NCBI GenBank assembly: GCA_951406725.2
Contig: OX597828.1
Coordinates: 65,224,001-65,288,000 of the forward strand
DNA length: 64,000 bases
Direction: 5' to 3'
Origin: Octopus vulgaris
Taxonomy: Eukaryota
Shown here: positions 1 through 64,000 of the stretch, piece by piece
How the letters are laid out: every line of letters begins with the position of its first letter
Numbering within the stretch: the stretch's first letter is position 1
Program-made: the position numbers and the translations under genes
Notes under the pieces: model-generated
Told to the model about the DNA's origin: nothing
The model's database searches: none
Seen by the model: the letters and a program-made list of their open reading frames with translations, nothing else

Positions 1-499
1 TGAAAGGAACATCATGAAGTAAAGATGCAATACTTCACCAGCCTATTAATATAAAAATGCTAAATATATGTTAATTACTCTTGCAAAAAAACGGAACGAT
101 AAATTTTTTCATTTCCGCATCTAAAAATTGACAGTTCCACGTTAAACAGGATCAACTGCTCCACAGTCACTGACGGATGAGATTAGCATAAATGCCATTT
201 TCAGGAAAAGGGAACGCGCATTAGCTTCAATCTTGAGTTGTATTTGTTATTTGTCTTTTCTTCCATCCAGGACTGATAGAATAGCTAACAGAGTTATAAT
301 GGACAGAATCATGTGAGGTTCCCTAGTCAATTATAGTCACCATTAATGCGTCATCAACAGTTGGTGAGTTACACTACCAAAAATATCGATGACATTTACT
401 CGGTGCCCCAACATGAATACAGCCTTTAGGCTGAAATGCATGAAAGAGTAAAAGTTTTTTTTTGCATTATTGCTTCTAAACGTATGCGTCGTAGGTATG

Positions 500-750
500 T
501 AAATATTTGTATGTGTAACCTCAGCTAGGTGAGCTGCCAGTGAAGACAGGAATCTAGGAGTCAGTGGTCCGACCCCACCAAACATCTCCAACGCCACAGG
601 ATAAAAAACGTAATTGGGCGACAGATCGCGATACTTCAGGATTTTGTTCCGCTCGGCCGCAGAAGTTCTGGATTTCGCCCTGGCCGCAGCATCCAGGATA
701 GAAGTATTTCTTAAAACGTCAGTTTCACATTTCAACAGCTTACCCGAAAT
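500..750 (-). pseudogene. Relic of the C-terminal restriction-like endonuclease region of a CRE-like non-LTR retrotransposon
   Basis: Translation GKLL..T....S...AA......AAERNKILKYRDL..NYVFYPVALEMFGGVGP...FL matches the AE..K..KY..L...Y.F.P.A.E..G..G pattern I recall for CRE-clade elements. No RT upstream. Confidence 0.55.
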
Positions 751-1469
751 TTAGCCCTCGTAACAGGAACTGAGAGCGATATCGTGGAACAGAGAAATTG
801 TAGGTGATACAGATAATTTGACATAATTTTTGAATTCCGCATGCAAAACCATATAAAATACAAGTATATTTTTTCTTGGGACAAACTCTATGTTGACCGG
901 TGTTATTCTTATAGTAGTTTAGAAACCCAAGCATGAAAACGTTACTCAACTTTGGAGTTTTGGAGACAGACGCCCCCTTTTCACACACACACATGTGCAC
1001 TTATATATTAATGATGTACACAAATACATGACAGGTATACCTAATACTGAAATACGCATAAAGCGAACACATACAGACAAATATATTAATATAACAATTT
1101 TTTTTTAAATAATAAAAACATACAATCAATGAAGAGACGAAAGAAACAATAAGATGGTACATGTTGATTTTATTAGGTATTTCTGTTTAAGAAATCTTCA
1201 ATGAGCAGGTCATTTTACAGACGCTAAACTATAAATTTCACAGGTTACAACCTTAAAGTCGACACCGCTCCGCTAAGCGCCTCCCTATTGGTTAAAAGAG
1301 CACAGTTTTTTTTTCAACTTTTAAACCTCTGTAACTGTTCCTCCAATTTTTCTCCACAACATCATACCTTCATAGAAATAAGACTGGAAAACTACATTAT
1401 TATAGCCGATTTTCAGATCTTTTACTTCCTTTTAAAATATGTGTATTTTGTGAATCAGTTTAACTAGAT

Positions 1470-2219
1470 CCCTGTATATTAAACAGTGTACACACATAAA
1501 CACGCGCACACAAATACACACATAAAAACACACATACACACACAAAACATTCCCATAAACCAAAAACACGTAACATAAACACACACACCACAAATTCCAG
1601 AACATGTTTCCTAAAAACAAAAAAATGCTCATACAGATGCACGCAATTTACACCACCAAACAACAAAAAACACACATACACCACGAAAAATACACACACA
1701 CACACACACACAGACAAGACAACACACACTACAAATAACAAACACACACACATGAAACTCTTTAACAAATAAGGATCTGTCACATACACACACACACATA
1801 CGCAACTATAACACACTCATACAATATACAAAACATATTTCCAAAAAACAAAGCCAACACACACACATACACACAAACACCACAGCTGGCCAGAACTACT
1901 GACCATATTCTCTCAATAGAAAAAAAGAAGATTGGAAAAATTCTTTGACAATATATTCCAAAACACACACACACAGCTAGTCATACCTGACAACACACAT
2001 ACATAGACACACGCATACACACCCACACAGTCACTCAGACAAAACAACAAACACACACAGCAAGGCAAATTGGAAAATAATTCCTCCCAAAGTCTTTGAA
2101 TGACCATCCTTAGAAAAAAAAACACTTAACTACTCAGCCATATTCTCTCAATAGAAAAAGGAAAAAAAGAAAAATGTTTTGACAATATATTCCAAACACA
2201 GACGCGCGCGCGCACAGAT

Positions 2220-2253
<34 letters not shown>

Positions 2254-2262
2254 GCACACAGC
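1470..2262. repeat. Degenerate CA-rich low-complexity tract with an internal duplicated block
   Basis: CCATATTCTCTCAATAGAAAAA...TTTGACAATATATTCCAAA occurs at ~1903 and ~2138. Confidence 0.85.
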
Positions 2263-2939
2263 TGACCGCAACCTGAATAGAAGCTTCTTGTTCAATTTAA
2301 AAGACCTCTTTTCAACAGAATTCCTGAAACATGGAACTCTTGAAACCCACCCCAAACCTACAAAGACAAAACATATTTAAGGGAATAACTCTAAAATAAA
2401 ATTTCACTAAGAACTTAAACATGGGTACAAACTGTTAACCCCTAATTTTTTTCTCTTTGACTACCAAAATATTCTTTTTAATATTTGGTAAAATGAATAC
2501 ATCGAAACCGGTTATATTTTGCATCACTCACTGGAACAAAAATATTAAGCATTCTCTAAAATATACTTTTGTGCCTTTTCCAACATTATTTACTTTTTTA
2601 ACAATAATCTTTGATTTGTATGGACTCTTAACCCCTTTTTTTCAGCTAAATATATATATATATTTATTTGTGTGCATGTGTATGTACGTATATATGTACA
2701 CACATACACAAAACTGAATATTTTTTCCTCCATTAGCATATATATATATATATATATGATAATGGTGCCACTGAGACCCAAAGGTGTCAGGTAATGCTGA
2801 ATAATTGCTATGGACAGACCGTAGTTAAGTTCCAGATTCGGTAGTTTTGCGAATAAAGGGTTCAACGTTGGTTCTGTGTCAGCGTGTGTATATAAGAATT
2901 GATATCTATGTATGTATATATATATATATATAAGAACAT

Positions 2940-3010
<71 letters not shown>

Positions 3011-3190
3011 TTATATTTATATTTTTATATTTATATTTATATTAAGAGTCCCTCCTAGCGTGAGGCCTTTATGAATAGTAATGCCCTTAATATAAATAGA
3101 TATATTTAAGAGGAATAATTTATGGATTTTTCCCTTATGAGGCTTTTCACGCTAACTAATTGATAAATTCTTATAAAGATTTTATCCTTT

Positions 3191-3240
<50 letters not shown>

Positions 3241-3761
3241 CTTATACATATATATATTTGCACACACACAATCCATATGTGTGTGTGTGCATGTATGTGT
3301 ACATTATTTAATACATGTTCGCAATTATATCTTCTCACAAACTGAGATTTGTTCTGTAATTCATTAAAATACTGTATCAGTATTCAACAAAGCGTTAAAT
3401 AAAACATTCTAAGTTACACACATCGAAAGCTATGCGTATTATCTACCTAATTAATGCAACGTGTGTACGCGTGTGTGTGTGCACGGGGATGTGTGTGTGC
3501 ACATGTGAGTGTGTGCTTGTGTGAGTGTGTGTATGTGTTTGTGTGCACATTTGAGTGTGTATGTGTTTGTGTGTGTGTGTGTATGTGTTTGTGCGTATGT
3601 GTGTCTGTGCGTGTTTGTGTGTGTGCGTATGCTTACGTATTTATGGGGAAAATAGACACAAATATACGTTATCAAAATTACTTAAGGGTATATAAATATA
3701 TTTATGCTACAGATACTGACGCCCATTCATATACACACACATGTAGTAAATGGCTTATATA

Positions 3762-5353
3762 CAGTTGCGGCCAAAATGTTCAGAACGGCATTGCTTTTGT
3801 CAGAAAAGTAGGTATAAGTTTTTATTACAGGTATTTTATATTCTATAATTTTCACAGACAATAAATGCAATATTAATTGGTATTGTCTGAGATTTTGGTG
3901 TAATTTGAGTGGATAATACAAAAGTTATGGATGATTTAGTGATTTACTGCAAAACCTATTGTGGCCAAAATGATCAGAACGGTTGGAAAAATAACAAAAT
4001 AATCAAAAAGTGACAGAGAATGCTGGAATTATTTCATATTTAATGTGAAGCCCTTTAGCTTCAATCAAAGTTTGACATTTTTGACTGCATGGGGAAATTA
4101 AATTTTCAATTTCTTGCGGGGTGATCTTATTCCATTCTTCTTGAAGGTCATTCCATAATTGCTCGGTTGTTTTAGGATTTCTGGCTTTCAAACGTTCTCC
4201 TAGAATATTCCACACATTTTCAATAGGATTGAGGTCTGGGCTTTGAGCAGGCCAATCCATAACAATAACCTTTTCAGCTTTGAGGAAGTTCATGACCACC
4301 TTAGCCTTGTGACATGGGGCATTGTCCTGCATGAATATGGGTGGTCGCTTAGTTGAATTTCTCAGCACAGGCAAGACATGATCTTTTACAAGTTGTTTAT
4401 AAACTCCTGCATTTACCTTTCCATGTAATCGCACCAAAGGGCCCACACCATCTCCAGATATCATCCCCCAAACCATGACACTTCCTCCACCGAGGAAGAC
4501 ATTTAGGTGACAATTTTTCACCTGCTTTTCGACGAACGTACCTTTTCTCATCTGAGCCAAATAACATAGACATAAATTCATCACTGAAATGCACCGTTTG
4601 CCATTTTTCTTGAGACCACAACACAGGTTCGGTTGCAAAGGTAAGGCGACACTTTTTTTTTCTTGGAGCTGATCAGTGGCTTCACTGCAGGTGCTCATGT
4701 TCAACTAAACGACGAGACACAGTTTTTTCGAGATAAAGTTTTCTTCAGTACAATGCTCATTTCCCGAGAAACAGCAGCAGCAGTTTTAAATCTGTCCTTT
4801 TTAACCAACTTTACCATAGCACGATCTTCTCTCTTGGTCGTTTTTCTTGGCCTACCTGTAGACTTTCTTGCTTCACACGAACCACAATCATCGTAGACCT
4901 TAAGAATACCGTGAACAACACTTTTTCACTTGTTAACAATCTTTGCAATAGACCCAATACTTAAACTATCCTTCTTTCGAAGCTTAATAATCTGCTGACG
5001 AATTGGTAACGGAGTAAGTGGCATTATATTAACAAAGTACACTGCAGATATTCTTACTAATGTTTAGTAAACGAACTGTCACGTAAACAAATTCAAAACA
5101 TTAGAGTTCGGCGGTTAAATATACTAAAACAACCGTTCTGATCATTTTGGCCGCCATGGGTTTTGCAGTAAATCACGATATCATCCATAACTTTTTTATC
5201 ATCCTCTCAAATTACACCAAAATCTCAGACAATAACAAATTATATGGTATTTATTGTCTGTGAAAATTATAGAATATAAAACAACTTTGATAAAAACCTA
5301 TACCTACTTTTCTGACGAAAACAATGCCGTTCTGAACATTTTGGCCGCAACTG
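3762..5353 (-). mobile_element. Tc1-family DD34E DNA transposon with IR/DR-type ends and a defective transposase
   Basis: TA TSD at 3760-61 and 5354-55. TIRs of ~220 bp start CAGTTGCGGCCAAAATGTTCAGAACGG and have an inner repeat GGCCAAAATGATCAGAACGG. Transposase motifs FSDE, GGGSVMVWG, QDNAPCH and WPAQSPDLNPIE give D34E spacing. Confidence 0.95.
4003..5024 (-). pseudogene. Tc1 transposase pseudogene
   Basis: Starts MPLTPLPIRQQIIKLRKKD at 5024, followed by an early TGA and frameshifts. The catalytic half is in ORF 4003..4704 and FSDE lies in another frame (4397..4624). Confidence 0.9.
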
Positions 5354-5869
5354 TATACTGTATTATCTACCACCGACCCGTCCACCTCCTCCTTTCTCTC
5401 AGTCATCTATATTTTATTTTATTTATTTATTTATTTATTCCCTTCTTTTACTTATTTATCCCTTCATTTATACACCCCTTACATACTGTACCCTCAACAC
5501 ATTCTGACGAACCTTTGCGTCAACATGTAGCTTTTCACCTAATCCTGATATCCCTGGCCTCAAGAGTAGCCGGCGATATACACCTCACTTCTGAGGTTCC
5601 ATTCGCTATGAAACATATGTAGCCCGGATTTTCTATACACCATTCCTTAACTCTTGTATTCTATTCCGAACACTCGGCAACCTTGGCTGCCTACCGAGGG
5701 ATATAAAAAGAACTTTTATTTAGCTCATCGCTTTTCGGAAAAAAAAACCCCACAACCTTCCGTCTCAATAAAAGACTATTGCTCCTTGGAGTTGTTTTTT
5801 TTATATTCACTACGGATTGCTCGAAATTACCTTCCTTCCTTCACCTCGATCCCGGGATCTTACATTTAT

Positions 5870-5870
<1 letters not shown>

Positions 5871-5965
<95 letters not shown>
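5871..5965. repeat. (GATA)n microsatellite; others at 7647-7745, 12189-12290, 16845-16930, 20010-20115, 23095-23158
   Basis: Direct reading. Confidence 0.98.
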
Positions 5966-5966
<1 letters not shown>

Positions 5967-6207
5967 GCCTATTCTCTTTGACAGAAAGGAACACAGAAAT
6001 AAACAGGGAGAAAAAATAGAAAAAGGTGTAGTGGCTAGCAATACAGACGCATACATTTATATCTATGCGTTTATGTACATATCTCATAAGCAAAGGCTAA
6101 AGAAAGTTTTCTAAAGCCAATATACTGAAATCCTCGTTTAATCTACTTGCTACAGAAAGTTGAACTGAAATGCGGGCAACTCTATGTATACGTATATACA
6201 CACATAC

Positions 6208-6256
<49 letters not shown>

Positions 6257-7061
6257 CGTGTGTGTGTGTGTGTATGTGTGCGTATATATATATAAACATA
6301 TATATATATCGAGTGAGAGAGAGAAACAATTGATGAATAAACAACAAAGAATAAATCCACGGCAATTAAGAGATTAATCAATAAAAGGTCATTATACACG
6401 AAGACATAGTAAATCCAGGTGGCATGTATATACACGATCAGCTAAAACAATCTTTGAGAGCAACATATTCAAGAACAACACCTTTTCCAACTACCAAAGA
6501 ATCATTACATATAATCATAAATTACTGACATAGCTCAAACTTTATAATCAAGAGTTGGTTCATTTAGATTAACACCACCTGTGTAAAATTTCATAATTGT
6601 GATATATAATTAATTTAAGATTAGTTGAATATATTTAAAACTCTCTTTAACAAAAATTATCAGGAATTTTGTATTAAGTTAACCAGAGAAGAATTACTAG
6701 TTGAGCTAGTAGGTGACAGCAATTGGATGCGATCAAAGTATGTTCTATCAGTGAAAGTTTTTATTCTGTGCTGATCATTAAAGATGTGTTAAAGATATGT
6801 TTAAGTGTTTCTTTTTCTTCTTGTTTAGATTTCATATATATATATATATTTATATATATATATATATATATATATGAATGTGGTTTCAGAGTCAAGTTTT
6901 GGTTGCTATTTCCAGCGTGGTGGTATCTCTTAAGTACCCTAAATTATAATTTTAATAATAATTATTACCTTTGAAGGTTTTTATTCCCATGCTGCCCACC
7001 TGATAAGATTGGTATTTAAATATCGATATTATCCTTATTTATATAAATTTATATATAAGTT

Positions 7062-7156
<95 letters not shown>

Positions 7157-7386
7157 AGGGGTATAGCTCCTAGCCTAATCCTCTGGCCCATTCTTCGTTT
7201 CACAGCAGCCGCAAACTGGATGTGTTAATCCATCTTCAACAATAGCCATATTCCCTTCCATATCGGCTAACTCTGATGAGCGTAAGGTTATATAATCGGA
7301 TTGTTGCCTAACACTCCATTGTATTCCTTGCGCGAAATCGATTGGTAAGATCAGTCGTGATGAATATGTAATACTGAACATTTGAG

Positions 7387-7445
<59 letters not shown>

Positions 7446-7448
7446 ATG

Positions 7449-7487
<39 letters not shown>

Positions 7488-7498
7488 ATGTATGTATG

Positions 7499-7545
<47 letters not shown>

Positions 7546-7580
7546 ATGTATATATATATATATATGTATGTATGTATATG

Positions 7581-7615
<35 letters not shown>

Positions 7616-7644
7616 AATATGAATTAGAGATAAAAACCACTATT

Positions 7645-7746
<102 letters not shown>

Positions 7747-7913
7747 CAGTAGCTAGGGAGACTGAGAGCCAGCTAGATAGATTGGTAGAAAGACAAACTT
7801 ACCGATAGATATAGAAATACAAAATTTATATATTCATATAAAAATACATGCAAAATAGTATATGCCCCTCTGTGCGTGTGTGTTTCCCTGTGTACAAATA
7901 TGTGGATAAATAA

Positions 7914-7975
<62 letters not shown>

Positions 7976-8885
7976 GTCTTAATCTGTATTTTTCTAAAAT
8001 TCTCATGTGTTCTGAGTTCTTCGTGTTGGCTTAGTCATTGTGGCCAACTCTATGAATATAAATATGCAAACAGAAATGATGTTTCATATTCATTTAATTA
8101 TAAATATTCATGCAACTTCTGCAACTTGGACCGTTGAAAGAATATTTCCGCGGCCTGGATGTGTATGTGTGTCTCTGTGTGTCTGTCTATGTGCGTGTGT
8201 GTGTGAGGTGTGTGCGTGCGTGTGTGAGGTGTGTGCGTGCGTTTGTGAGGTGTGTGCGTGCGTGTATGTGTCTGTCGGCTGTACAAAAGCACGTGTTTGT
8301 TCGTATTAAATTGTATGTATTTAAATGCAGAGAGCGAGCAAACGATTTCGACTTATAATGGAGTGCGTGCGTGTATGTGTGCATGTGCGTATGTGTGTGT
8401 ATATGTGCATGTGCGTGTGTGTGTGTGTGTTTGTGTGCGCACAGGTGTACTATATGTGTGTGTCCCATATTGATATATGCATACGGTGGTGTTTGAAGAG
8501 CAGAAATCGATAATGTACATATTCCATATAACTTTTAGTTCTCATGTAAACTGTCTATTGTTATTCTGCAGCCTCAAATCAGTCGTAATTGATTTGAGGT
8601 GCGCTCCAGCCGTGACGATCCATTTTAGCCAGGTTTTGTATTTCTACGAAGTGCTCTTAGCTTAGTTTTTCCTTGGGGCTGGTCAGATTGGAGCAATCTT
8701 GTGTATAACCAGCCGAAATTGCATAGATAATCTGGAACTCGACTGAAGAAAGAAAACTCCGAATGACCCATCCTTGTTTTCTTTGTATCGTCTGTCTGGA
8801 TGTTTTGCGTTCCTGTCCCATTTTTGTATTTTTTATATATATAATAAATAGTGGTGTATGTACACTTTGGTCCCTTATATGTTAG

Positions 8886-8933
<48 letters not shown>

Positions 8934-8942
<9 letters not shown>

Positions 8943-9404
8943 TAAGAGAATGGTCACTATGTGGCTCATTCTAGCACTAGTAAATCCAAAAGGTTTCAAC
9001 CACAAAAATACATGTTTCCCATGAAAGTCAGTACGATTGTTAGCTCACACGAACAGGGCAAATAAAAAATAACAAAAATACAGATTATTTTGGGACAATT
9101 GTTTCGCTATTAATGAATTAAATGTAATTTTACTTACAAAAACCCACTTGTAGCTCCTCAGCCAAAACTATCTGGCTGAGGAGCTACAAGTGGGTTTTTT
9201 GTAAGTAAAATTACATTTAATTCATTAATAGCGAAACAATTGTCCCAAAATAATCTGTATTTTTGTTATTTTTTATTTGCCCTGTTCGTGTCAGCTAACA
9301 ATCGTACTGACTTTCATGGGAAACATGTATTTTTGTGGTTGAAACCTTTTGGATTTACTAGTGCTAGAATGAGCCACATAGTGACCATTCTCTTATATTT
9401 ATTT
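8934..9404. repeat. Near-perfect ~470 bp palindrome of a hammerhead-bearing repeat
   Basis: Arms 8934-9164 and 9173-9404 are reverse complements with about two differences, separated by an 8-nt spacer AAACTATC. Confidence 0.97.
9088..9167 (-). ncRNA. Type I hammerhead ribozyme motif (left arm); mirror copy at 9173-9247 on +
   Basis: UUUUGG-CUGAGGA-GCUA..(long loop)..UAGC-GAAA-CAAUUG-UC-CCAAAA: 6-bp stem I, canonical core, palindromic stem III, GUC triplet. Confidence 0.8.
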
Positions 9405-9528
9405 TTGTATAAAATATTATAATATATTATAAAATATTATAATAATCCAGGTTTCTCGAGGCACTGGGCCACTTGGTGTTGAATAGATATACTATTAAAT
9501 TAGTATCTAATTCTCTCACCCTTATTAA

Positions 9529-9576
<48 letters not shown>

Positions 9577-10115
9577 TGTACGACTCTATTATTCTTTCTA
9601 TTCTTTGATTCTTTCCTTCTTTCTGTCAGCCCCTTCACACTTACTTCGTTCATTCCACTCTTCGTTCTTTCGTTTCCCCTCTCACATTACCTGGCCTCCT
9701 CTTCATGCCCACCTTCCCTCCTCCTTCACTTTACTCTGTCCCTTTCATTTTCTTCTCGCCCCTCCTTGATTCTTCTATCCCTCTTTCTCTACCCCTCTCT
9801 TTTCTCTCACCACGTGATCGGAGTTCGGCCAAGCCTGACATTTCTTTCTTGGTTCAACTACCATCCGTGCAAAATCTGTATTCCTCTCTGTGCCTATCAA
9901 ATCTTATGTCCATACCGTAAGGCTTTACTTCCACACACGCCAGCTTAATTTAATTCGTCCTTAGTTGAAAGACACCCGTTGTTAATGTCCTGTTATTTGT
10001 ATTTGTGTACCATTTCTCCGTTTTCTTTTTTCCGTCCTTGTTTTCGTATACATTCGTATACATTTTTGTACCAAAATTTGAAACCTATACTCTCACACAT
10101 ACTTATGCACGTATG

Positions 10116-10945
10116 TTAGTTAGTTAGTTAGTTAATTTTTTGGCTCAAAAAGCAAAAAAGCAAGGCCATGTAGGGGGACATGGAGTTATGTACAGGGTGG
10201 TGTTCATGTAAAGATTTCAGGCCACTTGTGGTCAAGGGGGACTTTGAACCGAGCGGTCGTCGGCATCTTCACCATCTCGTCCGGCAGCTTATTCCACGGA
10301 TCCGCAACCCGGACGGAGAAAGCCCCTCTCCTTCGATTGAGATGAAATCGTCGCAGATAGAGCAGGAGTGAAGAACAGCTCCTTCGAGAGGTTATACTTT
10401 CCGCTTATGATGTTGTGAGCAAGAATGAGATCACCACGGCGTCGTCGTTTTTCTAGAGAATAAAGGTCGAGCGTCTTCAGCCTTTCTTCATAAGACAAAT
10501 TCTTGAGACCAAGAACCATGCGGGTAGCTAGCTTCTGGACTGTTTCGAGATGCTGTATGTCTTTGAGGAGATAAGGAGAAGAGGCTTGAATCCCGTACTC
10601 CAATATGGATCTCACCAGTGTGACATAGGAATATGGCTGCTGTGAGCATTCCGAATGACCATTGAATCAAGAACAGAACTCCGCGTGCTTTGTTGGCAGC
10701 ATGGACGCACTGGGCCGAAGGCGAAAAGGAGGAATCCACCAAGATACCCAGGTCTTTTACCTGATCGGACCTCTTCAGCAGCAGACGACCCGGCTCGAAA
10801 TCAAGTTGAGTTGCAGGAGGAGAGCCAACAGGCAGATGACAGCACTTTGACACGTTCAGACACAGGTCCCATTCGTTAGACCATCTCCAAATTTGGTGGA
10901 GGCATCGACGAAGATCCTCTATATCACCGCGAGGAGGGACCAGTA
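10116..10945 (-). mobile_element. 5'-truncated CR1-type LINE (RT C-terminus, 3' UTR, (TAAC)n tail)
   Basis: KDLGILVDSSFS and LETVQKLATRMV..LSYEERLKTLDLYSLEKRRRRGDLI, frameshifted. (TTAG)n at 10116-10135. Confidence 0.9.
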
Positions 10946-11019
10946 TGTATGTATGTATGTATGTATGTATGTATGTATGTATGTATGTATGTATGTATGT
11001 AGGGATGTATGCATGTCAG

Positions 11020-11385
11020 ACGTGAATGAGTGGTAACATGTTCGCTTCCTAACCACATGGTTCTGGATCCAGCCCTACTGCATGGCACCTTGGGCAAGTG
11101 TTTTATACTATAGCTCCATTCAAGCCAAAAGCTTGCGAGTAGATTTAATTGAGGGAAACTGAAAGAAGCCCTCACATGTGTGTGCGTGCGAGAAAGAGAG
11201 AGACTTTGTGTTTGTGTTTGTCTCTCAACATCTCTTGACAACTGGAGCTCATGTGTTTACGTCCCCGATAGAGTAAGTAGCAGACTTACAAAACAAATAA
11301 ACACTGGTGTTTATTTGTTCGACTAAAATCCTTCTAGGTTGTGTCACACCATGGCTGCAGTCCAATGACTGAAACAAACAAAAGA
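11020..11385 (+). mobile_element. tRNA-derived SINE family B, diverged copy
   Basis: Shares GGCACCTTGGGCAAGTG..CTATAGC, GGAAACTGAAAGAAGCCC and CATGGCTGCAGTC..TGACTGAAAC with other copies. Confidence 0.85.
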
Positions 11386-11419
11386 TGTATATACATACAT
11401 ACATACATACATACATATA

Positions 11420-11466
<47 letters not shown>

Positions 11467-11479
11467 TTGTTTTTATTTT

Positions 11480-11668
11480 ATCTAGTTTCAGCTCACGAGC
11501 TGTGGCCATGCTGGGGCACCGCCATTTGGTGTTGCTACATGATTTTACTTCACGAATGCTTTTTAGCAATTGTCATTTGGTGCATGAGAGAGTTCGATGC
11601 AGCTGCCCTCATCTGCACCTCCTGCCGTGAAGTTGGTTCATCTGGGACACCTGACAGGAAGAGATCCA
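11480..11668 (-). mobile_element. 3' end fragment of a CR1-type LINE related to the 60421-64000 element
   Basis: Encodes DLFLSGVPDEPTSRQE.QMRAAASNSL, as at ~60545-60630, followed by GGCGGTGCCCCAGCATGGCC and a stem-loop. Confidence 0.85.
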
Positions 11669-12003
11669 TACATATATATATATATATATATATAAAACTA
11701 TATACATATGTACACACACACACACATACATGCACAGACACACATTATGAAGTGTTCTGGAGAGAATCGGGTACTTATATAGTATGCACCACGTTGAGGT
11801 GATTTAACCTGTAAGTACCACCGTTAGTCGGATCAATATACTGGGTACAGAAGTAATCCAGGCTGATATTTAGGTTGTAGAGAGAAAATCTACCGCGACG
11901 TGTATTTAATGCCTAGGGGCTGGTCCACATCGCGCGTTGTATCGATCATACGGCGTTTGGTATACTCTAGGAAGTCCGACGAGTCGAAGGCTTTGTTTCA
12001 GGC

Positions 12004-12385
<382 letters not shown>

Positions 12386-12745
12386 TATGTCTCACAATTA
12401 TGTCACAATTATGTCTGCACCTATGTATAATAAAATCTTTATATTTTCAGACAAACACATATCTATATACACACGAGCGCCCTTTGTGTACACCCTCATG
12501 TATATATGTACACATACAGAGAATTAGGTATAGCTAACGTATGTAGAAAAACGACTTAAAGCGGGAGGAAGAAAGAAAGAAAGAGTACTCAATACATATG
12601 CAGAGTAAAAGTTTTATGTCGGTGTTATAGAGTCACAGCTCAAAGTAACTTGTCTCATTCCGAATGAGGAACTTCTGACTGTATGTGTGCACACATACAG
12701 AAGTTTGATGCTATAGTTTTGTGCCTACGAACAAGCGTGTGTGTG

Positions 12746-12791
<46 letters not shown>

Positions 12792-12914
12792 CTGTGTCCT
12801 TATATTTTCGGGGACACACATATATGCACATATATAGATACATACATATACATATCGTGTATATATACATATACACACACATACACACACACACAAATAT
12901 ATATATATATAGCT

Positions 12915-12959
<45 letters not shown>

Positions 12960-13049
12960 TGTTTGTTTTTACATTCAGTTACAATAAACCAATTATACGT
13001 TGATCTGATGGGTTATATATATATATAAATTTAAGTATAGCTATACTGT

Positions 13050-14480
13050 CCCATTGGACGCCTATTTATTCATATGGATACACATGTGTATATGCATATA
13101 TATACACGAATGTGTAGGTATGTGCACGTTATACACATACACCCACGCGCACACACATCTATGCACATATACCTCACATATACCTCCCACACACACCACA
13201 CACGCGCACGACACGCACATACACGGCACACATAACTTTACGCACAATTCCACCCTCACACACACATATACACACGCACAAACACATACATACACATACT
13301 CGCACATGTCCGCACACATATCTCACACACAACACACTCATACTGACACGCACACAATTACACACACATGGACATAAGCACACACGCACAAACACGCACC
13401 TTTCCACTGACCACAAAAGGGAAACACACAAAAGACAGCCACTCCTACCAAAAATTCCTACAGTAAATTCTTCCTACGACATTAAGCGACACAAAGTCCG
13501 CTCACGCACACACACACATATAAACGGCCAAAACCACACACACACACATACGTACATACATGTGCTATTATTACACACACACACGCATACGGAAACTCGC
13601 ACACACACACATACAGAAACTCGCATACACACACATATACACACACACATATACACACACACATGCACACACAATATATACATACCCCCACACACACGTA
13701 CATAACTAACACTCACAACCCCACGCACACACGTACACATACCCACATACATACACACACGCACACATACATACACGCACGCACAACTACACACACACAC
13801 ACATGCACGCGCATACACGTGCAGAAAAGCGTACACATACCTCCACGCACAACCCCTCGTTCACACACACATATACGCACAATGCATACACACACATACA
13901 CACACATGCACACACATGCACACACACAAAATACACGCACACACAAATGAACCGACACATACCTCACACACACACACAACACACACTCATACATACATGC
14001 ACACAATTATGCATACATGGACATACACACACGCACATACACGCACACACACAGAGTAACGCACATTTGCTCCACAGACACAGCCCCCACACAAACCCAC
14101 GCATACACATACACCCACATGCACACACACGCACACATACACACACGCACACACAGAATACACACACGCACACACAGAATACACACACGCACACCACACA
14201 CGAAACACACACAGACAACATATACATAGACGCACACACACATACTTCAAACTACCAGTTAAACACCTTTCTACTGACCATTCTCCTACGCACAAGACAG
14301 CCACTCCTACTTAAAATTCCTACAGTAAATTCTTCCTACGATATTAAGCGATATAAAGTCCACTCACACACACACACACACACACATATAAACAGCCAAA
14401 ACCTCACACGCACACACACAGACATGCGCACATACACGTGCTATTATTACACACACTCTTACGCGCACACATGCCTACAC
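13050..14480. repeat. Long degenerate CA-rich tract with duplicated unique islands
   Basis: GACAGCCACTCCTAC..AAAATTCCTACAGTAAATTCTTCCTACGA occurs at ~13434 and ~14295. Confidence 0.9.
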
Positions 14481-14620
14481 ATACCCACACATATCTCCTT
14501 CTCTTGCACTCTCCTGTTTTAGAAAGAACTTTTTCTTCACCCATTCCTTTCCGGTCATTTCAAAATGTAACCGCGTGTGTATCGTTGGCAATTTTCTTCC
14601 CTTCCTTTCGACTTTCCTTT

Positions 14621-14655
14621 ATTTCTGAAGAAGAGCAAAGCTCGAAACGTTAAAT
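14621..14655 (+). ncRNA. Minimal hammerhead-like motif in a Penelope-type terminal repeat (family E, ~14530-14750)
   Basis: AUUU-CUGAAGA-A-GAGC-AAA-GCUC-GAAA-CG-UU-AAAU. A related copy lies at 38670-38704 (-). Confidence 0.7.
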
Positions 14656-14965
14656 CCTCTTTCCTTCCTTTACTGAGCGTCTGATAATACAGTACTTGTA
14701 CCACGTTCTCGCGTTATTGTTTTTTCTGATTTGTTCTTTGTTTGGATTCATTATGTGAGTGTGTGTGTGTGTGTCAATATAATTTAATCCTTAAGATAAA
14801 TGCTTTATATGGTATGTATTTCACTATACTACTTATCTTCATAAGTAGCATTTTTCATTTATATTTCAAATATCCATTAATCACATCAGTTTTAGTTCTT
14901 ACACAACTAGACTCAACACTATCCAACCGTGTTCTTATATTTCATCTTCCATAATCAAATTATGT

Positions 14966-15181
14966 GGAGGCGCAATGGCCCAGTGGTTAGGGCAGCGGAC
15001 TTGCGGTCGGAGGATCGCGGTTTCGATTCCCAGACCGGGCGTTGTGTGTGTTTATTGAGCGAAAACACCTAAAAGCTCCACGAGGCTCCGGCAGGGGATG
15101 GTGGTGATCCCTGCTGTACTCTTTCACCACTCTAAAGGCGGTGCTCCAGCATGGCCGCAGTCAAATGACTGAAACAAGTAC
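14966..15181 (+). mobile_element. tRNA-derived SINE family A head/body fused to a family B 3' tail
   Basis: GGAGGCGCAATGGCCCAGTGGTTAG (A box) and GGTTTCGATTCCC (B box), then CTAAAGGCGGTGCTCCAGCATGGCCGCAGTCAAATGACTGAAAC. Confidence 0.9.
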
Positions 15182-15291
15182 AAAAAAAAAAACAAACAAA
15201 AAAATCCGAATGAGTTGTGTGACACTGACTCCATATAGTCTTCTATAACAATGTAATATTCTCATAATACTTTCTTTTTGATATATTCTTT

Positions 15292-15381
15292 TGCACTGAG
15301 GAGATATGGTAATATGTAATTAATTTAATTTTTTCTATGTTTCTTACATGTTAGTGTTGCTATTCGAAACGATCGTATGCA
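15292..15381 (+). ncRNA. Type I hammerhead-like motif with a long stem II
   Basis: UGCA-CUGAGGA-G...C-GAAA-CGAUCG-UA-UGCA, with palindromic stem III. Confidence 0.65.
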
Positions 15382-16040
15382 TGGATTAAAATTTTATAAA
15401 AACTTTTAACATCTCTTCTGCACCTTTAATTGTTTGTTGAGTTTATATAGTAAATGTGTTCTGTAAATACTCATAACATACCTTATACTTATATACTGTT
15501 TCCATCACCCAAATTCACTCACAAGGCAATAGTCGGTCAGGGGTTATAATAAAAGGCACTTGCACAAGGTGTCTGGGCTGTGGGACAGAAACCAAAACCA
15601 CGTGGGTCGTGATTGCAAAGCAAACTGTGTCTCTAGGTGCAGCATGAGTGAATAATTAACGATGACGTTGGTGTCTCTGGACGCGATATTTTGATTGGCA
15701 AAACGTTAAGAAGCACCCTTTGCAACAACAATGTTCAGCGTTCGATTTTAAGTAAATGCAATTTTTTATAGCCTCGCGTTGACTCATTCCTTGCAAGTGA
15801 AAGTTGGTAGACAGATGGATTGTGTGCATTTGAAAAGTTACTTCGATGTCAAAAGACAATGTGTTCGGCTGAGTCAGCTTGAATATCACATTGTGTAGCA
15901 AATGTCTGTGAAATAATTCACATTAATTCAGGCTTAATTGGGTGGATTAAAAAGTTGAATCCTTAACATCGAACAATGGAAATCAACAGCCATCACCATG
16001 TGTATACACACACACACACACAGCAACATTCTTCTTTAAG

Positions 16041-16075
<35 letters not shown>

Positions 16076-16128
16076 TGATTCTAGTTTCAGCTCATGAGAT
16101 ATATATTATTCTTACAGAAGAATGTTGC

Positions 16129-16177
16129 TGACAGTCCGACGATGGCTTACCTGGCCGAAACTTCGATGTCACTGTCA
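16129..16177 (+). ncRNA. Type I hammerhead-like motif with a CCGACGA core variant
   Basis: UGACAGU-CCGACGA-U-GGCU-UACCU-GGCC-GAAA-CUUCGAUG-UC-ACUGUCA: 7-bp stem I and GUC triplet. Confidence 0.7.
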
Positions 16178-16185
16178 ACTGTGTA

Positions 16186-16308
16186 AGGGGAGGCTGGTAT
16201 GCATGGGTGACTGCTGGTCTTCCGTAAACAACCTTGCCCAGACTTGTGCCTCGGAGGGTAACTTTCTAGGTGCAATCCCATGGTCATTCATGACCGAAGG
16301 GGGTCTCA

Positions 16309-16358
<50 letters not shown>

Positions 16359-16454
16359 GTAAATATATATATATTTATATAATTATTTATATATACTATA
16401 TATATATATATATAGTATATATAAATAATTATATAAATATATATATATATTTAC

Positions 16455-16501
<47 letters not shown>

Positions 16502-16637
16502 TATATATATATGCTGAGACCCCCTTCGGTCATGAATGACCATGGGATTGCACCTAGAAAGTTACCCTCCGAGGCACAAGTCTGGGCAAGGTTGTTTACG
16601 GAAGACCAGCAGTCACCAATGCATACCAGCCTCCCCT
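16186..16637. repeat. ~450 bp palindrome: inverted duplication of a SINE 3' tail plus TA-rich DNA
   Basis: 16186-16311 is the reverse complement of ~16511-16637. The TA/TATG spacer is itself approximately symmetric around ~16405. Confidence 0.93.
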
Positions 16638-16840
16638 CTCCACGCCACCGATGTTATCCAAGGGAAAGGCAACAGCAAATACAGCATGGCACCAGTGATG
16701 TCGCAACTCATTTCTACAGCTGAGTGAACTGAAGCAACATGAAATAAGGTGTCTTGCTCAAGAACAGAACACGCAGCCCGGTCCGGGATTCGAAATCACA
16801 GCCTCACGATCGTAAGCTCGACGCTCTAACCGTTGAGCCA
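16511..16840 (-). mobile_element. tRNA-derived SINE with a CORE-like central domain
   Basis: TGGCTCAACGGTTAGAGCG (A box), GATTTCGAATCCC (B box), TTGAGCAAGACACCTTATTTCATGTTGC. A similar head/body lies at 52945-53065. Confidence 0.85.
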
Positions 16841-16850
16841 TATATAGATC

Positions 16851-16889
<39 letters not shown>

Positions 16890-16890
16890 C

Positions 16891-16932
<42 letters not shown>

Positions 16933-17258
16933 GATATATATACACACATACACACATACGTATGTATGCACTTTTTTCAATTATTTGAAAGGAACATACA
17001 TACATACGAGTGTGTGTATGTGTGGGTGGGATGGGGATGGGTGGGGTGGGGGTGAACGTGCACAACTATGTATGTGTCTAAGCATGCGTGAACGTGTACG
17101 CGTAACATCGAACGTAAACAAATTCCCAGTATATTGTAAACAAACTCATACCTGCTTATTTTCAACGACAGAAGAGAATGCGTGTGCGCGTGTGTTAATA
17201 TCACCATATATCCACACGCACATACACATATGCAAATATACGCACATGCACATACACA

Positions 17259-17296
<38 letters not shown>

Positions 17297-17420
17297 CGCA
17301 GAAAAGTGCACATATACCTCCACGCACAACCTCCACACGCATGCATACATACATACACACGTACACACATACACACAAACATATTTATATGCATATATAT
17401 ATATATGTGTATATATATAT

Positions 17421-17464
<44 letters not shown>

Positions 17465-17467
<3 letters not shown>

Positions 17468-17772
17468 AGGCGCAATGGCCCAGTGGTTAGGACAGCGGAA
17501 TCGTGGTCGTAGGATCGCGGTTTCGATTCCCAGACCGGGCGTTGTGAGTGTTTATTGGGCGAAAACACCTAAAGCTCCACGACGCTTCGGCAGGGTGGTG
17601 GTGGCGATCCCTGCTCTACTCTTTCGTCACAGCTTCCTCTCACTCTTTCTTCTGTTGGCCTGCTCGCTTAGCCAGCGGGGTGGCATCATTTGAAGGCTAA
17701 AACAATGCGAAGCGCATTGTGACCAGCGTTGTGTAGCAACATCTGATGGTCTGGTCGGTCACGGTGATCATG

Positions 17773-17777
<5 letters not shown>
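17465..17777 (+). mobile_element. SINE family A, full-length, tail type 1
   Basis: Near-identical to 54752-55049 and ends GGTCACGGTGATCATGGTGAT. Confidence 0.92.
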
Positions 17778-17826
<49 letters not shown>

Positions 17827-18128
17827 CACACATGCACGCGTGCGCACACACGCATACGGACGCACACACACACGAACACTGTTCAAACGTGAGTGTTGGA
17901 GTGGATTCTTGCTCAATTACACATACTGTACAGTACGTAATATTCCTTACTTAACTACGTTTGCCGATCCAGTGTAGGAACGTCAATAGAAGAATCTATG
18001 GGAAAATTGTTCTGGTTTTTTACTTTCTGAATTTTCTTATCTGATTTTTTTTTCGATTCGGTTTGTTTTATGTTTCCCAAAATCTTGACACATTTATATA
18101 TATATGTGTATTATATATATATATATAC

Positions 18129-18159
<31 letters not shown>

Positions 18160-18199
18160 TGTATGTATGTATGTGTGTATATATATATATATACCCATG

Positions 18200-18241
<42 letters not shown>

Positions 18242-18257
18242 TATATATATATATATA

Positions 18258-18304
<47 letters not shown>

Positions 18305-18342
18305 CATGGGTATATATATATATATATACACACATACATACA

Positions 18343-18373
<31 letters not shown>

Positions 18374-18419
18374 GTATATATATATATATATATATATACA
18401 TATGTATATATATATATAC

Positions 18420-18494
<75 letters not shown>

Positions 18495-18526
18495 CATATG
18501 TATGTATATATATATATACCCATGCT

Positions 18527-18562
<36 letters not shown>

Positions 18563-18630
18563 ATATAATACACACACACATACATACATACATACATACA
18601 TACATATCTATCAATCTATCTAACTATCTG

Positions 18631-18674
<44 letters not shown>

Positions 18675-19255
18675 TGTGTGTGTGTGCAAGGATTGATGGA
18701 TGTGTGAATGAATGGATGGATGGATGGATGGATGGATGGATTGATGTGTGAATGAATGGATGGATGGATGGATTGATGTGTGAATGAAGGGGTTAACCGT
18801 TTCCGTCACTCCACTCTCATCATTCTAAGTCACAGCTTTCAATTGTCTCCGTCAATCGTATTTCTTCTCCACTATTTATTTGAACCCCTTACTTTATCGG
18901 ATCTATTTGCCGAAGCGCTACTTTACGGGGCACATCAACAATACGGACGCAAACGTAAACACATAGCTACGCACATATGTACAGGCTTATATGCACATTG
19001 ATGTGTATTTGTGTATGTGTGCGTGTGTGTGTGCGTTTACCTATATAGACACATACATACATGCGCATGCATGCACATAGATATCTACAGGTTTATGTGT
19101 GACCGCGTTTGTGTGCGTGCGTGCGTACGTGCGGCGTATGGTTGCCTGTGCGACCAGCTTGCGCTCGATTTCTGTCTACGACTTGTGAGGTCCAATTTGC
19201 CGCCCACCGAGATTGATCTCCGAACAACGTAGCGAATTGTTGTTTGTATCTGTGC

Positions 19256-19323
<68 letters not shown>

Positions 19324-19359
19324 TCTGTTATTCTTGTACATATGTGTGTGTGCGCGCGC

Positions 19360-19510
19360 GGGCGGGTGGTAAGCAGCTTGCTTACAAACCACATAGTTCT
19401 GGGTTCAGTTCCACTACGTGGCACTTTGGGCAAGTGTCTTCTGCTATAGCCTTGGGCCGGCTAAAGCCTTGTGAGTAGGTTCGGTAGGCGGAAACTGAAA
19501 GAAGCCCGTC

Positions 19511-19541
<31 letters not shown>

Positions 19542-19746
19542 CAACTGATGTTGGTGTGTTTACGTCCCTATAACTTAGCGGTGCGGCCAAAGGAGCCGAT
19601 AGAATAAGTACTAGACTTAAAAATAAAGTGTGCGCGCAAATGTAAATATAACTATATATCTATATATATGTGTGTGCACACATGCATATATACATACAGG
19701 CGGTGCTCCAGCATGGCTGCAGTCAAAAGACTGAAACAAGTAAAAT
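19360..19746 (+). mobile_element. SINE family B with internal microsatellites
   Basis: Head GTGGTAAGCAGCTTGCTT..GGGTTCAGTTCC and tail GGCGGTGCTCCAGCATGGCTGCAGTC. Confidence 0.85.
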
Positions 19747-19799
19747 AATCAAAGAATATATATATATATACTGTCAACACCTCAAATGTAAACATATAT

Positions 19800-19841
<42 letters not shown>

Positions 19842-20025
19842 TACACATACACATTTGACATAAAATTTCAGCCCCGAGTAAATAAATTCAGTTCTAGTAA
19901 ACTATTTGTGTGTGTTTATAAATATGTGTGTGTGTGTGTGTGTGTGTACTTACATGCATATACACACATATACACACACATAAGCACACGCACCCTCACG
20001 CACACACCATAGATAGATAGATAGG

Positions 20026-20098
<73 letters not shown>

Positions 20099-20431
20099 TG
20101 ATAGATAGATAGATATGCACACACGCAGAGACAAACAAACACATAGGTAGATACATAGATAAGAGAGAGAAAGAGAGAGAGACACCTACACACGAACATA
20201 TGTGTAAATGCATATCTATAAAATGTATTTTCGTACGTGTAAAATGTATGTCTGCGTTTCAAAGTTGCTGTATATACGCTCCCACACAAAGCATACGTCG
20301 AAATTTAGTCAAGTACCCGATATACATACATACATACATACATAGAGAAACGCCTACGCGCGCGTACATAACATACATGTCCTTGTGTTTGTGTGCATTT
20401 GTACGTGTGTGCGTCTGTGTATGCATGTATA

Positions 20432-20483
<52 letters not shown>

Positions 20484-20668
20484 CATACATACACAGACGC
20501 ACACACGTACACACACACATATATATATAAATATATATATATATATATCATATTATATATATATAAATATATACATATTATATATATATATAAATATATA
20601 TATATATATCATATTATATATATATAAATATATACATATTATATATATATATAAATATATATATATAT

Positions 20669-20726
<58 letters not shown>

Positions 20727-20743
20727 TATATATATATACATAC

Positions 20744-20786
<43 letters not shown>

Positions 20787-20804
20787 TATATACATATATA
20801 TATG

Positions 20805-20835
<31 letters not shown>

Positions 20836-22889
20836 TATATATATGTGTGTGTTTTTGTAGTGTATATACATGATGGTGTATATAACTGGATGGCTGCGTG
20901 AAGCTATATACGTATGCATACTGGTTCATACGTTTATTCGAATGCCGGCACATAAAGCGTTCAGTAGAAATCATTGTTTGTTCAGCAACAACAGGTAGAG
21001 CTACAAAAACTCAATACAAAAATATAATAACAGGAGTGTTAAGTGGAAAGGATGCGTAGCTTAAGTTCTTACTTACAGTTTATGGTGTGGTATAATGGTT
21101 TGTCAACATTTCTGCGCCAGTACTTGGAGAAGAGCGTTACAGAAAAAGAAATAATTAAATATAACGGTCGAGTTGCAGTACTCCTATAGTTTTTAGAAGA
21201 ACTTAACAAATGTTGTGTAGTTATGCGCGGTGTCACTGTTCCCGTTCGTGTATGGAAGGACGTTACAGCTGTAATCTTTTATTGTAGTACTCCTTTGGTT
21301 TCAGTTTAACTTATTAATTGTTATGTTGTTGCGATGTGAAATTTGGTGTTTTATAATGTGATGCTGAGAGGTGTGCGTGAGTATGTGTGTATGTATGTTT
21401 GTGTGTGTGCGCGTGTGTTTGTGTGTGTGTGTGTGCGTGTTTGTGTGTGTTTTTACGAGCAGTGGTGTGGGGTTTTTTTGCGAGCTGTTAATGTGGTGTG
21501 GTGTTCTGTAACGCTAAACTGTCAACGCCTTCGGCAGAGATAACAGCGGCAGTGTTTTCACGGAGAGTATAACTACATTTTAGTCCAACTTATTAATAGT
21601 TGTGTATTGTTGTGGTGTTGAGCGAAATTGTGAGGTACGATGATGTGTCAACATTCTAGCAGTGTATGTAACGAGCGATGGGAAGAAGGTAGCAGCGGTA
21701 GTGTTGTGCTGTAACACTGCCGGAGTTCGGGAACAGAGGAGGAAAATACGGATCTTATTAATATCAATATTGTGTCGGATCTAGTGGTATGGCTCCACCC
21801 CTCATATCATCATAATCGTCATCATCACCTCATCGTAATCACTGCCATCACTAACATCATCATCATTATTATTCGCCATAGTTGTTGTCGTCATCGTCCT
21901 TATCATCAGCGTCATCACCATCATCATTCTCATGTTCATTGTAGTCATCGATCGCCTATATTATCGCTTTTACTATCACCACTGTTATCATCATCTTCGT
22001 TATTATCATCGTTATCACATTCGACGTTAATGTTGTTTTCTTAATCTTTGTTGCGCATTATCAGCTCCCCGACTTCTATAATAATTATACAGTTTAAAAT
22101 ATGTTACTTCTGGCGCGGACCGGGAAGTAGCTTGTGGGTTCGGGATAAATTTCAAGTTCAATTCTGGCCAGTGTTAATTAACTCTGCCTTTTAACCTTTG
22201 TGGTTGATACGATGAATAACAGAAATACATTGTCTATTCAATCGACTATATTCCACCCCTTCAAAAGTAACTGAGAGCTTAGACAAAGAAATTACATTAA
22301 CCGACTCACTGAAGCAGGAGGAAAAGTCAGGTTCCCACCAGATTCCGCGTCCTGATTTCCATTCCAGGCTGGAACTCTTCTTATTCTTATATAAGAGATT
22401 TATTACGCTAAAACACATATATGCACAATGTACCTTGAAATAAACTCGTATTTAATGCTATATAAACTATTTCTAACAAATATTTACTCAGTCCTCTCTC
22501 TCTTATTGCAGCTGTTATTACATTTTTTTACAGACCGACCTGTATACACTGTTACAACTTTATCGGACTGATTAGAGAGAGAAATTACTTTAAAAGTGAG
22601 GGATTAAACTTTTTTAATTAAAATACATTGTTTGGGTTGGGTAGCTCGGAAGTTGTTGTTTTTTTTTTCTTGTCTCCCTATTCATTAGTTCTATTGTTGT
22701 TGCTGCTGTTGTTTTATTAGTGACTATTGTTATATCATTACTATTGATGTAGTCACGACGTCTTTGGGTGTGTTCTTGTCCGTTGTTGTTGCAGTCGCTT
22801 TTGTTGATGCTATTATTCTAGACGGAATTGTTGCTTCCAGCTCTGAAACTGTCCGGTCGCAGACAGGCCGGAGGTAACTTTGCTGTTTG

Positions 22890-22944
<55 letters not shown>

Positions 22945-23025
22945 CTGAGCGTTATACTAATACATCTGTTTGTTTTGTGCACCACCTGTCTTCGTCTTTT
23001 GTTTTTTTTTGGTAAACTCTCCCTA

Positions 23026-23158
<133 letters not shown>

Positions 23159-23317
23159 TTCAGTATACTCCTTCTTTAATATTTTTTACAAAGCTTTTTC
23201 TTATTTTCTTATCCCAATAATAATGCTACACTTGTCCGTGTTTCTAGCAGTTCCACATACTCACAACCAACGACATTGATACCCAGACTCAGTCTTCGCA
23301 TTGTTATTGTTTAGTAC

Positions 23318-23337
23318 CGAGCAGCAGCAGTAGCAAC

Positions 23338-23415
<78 letters not shown>

Positions 23416-23457
23416 AGTAGTAGTGGTGGTGGTGGTGGTGGTGGTGGTAGTAGTAGC
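23318..23457. repeat. (TAG/TGG)n trinucleotide repeat; similar at 45003-45060 and 45420-45507
   Basis: Direct reading. Confidence 0.97.
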
Positions 23458-23717
23458 GTTTGTTTTTCTGCCTGCTTCGTTAATTTGACACGCACGTGCT
23501 TTCATACAGATATCTCACACAAACGAATGCACTTATCACTAATAAGACGGGTTGACAAACTTGAAGTAAACGCACGGCACATACACAGGCACGAGTGCGC
23601 GCTTGTTTATTACCAGACAGAGAGTCAGTCGGTAATCACGTTTAGCAGGGATGGACCGCAACTCTATCGCACATCAAAAACGTTTATTTATCCCATTCTT
23701 GTTTATATATATTTCGT

Positions 23718-24030
23718 GGAGTCACAATGGCCCAGTGGTTATGGCAGCGATCCTCCGACCGCGGTTTCGATTCCCAGACCGGGCGTTGCGTGTGTTTATT
23801 GAGCGAAAACACCTAAAAAAAGCTCCACGAGTCTCAGCCAGGGGCGGGGGTGACCCCTGTTGTATTCTTTCGCCGCAACTTTCTCTCACTCTCTCTTCCT
23901 GTTTCTTGAGTAACGCTGCGATGGACTGGCGTCCCGTCCAGGTGGGGGGAACACATACGCCACAGAAACCGAGAAACCGGGCCCATGAACCAGGCTAGGC
24001 TTGAAAAGGGAGCATAAATAAAATAATAAA
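23718..24030 (+). mobile_element. SINE family A with tail type 2
   Basis: Family A head/body followed by GCTGCGATGGACTGGCGTCCCGTCCAGG...CAGAAACCG and an A-rich end. Confidence 0.85.
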
Positions 24031-24265
24031 TATTTATTTCCTGATGTCACTGTCATACATAAACAAGCGCGCACACACATACACTCGTACATACTCGCCT
24101 CGCACTCGCGCGCACACACACAGACTATAATTTATTTGAAAAATAAAAAAACAGACCGAAAAATAAAAAAAAAACAGACCAGTGGAACCTTTTTTGATAA
24201 TATGACTGTCTACTTCGTTTTTTACACTCACTTGCATATATATACGGTCTCAGGAGCTAGTACAC

Positions 24266-24500
24266 TACCTATTTCTTTACTACCCACAAGGAGCTAAACA
24301 TAGAGAGGACAAACAACGACAGACAAACGGATTAAGTCGATTATATCGACCCCAGTGCGTAACTGGTACTTATTTAATCGACCCCGAAAGGATGAAAGGC
24401 AAAGTCGACCTCGGCGGAATTTGAACTCAGAAAGTAACAGCAGACGAAATACTGCTCAGCATTTCGCCCGGCGTGCTAACGATTCTGCCAGCTCGCCGCC
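24266..24500 (-). mobile_element. tRNA-related SINE family C, full-length
   Basis: GGCGGCGAGCTGGCAGAATCGTTAG..GAGTTCAAATTCC, core GTCGACTTTGCCTTTCATCCTTTCGGGGTCGAT, tail CTTGTGGGTAGTAAAGAAATAGGT. Confidence 0.92.
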
Positions 24501-25097
24501 TACATATATTAGACTCTACATATGTTGCTCTTAAGCACTGTTCGGGACACCTAATAAAATGAGTTGAAAAACTTCCAATAACCGAGATTATCCAGTAAAT
24601 TCGATGACAAAATACCTTCAAGGGCTGTTTAAAATCAATAACCATCTGTTGATATAGTTTCGCTTGTTTTAGTCATTGGACTGCGGTCATTCTGAAGGCT
24701 TTGGTTTATCAAATCAACCGAAGTATTTATTTTTTATGAGTCTAGCAGCTATCCTATCGGCCCCACTCGTTAGGGACGTAAATAAACCAACCCAAATGTC
24801 AAGCGGTGGGGAAGGCAAACACATACGCAAAAGCAGGCAGACAGGCAGATACACACACACACACACACGCGAGCACGCGCGCAGCACGCACTCACATGCA
24901 AAGATACATTTATGTGTGTGTGTGTCTGTGCGTGCGTGTCTGTGTGTGCGTGTCTGTGTGTGCGTGTGTAGGCGTAGCTGCGTGGTAAGAAGCTTGTTTC
25001 CCAACCAACTGGTTCCGGGTTCAGATGATTGCCTCGCCTTAATGTTTGTTGTCCGTCCTCTTTTGTGTATACTAATATATATATATATATATATATA

Positions 25098-25293
25098 TAG
25101 GGAGAATTTACAAAAAAAACAAAAGACGAAGACAGGTGGTGTACAAAAAAAACAGGTGTATTAGTATAACGCTCAGGAATAGAAAGAGTCTTTTACGTTT
25201 CGTGCCTACGCTCTTCTACAAAAAGGGAGACAGAAAAAACAAAGAGAGAAACAAAGAGAGAAAAACAATTTGTGTTGTGGCTAACGATCTATC

Positions 25294-25294
<1 letters not shown>
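25098..25294 (-). mobile_element. Penelope-type terminal-repeat family D; other copies at 5964-6040(-), 22944-23025(+), 30385-30460(-), 49730-49920(+)
   Basis: Copies are mutually similar and contain AGAGCGTAGGCTCGAAACGTAAAAG-like hairpin plus GAAACGTA, with a non-canonical CUGUCAA/UUGUAGA upstream. Confidence 0.7.
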
Positions 25295-25368
<74 letters not shown>

Positions 25369-25866
25369 CAGAGATAATGATGTCAATAAACAGAGAGAAA
25401 AAAGAGAGAGAGAGGGAGATAATGATGCCAATAAACAAATAAAACTACTTGGGCCAGGTATATAAAATATATATACGCATATTCGTATAAATAGAGAGAA
25501 ACAAAGACTGGAAATATTTAAGTATAAATATATTGGTATTTATATAAAATTGCACAGAGATTAAAGACACAAAAAAGCTAAGGGGAGTAGATATGGTTTA
25601 TCAGCATCATTATCTCCATCTCTGCTCACCTGGATTCCTTTTATAGTCACTCTTTATCCCGCGAACTTAGTCCTACGTAAAGATTTCAGCATAAGTTGAT
25701 ATCATTTCTAAATTACTAAGTTATATCGAATGTATCTGGATCTTATCCGTTGACACACACTCTCTCTCTCCCTCTCCCTCGCTCTTTCTCTCTCTCTCTC
25801 TCTATCTCCCTCTATCTACTTTTACGTATGTATACACATATTTATACAGACATATATATTATATAT

Positions 25867-25934
<68 letters not shown>

Positions 25935-27144
25935 GGGGCTGTGTGGTAAGTAGCTTGCTTACGGACCACATGGTTCCGGGTTCAGTCCCACTGCGTGGCA
26001 ACTATAGCCTCAAAATAAGCAGTCAGTTACCCTACCCTAGTCGTTACCACTCCCAATGTAGGATTCCTCACCATCCAGGTGACAGGCACAGCCGTAAGAT
26101 GCAGTACGAATCTATAGCAGTTGGAAGGGCGTGACCCAACTGAAATCAACATTAACAACTGTGTGACGTGAGGGCTTAGGAGAAATTAAAGTGTCACCTC
26201 TGGAGTTTGCAAATGACCACTATACTGATACGTAACTGAACAGAATGAATTTAAAATCTATAAATGTCTTTGAATAACCAGTCACTCATCTGGGAAGGCC
26301 TTGTAATCAATGTTACCATCTGGAGACTATGTGTGACCGAGTGATAATAAAAAGACTGAAAGGAGGTCTGCAATCAAATAACTTTACTCAACACTTTGCA
26401 ACTGGAGACAAAGATGCCTCTCATTTACTTAACAATTTATGCACCACATTGCAGAAATCAGAATGTAAGTGTATGTCAAAGCAAACTGTTACATTGTTGT
26501 ACCATTGAATTAGAAATAATGCCCAACTTTTATGCTCGGGTAACCCAACAGCTTCCAAGAGCACAACCGTATTTGTTTTTGCTAGGATAAAATGACAAAA
26601 TTGTGGGTGTTAAGTCCCCATGGAGGGGTCTTTCTAACTTTGTAAGAAGATGAAATTTTATAGATATTACTTCATTTGTGTCTAATATCTATGGTTAAAA
26701 TTTCATCAACAGCAAAAATATGAATTGTCATGGGGGTTATGGCCCTTATGCTTAGAATATAATTTCCAAATTTCATAAAGATCCATTCAGTACTTTTGAC
26801 CTAGTTTTGGATCATAAAAGAAATGACTAAAATTTGGGAGTTAAGGCTCCCATTAGGGTGTTATATATATATAACACACACAGATAAATTGATAGATACA
26901 ACTGAGTGGGCAAGCAAACATATGAGACACAGCCTAGTGCTTTTTTATGTTGATAAGCCTAGTACATATTCTATTAGTTTGTTCTTGTGAAACCAGCAAG
27001 TTTTGTGGATGTAAATAAATGAACAGCAGTTGTGAAGCAGTGATGAGGGCGAAACACAGACACAAAGACACACACATACACTTACATATATACATATATA
27101 TACGATTGATTTGTTTCAGTTCCTGTCTACGAAATCCATATATA

Positions 27145-29865
27145 TTGTTGTTGGCATCCTTTTTGTCTCGGGAGACAATGGAGTTGCGCATAAAATAATC
27201 TAGTCCGGCTTTTACATTTCATGTCTTAATACATCTCCTGCTGTCCTATCCTGGACAAACACTCCCCCTGGCAGGTGCCGCAAATGTAGCGAAGACTTTG
27301 CCTGGCTGGTTGTAATGTCATACTTTCTTGTTGACGTCTTTTCTTGTCTTTCCATTTCTCCTCTCCCTCTTTGTCACTCCTTTGTGTTCCCTCTTTTACG
27401 GTACGTCGCCAATCTCCACGGTTGCTGGCAACTGCTTCCCAGTTGGTAATATTGATGTTGCAGGCATTCATGTCCCTTTTGCAAACATCCTTGTATCGTA
27501 AGAACGGTCTTCCCACAGACCTAGTGCCCCTAGCAAGCTCTCCGTTGAGTATGTCCTTGGGGATTTTGCCATCTTCCATACGGCTAACATGACGAAGCCA
27601 TCTCATACGTCTTTGTGTGAGGAGTGTAAACATGCTTGGTATTCTCTGCTTGCTTGAGGACATCTTTGTTGGGGACATGATTCTGCCATTTGATGCGAAG
27701 GATTTTCCGGAGACAGCGCAGGTGAAGGATATTTAGGCGACGTATGGCGTCGTATGTCGTGTGTATGGCGTCCAACTCTCACTTCCATACAGTAGAGTGC
27801 TAAGTACACATGCCTGGTAAATCTTCCTTTTTGTGGTCTTGGTCAGCTTATTGTTATCCCATACCCGTTTGGAGAGTTGAGCCATCACAGCAGCTGCCTT
27901 GCCAATGCGTATATTGAGCTCAGTATCAAGGGATAGGTTGTAGGTGACGGCTGAGCCAAGATAGGTAAACTTATCCACCTCCTGTATTCTGTGGTCTCCA
28001 ATATGTATGTCTGGGATGGTGGATGTAGCCTGACCCATGATGTTGGTCTTCTTGAGGCTGATAAATAAGCCAAAGTTGCCACATTTTTGCTCAAAACAGT
28101 TGATGAGCCTTTGTAGGGATTCTTCTGTGGGTGATACCAGAGCGGCATCTACAGAAAATAGCATCTCCTTGATCAGGACGCTTCTGATTTTGGTCTTGGC
28201 ACGCAGACGCGAGAGATTGAACAGTTTCCCATCACTTCTTCTGTGCAGAAACATTCCATCATCTGATGCCACAAAGGCATGTGACAGCAGCAGCGAGAAG
28301 ATGCCAAATAATGTAGGAGCAAGGACACAACCTTGCTTTACCCCATTTTTTATTTGGAAGGCCGCTGATGTTGAACCATTGTGCTGTATGGTGCCTTGCA
28401 TATCATCATGGAAAGATGTGATGATCCTCAGCAGCTTTGGTGGACATCCGATTTTTTGGAGCAGGATGAAGAGGCCTTTTCTACTTACCAAGTCAAAGGC
28501 CTTTGTCAGATCAATGAAGGCCATATATAATGGCATTTTCTGCTCTCTGGATTTCTCCTGAAGTTGGCGTATGGAGAATATCATGTCAATAGTTGATCTG
28601 CTTCTTCTAAAGCCACACTGCGATTCTGGATAAATTCGAGAAGCAAGCAGTTGCAGCCTGGACAGGATAATGCGAGCAGAGGCTTTTCTAACAGTGCTTA
28701 GAAGAGATTTTCCACGGTAATTGTTACAATCACCACGGTCACCTTTGTTTTTGTAAAGCGTAATGATGTTAGCATCCAGCATATCCTGAGGGACTGTACC
28801 CTCTTCCCAGCACTGACACAGAAGCTCATGAATGTGCCGATGCAGGATGGTGTTTTTGCCGGTTTTGATGATCTCTAAGGGGATGCCGTCTTTTCTCGGA
28901 GCCTTGTTACTTGCTAGGGAGTCAATAGCCTTGGTGAGCTCTGCTATAGATGGCAGACTGTTACGTTCACAGATGACTGGCAAGATCTAGACACCCTCGA
29001 TTTCAGCTTCAGCTACCGTGGTCTCTCGTGAGTAGAGATCCTGGTAGTACTCCACCCATCTATCCATTTGCTTGCTTTGGTCCTTGATGAGATCTCCAGT
29101 AGTTGATTTCAGAGGGGCTGACTTGGTTGCGGATGGACCGAGAACCTTCTTCAAACCGGCTTACATCCCACGGGTGTCGCCACTGTCAGCAGATGACTTG
29201 ATACCCTGACAGATTTCCTGCCAATACCTATTTGCACAGCGTCTGGCAGTCAGTTGGGTTTCATTTCTTGCCGTTCTGAGTTCTTCGAGTGACTTTATAG
29301 AAGAATCACTCTTGTATTGCATCAGAGCTGCACGCTTTGTTTCGATAACTGTTTCCAGCTCTGAGAGCCCAGCACTGAACAAAATCTGGATTTTGCCTTT
29401 CTCTCATGCCGAAAGTATCTATTGATGTGGTATTCAAAGCTTCCCTGATATAATTCCACCTACTTTCAGCAGAGGTGGTTGGGCAGCTACTGAGGGCAAC
29501 TTTGATAGAAACAGCAAAATATTGTCGCAGTGTAGGGTCGGAGGTTATGGCAGTGTTAATGCGTGGTGGGCCCATTTTCTTGGAGTGATGGACTTTTTAG
29601 GCAGAATCCTCACCCTGCTTCTTATTAGTGAATGATCTGTGTCACAATCCGCACTGTGGTAACTACGAGTCAGTTGAACAGAATTCAGAAAGGGTCTTCG
29701 TGTAATAATGAGATCCAGCTGATGCCAGTGGTGAGACCTTGGATGTCTCCAAGATACCTTGTGGGATGTCTTGTTGGCAAAGAATGTGTTAGTGATGCAC
29801 AGGTGATGGTATGTGCAAAATTCAAGTAGTCTCTGGCCATTGTCATTCATGTTGCCAATACCAAA
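27145..29865 (-). mobile_element. RTE-clade LINE, 5'-truncated, ORF2 disrupted
   Basis: APE end (NGQRLLEFC, WHQLDLII, DCDTDHSL) and RT (PESQCGFR, FIDLTKAFD, GVKQGCVLAPTLF, LFSVD in place of FADD). 3' hairpin TGTCTC-CC-GAGACA and (CAA)n tail. Confidence 0.95.
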
Positions 29866-29892
29866 ACACATACACTTACATATATACATACA

Positions 29893-30280
29893 TTCTCTCT
29901 TTACTCTTTTACTCTTTTACTTGTTTCAGTCATTTGACTGCGGCCATGCTGGAGCACCGCCTTTTTTTTAGTCGAGCAAATCGACCCCGGGACTTATTCT
30001 TTGTAAGCCCAGTACTTATTCTATCGGTCTCTTTTTGCCGAACCGCTAAGTGACGGGGATGTAAACACACCAGCACACAAAAACACACACATACATATAT
30101 ATATATATACATATATACGACAGGCTTCTTTCAGTTTCCGTCTACCAAATCCACTCACAAGGCATTGGTCGGCCCGGGGCTATAGCAGAAGACACTTGCC
30201 CAAGATGCCACGCAGTGGGACTGAACCCGGACCATGTGGTTGGTTAGCAAGCTACTTACCACACAGCCACTCCTGCGCCT
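29893..30280 (-). mobile_element. SINE family B, full-length, inserted in the RTE flank
   Basis: Close match to 57093-57574, with a (TAAAAGAG)n tail. Confidence 0.92.
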
Positions 30281-30825
30281 ATATATAATATATACGATCG
30301 ATTTGTTTCAGTTCCTGTCTGCGAAATCCATATATATATATATATATATATACACATATGCATACACACACATACATATATATTTGGAATTTACAAAAGA
30401 AACGAACAAAAGACGAAGACGGGTGTGTAAACAGCAAACAAGGTTATTAGTTTAACGCTCCGGACTTAGGAAAATTTATATAAGGAGTACTACTAATTTT
30501 AAAATTAGAAATAGGGGACACAATAATTCATTTATTCACCCCTATATAAAATATTACAGACATTTTAGTATGTTGTAAGCATAAATATTTAGCGTCTTAT
30601 AATTTTCATAAACTTTAAAATATAATATTTTAGAATATAAAAGCTTTTTGAAAATACGGTCCAATTAGATCCAATAAACACTTATGCACAAACCTGTAAT
30701 CTTAAATTATTTTTTTATAGTAGAGAGTGGAATATTCCCATTGGCTTTTATTTGCATGATTAATTTTCAATGATTTTCATTTCTTATTTAAACGTGGCAA
30801 TCCTCTTCAAAATAATGCAGAGCCT

Positions 30826-32459
30826 CATATTTTGCTGTCTCTTATTCATTTTGAAGTCGTGGGTTGGATTTTGTTACTGAGTTGCACGTTGGTTTTGTTA
30901 GACGTTTTTTGTTGTGCGGGTGCGCGGTGTTTGTCTGTCTGTGTTGGGACAGACAGGGACGGCCCCTCCCTAATGGGAGAGACGGCAAGAATGTTCGAAA
31001 CCCTATCGGACTTGTCTGCGTCTGAGGGGGAGTTGGAGGAAGCGGTAGAGAGAATGGACCAAAAGTTGGGTAATGCCTATGCTGGAGTAGGTAAAGGGTC
31101 GGAGGAGAGAGGGTTGGACTTGGCCAAGCTGCTATGTTGCCAGAGGTTTGTCAGGAGGGTTAGGGTGAGGTGGAATTGGCACCGCCACCAAAGCGTAGAG
31201 AATGGTACGAGAGGGGGAGCGTTGCATACAGGGTCTATGTAAGCGGAGGGAGAGGGATCGAAGTGGTAAATATGGAATATATAGAGGGGGCTCTGGGAAG
31301 AGCAGAGGAGGCGATAGCATTTCTGACAAGAGGTGTAAGCTGCGGTACTGTGGTGGTGCAGTTCGGGAGTGAGAGTGTGGCGGGGAGGATGCCGGCGAAG
31401 GCAGTGAAGTTTGAGAGGGTGTTCCTTTTGCACTCATACTTAAACAGGAAAATCACTAGAATAAGGGTGGAGGGAGTGCCCCCAAGTGTCGAAGCTGAAT
31501 GGATTGTGGCAGCTATAATTAGCGGTCATGAAGATGAAGTGGACATCCTCCACGCCACGGTAAAAATCGAAGGCTGGAGAGGCGCAACGCTAGACTTGAA
31601 TGTACAAGCGGAGGATGAAGTATTTAGAGAATATCAGAATGGGAGGCGTGATCATGAGAATGTGGGTGGAGGGCAGAGCTCCTCGCTGTTACAAATGTGG
31701 CCTGAGAGGGCACATAAGAGCTAACTGCCCTCCCCCAGAGAAAGATATGGATGCGGAACCACAAAGAGAGGCGGAAGAAGTGCAGAAACCTGAAGAGAAA
31801 GAGACAACAGAAGAAGAGGTTTCAAAAGAATGGGAAGATGCCAGGAAAAAGAGGAAGAGAAGAATAAGAGGAAAAGCAAACAATACGGAACCCCAGTCCA
31901 CCCCAACACCACCCACACCCTCTGAGTCCCACCCTCTCCCTGCAGACAGCGAACCCACCCGCTCCCCTCCAACAAGAAAACAGAAAAGAAAAGACACACA
32001 CAACCAAGATACAAAAAAAGGAACCCAGGCCCAACATTGTATGTATGACGGGAAAAGAAAAGATTAAAAAGACAATGGAAGAATATCAATGGTGTGACAG
32101 AGGACCGATCAGATATGCAGTAATTGAAAAGGAACGAATGAACGAGTTTATGGTAATGTGTGAAAGGGAGGATTGGGAAGTAAGTGAAGTGAGAATGGAC
32201 GAAAGAATCATGAGGGATTTGGAAGAGTCGTTTGAGAGAAGGATGGAGATGGATGGATTTTGTTTAGGAACTGAACAAGGAGCATTTGTGTGGGATTAAT
32301 AACTAAAGGACAGGTAAGTGATGCTGGCGGATGGGGCCGTTAGCATCACTTTCATAATATCATTTTCAAAATTCATCTTTCATATCTATGTAACTGTGAT
32401 GTTCTATGTCCCCAATGTTTGTAGTGTCCCCTCTGAGTGGCCCCTCGTGGGTAATAAAG
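30826..32459 (+). mobile_element. ORF1-only (HAL1-like) L1/Tx1-type non-autonomous retrotransposon
   Basis: TSD AAAT(A/G)ATGCAGAGCCT at 30810-30825 and 32460-32475. Frameshifted gag-like ORF with RIRVEGVPP and zinc knuckle CYKCGLRGHIRANC. No APE or RT between the TSDs. Confidence 0.85.
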
Positions 32460-32731
32460 AAATGATGCAGAGCCTAACATTATGCAGTCGCTTATTCATC
32501 GATACTCAAAAACTGAACTTTCACCAACTGAATACACAACATATAGTGCCTTAATGCTTTTTGCTGGATTTTACCTCGAGAAAGGAACCCTGAGGAAGGA
32601 GGGCTGAATTTCGAATACTTCGTACAACCACTTTTCTTAAACGGCTGCAGGTTACAAAAAATTTTTAATCGCCTCTTTCAATTTAGGTTTTTTTTTCATG
32701 CTTATATTCGTATTTCATCGTTATGTTTATA

Positions 32732-33297
32732 TTGGGTTATCCGGAAAGTTCGTGCCGATTTTTAAAAGAAAGTAAAGGCCACTAAATACTTGCCATTACA
32801 TTTTTAATGAACCAAATCTTAAGCATTTCGTTGCACAATACGCCTCCATCTTTCCTTTACCTTGAAAATACCTTTTTCCCAGAATTGGGGTGGTTTCAAG
32901 GCAAAGAATTCATCAACGTATCTTTTTACGTCATCTAAGGAATTGAAATTTTTACCATTAAGACTTTTCTGCAGAGACTTGAATAAGTGGAAATCCGAAG
33001 GAGCAATATTTGGGGAATAGGGAGGGTGGGGGTAACACATCTTAGCCGAACTGCAGCAATTTTTGTCTGGTTCCTAAAGCATCAAGTGCCGAAAATGAAC
33101 TTTCTCATCTTTTATTTTAAAGGGTTACAGAATTAACACAGGTTATAGGAACATAAACCTTCTTCGACGAAAAGATAGCTTAAACTGTGCTCTAAATGGA
33201 GGTGTAGTCAAATCCTGTTTTATGGACTCAAACATGTTCTAAAATAAGTCGAAAGATAAGCTACTATAAATCGGCACGAACTTTCCGGACAAACCAA
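32732..33297 (-). mobile_element. Internally deleted mariner (566 bp)
   Basis: TA TSD, ~30-bp TIR TTGGGTTATCCGGAAAGTTCGTGCCGATTT, transposase C-terminus HPPYSPNIAPSDFHLF. Confidence 0.93.
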
Positions 33298-33436
33298 TAT
33301 TTCTATATTTTTATCATGAAACTCTTAACATAAATATGTGTATATTCGCATGTGCTACCTCATGTGCTACATCTGAATTTTCTTGTCTGAATGTTTTAAG
33401 ATAAATATCCGAAATTTTTATCGTATACCACATTTT

Positions 33437-33600
33437 ATTCTGAGTTCGAATTCCGCCGAGGTCGACTTTGCCTTTCATCCTTTCGGGGTCAATAAATTAA
33501 GTACCAGTTACGCACTGGGGTCGATGTAATCGACTTAATCCGTTTGTCTGTCCTTGTTTGTCCCCTCTATGTTTAGCCCCTAGTGGGCAGTAAAGAAATA
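33437..33600 (+). mobile_element. SINE family C, 5'-truncated
   Basis: Core and tail match 24266-24430. Confidence 0.9.
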
Positions 33601-33699
33601 TATATTAATTTAGTATTAGAATTCTTCAAGTTGTATAAAAATTGTTTGCATCATTCGAAAGAGAAATAAATTTTGCATAAGGTGTAAAAGATATAAATA

Positions 33700-34740
33700 A
33701 TTAGTATGGTGTTAGTAAGAAAAATAACTTTTATCGTCGGTGTATATATCTCAGTGTATATATCTATGACTTACTTCCATCGATTTAGAAGCTTTTTAAT
33801 CCCATCAATGTAAAACTCTTTTGGTTTCAAAGCGAAGAACTCTGAAATGTCAGATTCGACCACCTCCTGGCTTGCGAAAGTTGTGTCCCCCTAATAATTC
33901 TGTAAACTATGAAACAAATGGTATCCTGAAGGAGTAAGGTCGGAAGAATAAGTTGGATGAAGAAATTTTTCCAAATCGACCTCTTCGATCTTCTGTGATG
34001 TGATCTTTGCAGTGTAGTGTTGCGCATTGTCCTGATGAAACGTCACTCGTTTTCAACTCACTAAAGCGGCTCTTTTTTTCCTTCAAAGCTTGGTTCAAAC
34101 GCTCTAATTGCTGACAGTAGACTTAAGCATTGATTGTTGCATTAGGTGGTAAAAATATAAAGTGAATTACGCCTTTGCAATCGCACCAGATAGAGTAGAA
34201 CCTTTTTACCATGAAGTTCCCTTCTCAGTTGTGGTTGAGCATTTTCCCTTTTACCAAGCCACTGTTTACGACGTTTAACATTTCGATAGAAAATCCATTT
34301 TTCGTCACAAGTCTATCGAAAGAGGGTGAAATGAATTTGCGAGAATTGAGAGAAAAGTAGATTTCAACTTGGGATTTGCGGTTGCTTTCGCACAATACAT
34401 GAGACACCTATTTTCCAAGTTTAGGAATCTTTCCACGTTGTTGAAGATGAAGATGAACTGTTGTATGGTTTGAAGGAAGATTTATTGCCAATTCTTCAAC
34501 TGACAATGACGGATTTTCTTCCAGTAATTCCTCAAGGAGCTTATCATCAAACTCAACTGGACATCAAATTCGATCTTCATCTTTAATTTTGCAAACGATC
34601 TCCTGCAAGTTCTTTCATTCAAGCACTTTCCCATAAACTGAGTGTATGTTTCGACTCACTTCGACTGCAGAGTTACCTTTATTGTACTCGTAAAGAATTA
34701 AATGCTCATTGGATACTTCCATATTGAAAGGGTTTTAATC
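33700..34740 (-). pseudogene. Degenerate mariner transposase
   Basis: Fragments in mixed frames: ILYEYNKG near 34700, FDRLVT..KW, FHQDNAQLH, PTYSSDLTPSGYHLF. Confidence 0.85.
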
Positions 34741-34750
34741 AAAGCAATTT

Positions 34751-36033
34751 TAGGGTATCCACGAAGTCTGGGTACATGGAATAAAATCATAACATAGACA
34801 AATAAATATTAGAAATAATAATTTTACATTTTTACTTATGTTTAAATTAAATTAAAAAAATACTTTACTTTTCTGAATTTATTTGTTATTTTTTCTACAG
34901 ATGATCGAATGATGGCTCTGTCTAAAGAAGAAAGAATCGAGTTAGTATTATTATGTGGACGAGAGGGATGGTCTTATCGCAAAATTGCGGAAGAATTTAA
35001 TCTTCGACACCCTTATAGGCAACCTATTTTTTTTACTGCCGTCGGGAAATTGATCAAGAAATTTAAAGAAACAAGCAGTGTTTTGGATAAACCCCGTTCC
35101 GGGCGACCAAAGACTTCAGATGAAACGAAAGAGGCTGTCATGGCTAAAGTTTCTGCTAGCCCAAAGAAATCACTTCGTCGGACATCCACGGTGTTAGGTG
35201 TTCCAAAACCAACCATCCACAAAATGCTGGTTGAGGAAAAGTTTCATCGATACAACCTACAGATATTGCATCACTTAAAGGAAGATGACCCTGATAGACG
35301 AATATAGACGTGCGAATGGTTTGCAGATAAATTGGATGAAAATATCAATTTTACGAAAAACTTTGTGTTGTTCAGTGACAAAGCTACGTTTTATGTAAAT
35401 GGTGAGGTCAACAGACAGAATCTTCTATACTGGTCTCGAGGTAATCCACATTGGATGGATCCATCCAAACAGCAAGGCAGCAAAAAGGTGATGGTGTGGT
35501 GTGGTTTGTGGAAAGCTCATGTTCAAGGATCCTTCTTCATTGAACATGTAACGGGTGAGACTTATGTAAACATATTGAGAGACAAATTAATATCTCAAAT
35601 TGAGCGCCTAGGTGAGGGCCTTCCTAATTGGTTTCAGCATGATGGGGTCCCTACCCATTTTGCCACAACTGTTAGAGATTGGCTTAATGACACTTTTCCT
35701 TACTGGATTAGAAGAAGGGGTCATATGGAAAAGTCCCCTCGTTCACCAGACCTTTCTCCCCTTGATTTCTTTTTCTGGGATATGTTGAAAGAGAAAGATT
35801 ACAGATTTAAAACACATGAGAGAACGCATTACCAGTCAGTGTGCTGAAATTGATGGCAATGTAAATTTATTTAATCAAGTTCACCTGAATTTTGCAAGGC
35901 GCATCAAGTTATGCATTGAAAATGATGGAAATCACTTTGAAAATATTACTTATTAACATTATAATAAAATAAAATTGTTTTGTTTTAAAAGTATGTGTTA
36001 ATCCCCATGTACGCAGATTTTGTGGACACCCTC
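34751..36033 (+). mobile_element. Tc1/mariner rosa-like (DD41D-type) transposon, defective
   Basis: Imperfect TIRs AGGGTATCCACGAAGTCTGGGTACATGG / CCATGTACGCAGATTTTGTGGACACCCT. Motifs KPRSGRPK, VLFSD, FQHDG and SPDLSPLDFFFW, with 40 residues between the last two D. Confidence 0.88.
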
Positions 36034-36928
36034 TATTATTTTGTAAAACAATATTGAATGAGTTTAAACGTACATAAAATGCATAAAAATAATTTTTAAG
36101 TGAATTAGACATTTGAAAATATTATTAAATTTCATTCAAATCTAAAAAAAAGGTAAAATCAGACAGAACTGATTGGACGACTTGATATATATAATCTATG
36201 ATATTCTAGTAGGTTTCAAGTTTATAACACCTTGATATCTCATGTTATCTCATTTTATATATTTTCTATTTTGGTTTTTATATATTTCTAAACATTATAT
36301 TTGTACCTATAATTTATTTTAAGCCGAAACATTATATGATTCTTGTACAAACGAAAGAACAAGAATGTCCTCTGAAACTTATATCTTCCACCGGCGTTTG
36401 TAATCGATGGTGACATGTGCGATGCTTTTGCGACTATCTTATATTTTACAGAGAAATTGGAAGCCCCGAATGTAAGCCACCACTTTATGCATAATTCAAT
36501 ATTTATAATTCTCAATTTCTAACTCAAATTCTGTCCTCAATAATTATAGATCTCTATTTCTAACTGTAATTCTTTTTCTTCTCGTTCAGCTTATAACTAT
36601 AAGCTTTTTTTTCTCCAGCGTTCACCACTTCACCTCGTTAGGGTTAGACAGCTCTTACCGAATGTTTTCACTGTCCTGTTTTTGTTAGCAGCATTCACGT
36701 TCCACGTATATCAAATTTTATTTAATTTGCTTTGGGGGAGCAATTGCTTTGACGAAGACGCATCTCTTTGCAATGCTCGCAATGCGGAGTAGGTAAAACT
36801 GACAACAACTGAGGTAGGGTTACTTTTTTATGTTGCCTTCAAGCTACAGTTCTCCATTAATAATGGAAATTCTTTTTTCTTTCTTTCTTTCTTTCTGCCA
36901 AGCCAAGCCGAAGCGTCGTAGCCTTGGA

Positions 36929-38580
36929 CACTACATGGACCCTAAGTTAGACATGTGTAAAATTTGAATGAAATTGGTTGTGTAGTTCTCAAGTTTTAGG
37001 GATTCATACAGACAGACACACATTCTCAGTTTTATATATATACTAGCATTAGAGACCCATCGTTGTCGGGTCATAGTGCTAGTCCATGTATATATATGTG
37101 TTATTATTACATGTGCATCTATATATATACATCTACACATAAAATACAAAGTTATATCTTGATATTGCTAGTGATAACATTACTCAAAATATATAACAGA
37201 CTGGAATTGTTAGCCCGTCTCTTGTAATTTCGATCAATTGTATCTTGTCCTCCCTCTTGCATAGAGGTGTGGCTACAATCCAGCCTACCTCTACTGCGGG
37301 GGGGGGGGCATTTTAAATTTTCTCCGGGACGTCCTACGTCCCAGATATAAAGGTACAAGTAAAATATTTCCACTTTGCAAGTTCGAGTCGAGTACTCCCT
37401 TGCACGCTCCGTTCACTCGAACCTTGCTTCTATTGTGGCGAATTTACCGCCTCTGCTTAGATATCTTTCATAGTCACACTAAGACACTTTTCGATGGTGC
37501 TTTCCTCCAGGTGTTCAAATCTTTTTTTCTCTACATTGTATACTTTATAGACAATAGTTTTTTCTATAATTTAATTTTTTATTTCGTTTGGTGGTGTTAT
37601 CCTAGATTCACCGTCGGTGATCAATCCGTATTTCTTCCATTTTAATTTCAATTAGTTCGCGCCCGCCGGCGGCTGCAGCGAAATTCATTTTTGGACTTTC
37701 TTCTATCAAAGTTATTCTAACAAAAATGCTTCCGTGTAAACGGTGAAAATATTGCCAATTTCCCCTAACAGGGACACAATTCAATTTTTAAATAATAACC
37801 AAAGCTCCTTCTCCCAAAGGGGGAGGGTTACAGTTTACAATTATTTAACAAATGCAACACAACAACATTTCCCTTACGAGGAACCAACAAACGTGATAAC
37901 AATAGTTAAACAGTAATAATAATAACAAACCTTACAGTGAATAAAAAAACAGTACGCAGTTGAAGCTATAGTCCTTTATGGACTATTCCATTTCTGCACG
38001 CTAATTTTATTTTTAATTTATTCCCATTCACGTGAAACCACTTATTCAAGTTCAAATCATTGATGCAATTTTATACCAATTGCTATTTTTACTTTTGTTA
38101 TGTTACGATTATATTATACTTTAGTTTGATTTTAATTATTACTTATTATTATTATTTTTATTGTTAAAGTGAAAACATCTGACATAAAATAGACAAAATG
38201 TTTTTGTTTCCCTTTTAACACGTAATACTGAAATAGTGGAGAAGATATGATATTGCTATGGGCTCGCTCTAGGCAAGAAGTTGAACATTTTTCTTTGCCC
38301 ATGAAACTACATGGACCCTAAGTTAGGCATGTGTAAAATTTGAATGAAATTGGTTGTGTAGTTCTCAAGTTTTAGGGAATCGTAATGGAGAAGATATGAT
38401 ATTGCTGTGGGCTCGCCCTAGGCAAAAAGTTAAAACTTTTTTTGCCGATGACACTCCCCGGACCATAAGTAAGGCATGTGTAAAATTTGAATGACATTGG
38501 TTGTGTAGTTCTCAAGTTTTAGGGAAACACACAGACATACAGACACACATTCTCAGTTTTATATATATATATATATATAT
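36929..38580 (+). mobile_element. Helitron-like non-autonomous repeat cluster with three copies of the 3' module
   Basis: TACTAGC..GACCC..GTTGTCGGG start at ~37041. CATGTGTAAAATTTGAATGA(A/C)ATTGGTTGTGTAGTTCTCAAGTTTTAGGGA at ~36952, ~38328 and ~38475, two of them followed by CAGAC-rich TTCTCAGTTTTATATAT ends. The layout resembles Lep1-type Helitrons as I recall them. Confidence 0.6.
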
Positions 38581-38669
38581 AAAGTTAATCCAAACAAGAA
38601 AACAAAAAGACAACAACGCAAGGATGTGGAACAAATAAAGTATTATTGGACGCTCAGGGAAGAAGGAGG

Positions 38670-38704
38670 GTTTGACGTTTCGAGCGAAGCTCTTCGTCGG
38701 AAAC
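38670..38704 (-). ncRNA. Minimal hammerhead-like motif (family E, ~38580-38760) with a CCGACGA core
   Basis: GUUU-CCGACGA-A-GAGC-UUC-GCUC-GAAA-CG-UC-AAAC. Confidence 0.7.
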
Positions 38705-38869
38705 ATAGGAGAAAGAAAGATCCCGAGACGGGAGGACAGAGGAAAAGAAATTGCAGGTAGTATTCACGAGGTCACATACTAAAAAGACGGAAGTGGTAAA
38801 AATGGAGGAAAATGTTTTTAAAAACAAGAGAGCTGAATCAAAGAAGGAATGGTAAAAAAAGGTGTGCGA

Positions 38870-40584
38870 GATGACAAGGGTGTGTGTGCGTGTGTGTGTA
38901 TGTGTGTGTATGGTGGACAATGGCTAGTAACAGGCAGTAGTAAAATTAAGGAGTGGTGTGGGGGTACCCTAGCAAGTTAGAAAGGCAGGTCAGAAACAGT
39001 GAGGTATGTGTGCGTGTTTTGTTGTAGTATGTGTGTGTGTACGTGTGCGTTTTTTTGTGTGTATGGCGAGTAACTGTGCTTAACTTAGTGTATGTGTGCG
39101 TGTGTGCTTGTACGTGCGTGTGTGTGTATATATACGTATGTATAATTGTGTGCGTGTATGTATGGTTGTGTGTCGTATGGGATGTATGTGTGGGTTCATT
39201 TGTGTGTGTGTGCGTGTGCGTGTGTATGTACGTGCGTGTAGTTGTGTGTGCGTGTATGTGTGCATTTGTATGTGTGTGTGTAAGCGTAAATGGATGTATA
39301 TGCGTGTATCCGTGGGGTTGTAAGTTTCTTTTTGCGCGTGTGCGTGCGTATGTATGCGCATGTTTTGGTGTGCGTATGTATGTGTGTGTCTGTGCTTATA
39401 TGTGTGTACGTATGTGTATGTGTGCGTGCGCGTGCACATGCATGTGTGTGCGTGTGCATGCGAGTGTGTATGTAGGTGTGTGTGTGTGTATGTATGTATG
39501 TGTGAGTGTGTATGTGTGTATGTCTGTGTGTATGTATGTCCGTATGAGTGTATGTAAGTATGTGTGTGTGTATATGTGTATGTGTGTATGCGTGTGTGCG
39601 TGTATGTATGTGTGTATGTATGTATGTGTGTATGTGTGTAAGTGTGTGTGTGTATGTATGTATGTGTGTGTATGTATGTATGTGTGCATGCGTGTATGTG
39701 TGTGTATATGTATGTCTCTATGCGTGCATGCGTGTATGTGTGTGTATGTATGTATGCATGCATGTGCGTATGTATGTGTGTGTGTATGCATGTGTGTATG
39801 TATATGTGTATGTGCGTATATGTGTGTGTATGTATGTGTGTGTATGTATGTGTGTGTATGTATGTGTGTATGCGTGTGTGTATATATGTATGTGTGTATG
39901 CATGTGTGTATATATGTATGTGTGTATGTATGTGTATGTTTGTGTGTGTGTATGTAAGTATGAATGAAAGTATGAATTATGTATGTATGTGTGAGTGTAT
40001 GGGTGTATGTCTGTATGTATGTATGTATGTATGTATGTATGTGTGAGTGTATGGGTGTATGTCTGTATGTATGTATGTATGTATGTATGTATGTGTGTAT
40101 GTGTGTAAGTGTGTGTGCGTGTATGTATGTAGGTATGTATGTGTGCGCGTGTGCATGTATGTGTGCGGGCATGCATGTATGTGTGTATGTATGTATACAC
40201 ACACACACACACACACACACATAACACACAAACACACAACGCACGCACTCGTGTCCCCGAGCAGAACAGGCGCGCGCAAGCGCGCGCCCGCGGTCCCACA
40301 AACACCCACACCAAAAAAAACCGAACTCCATAATCCCTCAACTAAAAAGCGTGCGCCTGGATACAATATATGTATGTGTGTGTGCATGCGTGTAAACGTG
40401 TGCGTGTGTATGCATGTATGTGTGCATGCGTGTATGTGTGCATGTGTGTGTGTGTATGTATGTAAGTATATATGTACGTATGTGTGTGTGTGTATGTGTG
40501 TATGTATGTATGTGTGTGTGTATGTGTGTATGTGTGTGTGTATGTATGTATGTGTGTATGTATGTGTGTATGTATGTATGTGTG

Positions 40585-40640
<56 letters not shown>
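38870..40640. repeat. Long TG/TATG-rich low-complexity tract
   Basis: Direct reading. Confidence 0.95.
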
Positions 40641-40641
<1 letters not shown>

Positions 40642-40813
40642 CACGGGCTTCGACACATTCTCCGTCTATCAATGCTCTCACATCGTATTGGTTGGTTTTA
40701 GGGGTGTAATGGATGACACCTGTCCAAGATGTAACTCAGTAAGCCTGAACCCAAAACCACGTTGTTGCAAGCGAGCTTCTTAACCATAAAACCATGTCTG
40801 TGCCAGTATTAAT

Positions 40814-41190
40814 GGTAATATTTTCTTTATTGCTATCTTTACGTTCTGAGTTCAATTTCCGCCGAGGTCGACTTTGCCTTTCATCCTTTCGGGGTCGATT
40901 AAATAAGTACCAGTTACGCACTGGGGTCGATATAATCGACTTAATCCGTTTGTCTATCCTTCTTCGTCCCCTTTGTGTTTAACCCCTCGTGGGTAGTAAA
41001 GAAATAGGTAATATTTTCTTTATTGCTGTCTTTACGTTCTGGGTTCAAATTCCGCCGAGGTCTACTTTGCCTTTCATCCTTTCGGTGTCGATAAATTAAG
41101 TATCAGTTGCGTGATAGGGTCGATCTAATCAACTGCACCCACCCGCTTCCTCAAAAAATTTATTGCCTTGTGCCTAGAGTAGAAAAAACA
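40814..41190 (+). mobile_element. Two tandem 5'-truncated SINE C copies
   Basis: Each unit is preceded by GGTAATATTTTCTTTATTGCT (40813, 41006). Confidence 0.88.
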
Positions 41191-41960
41191 TTTTCTTTAT
41201 TGATCAAAAAGGCTACGAAAACATTTAGGACAATACAAAGACAAAGGACAGTAGGGGAGTTACATAGGATCGTTTAAACAACGAAAAAAATAATAAGGAT
41301 TAACGAAACAATTGTAATAACAAAATCCCCCCCAAATGGTGGGTGAAACAGATCCTAAGTCACCCTGGTGAAGAGGAGTTGTCATTCTATGTGCCCGGCA
41401 CCCCGTCTCGATCTACGCTTGATCCGAAAGAAACTATCTTTGTTAAAACAAGTGTGACAAACAAAACAACACCTGCTCATCGTCAAGGAAACGCTGGAGA
41501 TGCCACAGCCCAGTGCATGCCCAAGTGTCATCATCTACGGTATGCCCAATCCTACATTCAGCAGATGTTGACAACTGGAGCGCCTGATTAGTAGAATACA
41601 TCTCTTCCACAGAAAGCAAAAACAGCAGCTTTTTCTGTCAAGTGAGGTGTGAACTGAGGTATGACACGACAGTAAGGAATAACATATGACAGAGATAATG
41701 TAATATATGACAAAGTCTATTGTCCCCTAAAGCAGTGCCAATCACCTTGATATGTCTGATGTCCGACACTCAGACGATGATGTAACCTGCATATGCTGAC
41801 ACGACTCTTCAACTAGTTCGTGTGGTTTGTCTTTCAACCTCTCTAGTTTCTGCACTGGTGGCTCAAAATTCAGAACATGCAGAAGACTCAGGGGACAGCT
41901 TTCACGAACCGAGCGCATGATACTGAATGGCTCCGACTGGTGACGCTGCTCCCACTAACC
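41190..41960 (-). mobile_element. Degenerate L1/Tx1-type LINE fragments (RT motif and 3' UTR)
   Basis: Minus strand ~41770-41945 reads SEPFSIMRSVRESCPLSLLHVLNFEP..KLE...SAYAGY, compared with SVRQGCPLSPLL..EP and AYADD. The 3' end CAATAAAGAAAAT lies near 41190. Confidence 0.65.
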
Positions 41961-42104
41961 ACCAAATAGATGTCGTTATACATTGCGGTAATCCAGTCGC
42001 GGAACATAGAACTAAAACCAGTTACCTTGAGAACGTTATCAAAACCATTCTAAAATAAGTAAATACAAATGTTATGTATATGAATAATAGTGTTATGAAC
42101 ACTA

Positions 42105-44490
42105 AGGCGGTGAACTGGCAAAATGCTTAGCGGCATTTCGCCCGTCGCTGTGCTCTGGGGTCAAATTCCACCGAGGTCAACTTTGCCTTTCATCCTTTCG
42201 GGGTCGATAAAATAAGTACTAGCTGAGCACTGGAGTCGATGTAATCGACTTAATCACTTCCCTCAAAATTACTGGCTCTGTGCCAAAATTTAAAACCAAT
42301 ATTGTTACGAACAACTAACTCGTGGTATTACTGGCTTTCGAAAACTGGGTTTAGTGAAAAAATTTCTTTTATTTATTCATTCATTTATTTTGTTTGGTAA
42401 CACTTTGTCATGTATTTTTTTAATTAGGTATTTTTTTTGTATGAATAAACTTTTTCTCTAAAACAATTCTTGATTTATTTAATATCTTCAATAAATAAAA
42501 AGGTGATGGGGTTTGTCCATGAAAAATATAGATAAGGGTTCCATGATCGCTTTCATATTTTTTAGGTTTTTTTTTCCTTTTCTTCTTGATCATCATCATT
42601 GTTCGACCGTGGTCGAGACAATGGAATTTACCATGCTACGCCAGACTTCACGGTCCATCACGGCTGCGCATTTCGCCCGGCGTGCTAACGTTTCTGCCAG
42701 CTCACCCCCTTCGATAAAATAAGTACCTGCTGATCACTGTGGTTCATGTAATTAGTTTCCCCACCCTACAAAAACTGCTGTCCTTGTGCCCAAATAAGAG
42801 AGACTTATATCTTCTTAACGATTAAAACGGTGAGCTGGCAGAATTTTTAGGACACCGGACAAAATGATTAGTGGCATTGCGTCTGGGGAACCGCTACTCT
42901 ATGGCTATTTGTGCGGTTGGCGTCGTTGAGGGCAGGAGATAATGAGAAACTGTACCCACTACAATAGTTTTGGTGCCATAGATCGCACAACTCCTCGCTA
43001 AAACAGGATCGTAAATACAGAGAACATTTCACCACTTTAAAACAATGAGTGTTGGGTGGCGACAACAACAACAAATATATATATATATTCATATGATAGA
43101 ACTGGCTGAATCGTTATCGCGCCGGAAAAAATGCTTAGCGACATATAATCCGACCTTACGTTCAATGTTCTAATTCCACCGCGGTCGACTTTGCCTTTCG
43201 TCTTTTCGTGATCTAAAAAAAATAACCACGAATTGAGCACTGGGGTCGATGTAATCGACGAGCACCCTCCCCACAACTGCTGACCTTGTGCCAAAATTTG
43301 AAACCAATATGTGTGTGCGTTGGTTGAATTATTTATTCATCATTTTGCTTATAATAACATCGGGAATAACACGCTTTTGAAGATACTCAACCATTGATAA
43401 GAATATTCTAAAGCCTTATATTTAAACAAAGAAAAAAGTCGCAATGAAACGTTTGAAAACACTAATGCGAAGTGTAGTTCTTCGTCGCAGCTGGATCCGT
43501 GATAGGTTACCATTGTAACAATTTCACTTCTTTCGTTCATGAACTATAAAATTTTACGCAGTATCATGTCCCACTCAGAGTTTGTACTTATGTTTGATTT
43601 TTTTTGATTTTTTTCTTTCTTTTTTTATAAGACTAAATTTCCGGATCATTTAAATACAAACTTCTTCCTGCGTGCTGGTGAATTAAAATAACATCTAATT
43701 AAACCTTTTTTTTCCCCCTCTTTTCACTAAAACATTAAGACGTTGGCAATTATCATTTGCATTGGTAAATTCGTAAATTTGATTAGTTTATTTACAAAGG
43801 TTACTGCTGATGTGGAAAACAGAAGAATGGTCTATTCTGCAGTTATATGAGGGAAAAAAATAATGATAACCGTTAATAAGGGAGATTGGTTTCGAATTTT
43901 GACAAAAAGCCAGCAATTTTGGGGAAAGCGATAAGTCGATCACAGTGACCAACATGTGCTGCTTTTACCAACCCCACAAGAAGGATGTTGACCTCGATGG
44001 AATTTGAGATCAGAACGTAAAGAACAAGAAGAAATGCCACTAAACATTTTGTCCGGTGTCCTAAAAATTCTGCCAGCTCACCGTTTTAATCGTATTTCGT
44101 CTGCCGTTATGTTCTGAGTTCAAATTCCGCCGAGGTCGACTTTGCCTTTCATCCTTTCGGGGTCGATTAAATAAGTACCAGTTACGCACTGGAGTCGATA
44201 TAATTGACTTAATCCGTTTGTCTGTCCTTGTTTGTACTCTCTGTTTTTAGCCCCTTGTGGGTAGTAAAGAAATAGGTATTTCGTCTGCCGCTACGTTCTG
44301 AGTTCAAATTCCGCCGAGGTCGACTTTGCCTTTCATCCTTTCGGGGTCGATAAATTAAGTACCAGTTACGCACTGGGGTCGATATAATCGACTTAATCCG
44401 TTTGTCTGTCTTTGTTTGTCCTCTCTGTGTTTAGCCCCTTGTGGGTAGTAAAGAAATAGGTACTTATTTTATCGACCCCATAGGGATGAG
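42105..44490. mobile_element. Cluster of SINE C copies: 42105-42300(+), 42665-42800 (mixed), 42826-42880(+), 43100-43310(+), 43885-44085(-), tandem pair 44092-44460(+)
   Basis: Repeated family C head and core sequences. Confidence 0.85.
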
Positions 44491-45000
44491 GCAAAAATCA
44501 TTTTTTGTAAATATCATTTACGATTTCACTGATCTTAGTAACGGAATGTTCATTTCATAATAATTTTATCACTTTGAGTAGTAAAGCTAATAATGTTTAT
44601 GTAGGATATTAAGACGTGCGGATAGTAAAATGCTCAAATTGAGATCGTATATCAAGTGAAACTGATCTCGACAGAAGTACCATTTGGAGTGTTACAGTGT
44701 TCTGTTATTGATGGCATGTCGGTTTTTGTGCCGGTAATGTGTAACCCCAGGTTAACTCTGATCGAACACATTTATGATGTTAGTCGTTCAGCCATGACTG
44801 TCCCATCAATTTTTACTGGACACACTGTCTATGATTACATTATTCAAGGGAACTTTGGTGTTTTTTTAATATGGTAGGGTAGGATGTGAAGGAGATTTAG
44901 CAGTTTTTACAAGGTTGGTGCCCTTAAACTGTCGCATGAATGACTCGTCTTGGTACATTGATGGAGTTTTGCGAAGTGGTATTCACAGTGATGTTTGACG

Positions 45001-45049
<49 letters not shown>

Positions 45050-45060
45050 CAGCAGCAGCA

Positions 45061-45420
45061 GAGGCACAATGGCTCAGTGGTTAGGGCAGCAGACTCGCGG
45101 TCTGAGGATCGCGGTTTCGATTCCCAGACCGGGCGTTGTGTGTGTTTATTGAGCGAAAACACCTAAAGCTCCACGAGGCTCCGGCATGGGGTGGTAGCGA
45201 CCCCTGTTGTACTCTTTCGCTCCAACTTTCTCTCACTCTTTCTTCCTGTTTTTTGTCCGCGACTTCCAACGCAACCGCTGAGCCTGTATGCGCACTCATC
45301 CATCCGTCGATGCTATCGCTGTCGAGGGTTGACCTGCTTTCTCTTCGGCGGGTCTTACGAATAGCAAGGGACCACGTTTCGGACTTCTCTCACACTGGGA
45401 CGAAGACCGCTTCGCTCAAC
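45061..45420 (+). mobile_element. SINE family A with tail type 3
   Basis: Family A head/body to ~45250, then an unrelated ~170 bp segment ending CAACAACAGCAGC. Confidence 0.85.
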
Positions 45421-45454
45421 AACAGCAGCGGCAGTAGCAACAGCAGCAGTAGTT

Positions 45455-45488
<34 letters not shown>

Positions 45489-45697
45489 CGGTGGTGGTGG
45501 TGATGGTGAAGCAACGGAAGACTATGATGCCCGTAGCTATTTCAGAATCAGAGTTGGAATGATATCTATTTCCATTTGTTTAAGAAGCCATATTTACACA
45601 GAGTTTGATGCACTTTAGTGTGTAGCCAACATTGCCATTTGTACTTTAATGTGCGATCTACCTGGTCATTTATGATTTAGCGCGCAATCTAACACTA

Positions 45698-45854
45698 CAT
45701 TATTTACATTATTTACACTTGACAGATATTTGTCCTCATCTTGTTTGTTGTTAACACGTTTCAGCTGATATACCCTCCAAGCCTTCATCAGGTGCCTTGG
45801 GGAAATTCCGAACCTGGGTTCTCGTTCCTAAGGTATTTTTCTATGTTGTTGTTA

Positions 45855-45921
<67 letters not shown>

Positions 45922-45998
45922 GCCCACGGGCATATGGCGTAATGGTTAAGAGCGCGGGCTACTAACCCCGAAATTCCGAGTTCAACCACAGGCAGTGA

Positions 45999-46064
<66 letters not shown>

Positions 46065-46247
46065 TGATGATATCGAAAAATACTTTAGGAATGAGAACCC
46101 AGATTCGAAATTTCCCCAAGACACCTGATGAAGGCTGGAGGATATATCAGCCGAAACATTGTCTTAACAACAAACAAGATGAGGACAAATATCAGTCAAA
46201 TGTAAATAATGTACATAATTCCTCATCTCTTAAATATAGAACTGTAT
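45698..46247 (+). mobile_element. Composite tRNA-head/(AAT)n/hammerhead element with an inverted 5' copy of its own tail
   Basis: TSD AATCTAACACTA at 45686-45697 and 46248-46259. A box TGGCGTAATGG, B-box-like GAGTTCAACC, and CTGATGA-AGGCTG..CAGCC-GAAAC at ~46125-46157. Confidence 0.8.
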
Positions 46248-46410
46248 AATCTAACACTAATCCTAACCCTAACTATAACTATAACCCTGGCCCTTGCCCT
46301 AGCCCTAACTCTAACACTAAACGCTAACCCTAAACCCTAACCCTAAGCCTTAATCCTAAACCCTAACCATAAACCCTAGCCCTATAACTAAACGTTAACC
46401 CTAACCCAAA
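46248..46410. repeat. Degenerate (TAACCC)n telomere-like array
   Basis: Multiple TAACCC, TAAACCC and TAGCCC variants. Confidence 0.85.
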
Positions 46411-46854
46411 TCAGGTCATTTCACAGCGTAGATAACGGATATTGCAGTACACTGCATGTTCAAGTGGCACCACATTGTTTCTCAGCACTGCAGACTACAG
46501 GTCGGTGATGTTTGACAGAGGCCAGCATCGTGCTTTGTGGCTAGAATTGTTTGCAGGGTTTGACGATTACAAGCTCAGTAACTTATAACCTACCGCTTGC
46601 CCCGCAAATAAGGTGAAGTACTATATGTCTGTACAGGTCAATTTATTCTGTTATTGCTTATTGATATTGTTGTTGTGGTTGTTGGAATTTGAATGATGTT
46701 TAACAGGTTGAATAATTTAAACGTTGCATGAATCTTACAGTCTGGTTATTGAGAATAGTGTTTGGCTTTGTGCGAAGGCATTACTATTCAGAGAATATAA
46801 ATTAAAGTGAACGAATAACATTTAAATATATTCAGACTCATGGACATGAACCAT

Positions 46855-50210
<3,356 letters not shown>

Positions 50211-50214
50211 ACAC

Positions 50215-50261
50215 CTTCCTGAAGATTTCTCTTGAATGAAACAGTACTAGTCCTGTAGAAG
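50215..50261 (+). ncRNA. Type I hammerhead-like motif
   Basis: CUUC-CUGAAGA-UUUC-UCUU-GAAU-GAAA-CAG-UACUAGUC-CUG-UA-GAAG. Confidence 0.6.
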
Positions 50262-50346
50262 CTCCTTCTATATAATAAATTAATTTTACTCTGCTATGTA
50301 TTGAGTACCTTACTTACTGTGGTTAACCCCGAATCAACCCGGGACC

Positions 50347-50390
<44 letters not shown>

Positions 50391-50407
50391 GTATATATAT
50401 ATATGTA

Positions 50408-50455
<48 letters not shown>

Positions 50456-50834
50456 TACATATATGAATATATACATATTAAATGATAAATTATATATATA
50501 TATAATGCATGCACATATGGGTAAAAGACCTCACCAACGGTGCAAATAACGCGAAATACGTAAACAAACGAGGAAAAAGCGAGTGAACGAGAAAAGATGG
50601 AAAACAGGACAAGCTAACACAGAGAAAGGTCCCTCCATCAGTTGTCGGCTGTCTTTCTACTCCTCATTTCAAGCATCCATCGACAATATGAGTTTTCAAA
50701 GACAACTGCTCCTATAAATTCTAAAATAACATTTAGAATTTATGGAGGATCAAAGTTGGAAACAAAAGAATGACAGTGGAGACATACAAGGAAACCGAAC
50801 GAAAGCGAACATAAATCAAAGAAGTATTATTACC

Positions 50835-50954
<120 letters not shown>

Positions 50955-51419
50955 CAGAACGTAGTGACAGGCGAAATACTGCTAAGCATCTCATCCAGCA
51001 TGCTAACGATTCTGCCAGTTTGCTGCCATAATAATAATAATAATGATTACAAATTTTGTGCGGAAGGCCGGCAGTTATATATATATATATATATATATAC
51101 AAACTGTAGAAGAACAGGAAGTATGAGAGGAGTATATATTTATGTAACCACTTGTGATCCTTAGGATTACTGCCGTTTCGCACCCTGTTTAAATATTGCT
51201 TCTAATGTGGCTCAACCATGCCTAATATTTCTAAGTAATACCAAGACTTAACCGTAGCAAATTAAACTGAGGAAGTTTATAATACTTCGACTGACTGTCC
51301 AACTTTTAGCCACCTAAATAACTGCAATTCAACATGTACTGCAAATAGTCATCATATTGATGTACCAGATTAACAATAGTGCAGCTGAGCCAATCATACC
51401 TACTAATAATCAAGCTAAC

Positions 51420-51790
51420 TTATGTAACTGTTGTAATATCAGCAGTGTCCCATTAATAATTAATGCCTTCAGAAAATGTAGTGTATACGTGCGCTGTCAC
51501 TGCTCATAGTAAAGAAACTGTTTACATTGGTGAGTCGTCTTCTTCATTAAAATTTCGCTGAAATAATCATAGATCTACATTTAGGCATAAACAAAAGGCT
51601 TATCGTACATCTCTAGCTAAATTTGTACATTCTCTCATTGATAATAGTATTAAACTTAAAATTGCTTGCTTCATTGTATATAATACACAACCATAAAAGT
51701 TTGGCAGTGGCTAGTGTAGGTACGGTGTATCTGAGGCATTCCATAATGATAAAATAAAATCGAATATTATAAATCAACATCATGAATTGA
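51420..51790 (+). pseudogene. GIY-YIG endonuclease relic of a Penelope-like element (Naiad/Chlamys-like layout)
   Basis: Not in the ORF track. CNC..(frameshift)CPL, then ENVVYTCAVTAHSKETVYIGESSSSLKFR*NNHRSTFRHKQKAYRTSLAKFVHSL. Confidence 0.8.
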
Positions 51791-52944
51791 TTGTAAAATA
51801 CCAGCACCCTAAATACAAATCAGTCCTCATTCTAACTATATGTAACCGTACGCTAAATTATTTTATCTACGCTAATAATCGTTATAACGTAGAATAATGC
51901 TATTGAATAATTTCCTGCCTTCGTTAACTATGATTATGTCTCACCTTGGTAATAGATAATATATTAGACAATATGCGGACGTTATTTTATTTGTAAGAAT
52001 ACTTATTACCCATTAATGCTGGCGCATTAATACAAATCGTTCATAAGGTTAACCATATAATCTGTCTTGACTCTGTAACAGATAATGTATTAAGCCATAT
52101 CCAAACATTCTACAACTTAAATCAATACAGTTGAATAATTCCCAACTTTGTGAACCGTAATTTATTTTCACTTTCGTAATACATGGCATTAGACCGTATT
52201 CAAACATTTTGCTGCCTGCAGAATTACTTATCTCCCATAGATGCTAACACCTTACATGTAAATAGTTACTATACGATAACTATATCAAACTTATACTTAA
52301 TCATTAAACTTGCACTAATCTAATTTTAACCTAAATAAATACAATTCTCCACTTCTCGGCTAACCATAATCTGGTCTCACCTTAGTAATAGATCATGTAT
52401 TAGACCATATTCAAACGTTCTTCTATCTGTAAGATGCTTTTTTACCCTTTGGTGTATAGCATTCAAGTCTAATATATTTAATGCTTATACCACTTTTTAC
52501 ATGTTATTGAATTTGGTACCCTGTAATGACCGCATAATTCTGTGATTCTACACCTTGATATTTTTATGTACTCCTGTTTACATCTATCTTGGATATTGTT
52601 TCTTTTTTTTTATTATTAAGCACGATTGATTGAATTTACTCTTGTAATCCAGTCTGGCAGATTCAATATAATTGAAGTGCTTACTTTATAGCATTAAGGA
52701 CCGACTGTCTGTTTATATCCATGTGCTTCCGTATGAAGCTGCTTATGTATTTGTTTTATTAAGGTATTTATAGACATATGTGTGCATTTAAACGTATGTA
52801 TATGCCTATGCGCATATGTGTGTGTATATGACATATATACGTATATTCTTGTGTGTATGTGTGTGTGTGTATGTATACATATTTATATGTATTTATATTT
52901 ATATATCCATATCCTTTTAAATGTATGTATGCTTTTTTTCTGAA

Positions 52945-53207
52945 TGCACGTGGCCTAGTGGTTAGGCCGTTGCACTCACGATCGCTAAATCGTGAGTTCG
53001 AGTCCCAGGCCGAGTTGTTCGTTGTGCTCTTGAGCAAAACACTTCATTTCATGTTGCTCCAGTCCCCTTTTCGTCAAGAGGAAGTGCTGGCCTGCTCGCC
53101 TAGCCAGCAGGGTGGCGTCATTTGATGGCTAAAATGATAAAAAGCGCATTGTGCCCAGCAATGTGTAACAGCATCTGATAGTCTGGTCGGTCACGTGATC
53201 ACGTGAT
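52945..53207 (+). mobile_element. Chimeric SINE: head/body like 16700-16840 plus family A tail type 1
   Basis: TGGCCTAGTGGTTAG, GAGTTCGAGTCCC, TTGAGCAAAACACTTCATTTCATGTTGC, then GGCCTGCTCGCCTAGCCAGC..GGTCACGTGATCACGTGAT. Confidence 0.85.
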
Positions 53208-54712
53208 GTATATTTAAGATTTGTGCATTAAATAAGCATGTGTGTTTGCATTTATGTGTTTATGTTTATGTATATCTATAATCTATGCACATCTAAGTCA
53301 TTGTATACATATGTATGCGTATATGTATGCATATATATATGTAGATATTTTGCATGTTTATATATGTGTGGGGGGTGTCTGTGTGTGTGTTTGTGTGTGT
53401 GTGTGGGATTGTGTATGTGTTTTTGTGTATTTATATATGTGTATATATAACTATATAGGTCTATATATACATACTTGAGTAAGAGACGTATATGTGCGTA
53501 TGTATCTCTAAAGGTACATATAGGTACATATTCTGATACATTTATTTGTAGGTGTATTTATATGTATATTGTGTGTATATGCATGTGAGCGTGAGTATTG
53601 ATTTGGTTTTACTAAAGTTCATTAAGATAGAAAATATTTTCAGGTTTATTGACCTTTTAGCCCCATTTGAAATAACTGTTGTCCACTAATATCTTTAAGC
53701 ATAATCGTTATATCTCCAGCTATCTGTTCCCTATTGAATTCATTTATATTATATTCTACAATATATTTTCGTATGTACTTTTATATACTTTCTAAAAAAA
53801 ATTTTCTTGTAATATAACGATTTTGGCTCCTCTCCAATGCCTTCTTTTTGTTGACATTAAGGATGGTCAACTCCCAAATGTAAATCCGCCTCCTTAAATA
53901 TGAAACAAAATAAACATATTACGGAGATGTACTTGCATAGCAAGCGACTTGATCTGGGATCGTGTGCTGGAACGAAAACAATTGCAGCATGGAAGGTGTT
54001 TATAAGCCATTTAGGAAACACACAAAAACCGTTAGATTCACTTCAAGATTTAAATTTAATTTGTCAAAATATTTTCGTCGCTTTCAGACCGCGACCTGTC
54101 CACTGACAAAACTTCGTGTTGCATGAATATATTATATTTTATTTAATGACCACACCAAGCTAATATTATCTAGTATCGCTCCCTCAAATATTGTATACAT
54201 AAAGAGTAAATTTTGCATGCATATTTAGAGTTAAAGAATTTGTGTAACCATGATGTTCTAATGGTCTGATGACCTAGCTTTCTTTATCTGGGCTAATTCG
54301 TAAATATACAGTTGTATTGTATAATGCATAGTGTACATACTAATGCAAACATGTAAAACATAATTTATTATACACTGAAATTATTATTACGTGATGAAGG
54401 CTGCGAAACGGCCGCAATACTAGGAATGACAAACGGTTCAATAATTATATTCACATCTCATACCTACCGAATTTTATGTCTTATTTACTCCTCATAAAAT
54501 AGGTTCTTCGGATCTTCTGGATTTCAGGTGCATTGAACTCTACATTATGCTCCTATATATTGCATTATTATTATGTGGTCTGCTAGCCGGCTCCGCTAGA
54601 GGATCTTTCCACAATAGCCACAGGATTTTATGTATTACACTACAAATACACATACATTCACACATACACGCACACACACACACACACACTCGTATATATA
54701 TATGAGTGTGTG

Positions 54713-54751
<39 letters not shown>

Positions 54752-55044
54752 TGGAGGCGCAATTGCCCAGTGGTTAGGGTAGCGGACTCGCGGTTCCGAT
54801 TCCCTGACCGGGCCTTGTGAGTGTTTATCGAGCGAAAGCACGTAAAGCTCCACGAGGCCCTGGCAGGGAATGGTGGAGATGCCTGCTGTACTCTTTCGCT
54901 ACAACTTTCTCTCACTGTTTCTTCTGTTGGTCTGCTCGCTTAGCCAGCGGGGTGGCGTCATTTGAAGGCTAAAACAATGCGAAGCGCATTGTGACCAGCG
55001 ATGTGTAGCAACATCTGATAGCCTGGTCGGTCACAGTGAACACG

Positions 55045-55049
<5 letters not shown>
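54752..55049 (+). mobile_element. SINE family A, tail type 1
   Basis: Near-identical to 17465-17777. Confidence 0.92.
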
Positions 55050-55104
<55 letters not shown>

Positions 55105-55696
55105 TATATATATATATACACACACACGTAGCTAGTACTTCCCTTTAATCTTATATTGAGTTTTGTGTTTATGCGTTTAACGGGTGAAATGTGGAATTTA
55201 GGATAGCAACGAAAGGAACCTCAACTGTGAATCAATGGCTGAAATCTATTACCTTCATTTTGTATCCTTTTACCTCACATGTAAAAATAAAACCATTATC
55301 ACGTTATTTGATTCCGCTTATCCATGCTTCTGCCGTCCACGGCCTGCATACACGTTCTAGTTTTGGCATAACATCCAGAGTTTGATGCTTCTTCTGTCAA
55401 TTTTCCTTCAGCCGTACCAAATGCACTGTTCATGGTTCTCGTATATAGACAGTTGTTTTATTATCGACAAGGATAAAGAGTGTTCTCCACTTATGTTGTC
55501 GGTAGATTTTCTTTCTTCATCGGCCATCAGATAAGTTTTCTTATCCTTGATCGACAATAGCCCTAACGTTACTCTGTAAATGCATTTTGGCTATATAATA
55601 GCTATTACTGAATAAATATAATGTATGCTATGTGGTTACATGTGTGTGTGTGTGTGTATTTGTATTATGCATGTATGTATATGTATGTATGTATGT

Positions 55697-55890
55697 GTCC
55701 CCAACATCGCTTGACAACCGATGCTGGTTTGTTTACGTCTCCGTAACTTAGCGGTTCGGCAAATGAGGCCGATAGAATAAGTACTAGGCTTACAAAGAAT
55801 AAGTCCTTGGGTCGATTTGCTCGACTAAAGGTGGTGCTTCAGTATGGCCGCAATCATAATGACTAATACAAGTAAAAGAGTAAAAGAGTT
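55697..55890 (+). mobile_element. SINE family B, 3' half
   Basis: TTGACAACCGATGCTGG..CGACTAAAGGTGGTGC..(GTAAAAGA)n. Confidence 0.88.
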
Positions 55891-57023
55891 ACTTTTTCAT
55901 TTTTTATTTAAATGATTTTATATCTGATTACCTTTATATTCAGTAGTTTATGTTTGCACATACAAATTCTGAGTTAAAAATTTGCAGTCATATGGATATT
56001 ATAGCATAAAATATGGTCATCGGGGTCCAATTGGACCCCATTAGCCTTCTGTGAAATTATTTATTCCGTTCTTTTTTTCAGATACTCTGATGAACTATAA
56101 GTCAATTTTCTTCGTATTTGTACTGGTATGAATCGATATACATTTTTTTTTATTCTTTTTGTTTTATTTTATATTTAGTGATATATGTATAGTTTATAAA
56201 ACTATAAAAAAAGTGCTAAATTTCTTGTTCTCTACCATGCACTCACACATATATACGAGATTAAACAAATATTACCTTATGGATAGTGTGGAAATGCGCA
56301 AAACTAAAAGGGGACCCCAATAGCCTTTTGTGTAATTCCAACCCTGCCGACCCACGAAGGGTAAAAAAGAAATTAGCCTCTGACGCCACACCGTGAGACC
56401 CAACCCTAGACCTTATTACTGAAACACAAAATTCCTAACTATTCGGACATTAGTCATCTACATTACTGAAACAAATTGCAATGCTAAAACCTTTACAGTA
56501 CGGTGATCGCTCAAATGTGCATCTGAGTATCTTTATATGTTTATGTGTGTATGCGTGGATACTTACGCTCATACACACACATATAATGTATATATATGAA
56601 TCTGTCTACCTCTGTGTATATATCAGTGTGTGTTTGGATGAATTAAGTTCTTTCTAGTTAACTTCAATCCAACGATAGCATTAAACTTATAATGAATGCT
56701 GTCAGGCTGACGCTGCCAGTAACCCGGACCTTCACGTTTTCCAATCCATATTTTCTTGATCCCATTTAAATTAATGTATCATCTCGTCGTATATATTCAA
56801 TACTTAATCGAGAAATCTGTCTTCTTTACGTAATAGAACGATCCATAATACATATTATGTTTCTACATATGTAATCATCCTTGTGCAGATACATTTATAC
56901 ACACACAAATCATGAACATTTTTGCGCATATATAGGCATATATCCGTATACATATGTATATATATATACGTACATAGATATTTATGTATATGTATTCATA
57001 TACGTATATACATGCATACATAT

Positions 57024-57092
<69 letters not shown>

Positions 57093-57095
<3 letters not shown>

Positions 57096-57320
57096 TTTAC
57101 TCATTTACTCTTTTACTTGTTTCAGTCATTTGACTGCGGCCATGCTGGAGCACCGCCTTTAGTCGAGCAAATCGACCCCAGGACTTATTCTTTGTAAGCC
57201 CAGTACTTATTCTATCGGTCTCTTTTGCCGAACAGCTAGGTGACGGGGATATAAACACACCAGCATCGGTTGTCAAGCAATGTTAGAGGGACAAACGCAG
57301 ACACACAAACACACACACAG

Positions 57321-57409
<89 letters not shown>

Positions 57410-57574
57410 TACGACTGGCTTCTTTCAGTTTCCGTCTACCAAATCCACTCACAAGGCTTTGGTCGGACCGAGGCTATAGCAGAAGACACTTGCCCAAGGT
57501 GCTACGCAGTGGGACCGAACCCGGAGCTATGTGGTTCGTAAGCAAGCTACTTACCACACAGCCACTCCTGCGCC
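57093..57574 (-). mobile_element. SINE family B, full-length, with internal TA/TG microsatellite
   Basis: Head AGGCGCAGGAGTGGCTGTGTGGTAAG..GGGTTCGGTCCC and tail GGCGGTGCTCCAGCATGGCCGCAGTCAAATGACTGAAAC. Partial copies at 15495-15625, 24660-24820, 24969-25024, 25935-26010, 26935-27140 and 58634-58780. Confidence 0.93.
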
Positions 57575-57684
57575 TATATATATATATATATATATATACA
57601 TACACATACACGCAAACGTATATATGTATATATACGTATATTTATTCATATACGTATATACATGCATACATATATACATATACA

Positions 57685-57720
<36 letters not shown>

Positions 57721-58481
57721 AATATACACGCATATATATATTTGCATACACATACACGCGAACATATATATGTATGTGCTTGTGCGCGCGCGCGATTGTA
57801 CCCGTGTGTATGTGTGTGTGTATACATATACATACATATATATGTAGTTATATACACACCCATATATATATATAACTATGTACACGCATATATATTTTGT
57901 GTGTGTATGTATGTATACTCACACATTTTTACATATACACGCGCAAACATTTTTGCAGACAGAGATGACTAAACGTGTGTGTGTGTGTGTATGTACTTCT
58001 ACGTATGCATACGCCTGCTCTTCTCGTTTAAAAGCCAGTGCTCTCAGTATATACGTTTTTTTTTTTTTTTTTCTTTATGTGAATAAATCTCCGTTGATTT
58101 CGACGATAAACATCCAGCAGTTCACTCAATCGATCTAAGCCCTTCATTCAGTCAGCGGGTAAGAGCCGTGTACCCTTGACAATTCTCGGTCACAATTTGA
58201 GCAAGGTCAATCCTTGAGTAATTGAATGAATCTGCCCAGAATCTACCCAGTTTTACTCACATGCTGTATGTCGAATCCGAGGCTATAGAAAAAGATTGAG
58301 GTGCCCAAGATACGCAGGATGCAGAGAAGGCCCATGACGACCGAGGTGACACTCAGTGAGACCAAACAAAAGAAATTATGATTGTGGAGCGAATCTCTTG
58401 AGCGACCATCCTGAGAAACTGGCGATTCATTTGAATGATTTCATTGATTGGCAATCCCAAAATACCAGATTAAATCACCAA

Positions 58482-58554
<73 letters not shown>

Positions 58555-59861
58555 GCACACTCTCTCTCTTTCTCCCCTACTCTCTCTCTCCTTTTCTCCC
58601 CCCTCTCTCTCTCTGTGAATACATATATACATCTGACGTGGCTATTTGGTAAGAAATTTGCTTTGCAACCGCATTGTTCCGGGTTCAGTTCAGCTGAACA
58701 AGTTCACCTATTATAGCCTCGAATACAGTGTGTGTAAAGGATTGATTAGGTGTGGGCAGAGTGAGTTTTCGAAAGCCCAGTGTGTACCTATCTATTTATC
58801 TGTCTATCTAATATATATATATATGTGCGTGTGTAACATACATATATATATACACACACACACAAACATAAACACACACACATAGGGTGATTTAAAAAAT
58901 AGCGTCTAATTCCTGTTTTAATGATATGTATGACTTCCCATTTGGGAAATACTTTTGACTTCTAATTCTTGTTTTATGGGTTTGGATAACAAAGAGTATT
59001 AACTATATCATACATGATCTAGGTTTAGCAAAACTGCCAGTAATAACCTGCAAAATGACAAAGAAAGACGTGACTTCCCAGAAACTGAGCGTTACTATTG
59101 ACTCAGCCTGTATTTATTGAGCAATGTAATGCTACGTACACAAACAGCAGACTCTAAAGGTGGATTATGCACCTACCTATTGAAAGGCCTCGAATCCACT
59201 TGAGAGAGTGCCCAGCTTTAAAATTAAAACCATCTTCTGTAATTCGGACAGCCTAAGATACATTATAACGTGTAAAGATTACCGAGAACATTAAATCAGA
59301 CAAACGGCTATGACACTAAGAAAAAAAATGATGATACACCGACAACAAATCAAGAGAACCATGCTCAAGAAAAATACACCTGAGTAAACATATTGATAAT
59401 TGTGTTGGACAGATCTTACCTAAATATTCAAACTTCCCTTTCTACCAGGGCAGTATTATTAAAAAATGCAAGCCAAAACTCGATATATTATGCTTTAATT
59501 AAATCACAACTATATACGCAGAATGTTCCTCCAATTAGAGACATGATTACAAAATTTTACCGAATGAGAACAAAATTGTGGGCAGCACCCATACCTACAC
59601 CAATGTCCTTTATGTGCAGTATTTTGTGACTATTTGTATGCCATGACGACCCATTCTCTCCTATTTGTACAACCGTATGAATATATGTGTACATCTTGGT
59701 GGGGAGTATTTGTATATATATTATATACATGGGTGAATATATATATATATATATATACCGGAGTAAACACTTAAATGTGAAACAAGGTGGAAAAAAGAGT
59801 ACTCAAATACCAGTGGTAGAGTAATATACTTTATTCAAAGGAGCAGAAAATTCAACAAAAC

Positions 59862-59899
59862 CTGTTACTCTAAGTTTCCCGTTGCCGTTCGTCGGACAG
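59862..59899 (-). ncRNA. Hammerhead-like motif with a CCGACGA core
   Basis: CUGU-CCGACGA-A-CG-GCAA-CG-G-GAAA-CU-UAG-AG-UA-ACAG. Confidence 0.55.
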
Positions 59900-60123
59900 T
59901 TTTTGCTAGAATGGAACCGATATGTGGATTCTATCCAGACTATTCTAAACGCTACACCTTTAAAAAAATGGACTTGTTTGATTGGCCCTTTAGAAATAAC
60001 GGCCATAAACCTTTAAAAATGGACTTCATAATATTCTATGTTACTTTTGACAATCTTTTTCCAAAGATTGAAACCGGTTAAGTAAATAAACATCCTTTAA
60101 ATTGCATTTTCAAACCTTCTTTC

Positions 60124-60267
<144 letters not shown>

Positions 60268-60273
60268 ATGTGT

Positions 60274-60339
<66 letters not shown>

Positions 60340-60420
60340 GTATATATATGTATATATATGTATACACACATATATATATATATACATGTATATATATGTA
60401 TATATATGTATATATATATG

Positions 60421-63400
60421 TATCCTTAAATCCTTAAATCCTTTAAAATGTTTTAGCCCGAAGGCCGCGGCCATGCTGGGGCACCACCGCTGAATGAGCT
60501 ACACTAGCTTGTGAATCCACCTCTGATACGTGGCACTTGATCAACAAGGGAGTTCGATGCTGCTGCCCGCATCCGCATTTCCTGTCGTGAGGTAGGTTCA
60601 TCTGGGACTCCCGACAAGAAGAGATCCAGTTTAGTTTTAAAGAAACCCACATCCACACCATGTAAGTCTCTCAGGCATTTAGGGAGGATGTTAAAGAGCT
60701 GTGGTCCTCTGAAACCCAAGCTGTTGCAGTATCTGGACCTGTATTTTGATGGTGATGTTGGAATCCTTGGCACCACGCAGCGGCGCCCCATTCTGCGGTT
60801 GGAGTAACTTTGAATGCCAAAGTTTGGGACAAGACCCTCCAGGATTTTCCAGATGTATATCACTGCATATCTCTCCAGCCTCCGCTCTAGGGAGAAGAGG
60901 TTTAATACCTTCAGTCTTTCCCAGTAGCTGATATTTTGCATTGAGACGATTTTCTTTGTGTAGCTTCTCTGAATTGCTTCGAGTTCTGCTGTTTGTTTTA
61001 TATTGTGTGGTGACCAAAGTTGGGAGCAGTAGTCCAAGTGGCTGAGGACGAATGTTTTCCATAGGACCATCAGTGTCTCCTTCTCTCTTGTTCTGAAAGT
61101 TCGGAGAATCCATCCAGCTAGCCGTCTGCATTTTATCACCAGATTAGCAATATGCATTTGGAAAGATGCATCATTGCTCATGTCAATGCCCAGGTCACGC
61201 ACTGATTTTGACTCAGGGATTGCAATTCTTCCTGGGCCAGTGTATCCAGTCTTCACGTCATTTACCTTTGTGTGCCAATAGCGCAGGGCCTGGAACTTAC
61301 CTGCATGTTGTTGTCCTCAGCCCACCTGTATATTGTGTCCAGCTCATGTTGCAGATGCGCAATATTTTCAGGGTTTTGTATTGCGTGGGAGACTTTTGTG
61401 TCATCTGCATAGCTAGCAAGGGTGGTCATCGTAGCAACTGAACGCATGTCTGAAAGGGCCACTATGAACATCAGTGGCCCCAAGACAGTGCCCTGTGGGA
61501 CACCGCTTGTTATTTGCGTTTTCTTGGAGGTGGCTCCATTGCTCACAACTGCCTGTTTTCTGTCTTTTAGGAAGTTGTGCAGCCACTCTCCAAGTTTCCC
61601 GCCTATGCCGAGACCACGCAGTTTGTGACAGATCATACCATGGTCGACTTTATCAAAGGCTTTTGCAAAGTCGAGATATATTACATCCACATTTGAGCCA
61701 TTTAGTAGCTGTTTCAACACCCAGTCATAGTGTTGCAGGAGCTGTGTTAGGCAGCCTCTACCTGGTCGAAATCCATGCTGGGTGTCAGACAGCAAGTCAT
61801 TTTCTTCAAGGAACATGATTAGTTTCTTACGGACTATTCGTTCCATGACTTTGCTGATGTGTGAAGTCAGAGAGATAGGCCTATAATTTTTAGCATCTGC
61901 TCTGCTACCTCCCTTATGGATAGGGCATATTACCCCCTCTTTCAATTTGACTGGGAGCTTACCACTTGCAAGAAAGCTCTGAAAAAGAAGCTGTAGCGGT
62001 TTTGCAAGGGCTCGTTTGCACGATTTGAGAAGGATCGCTGGGAATCCATCAGGTCCAGCAGCTGAGTTTGTGTCAATCTCATCAATGGCTAGTGTGATAT
62101 CATCATCTTCGATGTTGATGTACTCAATTTTTGTCTCTTTGGCCGCAGGTAAAGTGGCAAAGAATCCTTCTGGATTGTTTACTTGCCTGTGTCCTAGAGG
62201 TGTAGTGAACACACTTTGGAACAGTTTCTTCAGTATTTCACTTATCCTCGTGGGATTTCCTGTGAGAGAGCCATCTTTTTGGAAGAGAGGTCCTATTCTC
62301 TGGTGCACTGTGGCTGTCTCTTTGGCAAACTTAAAGAAAGCTTTAGGGTTTGATTTTATATTTTCTATTACCCAAGCTTCTTTATCTGCTCTCACCTTTT
62401 CATGGGACTGATGTAGACTTTTCTCAGTTTCCATTAGCATTCTTTCGAGCCGAGACTTCTCACCACTTTTGGTGTGCTTGCTCAGGCGGTTTGCAATCCT
62501 TGTCCGTCGTCTCATAAGAATCCTCCTTTCTCTAGGGATCCTGTTTTTGTTCTTGTGTGTGCTGGCCCTGCACACTGGGACATATTTGTCACATATGGCT
62601 TGTATTATGGACATGAAGTGTTTGTGTTTCATGTTTATGTCCGGTGTGGAGAGACATTCAGCCCAATCCTGTTTGAGGATCTCTTTCTCAATCAACTTCC
62701 AGTTGGCTTTATGATGGAGAGATGGTGGGTGCTTCGTATAGGCTGTGTGTCTGCGGGGGCTTTTGTTCCATACATAGACAGCTCTATTATGTTGTGATCC
62801 GAGATCATTGTTGGCATCACATTAACATTATGGATAATATCCATATTGTTTGTGAAGCAGAGATCCAGTATATTATCTGCCCTTGTTGGTTGCAGAACTA
62901 TTTGCTCCATGAAAGAGGCATTTGTGAGATGGAGCAGGGACTCCACCTGTGCCTGCTGATGGTGTGTCATCCCTGGGAGCATCTGCCCCCCAGGCCATTC
63001 CACATTGGGGAGGTTAAAGTCACCCATGAAGAATACACTGTTGTGCTGTTCAAGGTTGGTGAGGACTTCTCCTATTTTTGTTAGGCAGTCTTCAAACATG
63101 CCTGAGTGTTTTGGGGCATCTGGTGGGCGATATGTAGTGCATATGACGATATTCAGTTGTCTTATGTGTACAATTTGAGTTTCACATACTGAGTTTGAAT
63201 ATGACAGCAGGACCTGGGGCGTGAGGTCATCTCGGATGTACATTGCAACTCCACCATGGCTCCTCCCTTTTCTATCTGTGCGTATGACTGCATATTGCGG
63301 CATGTGTATTTCTGCATCACCTATATCGGGTTCAAGATGCGTTTCTGTGAGTGCCATGCATATAGCTTGATTGCATGTCACAAGGTCTCTCAGGAATGAA

Positions 63401-64000
63401 ATTTTCTTTTTACAGTTTCCGCGCAGCAGCCCTCCTACATTCAGTAGAAATATTTTTGTGGTGTGTGTGTGTGTGGTGTTGGTGTCTGTGGTGGCCATCC
63501 TGCATCTGTTGGAGGTGGCCTTATGTGGTGGTAGTTCCAGCTTTGTGCTTGTAGCCAGGTCAGCGGCTGAACAATTTTTTGTGCCATGCACAAAAAAGAT
63601 TGCTGTTCAGCTGCCGCCCTTCTCACATCTGGGTGAAACTGGCCACCTGTTGGGTTTCCGCGCACCACATCTGCATACCGTCTTTCAGTAGTGGTCAGTG
63701 CGCTTTTTTCCCTTCTTTTAACTTTTTCTTTTTGTTTTTGTTCTCCCTGAGGGAGGGACCTCTGTCTCGCGTCCGTGCGGTTTTGGTAGGGCCTCCGATG
63801 TGCAAAGCGACAGTTTGCACCTTCGACGCCGTACCAGCAGTCCCCCTCAGGTAGAATTTGCAGGTGTTTCTTTCCCTGCCCTTACAGTTCTTGCTGGGGT
63901 CCCTCTGCTTTCTCTGGACAGGGCTTCCTTTAGCCTTGATTCTGTCACCCTTTACCTCCTGCTTCCCATCAATTTCAGGGTGCCTTTCCTTTCTTGCGGC
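60421..64000 (-). mobile_element. Near full-length CR1-type LINE (ORF1 CCCH finger, APE, RT, 3' tail), running off the window end
   Basis: APE 62692-63591 (LTETHL, GDFN, LDL, SDH). RT 61262-62695 (YLDFAKAFDKV, GVPQGTVLGP, YADD). C-terminus 60504-61256. (TAAGGATT)n-like tail. Two small deletions break ORF2. Confidence 0.96.

Follow-up and report, generated by a model that had tools for sequence, protein, structure and literature searches.

Structure of the element in the window

The window, the whole 64-kb stretch of Octopus vulgaris DNA that was analysed, carries at 45686..46259 a compact insertion flanked by the 12-bp direct repeat AATCTAACACTA. This repeat occurs in the window solely at 45686 and 46248 and provides the left TSD (45686..45697, the final 2 nt of which also match the end of the inverted arm) and the right TSD (46248..46259), bearing out the TSD-bounded unit proposed in the initial annotation. 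Inside the left TSD lies an inverted arm on the minus strand (45698..45845), a pLTR and ORF start copied from the internal (short) end and devoid of the 34-nt tail. It is 89% identical to the sense tail, contains a 9-nt repeat twice, and ends at 45845 instead of the previously assigned 45842; the (TTA)n that had been noted beside it is the (AAT)n spacer of this arm, which occupies 45846..45920 on the minus strand and reads (TTA)n on the forward strand. The two arms join within this spacer through short homology, and no inverted head is present.

The plus-strand arm begins with a 7-nt leader (45921..45927), which corresponds to the last 7 nt of the 3′ UTR of the autonomous element described below and is likely the template RNA's 5′ end. 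A 77-nt tRNA-like head follows at 45928..46004, its start having been moved from 45921 to 45928, with tRNA-Arg as the closest isotype among those tested; the A box (45935-45945) is intact, and the B box (45978-45989) has four changes relative to the family majority. The (AAT)n microsatellite at 46005..46071, a fixed component of the unit with a variable length, leads into the sense tail (46072..46247, formerly placed from 46075), 176 nt that comprise a 19-nt leader and the first 52 codons of a Poseidon-type ORF, with the ATG at 46091 and the reading frame open. Its last 34 nt (46214..46247) form the one-sided 'tail' extension typical of Penelope insertions, as described in the available portions of PMC8557442 and PMC2377424.

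Both arms contain the CUGAUGA-stem-GAAAC motif reported in the initial annotation. In the sense tail, the motif belongs to a minimal type I hammerhead at 46120..46165 (architecture as in the available text of PMC4209133), in which stem I pairs 46120-46124 with 46161-46165, the core runs from 46125 and is followed by an extra A, stem II spans 46133-46152, stem III is loopless and 4 nt long, and the predicted cut falls after 46160. Both copies are damaged, as had been suspected: the sense hammerhead by G>A at 46158 and G>C at 46163, and the inverted one, whose core and stem II lie at 45758..45792 on the minus strand, by the loss of 3 nt at the cleavage triplet. The window copy is likely inactive. 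The predicted fold of its two arms has an energy of -292 kcal/mol. The target site (46248-46410) is the border of a degenerate CCCTAA-like tract, and the start of the TSD agrees with the continuation of the element's own ORF at 6 of 8 bases, a possible priming homology.

Family size and insertion anatomy

Across the 2.8 Gb of genome searched (227 contigs), exact matches number 11,095 for a 22-mer of the tail, 5,148 for a 20-mer of the head and 763 for a 22-mer at the ORF stop, with 0 for controls. Calibration by the exact-match rates in sampled copies (33/99 for the tail, 32/88 for the head and 8/28 for the ORF end) yields estimates of ~33,000 tail arms, ~14,000 heads and ~2,700 ORF ends, heads outnumbering ORF ends by about 5 to 1. 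At ~1.6 arms per locus, the number of insertions is roughly 20,000, itself a rough estimate. Tails differ from the family majority at 4.0% of non-CpG sites and 20% of CpG sites, and none of the sampled copies is a near-identical young one.

Tail arms end at two sites, a long end at bases about 171-176 and a short end at about 140-150, the latter immediately preceding the 34-nt segment. Among 85 outward-facing pairs, 72 combine a long with a short end, nine have two long and four have two short ends, and the long end is found on either arm. Piles of loose ends mark both sites in each of two raw RNA runs as well, the long end with 704 and 607 reads and the short end with 1,187 and 653. Flanks match over at least 8 nt (8-14 nt) in 36 of the 85 pairs versus 1.3% of mismatched pairs; TSDs are 77% A+T, and about half of the two-armed loci are devoid of a clear one. 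When loci are sampled by position (30 loci, less 5 overlaps), tails occur in both orientations in 15/25, and ORF sequence is attached in 0/25. The TSDs and frequent inverted 5′ arms of the initial annotation are supported; one-sided tails and inverted arms are Penelope hallmarks in the portions of PMC8557442 and PMC2377424 available to us.

Junctions between arms use short homologies. Paired arms share 16 of 325 variant sites (14/317 once the duplicate locus L049/L114 is removed), compared with 1.8% in shuffled pairs, a level that fits copying from one template as well as from two templates of one subfamily. The count of the 9-nt repeat is unequal between arms in 21 of 39 pairs. We rejected telomerase-like repeat addition at the short end, since the 9-nt repeat is also present 1-3 times in full-length copies and short arms show no clear enrichment for it. 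In the Anolis element PAc, according to the accessible text of PMC11167929, both strands are cut and extended and two internal start sites bound the tail; because PAc treats both strands in this way, we favour double priming over fold-back as the probable origin of the second arm. At L095:8125-8154, a 30-bp insertion of the tail segment alone starts exactly at the short-end site.

An autonomous Penelope element carries the same head and tail

A Poseidon RT motif pattern has 84 matches in the genome and 0 in the control; in 18 of the 30 matches examined as loci, the head lies downstream of the ORF in the same orientation. Conversely, a search with the 5′ part of the ORF returned 362 candidates, with the tail directly upstream in 27 of the 30 loci examined. 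The majority unit is 2,649 nt (2.65 kb) long and consists of an ORF of 835 codons (RT and GIY-YIG-like), its stop, a 29-nt UTR, the head, (AAT)n and the tail. The ATG of the majority ORF is tail base 20, and the tail is the in-frame N-terminus of the protein (first 52 codons), which led us to reject both the idea that the tail contains an intron and the idea that it forms the C-terminal end of the ORF; in the natural locus L154, residues 1-155 are in one open frame. Because ORF end, UTR, head, (AAT)n, tail and ORF start are contiguous in autonomous copies, the window element is the pLTR of this Penelope element and its head is native. The autonomous Penelope that the initial annotation had suggested looking for therefore exists, its ORF start being the tail, and mobilisation by Penelope machinery rather than by a LINE is supported, the tail being Penelope ORF sequence with two fixed 3′ ends. 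The notion of a non-autonomous chimera with a borrowed Penelope tail fails, as head and tail are both contiguous parts of the autonomous pLTR.

The partner encodes a PLE-type RT in a single ORF. Pfam RVT_1 matches its RT domain with E-values of 2.8e-10 to 7.4e-7, and a PLE profile built from 40 of 120 PLE homologues matches the RT and thumb at 1e-45 to 1e-16. The C-terminal nuclease-like part contains the motifs to be expected and has a weak match to the same profile (E 0.009 and 0.0002), and Pfam GIY-YIG has no match on the natural (mutated) nuclease stretches. Inspected against the Neptune-type ORFs of this genome, the majority ORF has no zinc-finger linker between RT and EN, and its EN is not N-terminal, unlike that of Naiad/Chlamys; the linker and EN-position criteria that separate Neptune/Nematis and Naiad/Chlamys are those given in the available part of PMC8557442. 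The pLTR bears a hammerhead and overlaps the ORF start, and partial tandems occur. Domain order and motifs suggest the Poseidon clade label. Divergence over 56 ORF segments has a median of 5.9% (range 3.2-11.6%).

Neptune-type PLEs were considered as partners and rejected, none of 30 GIY-YIG and 15 extended loci having the tail linked to the ORF. Loci L091-L095 belong to a Neptune-type PLE family that is young and has many open frames of 781 codons; upstream of these lies a separate ORF of ~480 codons, which is unusual in a class with only one ORF. A pattern search found no hammerhead in this family. In a further group of loci (L146, L165, L141, L149, L038 and L019), the tail and ~240-270 nt of ORF are followed by a junction that leads either to the head, near position -5, or back to the tail. 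Junctions are common to L146 and L165 and to L141 and L149, suggesting internally deleted mini-elements or a preferred template-jump site.

The tRNA-like head and the 5′ boundary

The family-majority head has both the A and B boxes intact and can be aligned over its full length with genuine tRNAs from the same genome (30 loci, 6 isotypes), best with tRNA-Arg (z 7.8-7.9 versus shuffles). Cloverleaf pairing is lost in the majority while the A/B boxes are retained; ARAGORN makes 0 tRNA calls in the window and 0 in 46/46 family loci, Rfam calls neither head nor hammerhead, and a phage search gives a single weak tRNA-annotated match. The proposed linkage of head and tail holds from either side: of 29 head-selected loci, 26 have an adjacent sense tail, one a displaced tail and two none, and 29 of 30 tail-selected loci contain head sequence. 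The 3′ UTR just upstream of the autonomous head consists of a degenerate copy, in inverted orientation, of the sequence that begins the head (for example, L129 minus strand 596-625), hinting that the head itself came in via a head-to-head junction. A different tRNA-like repeat, probably an ordinary SINE, has five copies in the window (45060-45420, and also at 14967, 17467, 23719 and 54754) and is flanked by (AGT)n and (AGC)n.

The short copies end sharply at the head start. In 72 head-bearing arms from 55 loci that were not head-selected, 29 end inside the head, 35 within -12 to +8, and 8 reach further up, only 2 of them beyond -20; the most frequent boundary is -7. Genome counts likewise fall 5.3-fold across the 76 nt from the head to the ORF-end motif versus 2.3-fold across the ~200 nt from tail to head. 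The same boundary is joined to non-palindromic ORF sequence in L038, L146, L165 and L019, joins that fold-back alone does not give. A weak hairpin with 5-bp arms and a 2-nt loop lies at the boundary and could stop or redirect the RT. At type 2 promoters, Pol III starts just upstream of the tRNA-type promoter, and we infer that such a start just upstream of the head best explains the sharp boundary. The head likely acts as a Pol III promoter, which would explain the ~20,000 SINE-like copies.

The unit is also poor in Pol III terminators. The 2,649-nt majority contains 0 TTTT, whereas synonymous shuffles predict 2.9 (P 0.019) and base shuffles predict 4.4 (P 0.008), in a single, post hoc test on a majority sequence. 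Genomic copies of the family have 0.47 TTTT per kb versus 3.28 in Neptune, where three RT ORFs have 8 each and one ORF1 has 2; all eight of eight distant Poseidon-like ORFs from metagenomes have 2-10. At true tRNA loci, a run of T4 or longer lies at most 30 nt downstream in 23 of 30. The absence of TTTT hints that Pol III reads the whole ORF. In its full form, the idea that this is an autonomous protein-coding Penelope transcribed by Pol III, in which a captured tRNA promoter would drive both a 270-nt SINE-like RNA and a 2.65-kb ORF RNA and TTTT would have been purged from the sense strand, is one that we hold only tentatively and regard as rather doubtful; against it, four of the five full-length-type loci with a complete upstream head (L138, L148, L158 and L162) continue into the previous unit, and only L140 stops.

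The hammerhead and the RNA reads

On paper, the tail of the family majority can be folded into a minimal type I hammerhead with a complete core, a 5-bp stem I, an extra A after A9, a stem II of 5-6 bp and a loopless ACGU stem III, an architecture that matches the one described in the accessible part of PMC4209133. The family majority shows every feature that defines the minimal type I form (core, extra base after A9, G10.1-C11.1, a stem I of 4-5 bp, a long stem II and palindromic 15.2-16.2); the two window copies do not show the complete set. Core and palindrome are kept in 50 of 169 arms, and all stems in 18. Copies lie head to head rather than in tandem, so that the two hammerheads fall on opposite strands, and stem III consequently has no partner in cis and needs a second molecule. 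Arm starts at tail bases 90-94, beside the predicted cut, number 8 of 219. Most of the starts around base 90 are junctions that short homology has formed at a palindrome; such homologies account for them, and hammerhead-cut 5′ ends were rejected as their source. Hammerhead cleavage is probably not needed for copying.

Roughly 6% of two raw RNA runs contains 10,242 and 7,609 reads on a family copy. These fall equally on both strands (the runs look unstranded), are mostly 85-95% alike, and in 70-74% of cases continue into unlike flanking sequence; this shows read-through of dispersed copies, which neither supports nor excludes short Pol III RNAs. Pile-ups of starts or ends at the head or the cleavage site are not among the peaks listed for the two runs, which at the cleavage site is a weak test because these are standard RNA-seq data. 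The A>G and T>C differences in reads were rejected as editing, the compared copy having changes of its own.

Two further repeats with hammerhead-like motifs lie in the window. A second high-copy family, with 1,926 candidates in the genome, is present at 47605-47825 and 49470-49690 (motif at 47665 and 49530), two copies that are 99% identical and form a local duplication 1,865 bp apart. Its type I hammerhead looks canonical, and related loci show circularly permuted tandem units of ~340 bp and some inverted pairs, as in a non-LTR retrozyme. The third, at 50216-50275 and also in L005 and L087, has a hammerhead-like motif with a non-canonical stem II.

Origin and amplification of the short form

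We consider it probable that the element is an ORF-less, two-armed Penelope/Poseidon terminal-repeat insertion with a native A/B-box head, (AAT)n and a minimal hammerhead, likely copied by the RT-endonuclease of that element from a short RNA that Pol III likely started at the head. On this model, Pol III would start ~7 nt upstream of the head and meet no terminator in the unit. The RT-endonuclease would nick both target strands ~8-14 nt apart, priming one cDNA at the outer end of the tail and another at the internal site. Short homologies would then link the pair of cDNAs head to head, and the link would often involve the cDNA end corresponding to the RNA 5′ end. Since any fresh copy whose head is intact would in turn act as a promoter, the short form would be amplified like a SINE. 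Much of the initial annotation survives in this account (Penelope machinery, linkage, TSDs, inverted arms, a minimal hammerhead and dead ribozymes), and the SINE chimera is dropped and the retrozyme is not supported.

The most serious competitor holds that the short copies are 5′-truncated products of a long Pol II or read-through RNA, with the head a dead passenger and the RT stopping or folding back at the hairpin. Penelope insertions are typically 5′-truncated with inverted arms (available text of PMC8557442), the D. virilis Penelope promoter is of the Inr/DPE type (PMC2377424, as far as the accessible portion goes), the hairpin coincides with the boundary, and the four loci that continue into the previous unit point the same way. 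We nevertheless judge it unlikely: the hairpin is much weaker than stem II of the hammerhead, which most arms pass (138/219 have their start within tail bases 1-10), non-palindromic sequence is joined at the boundary too, and the A/B boxes are kept in the majority though the cloverleaf pairing is lost.

Two other routes have far less in their favour. In a retrozyme or Sm-alpha-like SINE, the hammerhead would cleave a Pol III RNA, which would then be circularised and copied to give a non-autonomous family of its own, and the complete majority core, the arms that keep core and palindrome and the few starts at bases 90-94 would suit such a cycle; against this, copies are head to head with stem III unpaired in cis, the starts near base 90 are mostly homology junctions, no RNA ends pile up at the cut, and head and tail belong to an autonomous unit, making this route very improbable. 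Mobilisation of a tRNA SINE by a LINE with L1-type twin-priming inversion, for which the tRNA-like head and TSDs of 8-14 nt would speak, seems to us scarcely credible: the 3′ ends are fixed unique sequence that contains neither poly(A) nor a simple repeat, the inverted arm is a duplicate of the 3′ part and not an inversion of the 5′ part, and the tail is Penelope ORF sequence.

Relation to known elements

With tRNA-derived SINEs, the short Penelope form shares an A/B-box tRNA-like head, a ~270-nt unit and a very high copy number; it differs in having no LINE-type 3′ end, a head native to an autonomous partner and mostly palindromic insertions. Such SINEs include the octopus OK/OR1/OR2 families (Ohshima and Okada 1994). 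OR1 is ~270 bp long and tRNA-Arg-like, and the short unit may be this family and so already have a SINE name.

As far as the available texts on EN+ PLEs (PAc and D. virilis Penelope) describe them, the partner resembles these in its single ORF with an RT, a candidate C-terminal GIY-YIG-like domain and no Neptune zinc-finger linker, in a pLTR that overlaps the ORF start and carries the hammerhead there, and in its partial tandems, inverted 5′-truncated arm and AT-rich targets. The one-sided tail is 34 nt here, 34 bp in Penelope and 30-40 bp in PLEs generally, and in PAc the hammerhead lies at the ORF start and is dispensable for insertion, copying beginning inside the ORF (accessible part of PMC11167929). 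What sets the present element apart from the Penelope/Poseidon PLEs of those texts is the presence in its pLTR of a tRNA-derived A/B-box head together with a microsatellite, an excess of ORF-less pLTR copies, sharply bounded at the 5′ side, over ORF ends of ~5 to 1, and the absence of TTTT from the unit.

The closest known parallel to a terminal repeat that contains a Pol III promoter is TRIMp3 (Cassandra, Helenus and Ajax), where the promoter of a small-RNA gene lies inside the repeat; according to the portion of PMC10886601 at hand, these are non-autonomous LTR elements with PBS and PPT, whereas the repeat of the present family is part of a Penelope element that codes for protein. Non-LTR retrozymes share the type I hammerhead and a tie to PLE pLTRs (bioRxiv 10.64898/2026.07.22.740005, available text), and Schistosoma Sm-alpha pairs a Pol III promoter with a hammerhead (PMC6765202, likewise); in these excerpts, both are tandem repeats with hammerheads in cis, whereas the present family is dispersed and head to head with the Penelope tail signature intact. 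The available text of PMC13282606 and PMC8967140, which treat octopus SINE and Penelope families, contains no SINE-Penelope link. The literature searched contains no description of a tRNA-headed Penelope element; Repbase, Dfam and supplements such as the PMC13282606 repeat library may hold the family.

Implications

The origin of the inverted arm and one-sided tail of Penelope insertions is described as open in the available part of PMC8557442 and partly answered in that of PMC11167929. The ~20,000 short insertions, each with both junctions, priming ends and TSD within 300-600 bp, form a large natural record of the process, and a 270-nt template is a compact substrate for work in vitro. Two-armed copies may also form a long RNA hairpin in host transcripts, a possible editing substrate.

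A tRNA-derived promoter housed in an autonomous Penelope's terminal repeat would let a SINE-like family arise with no LINE involved, and an ORF free of terminators makes it more likely that Pol III produces an mRNA. Transcripts made by Pol III lack a cap, which counts against such transcription of the whole ORF. If Pol III does transcribe the whole ORF, the element would serve as both LINE and SINE for itself; cap-independent translation would be needed, and the hammerhead inside the ORF may act as a switch.
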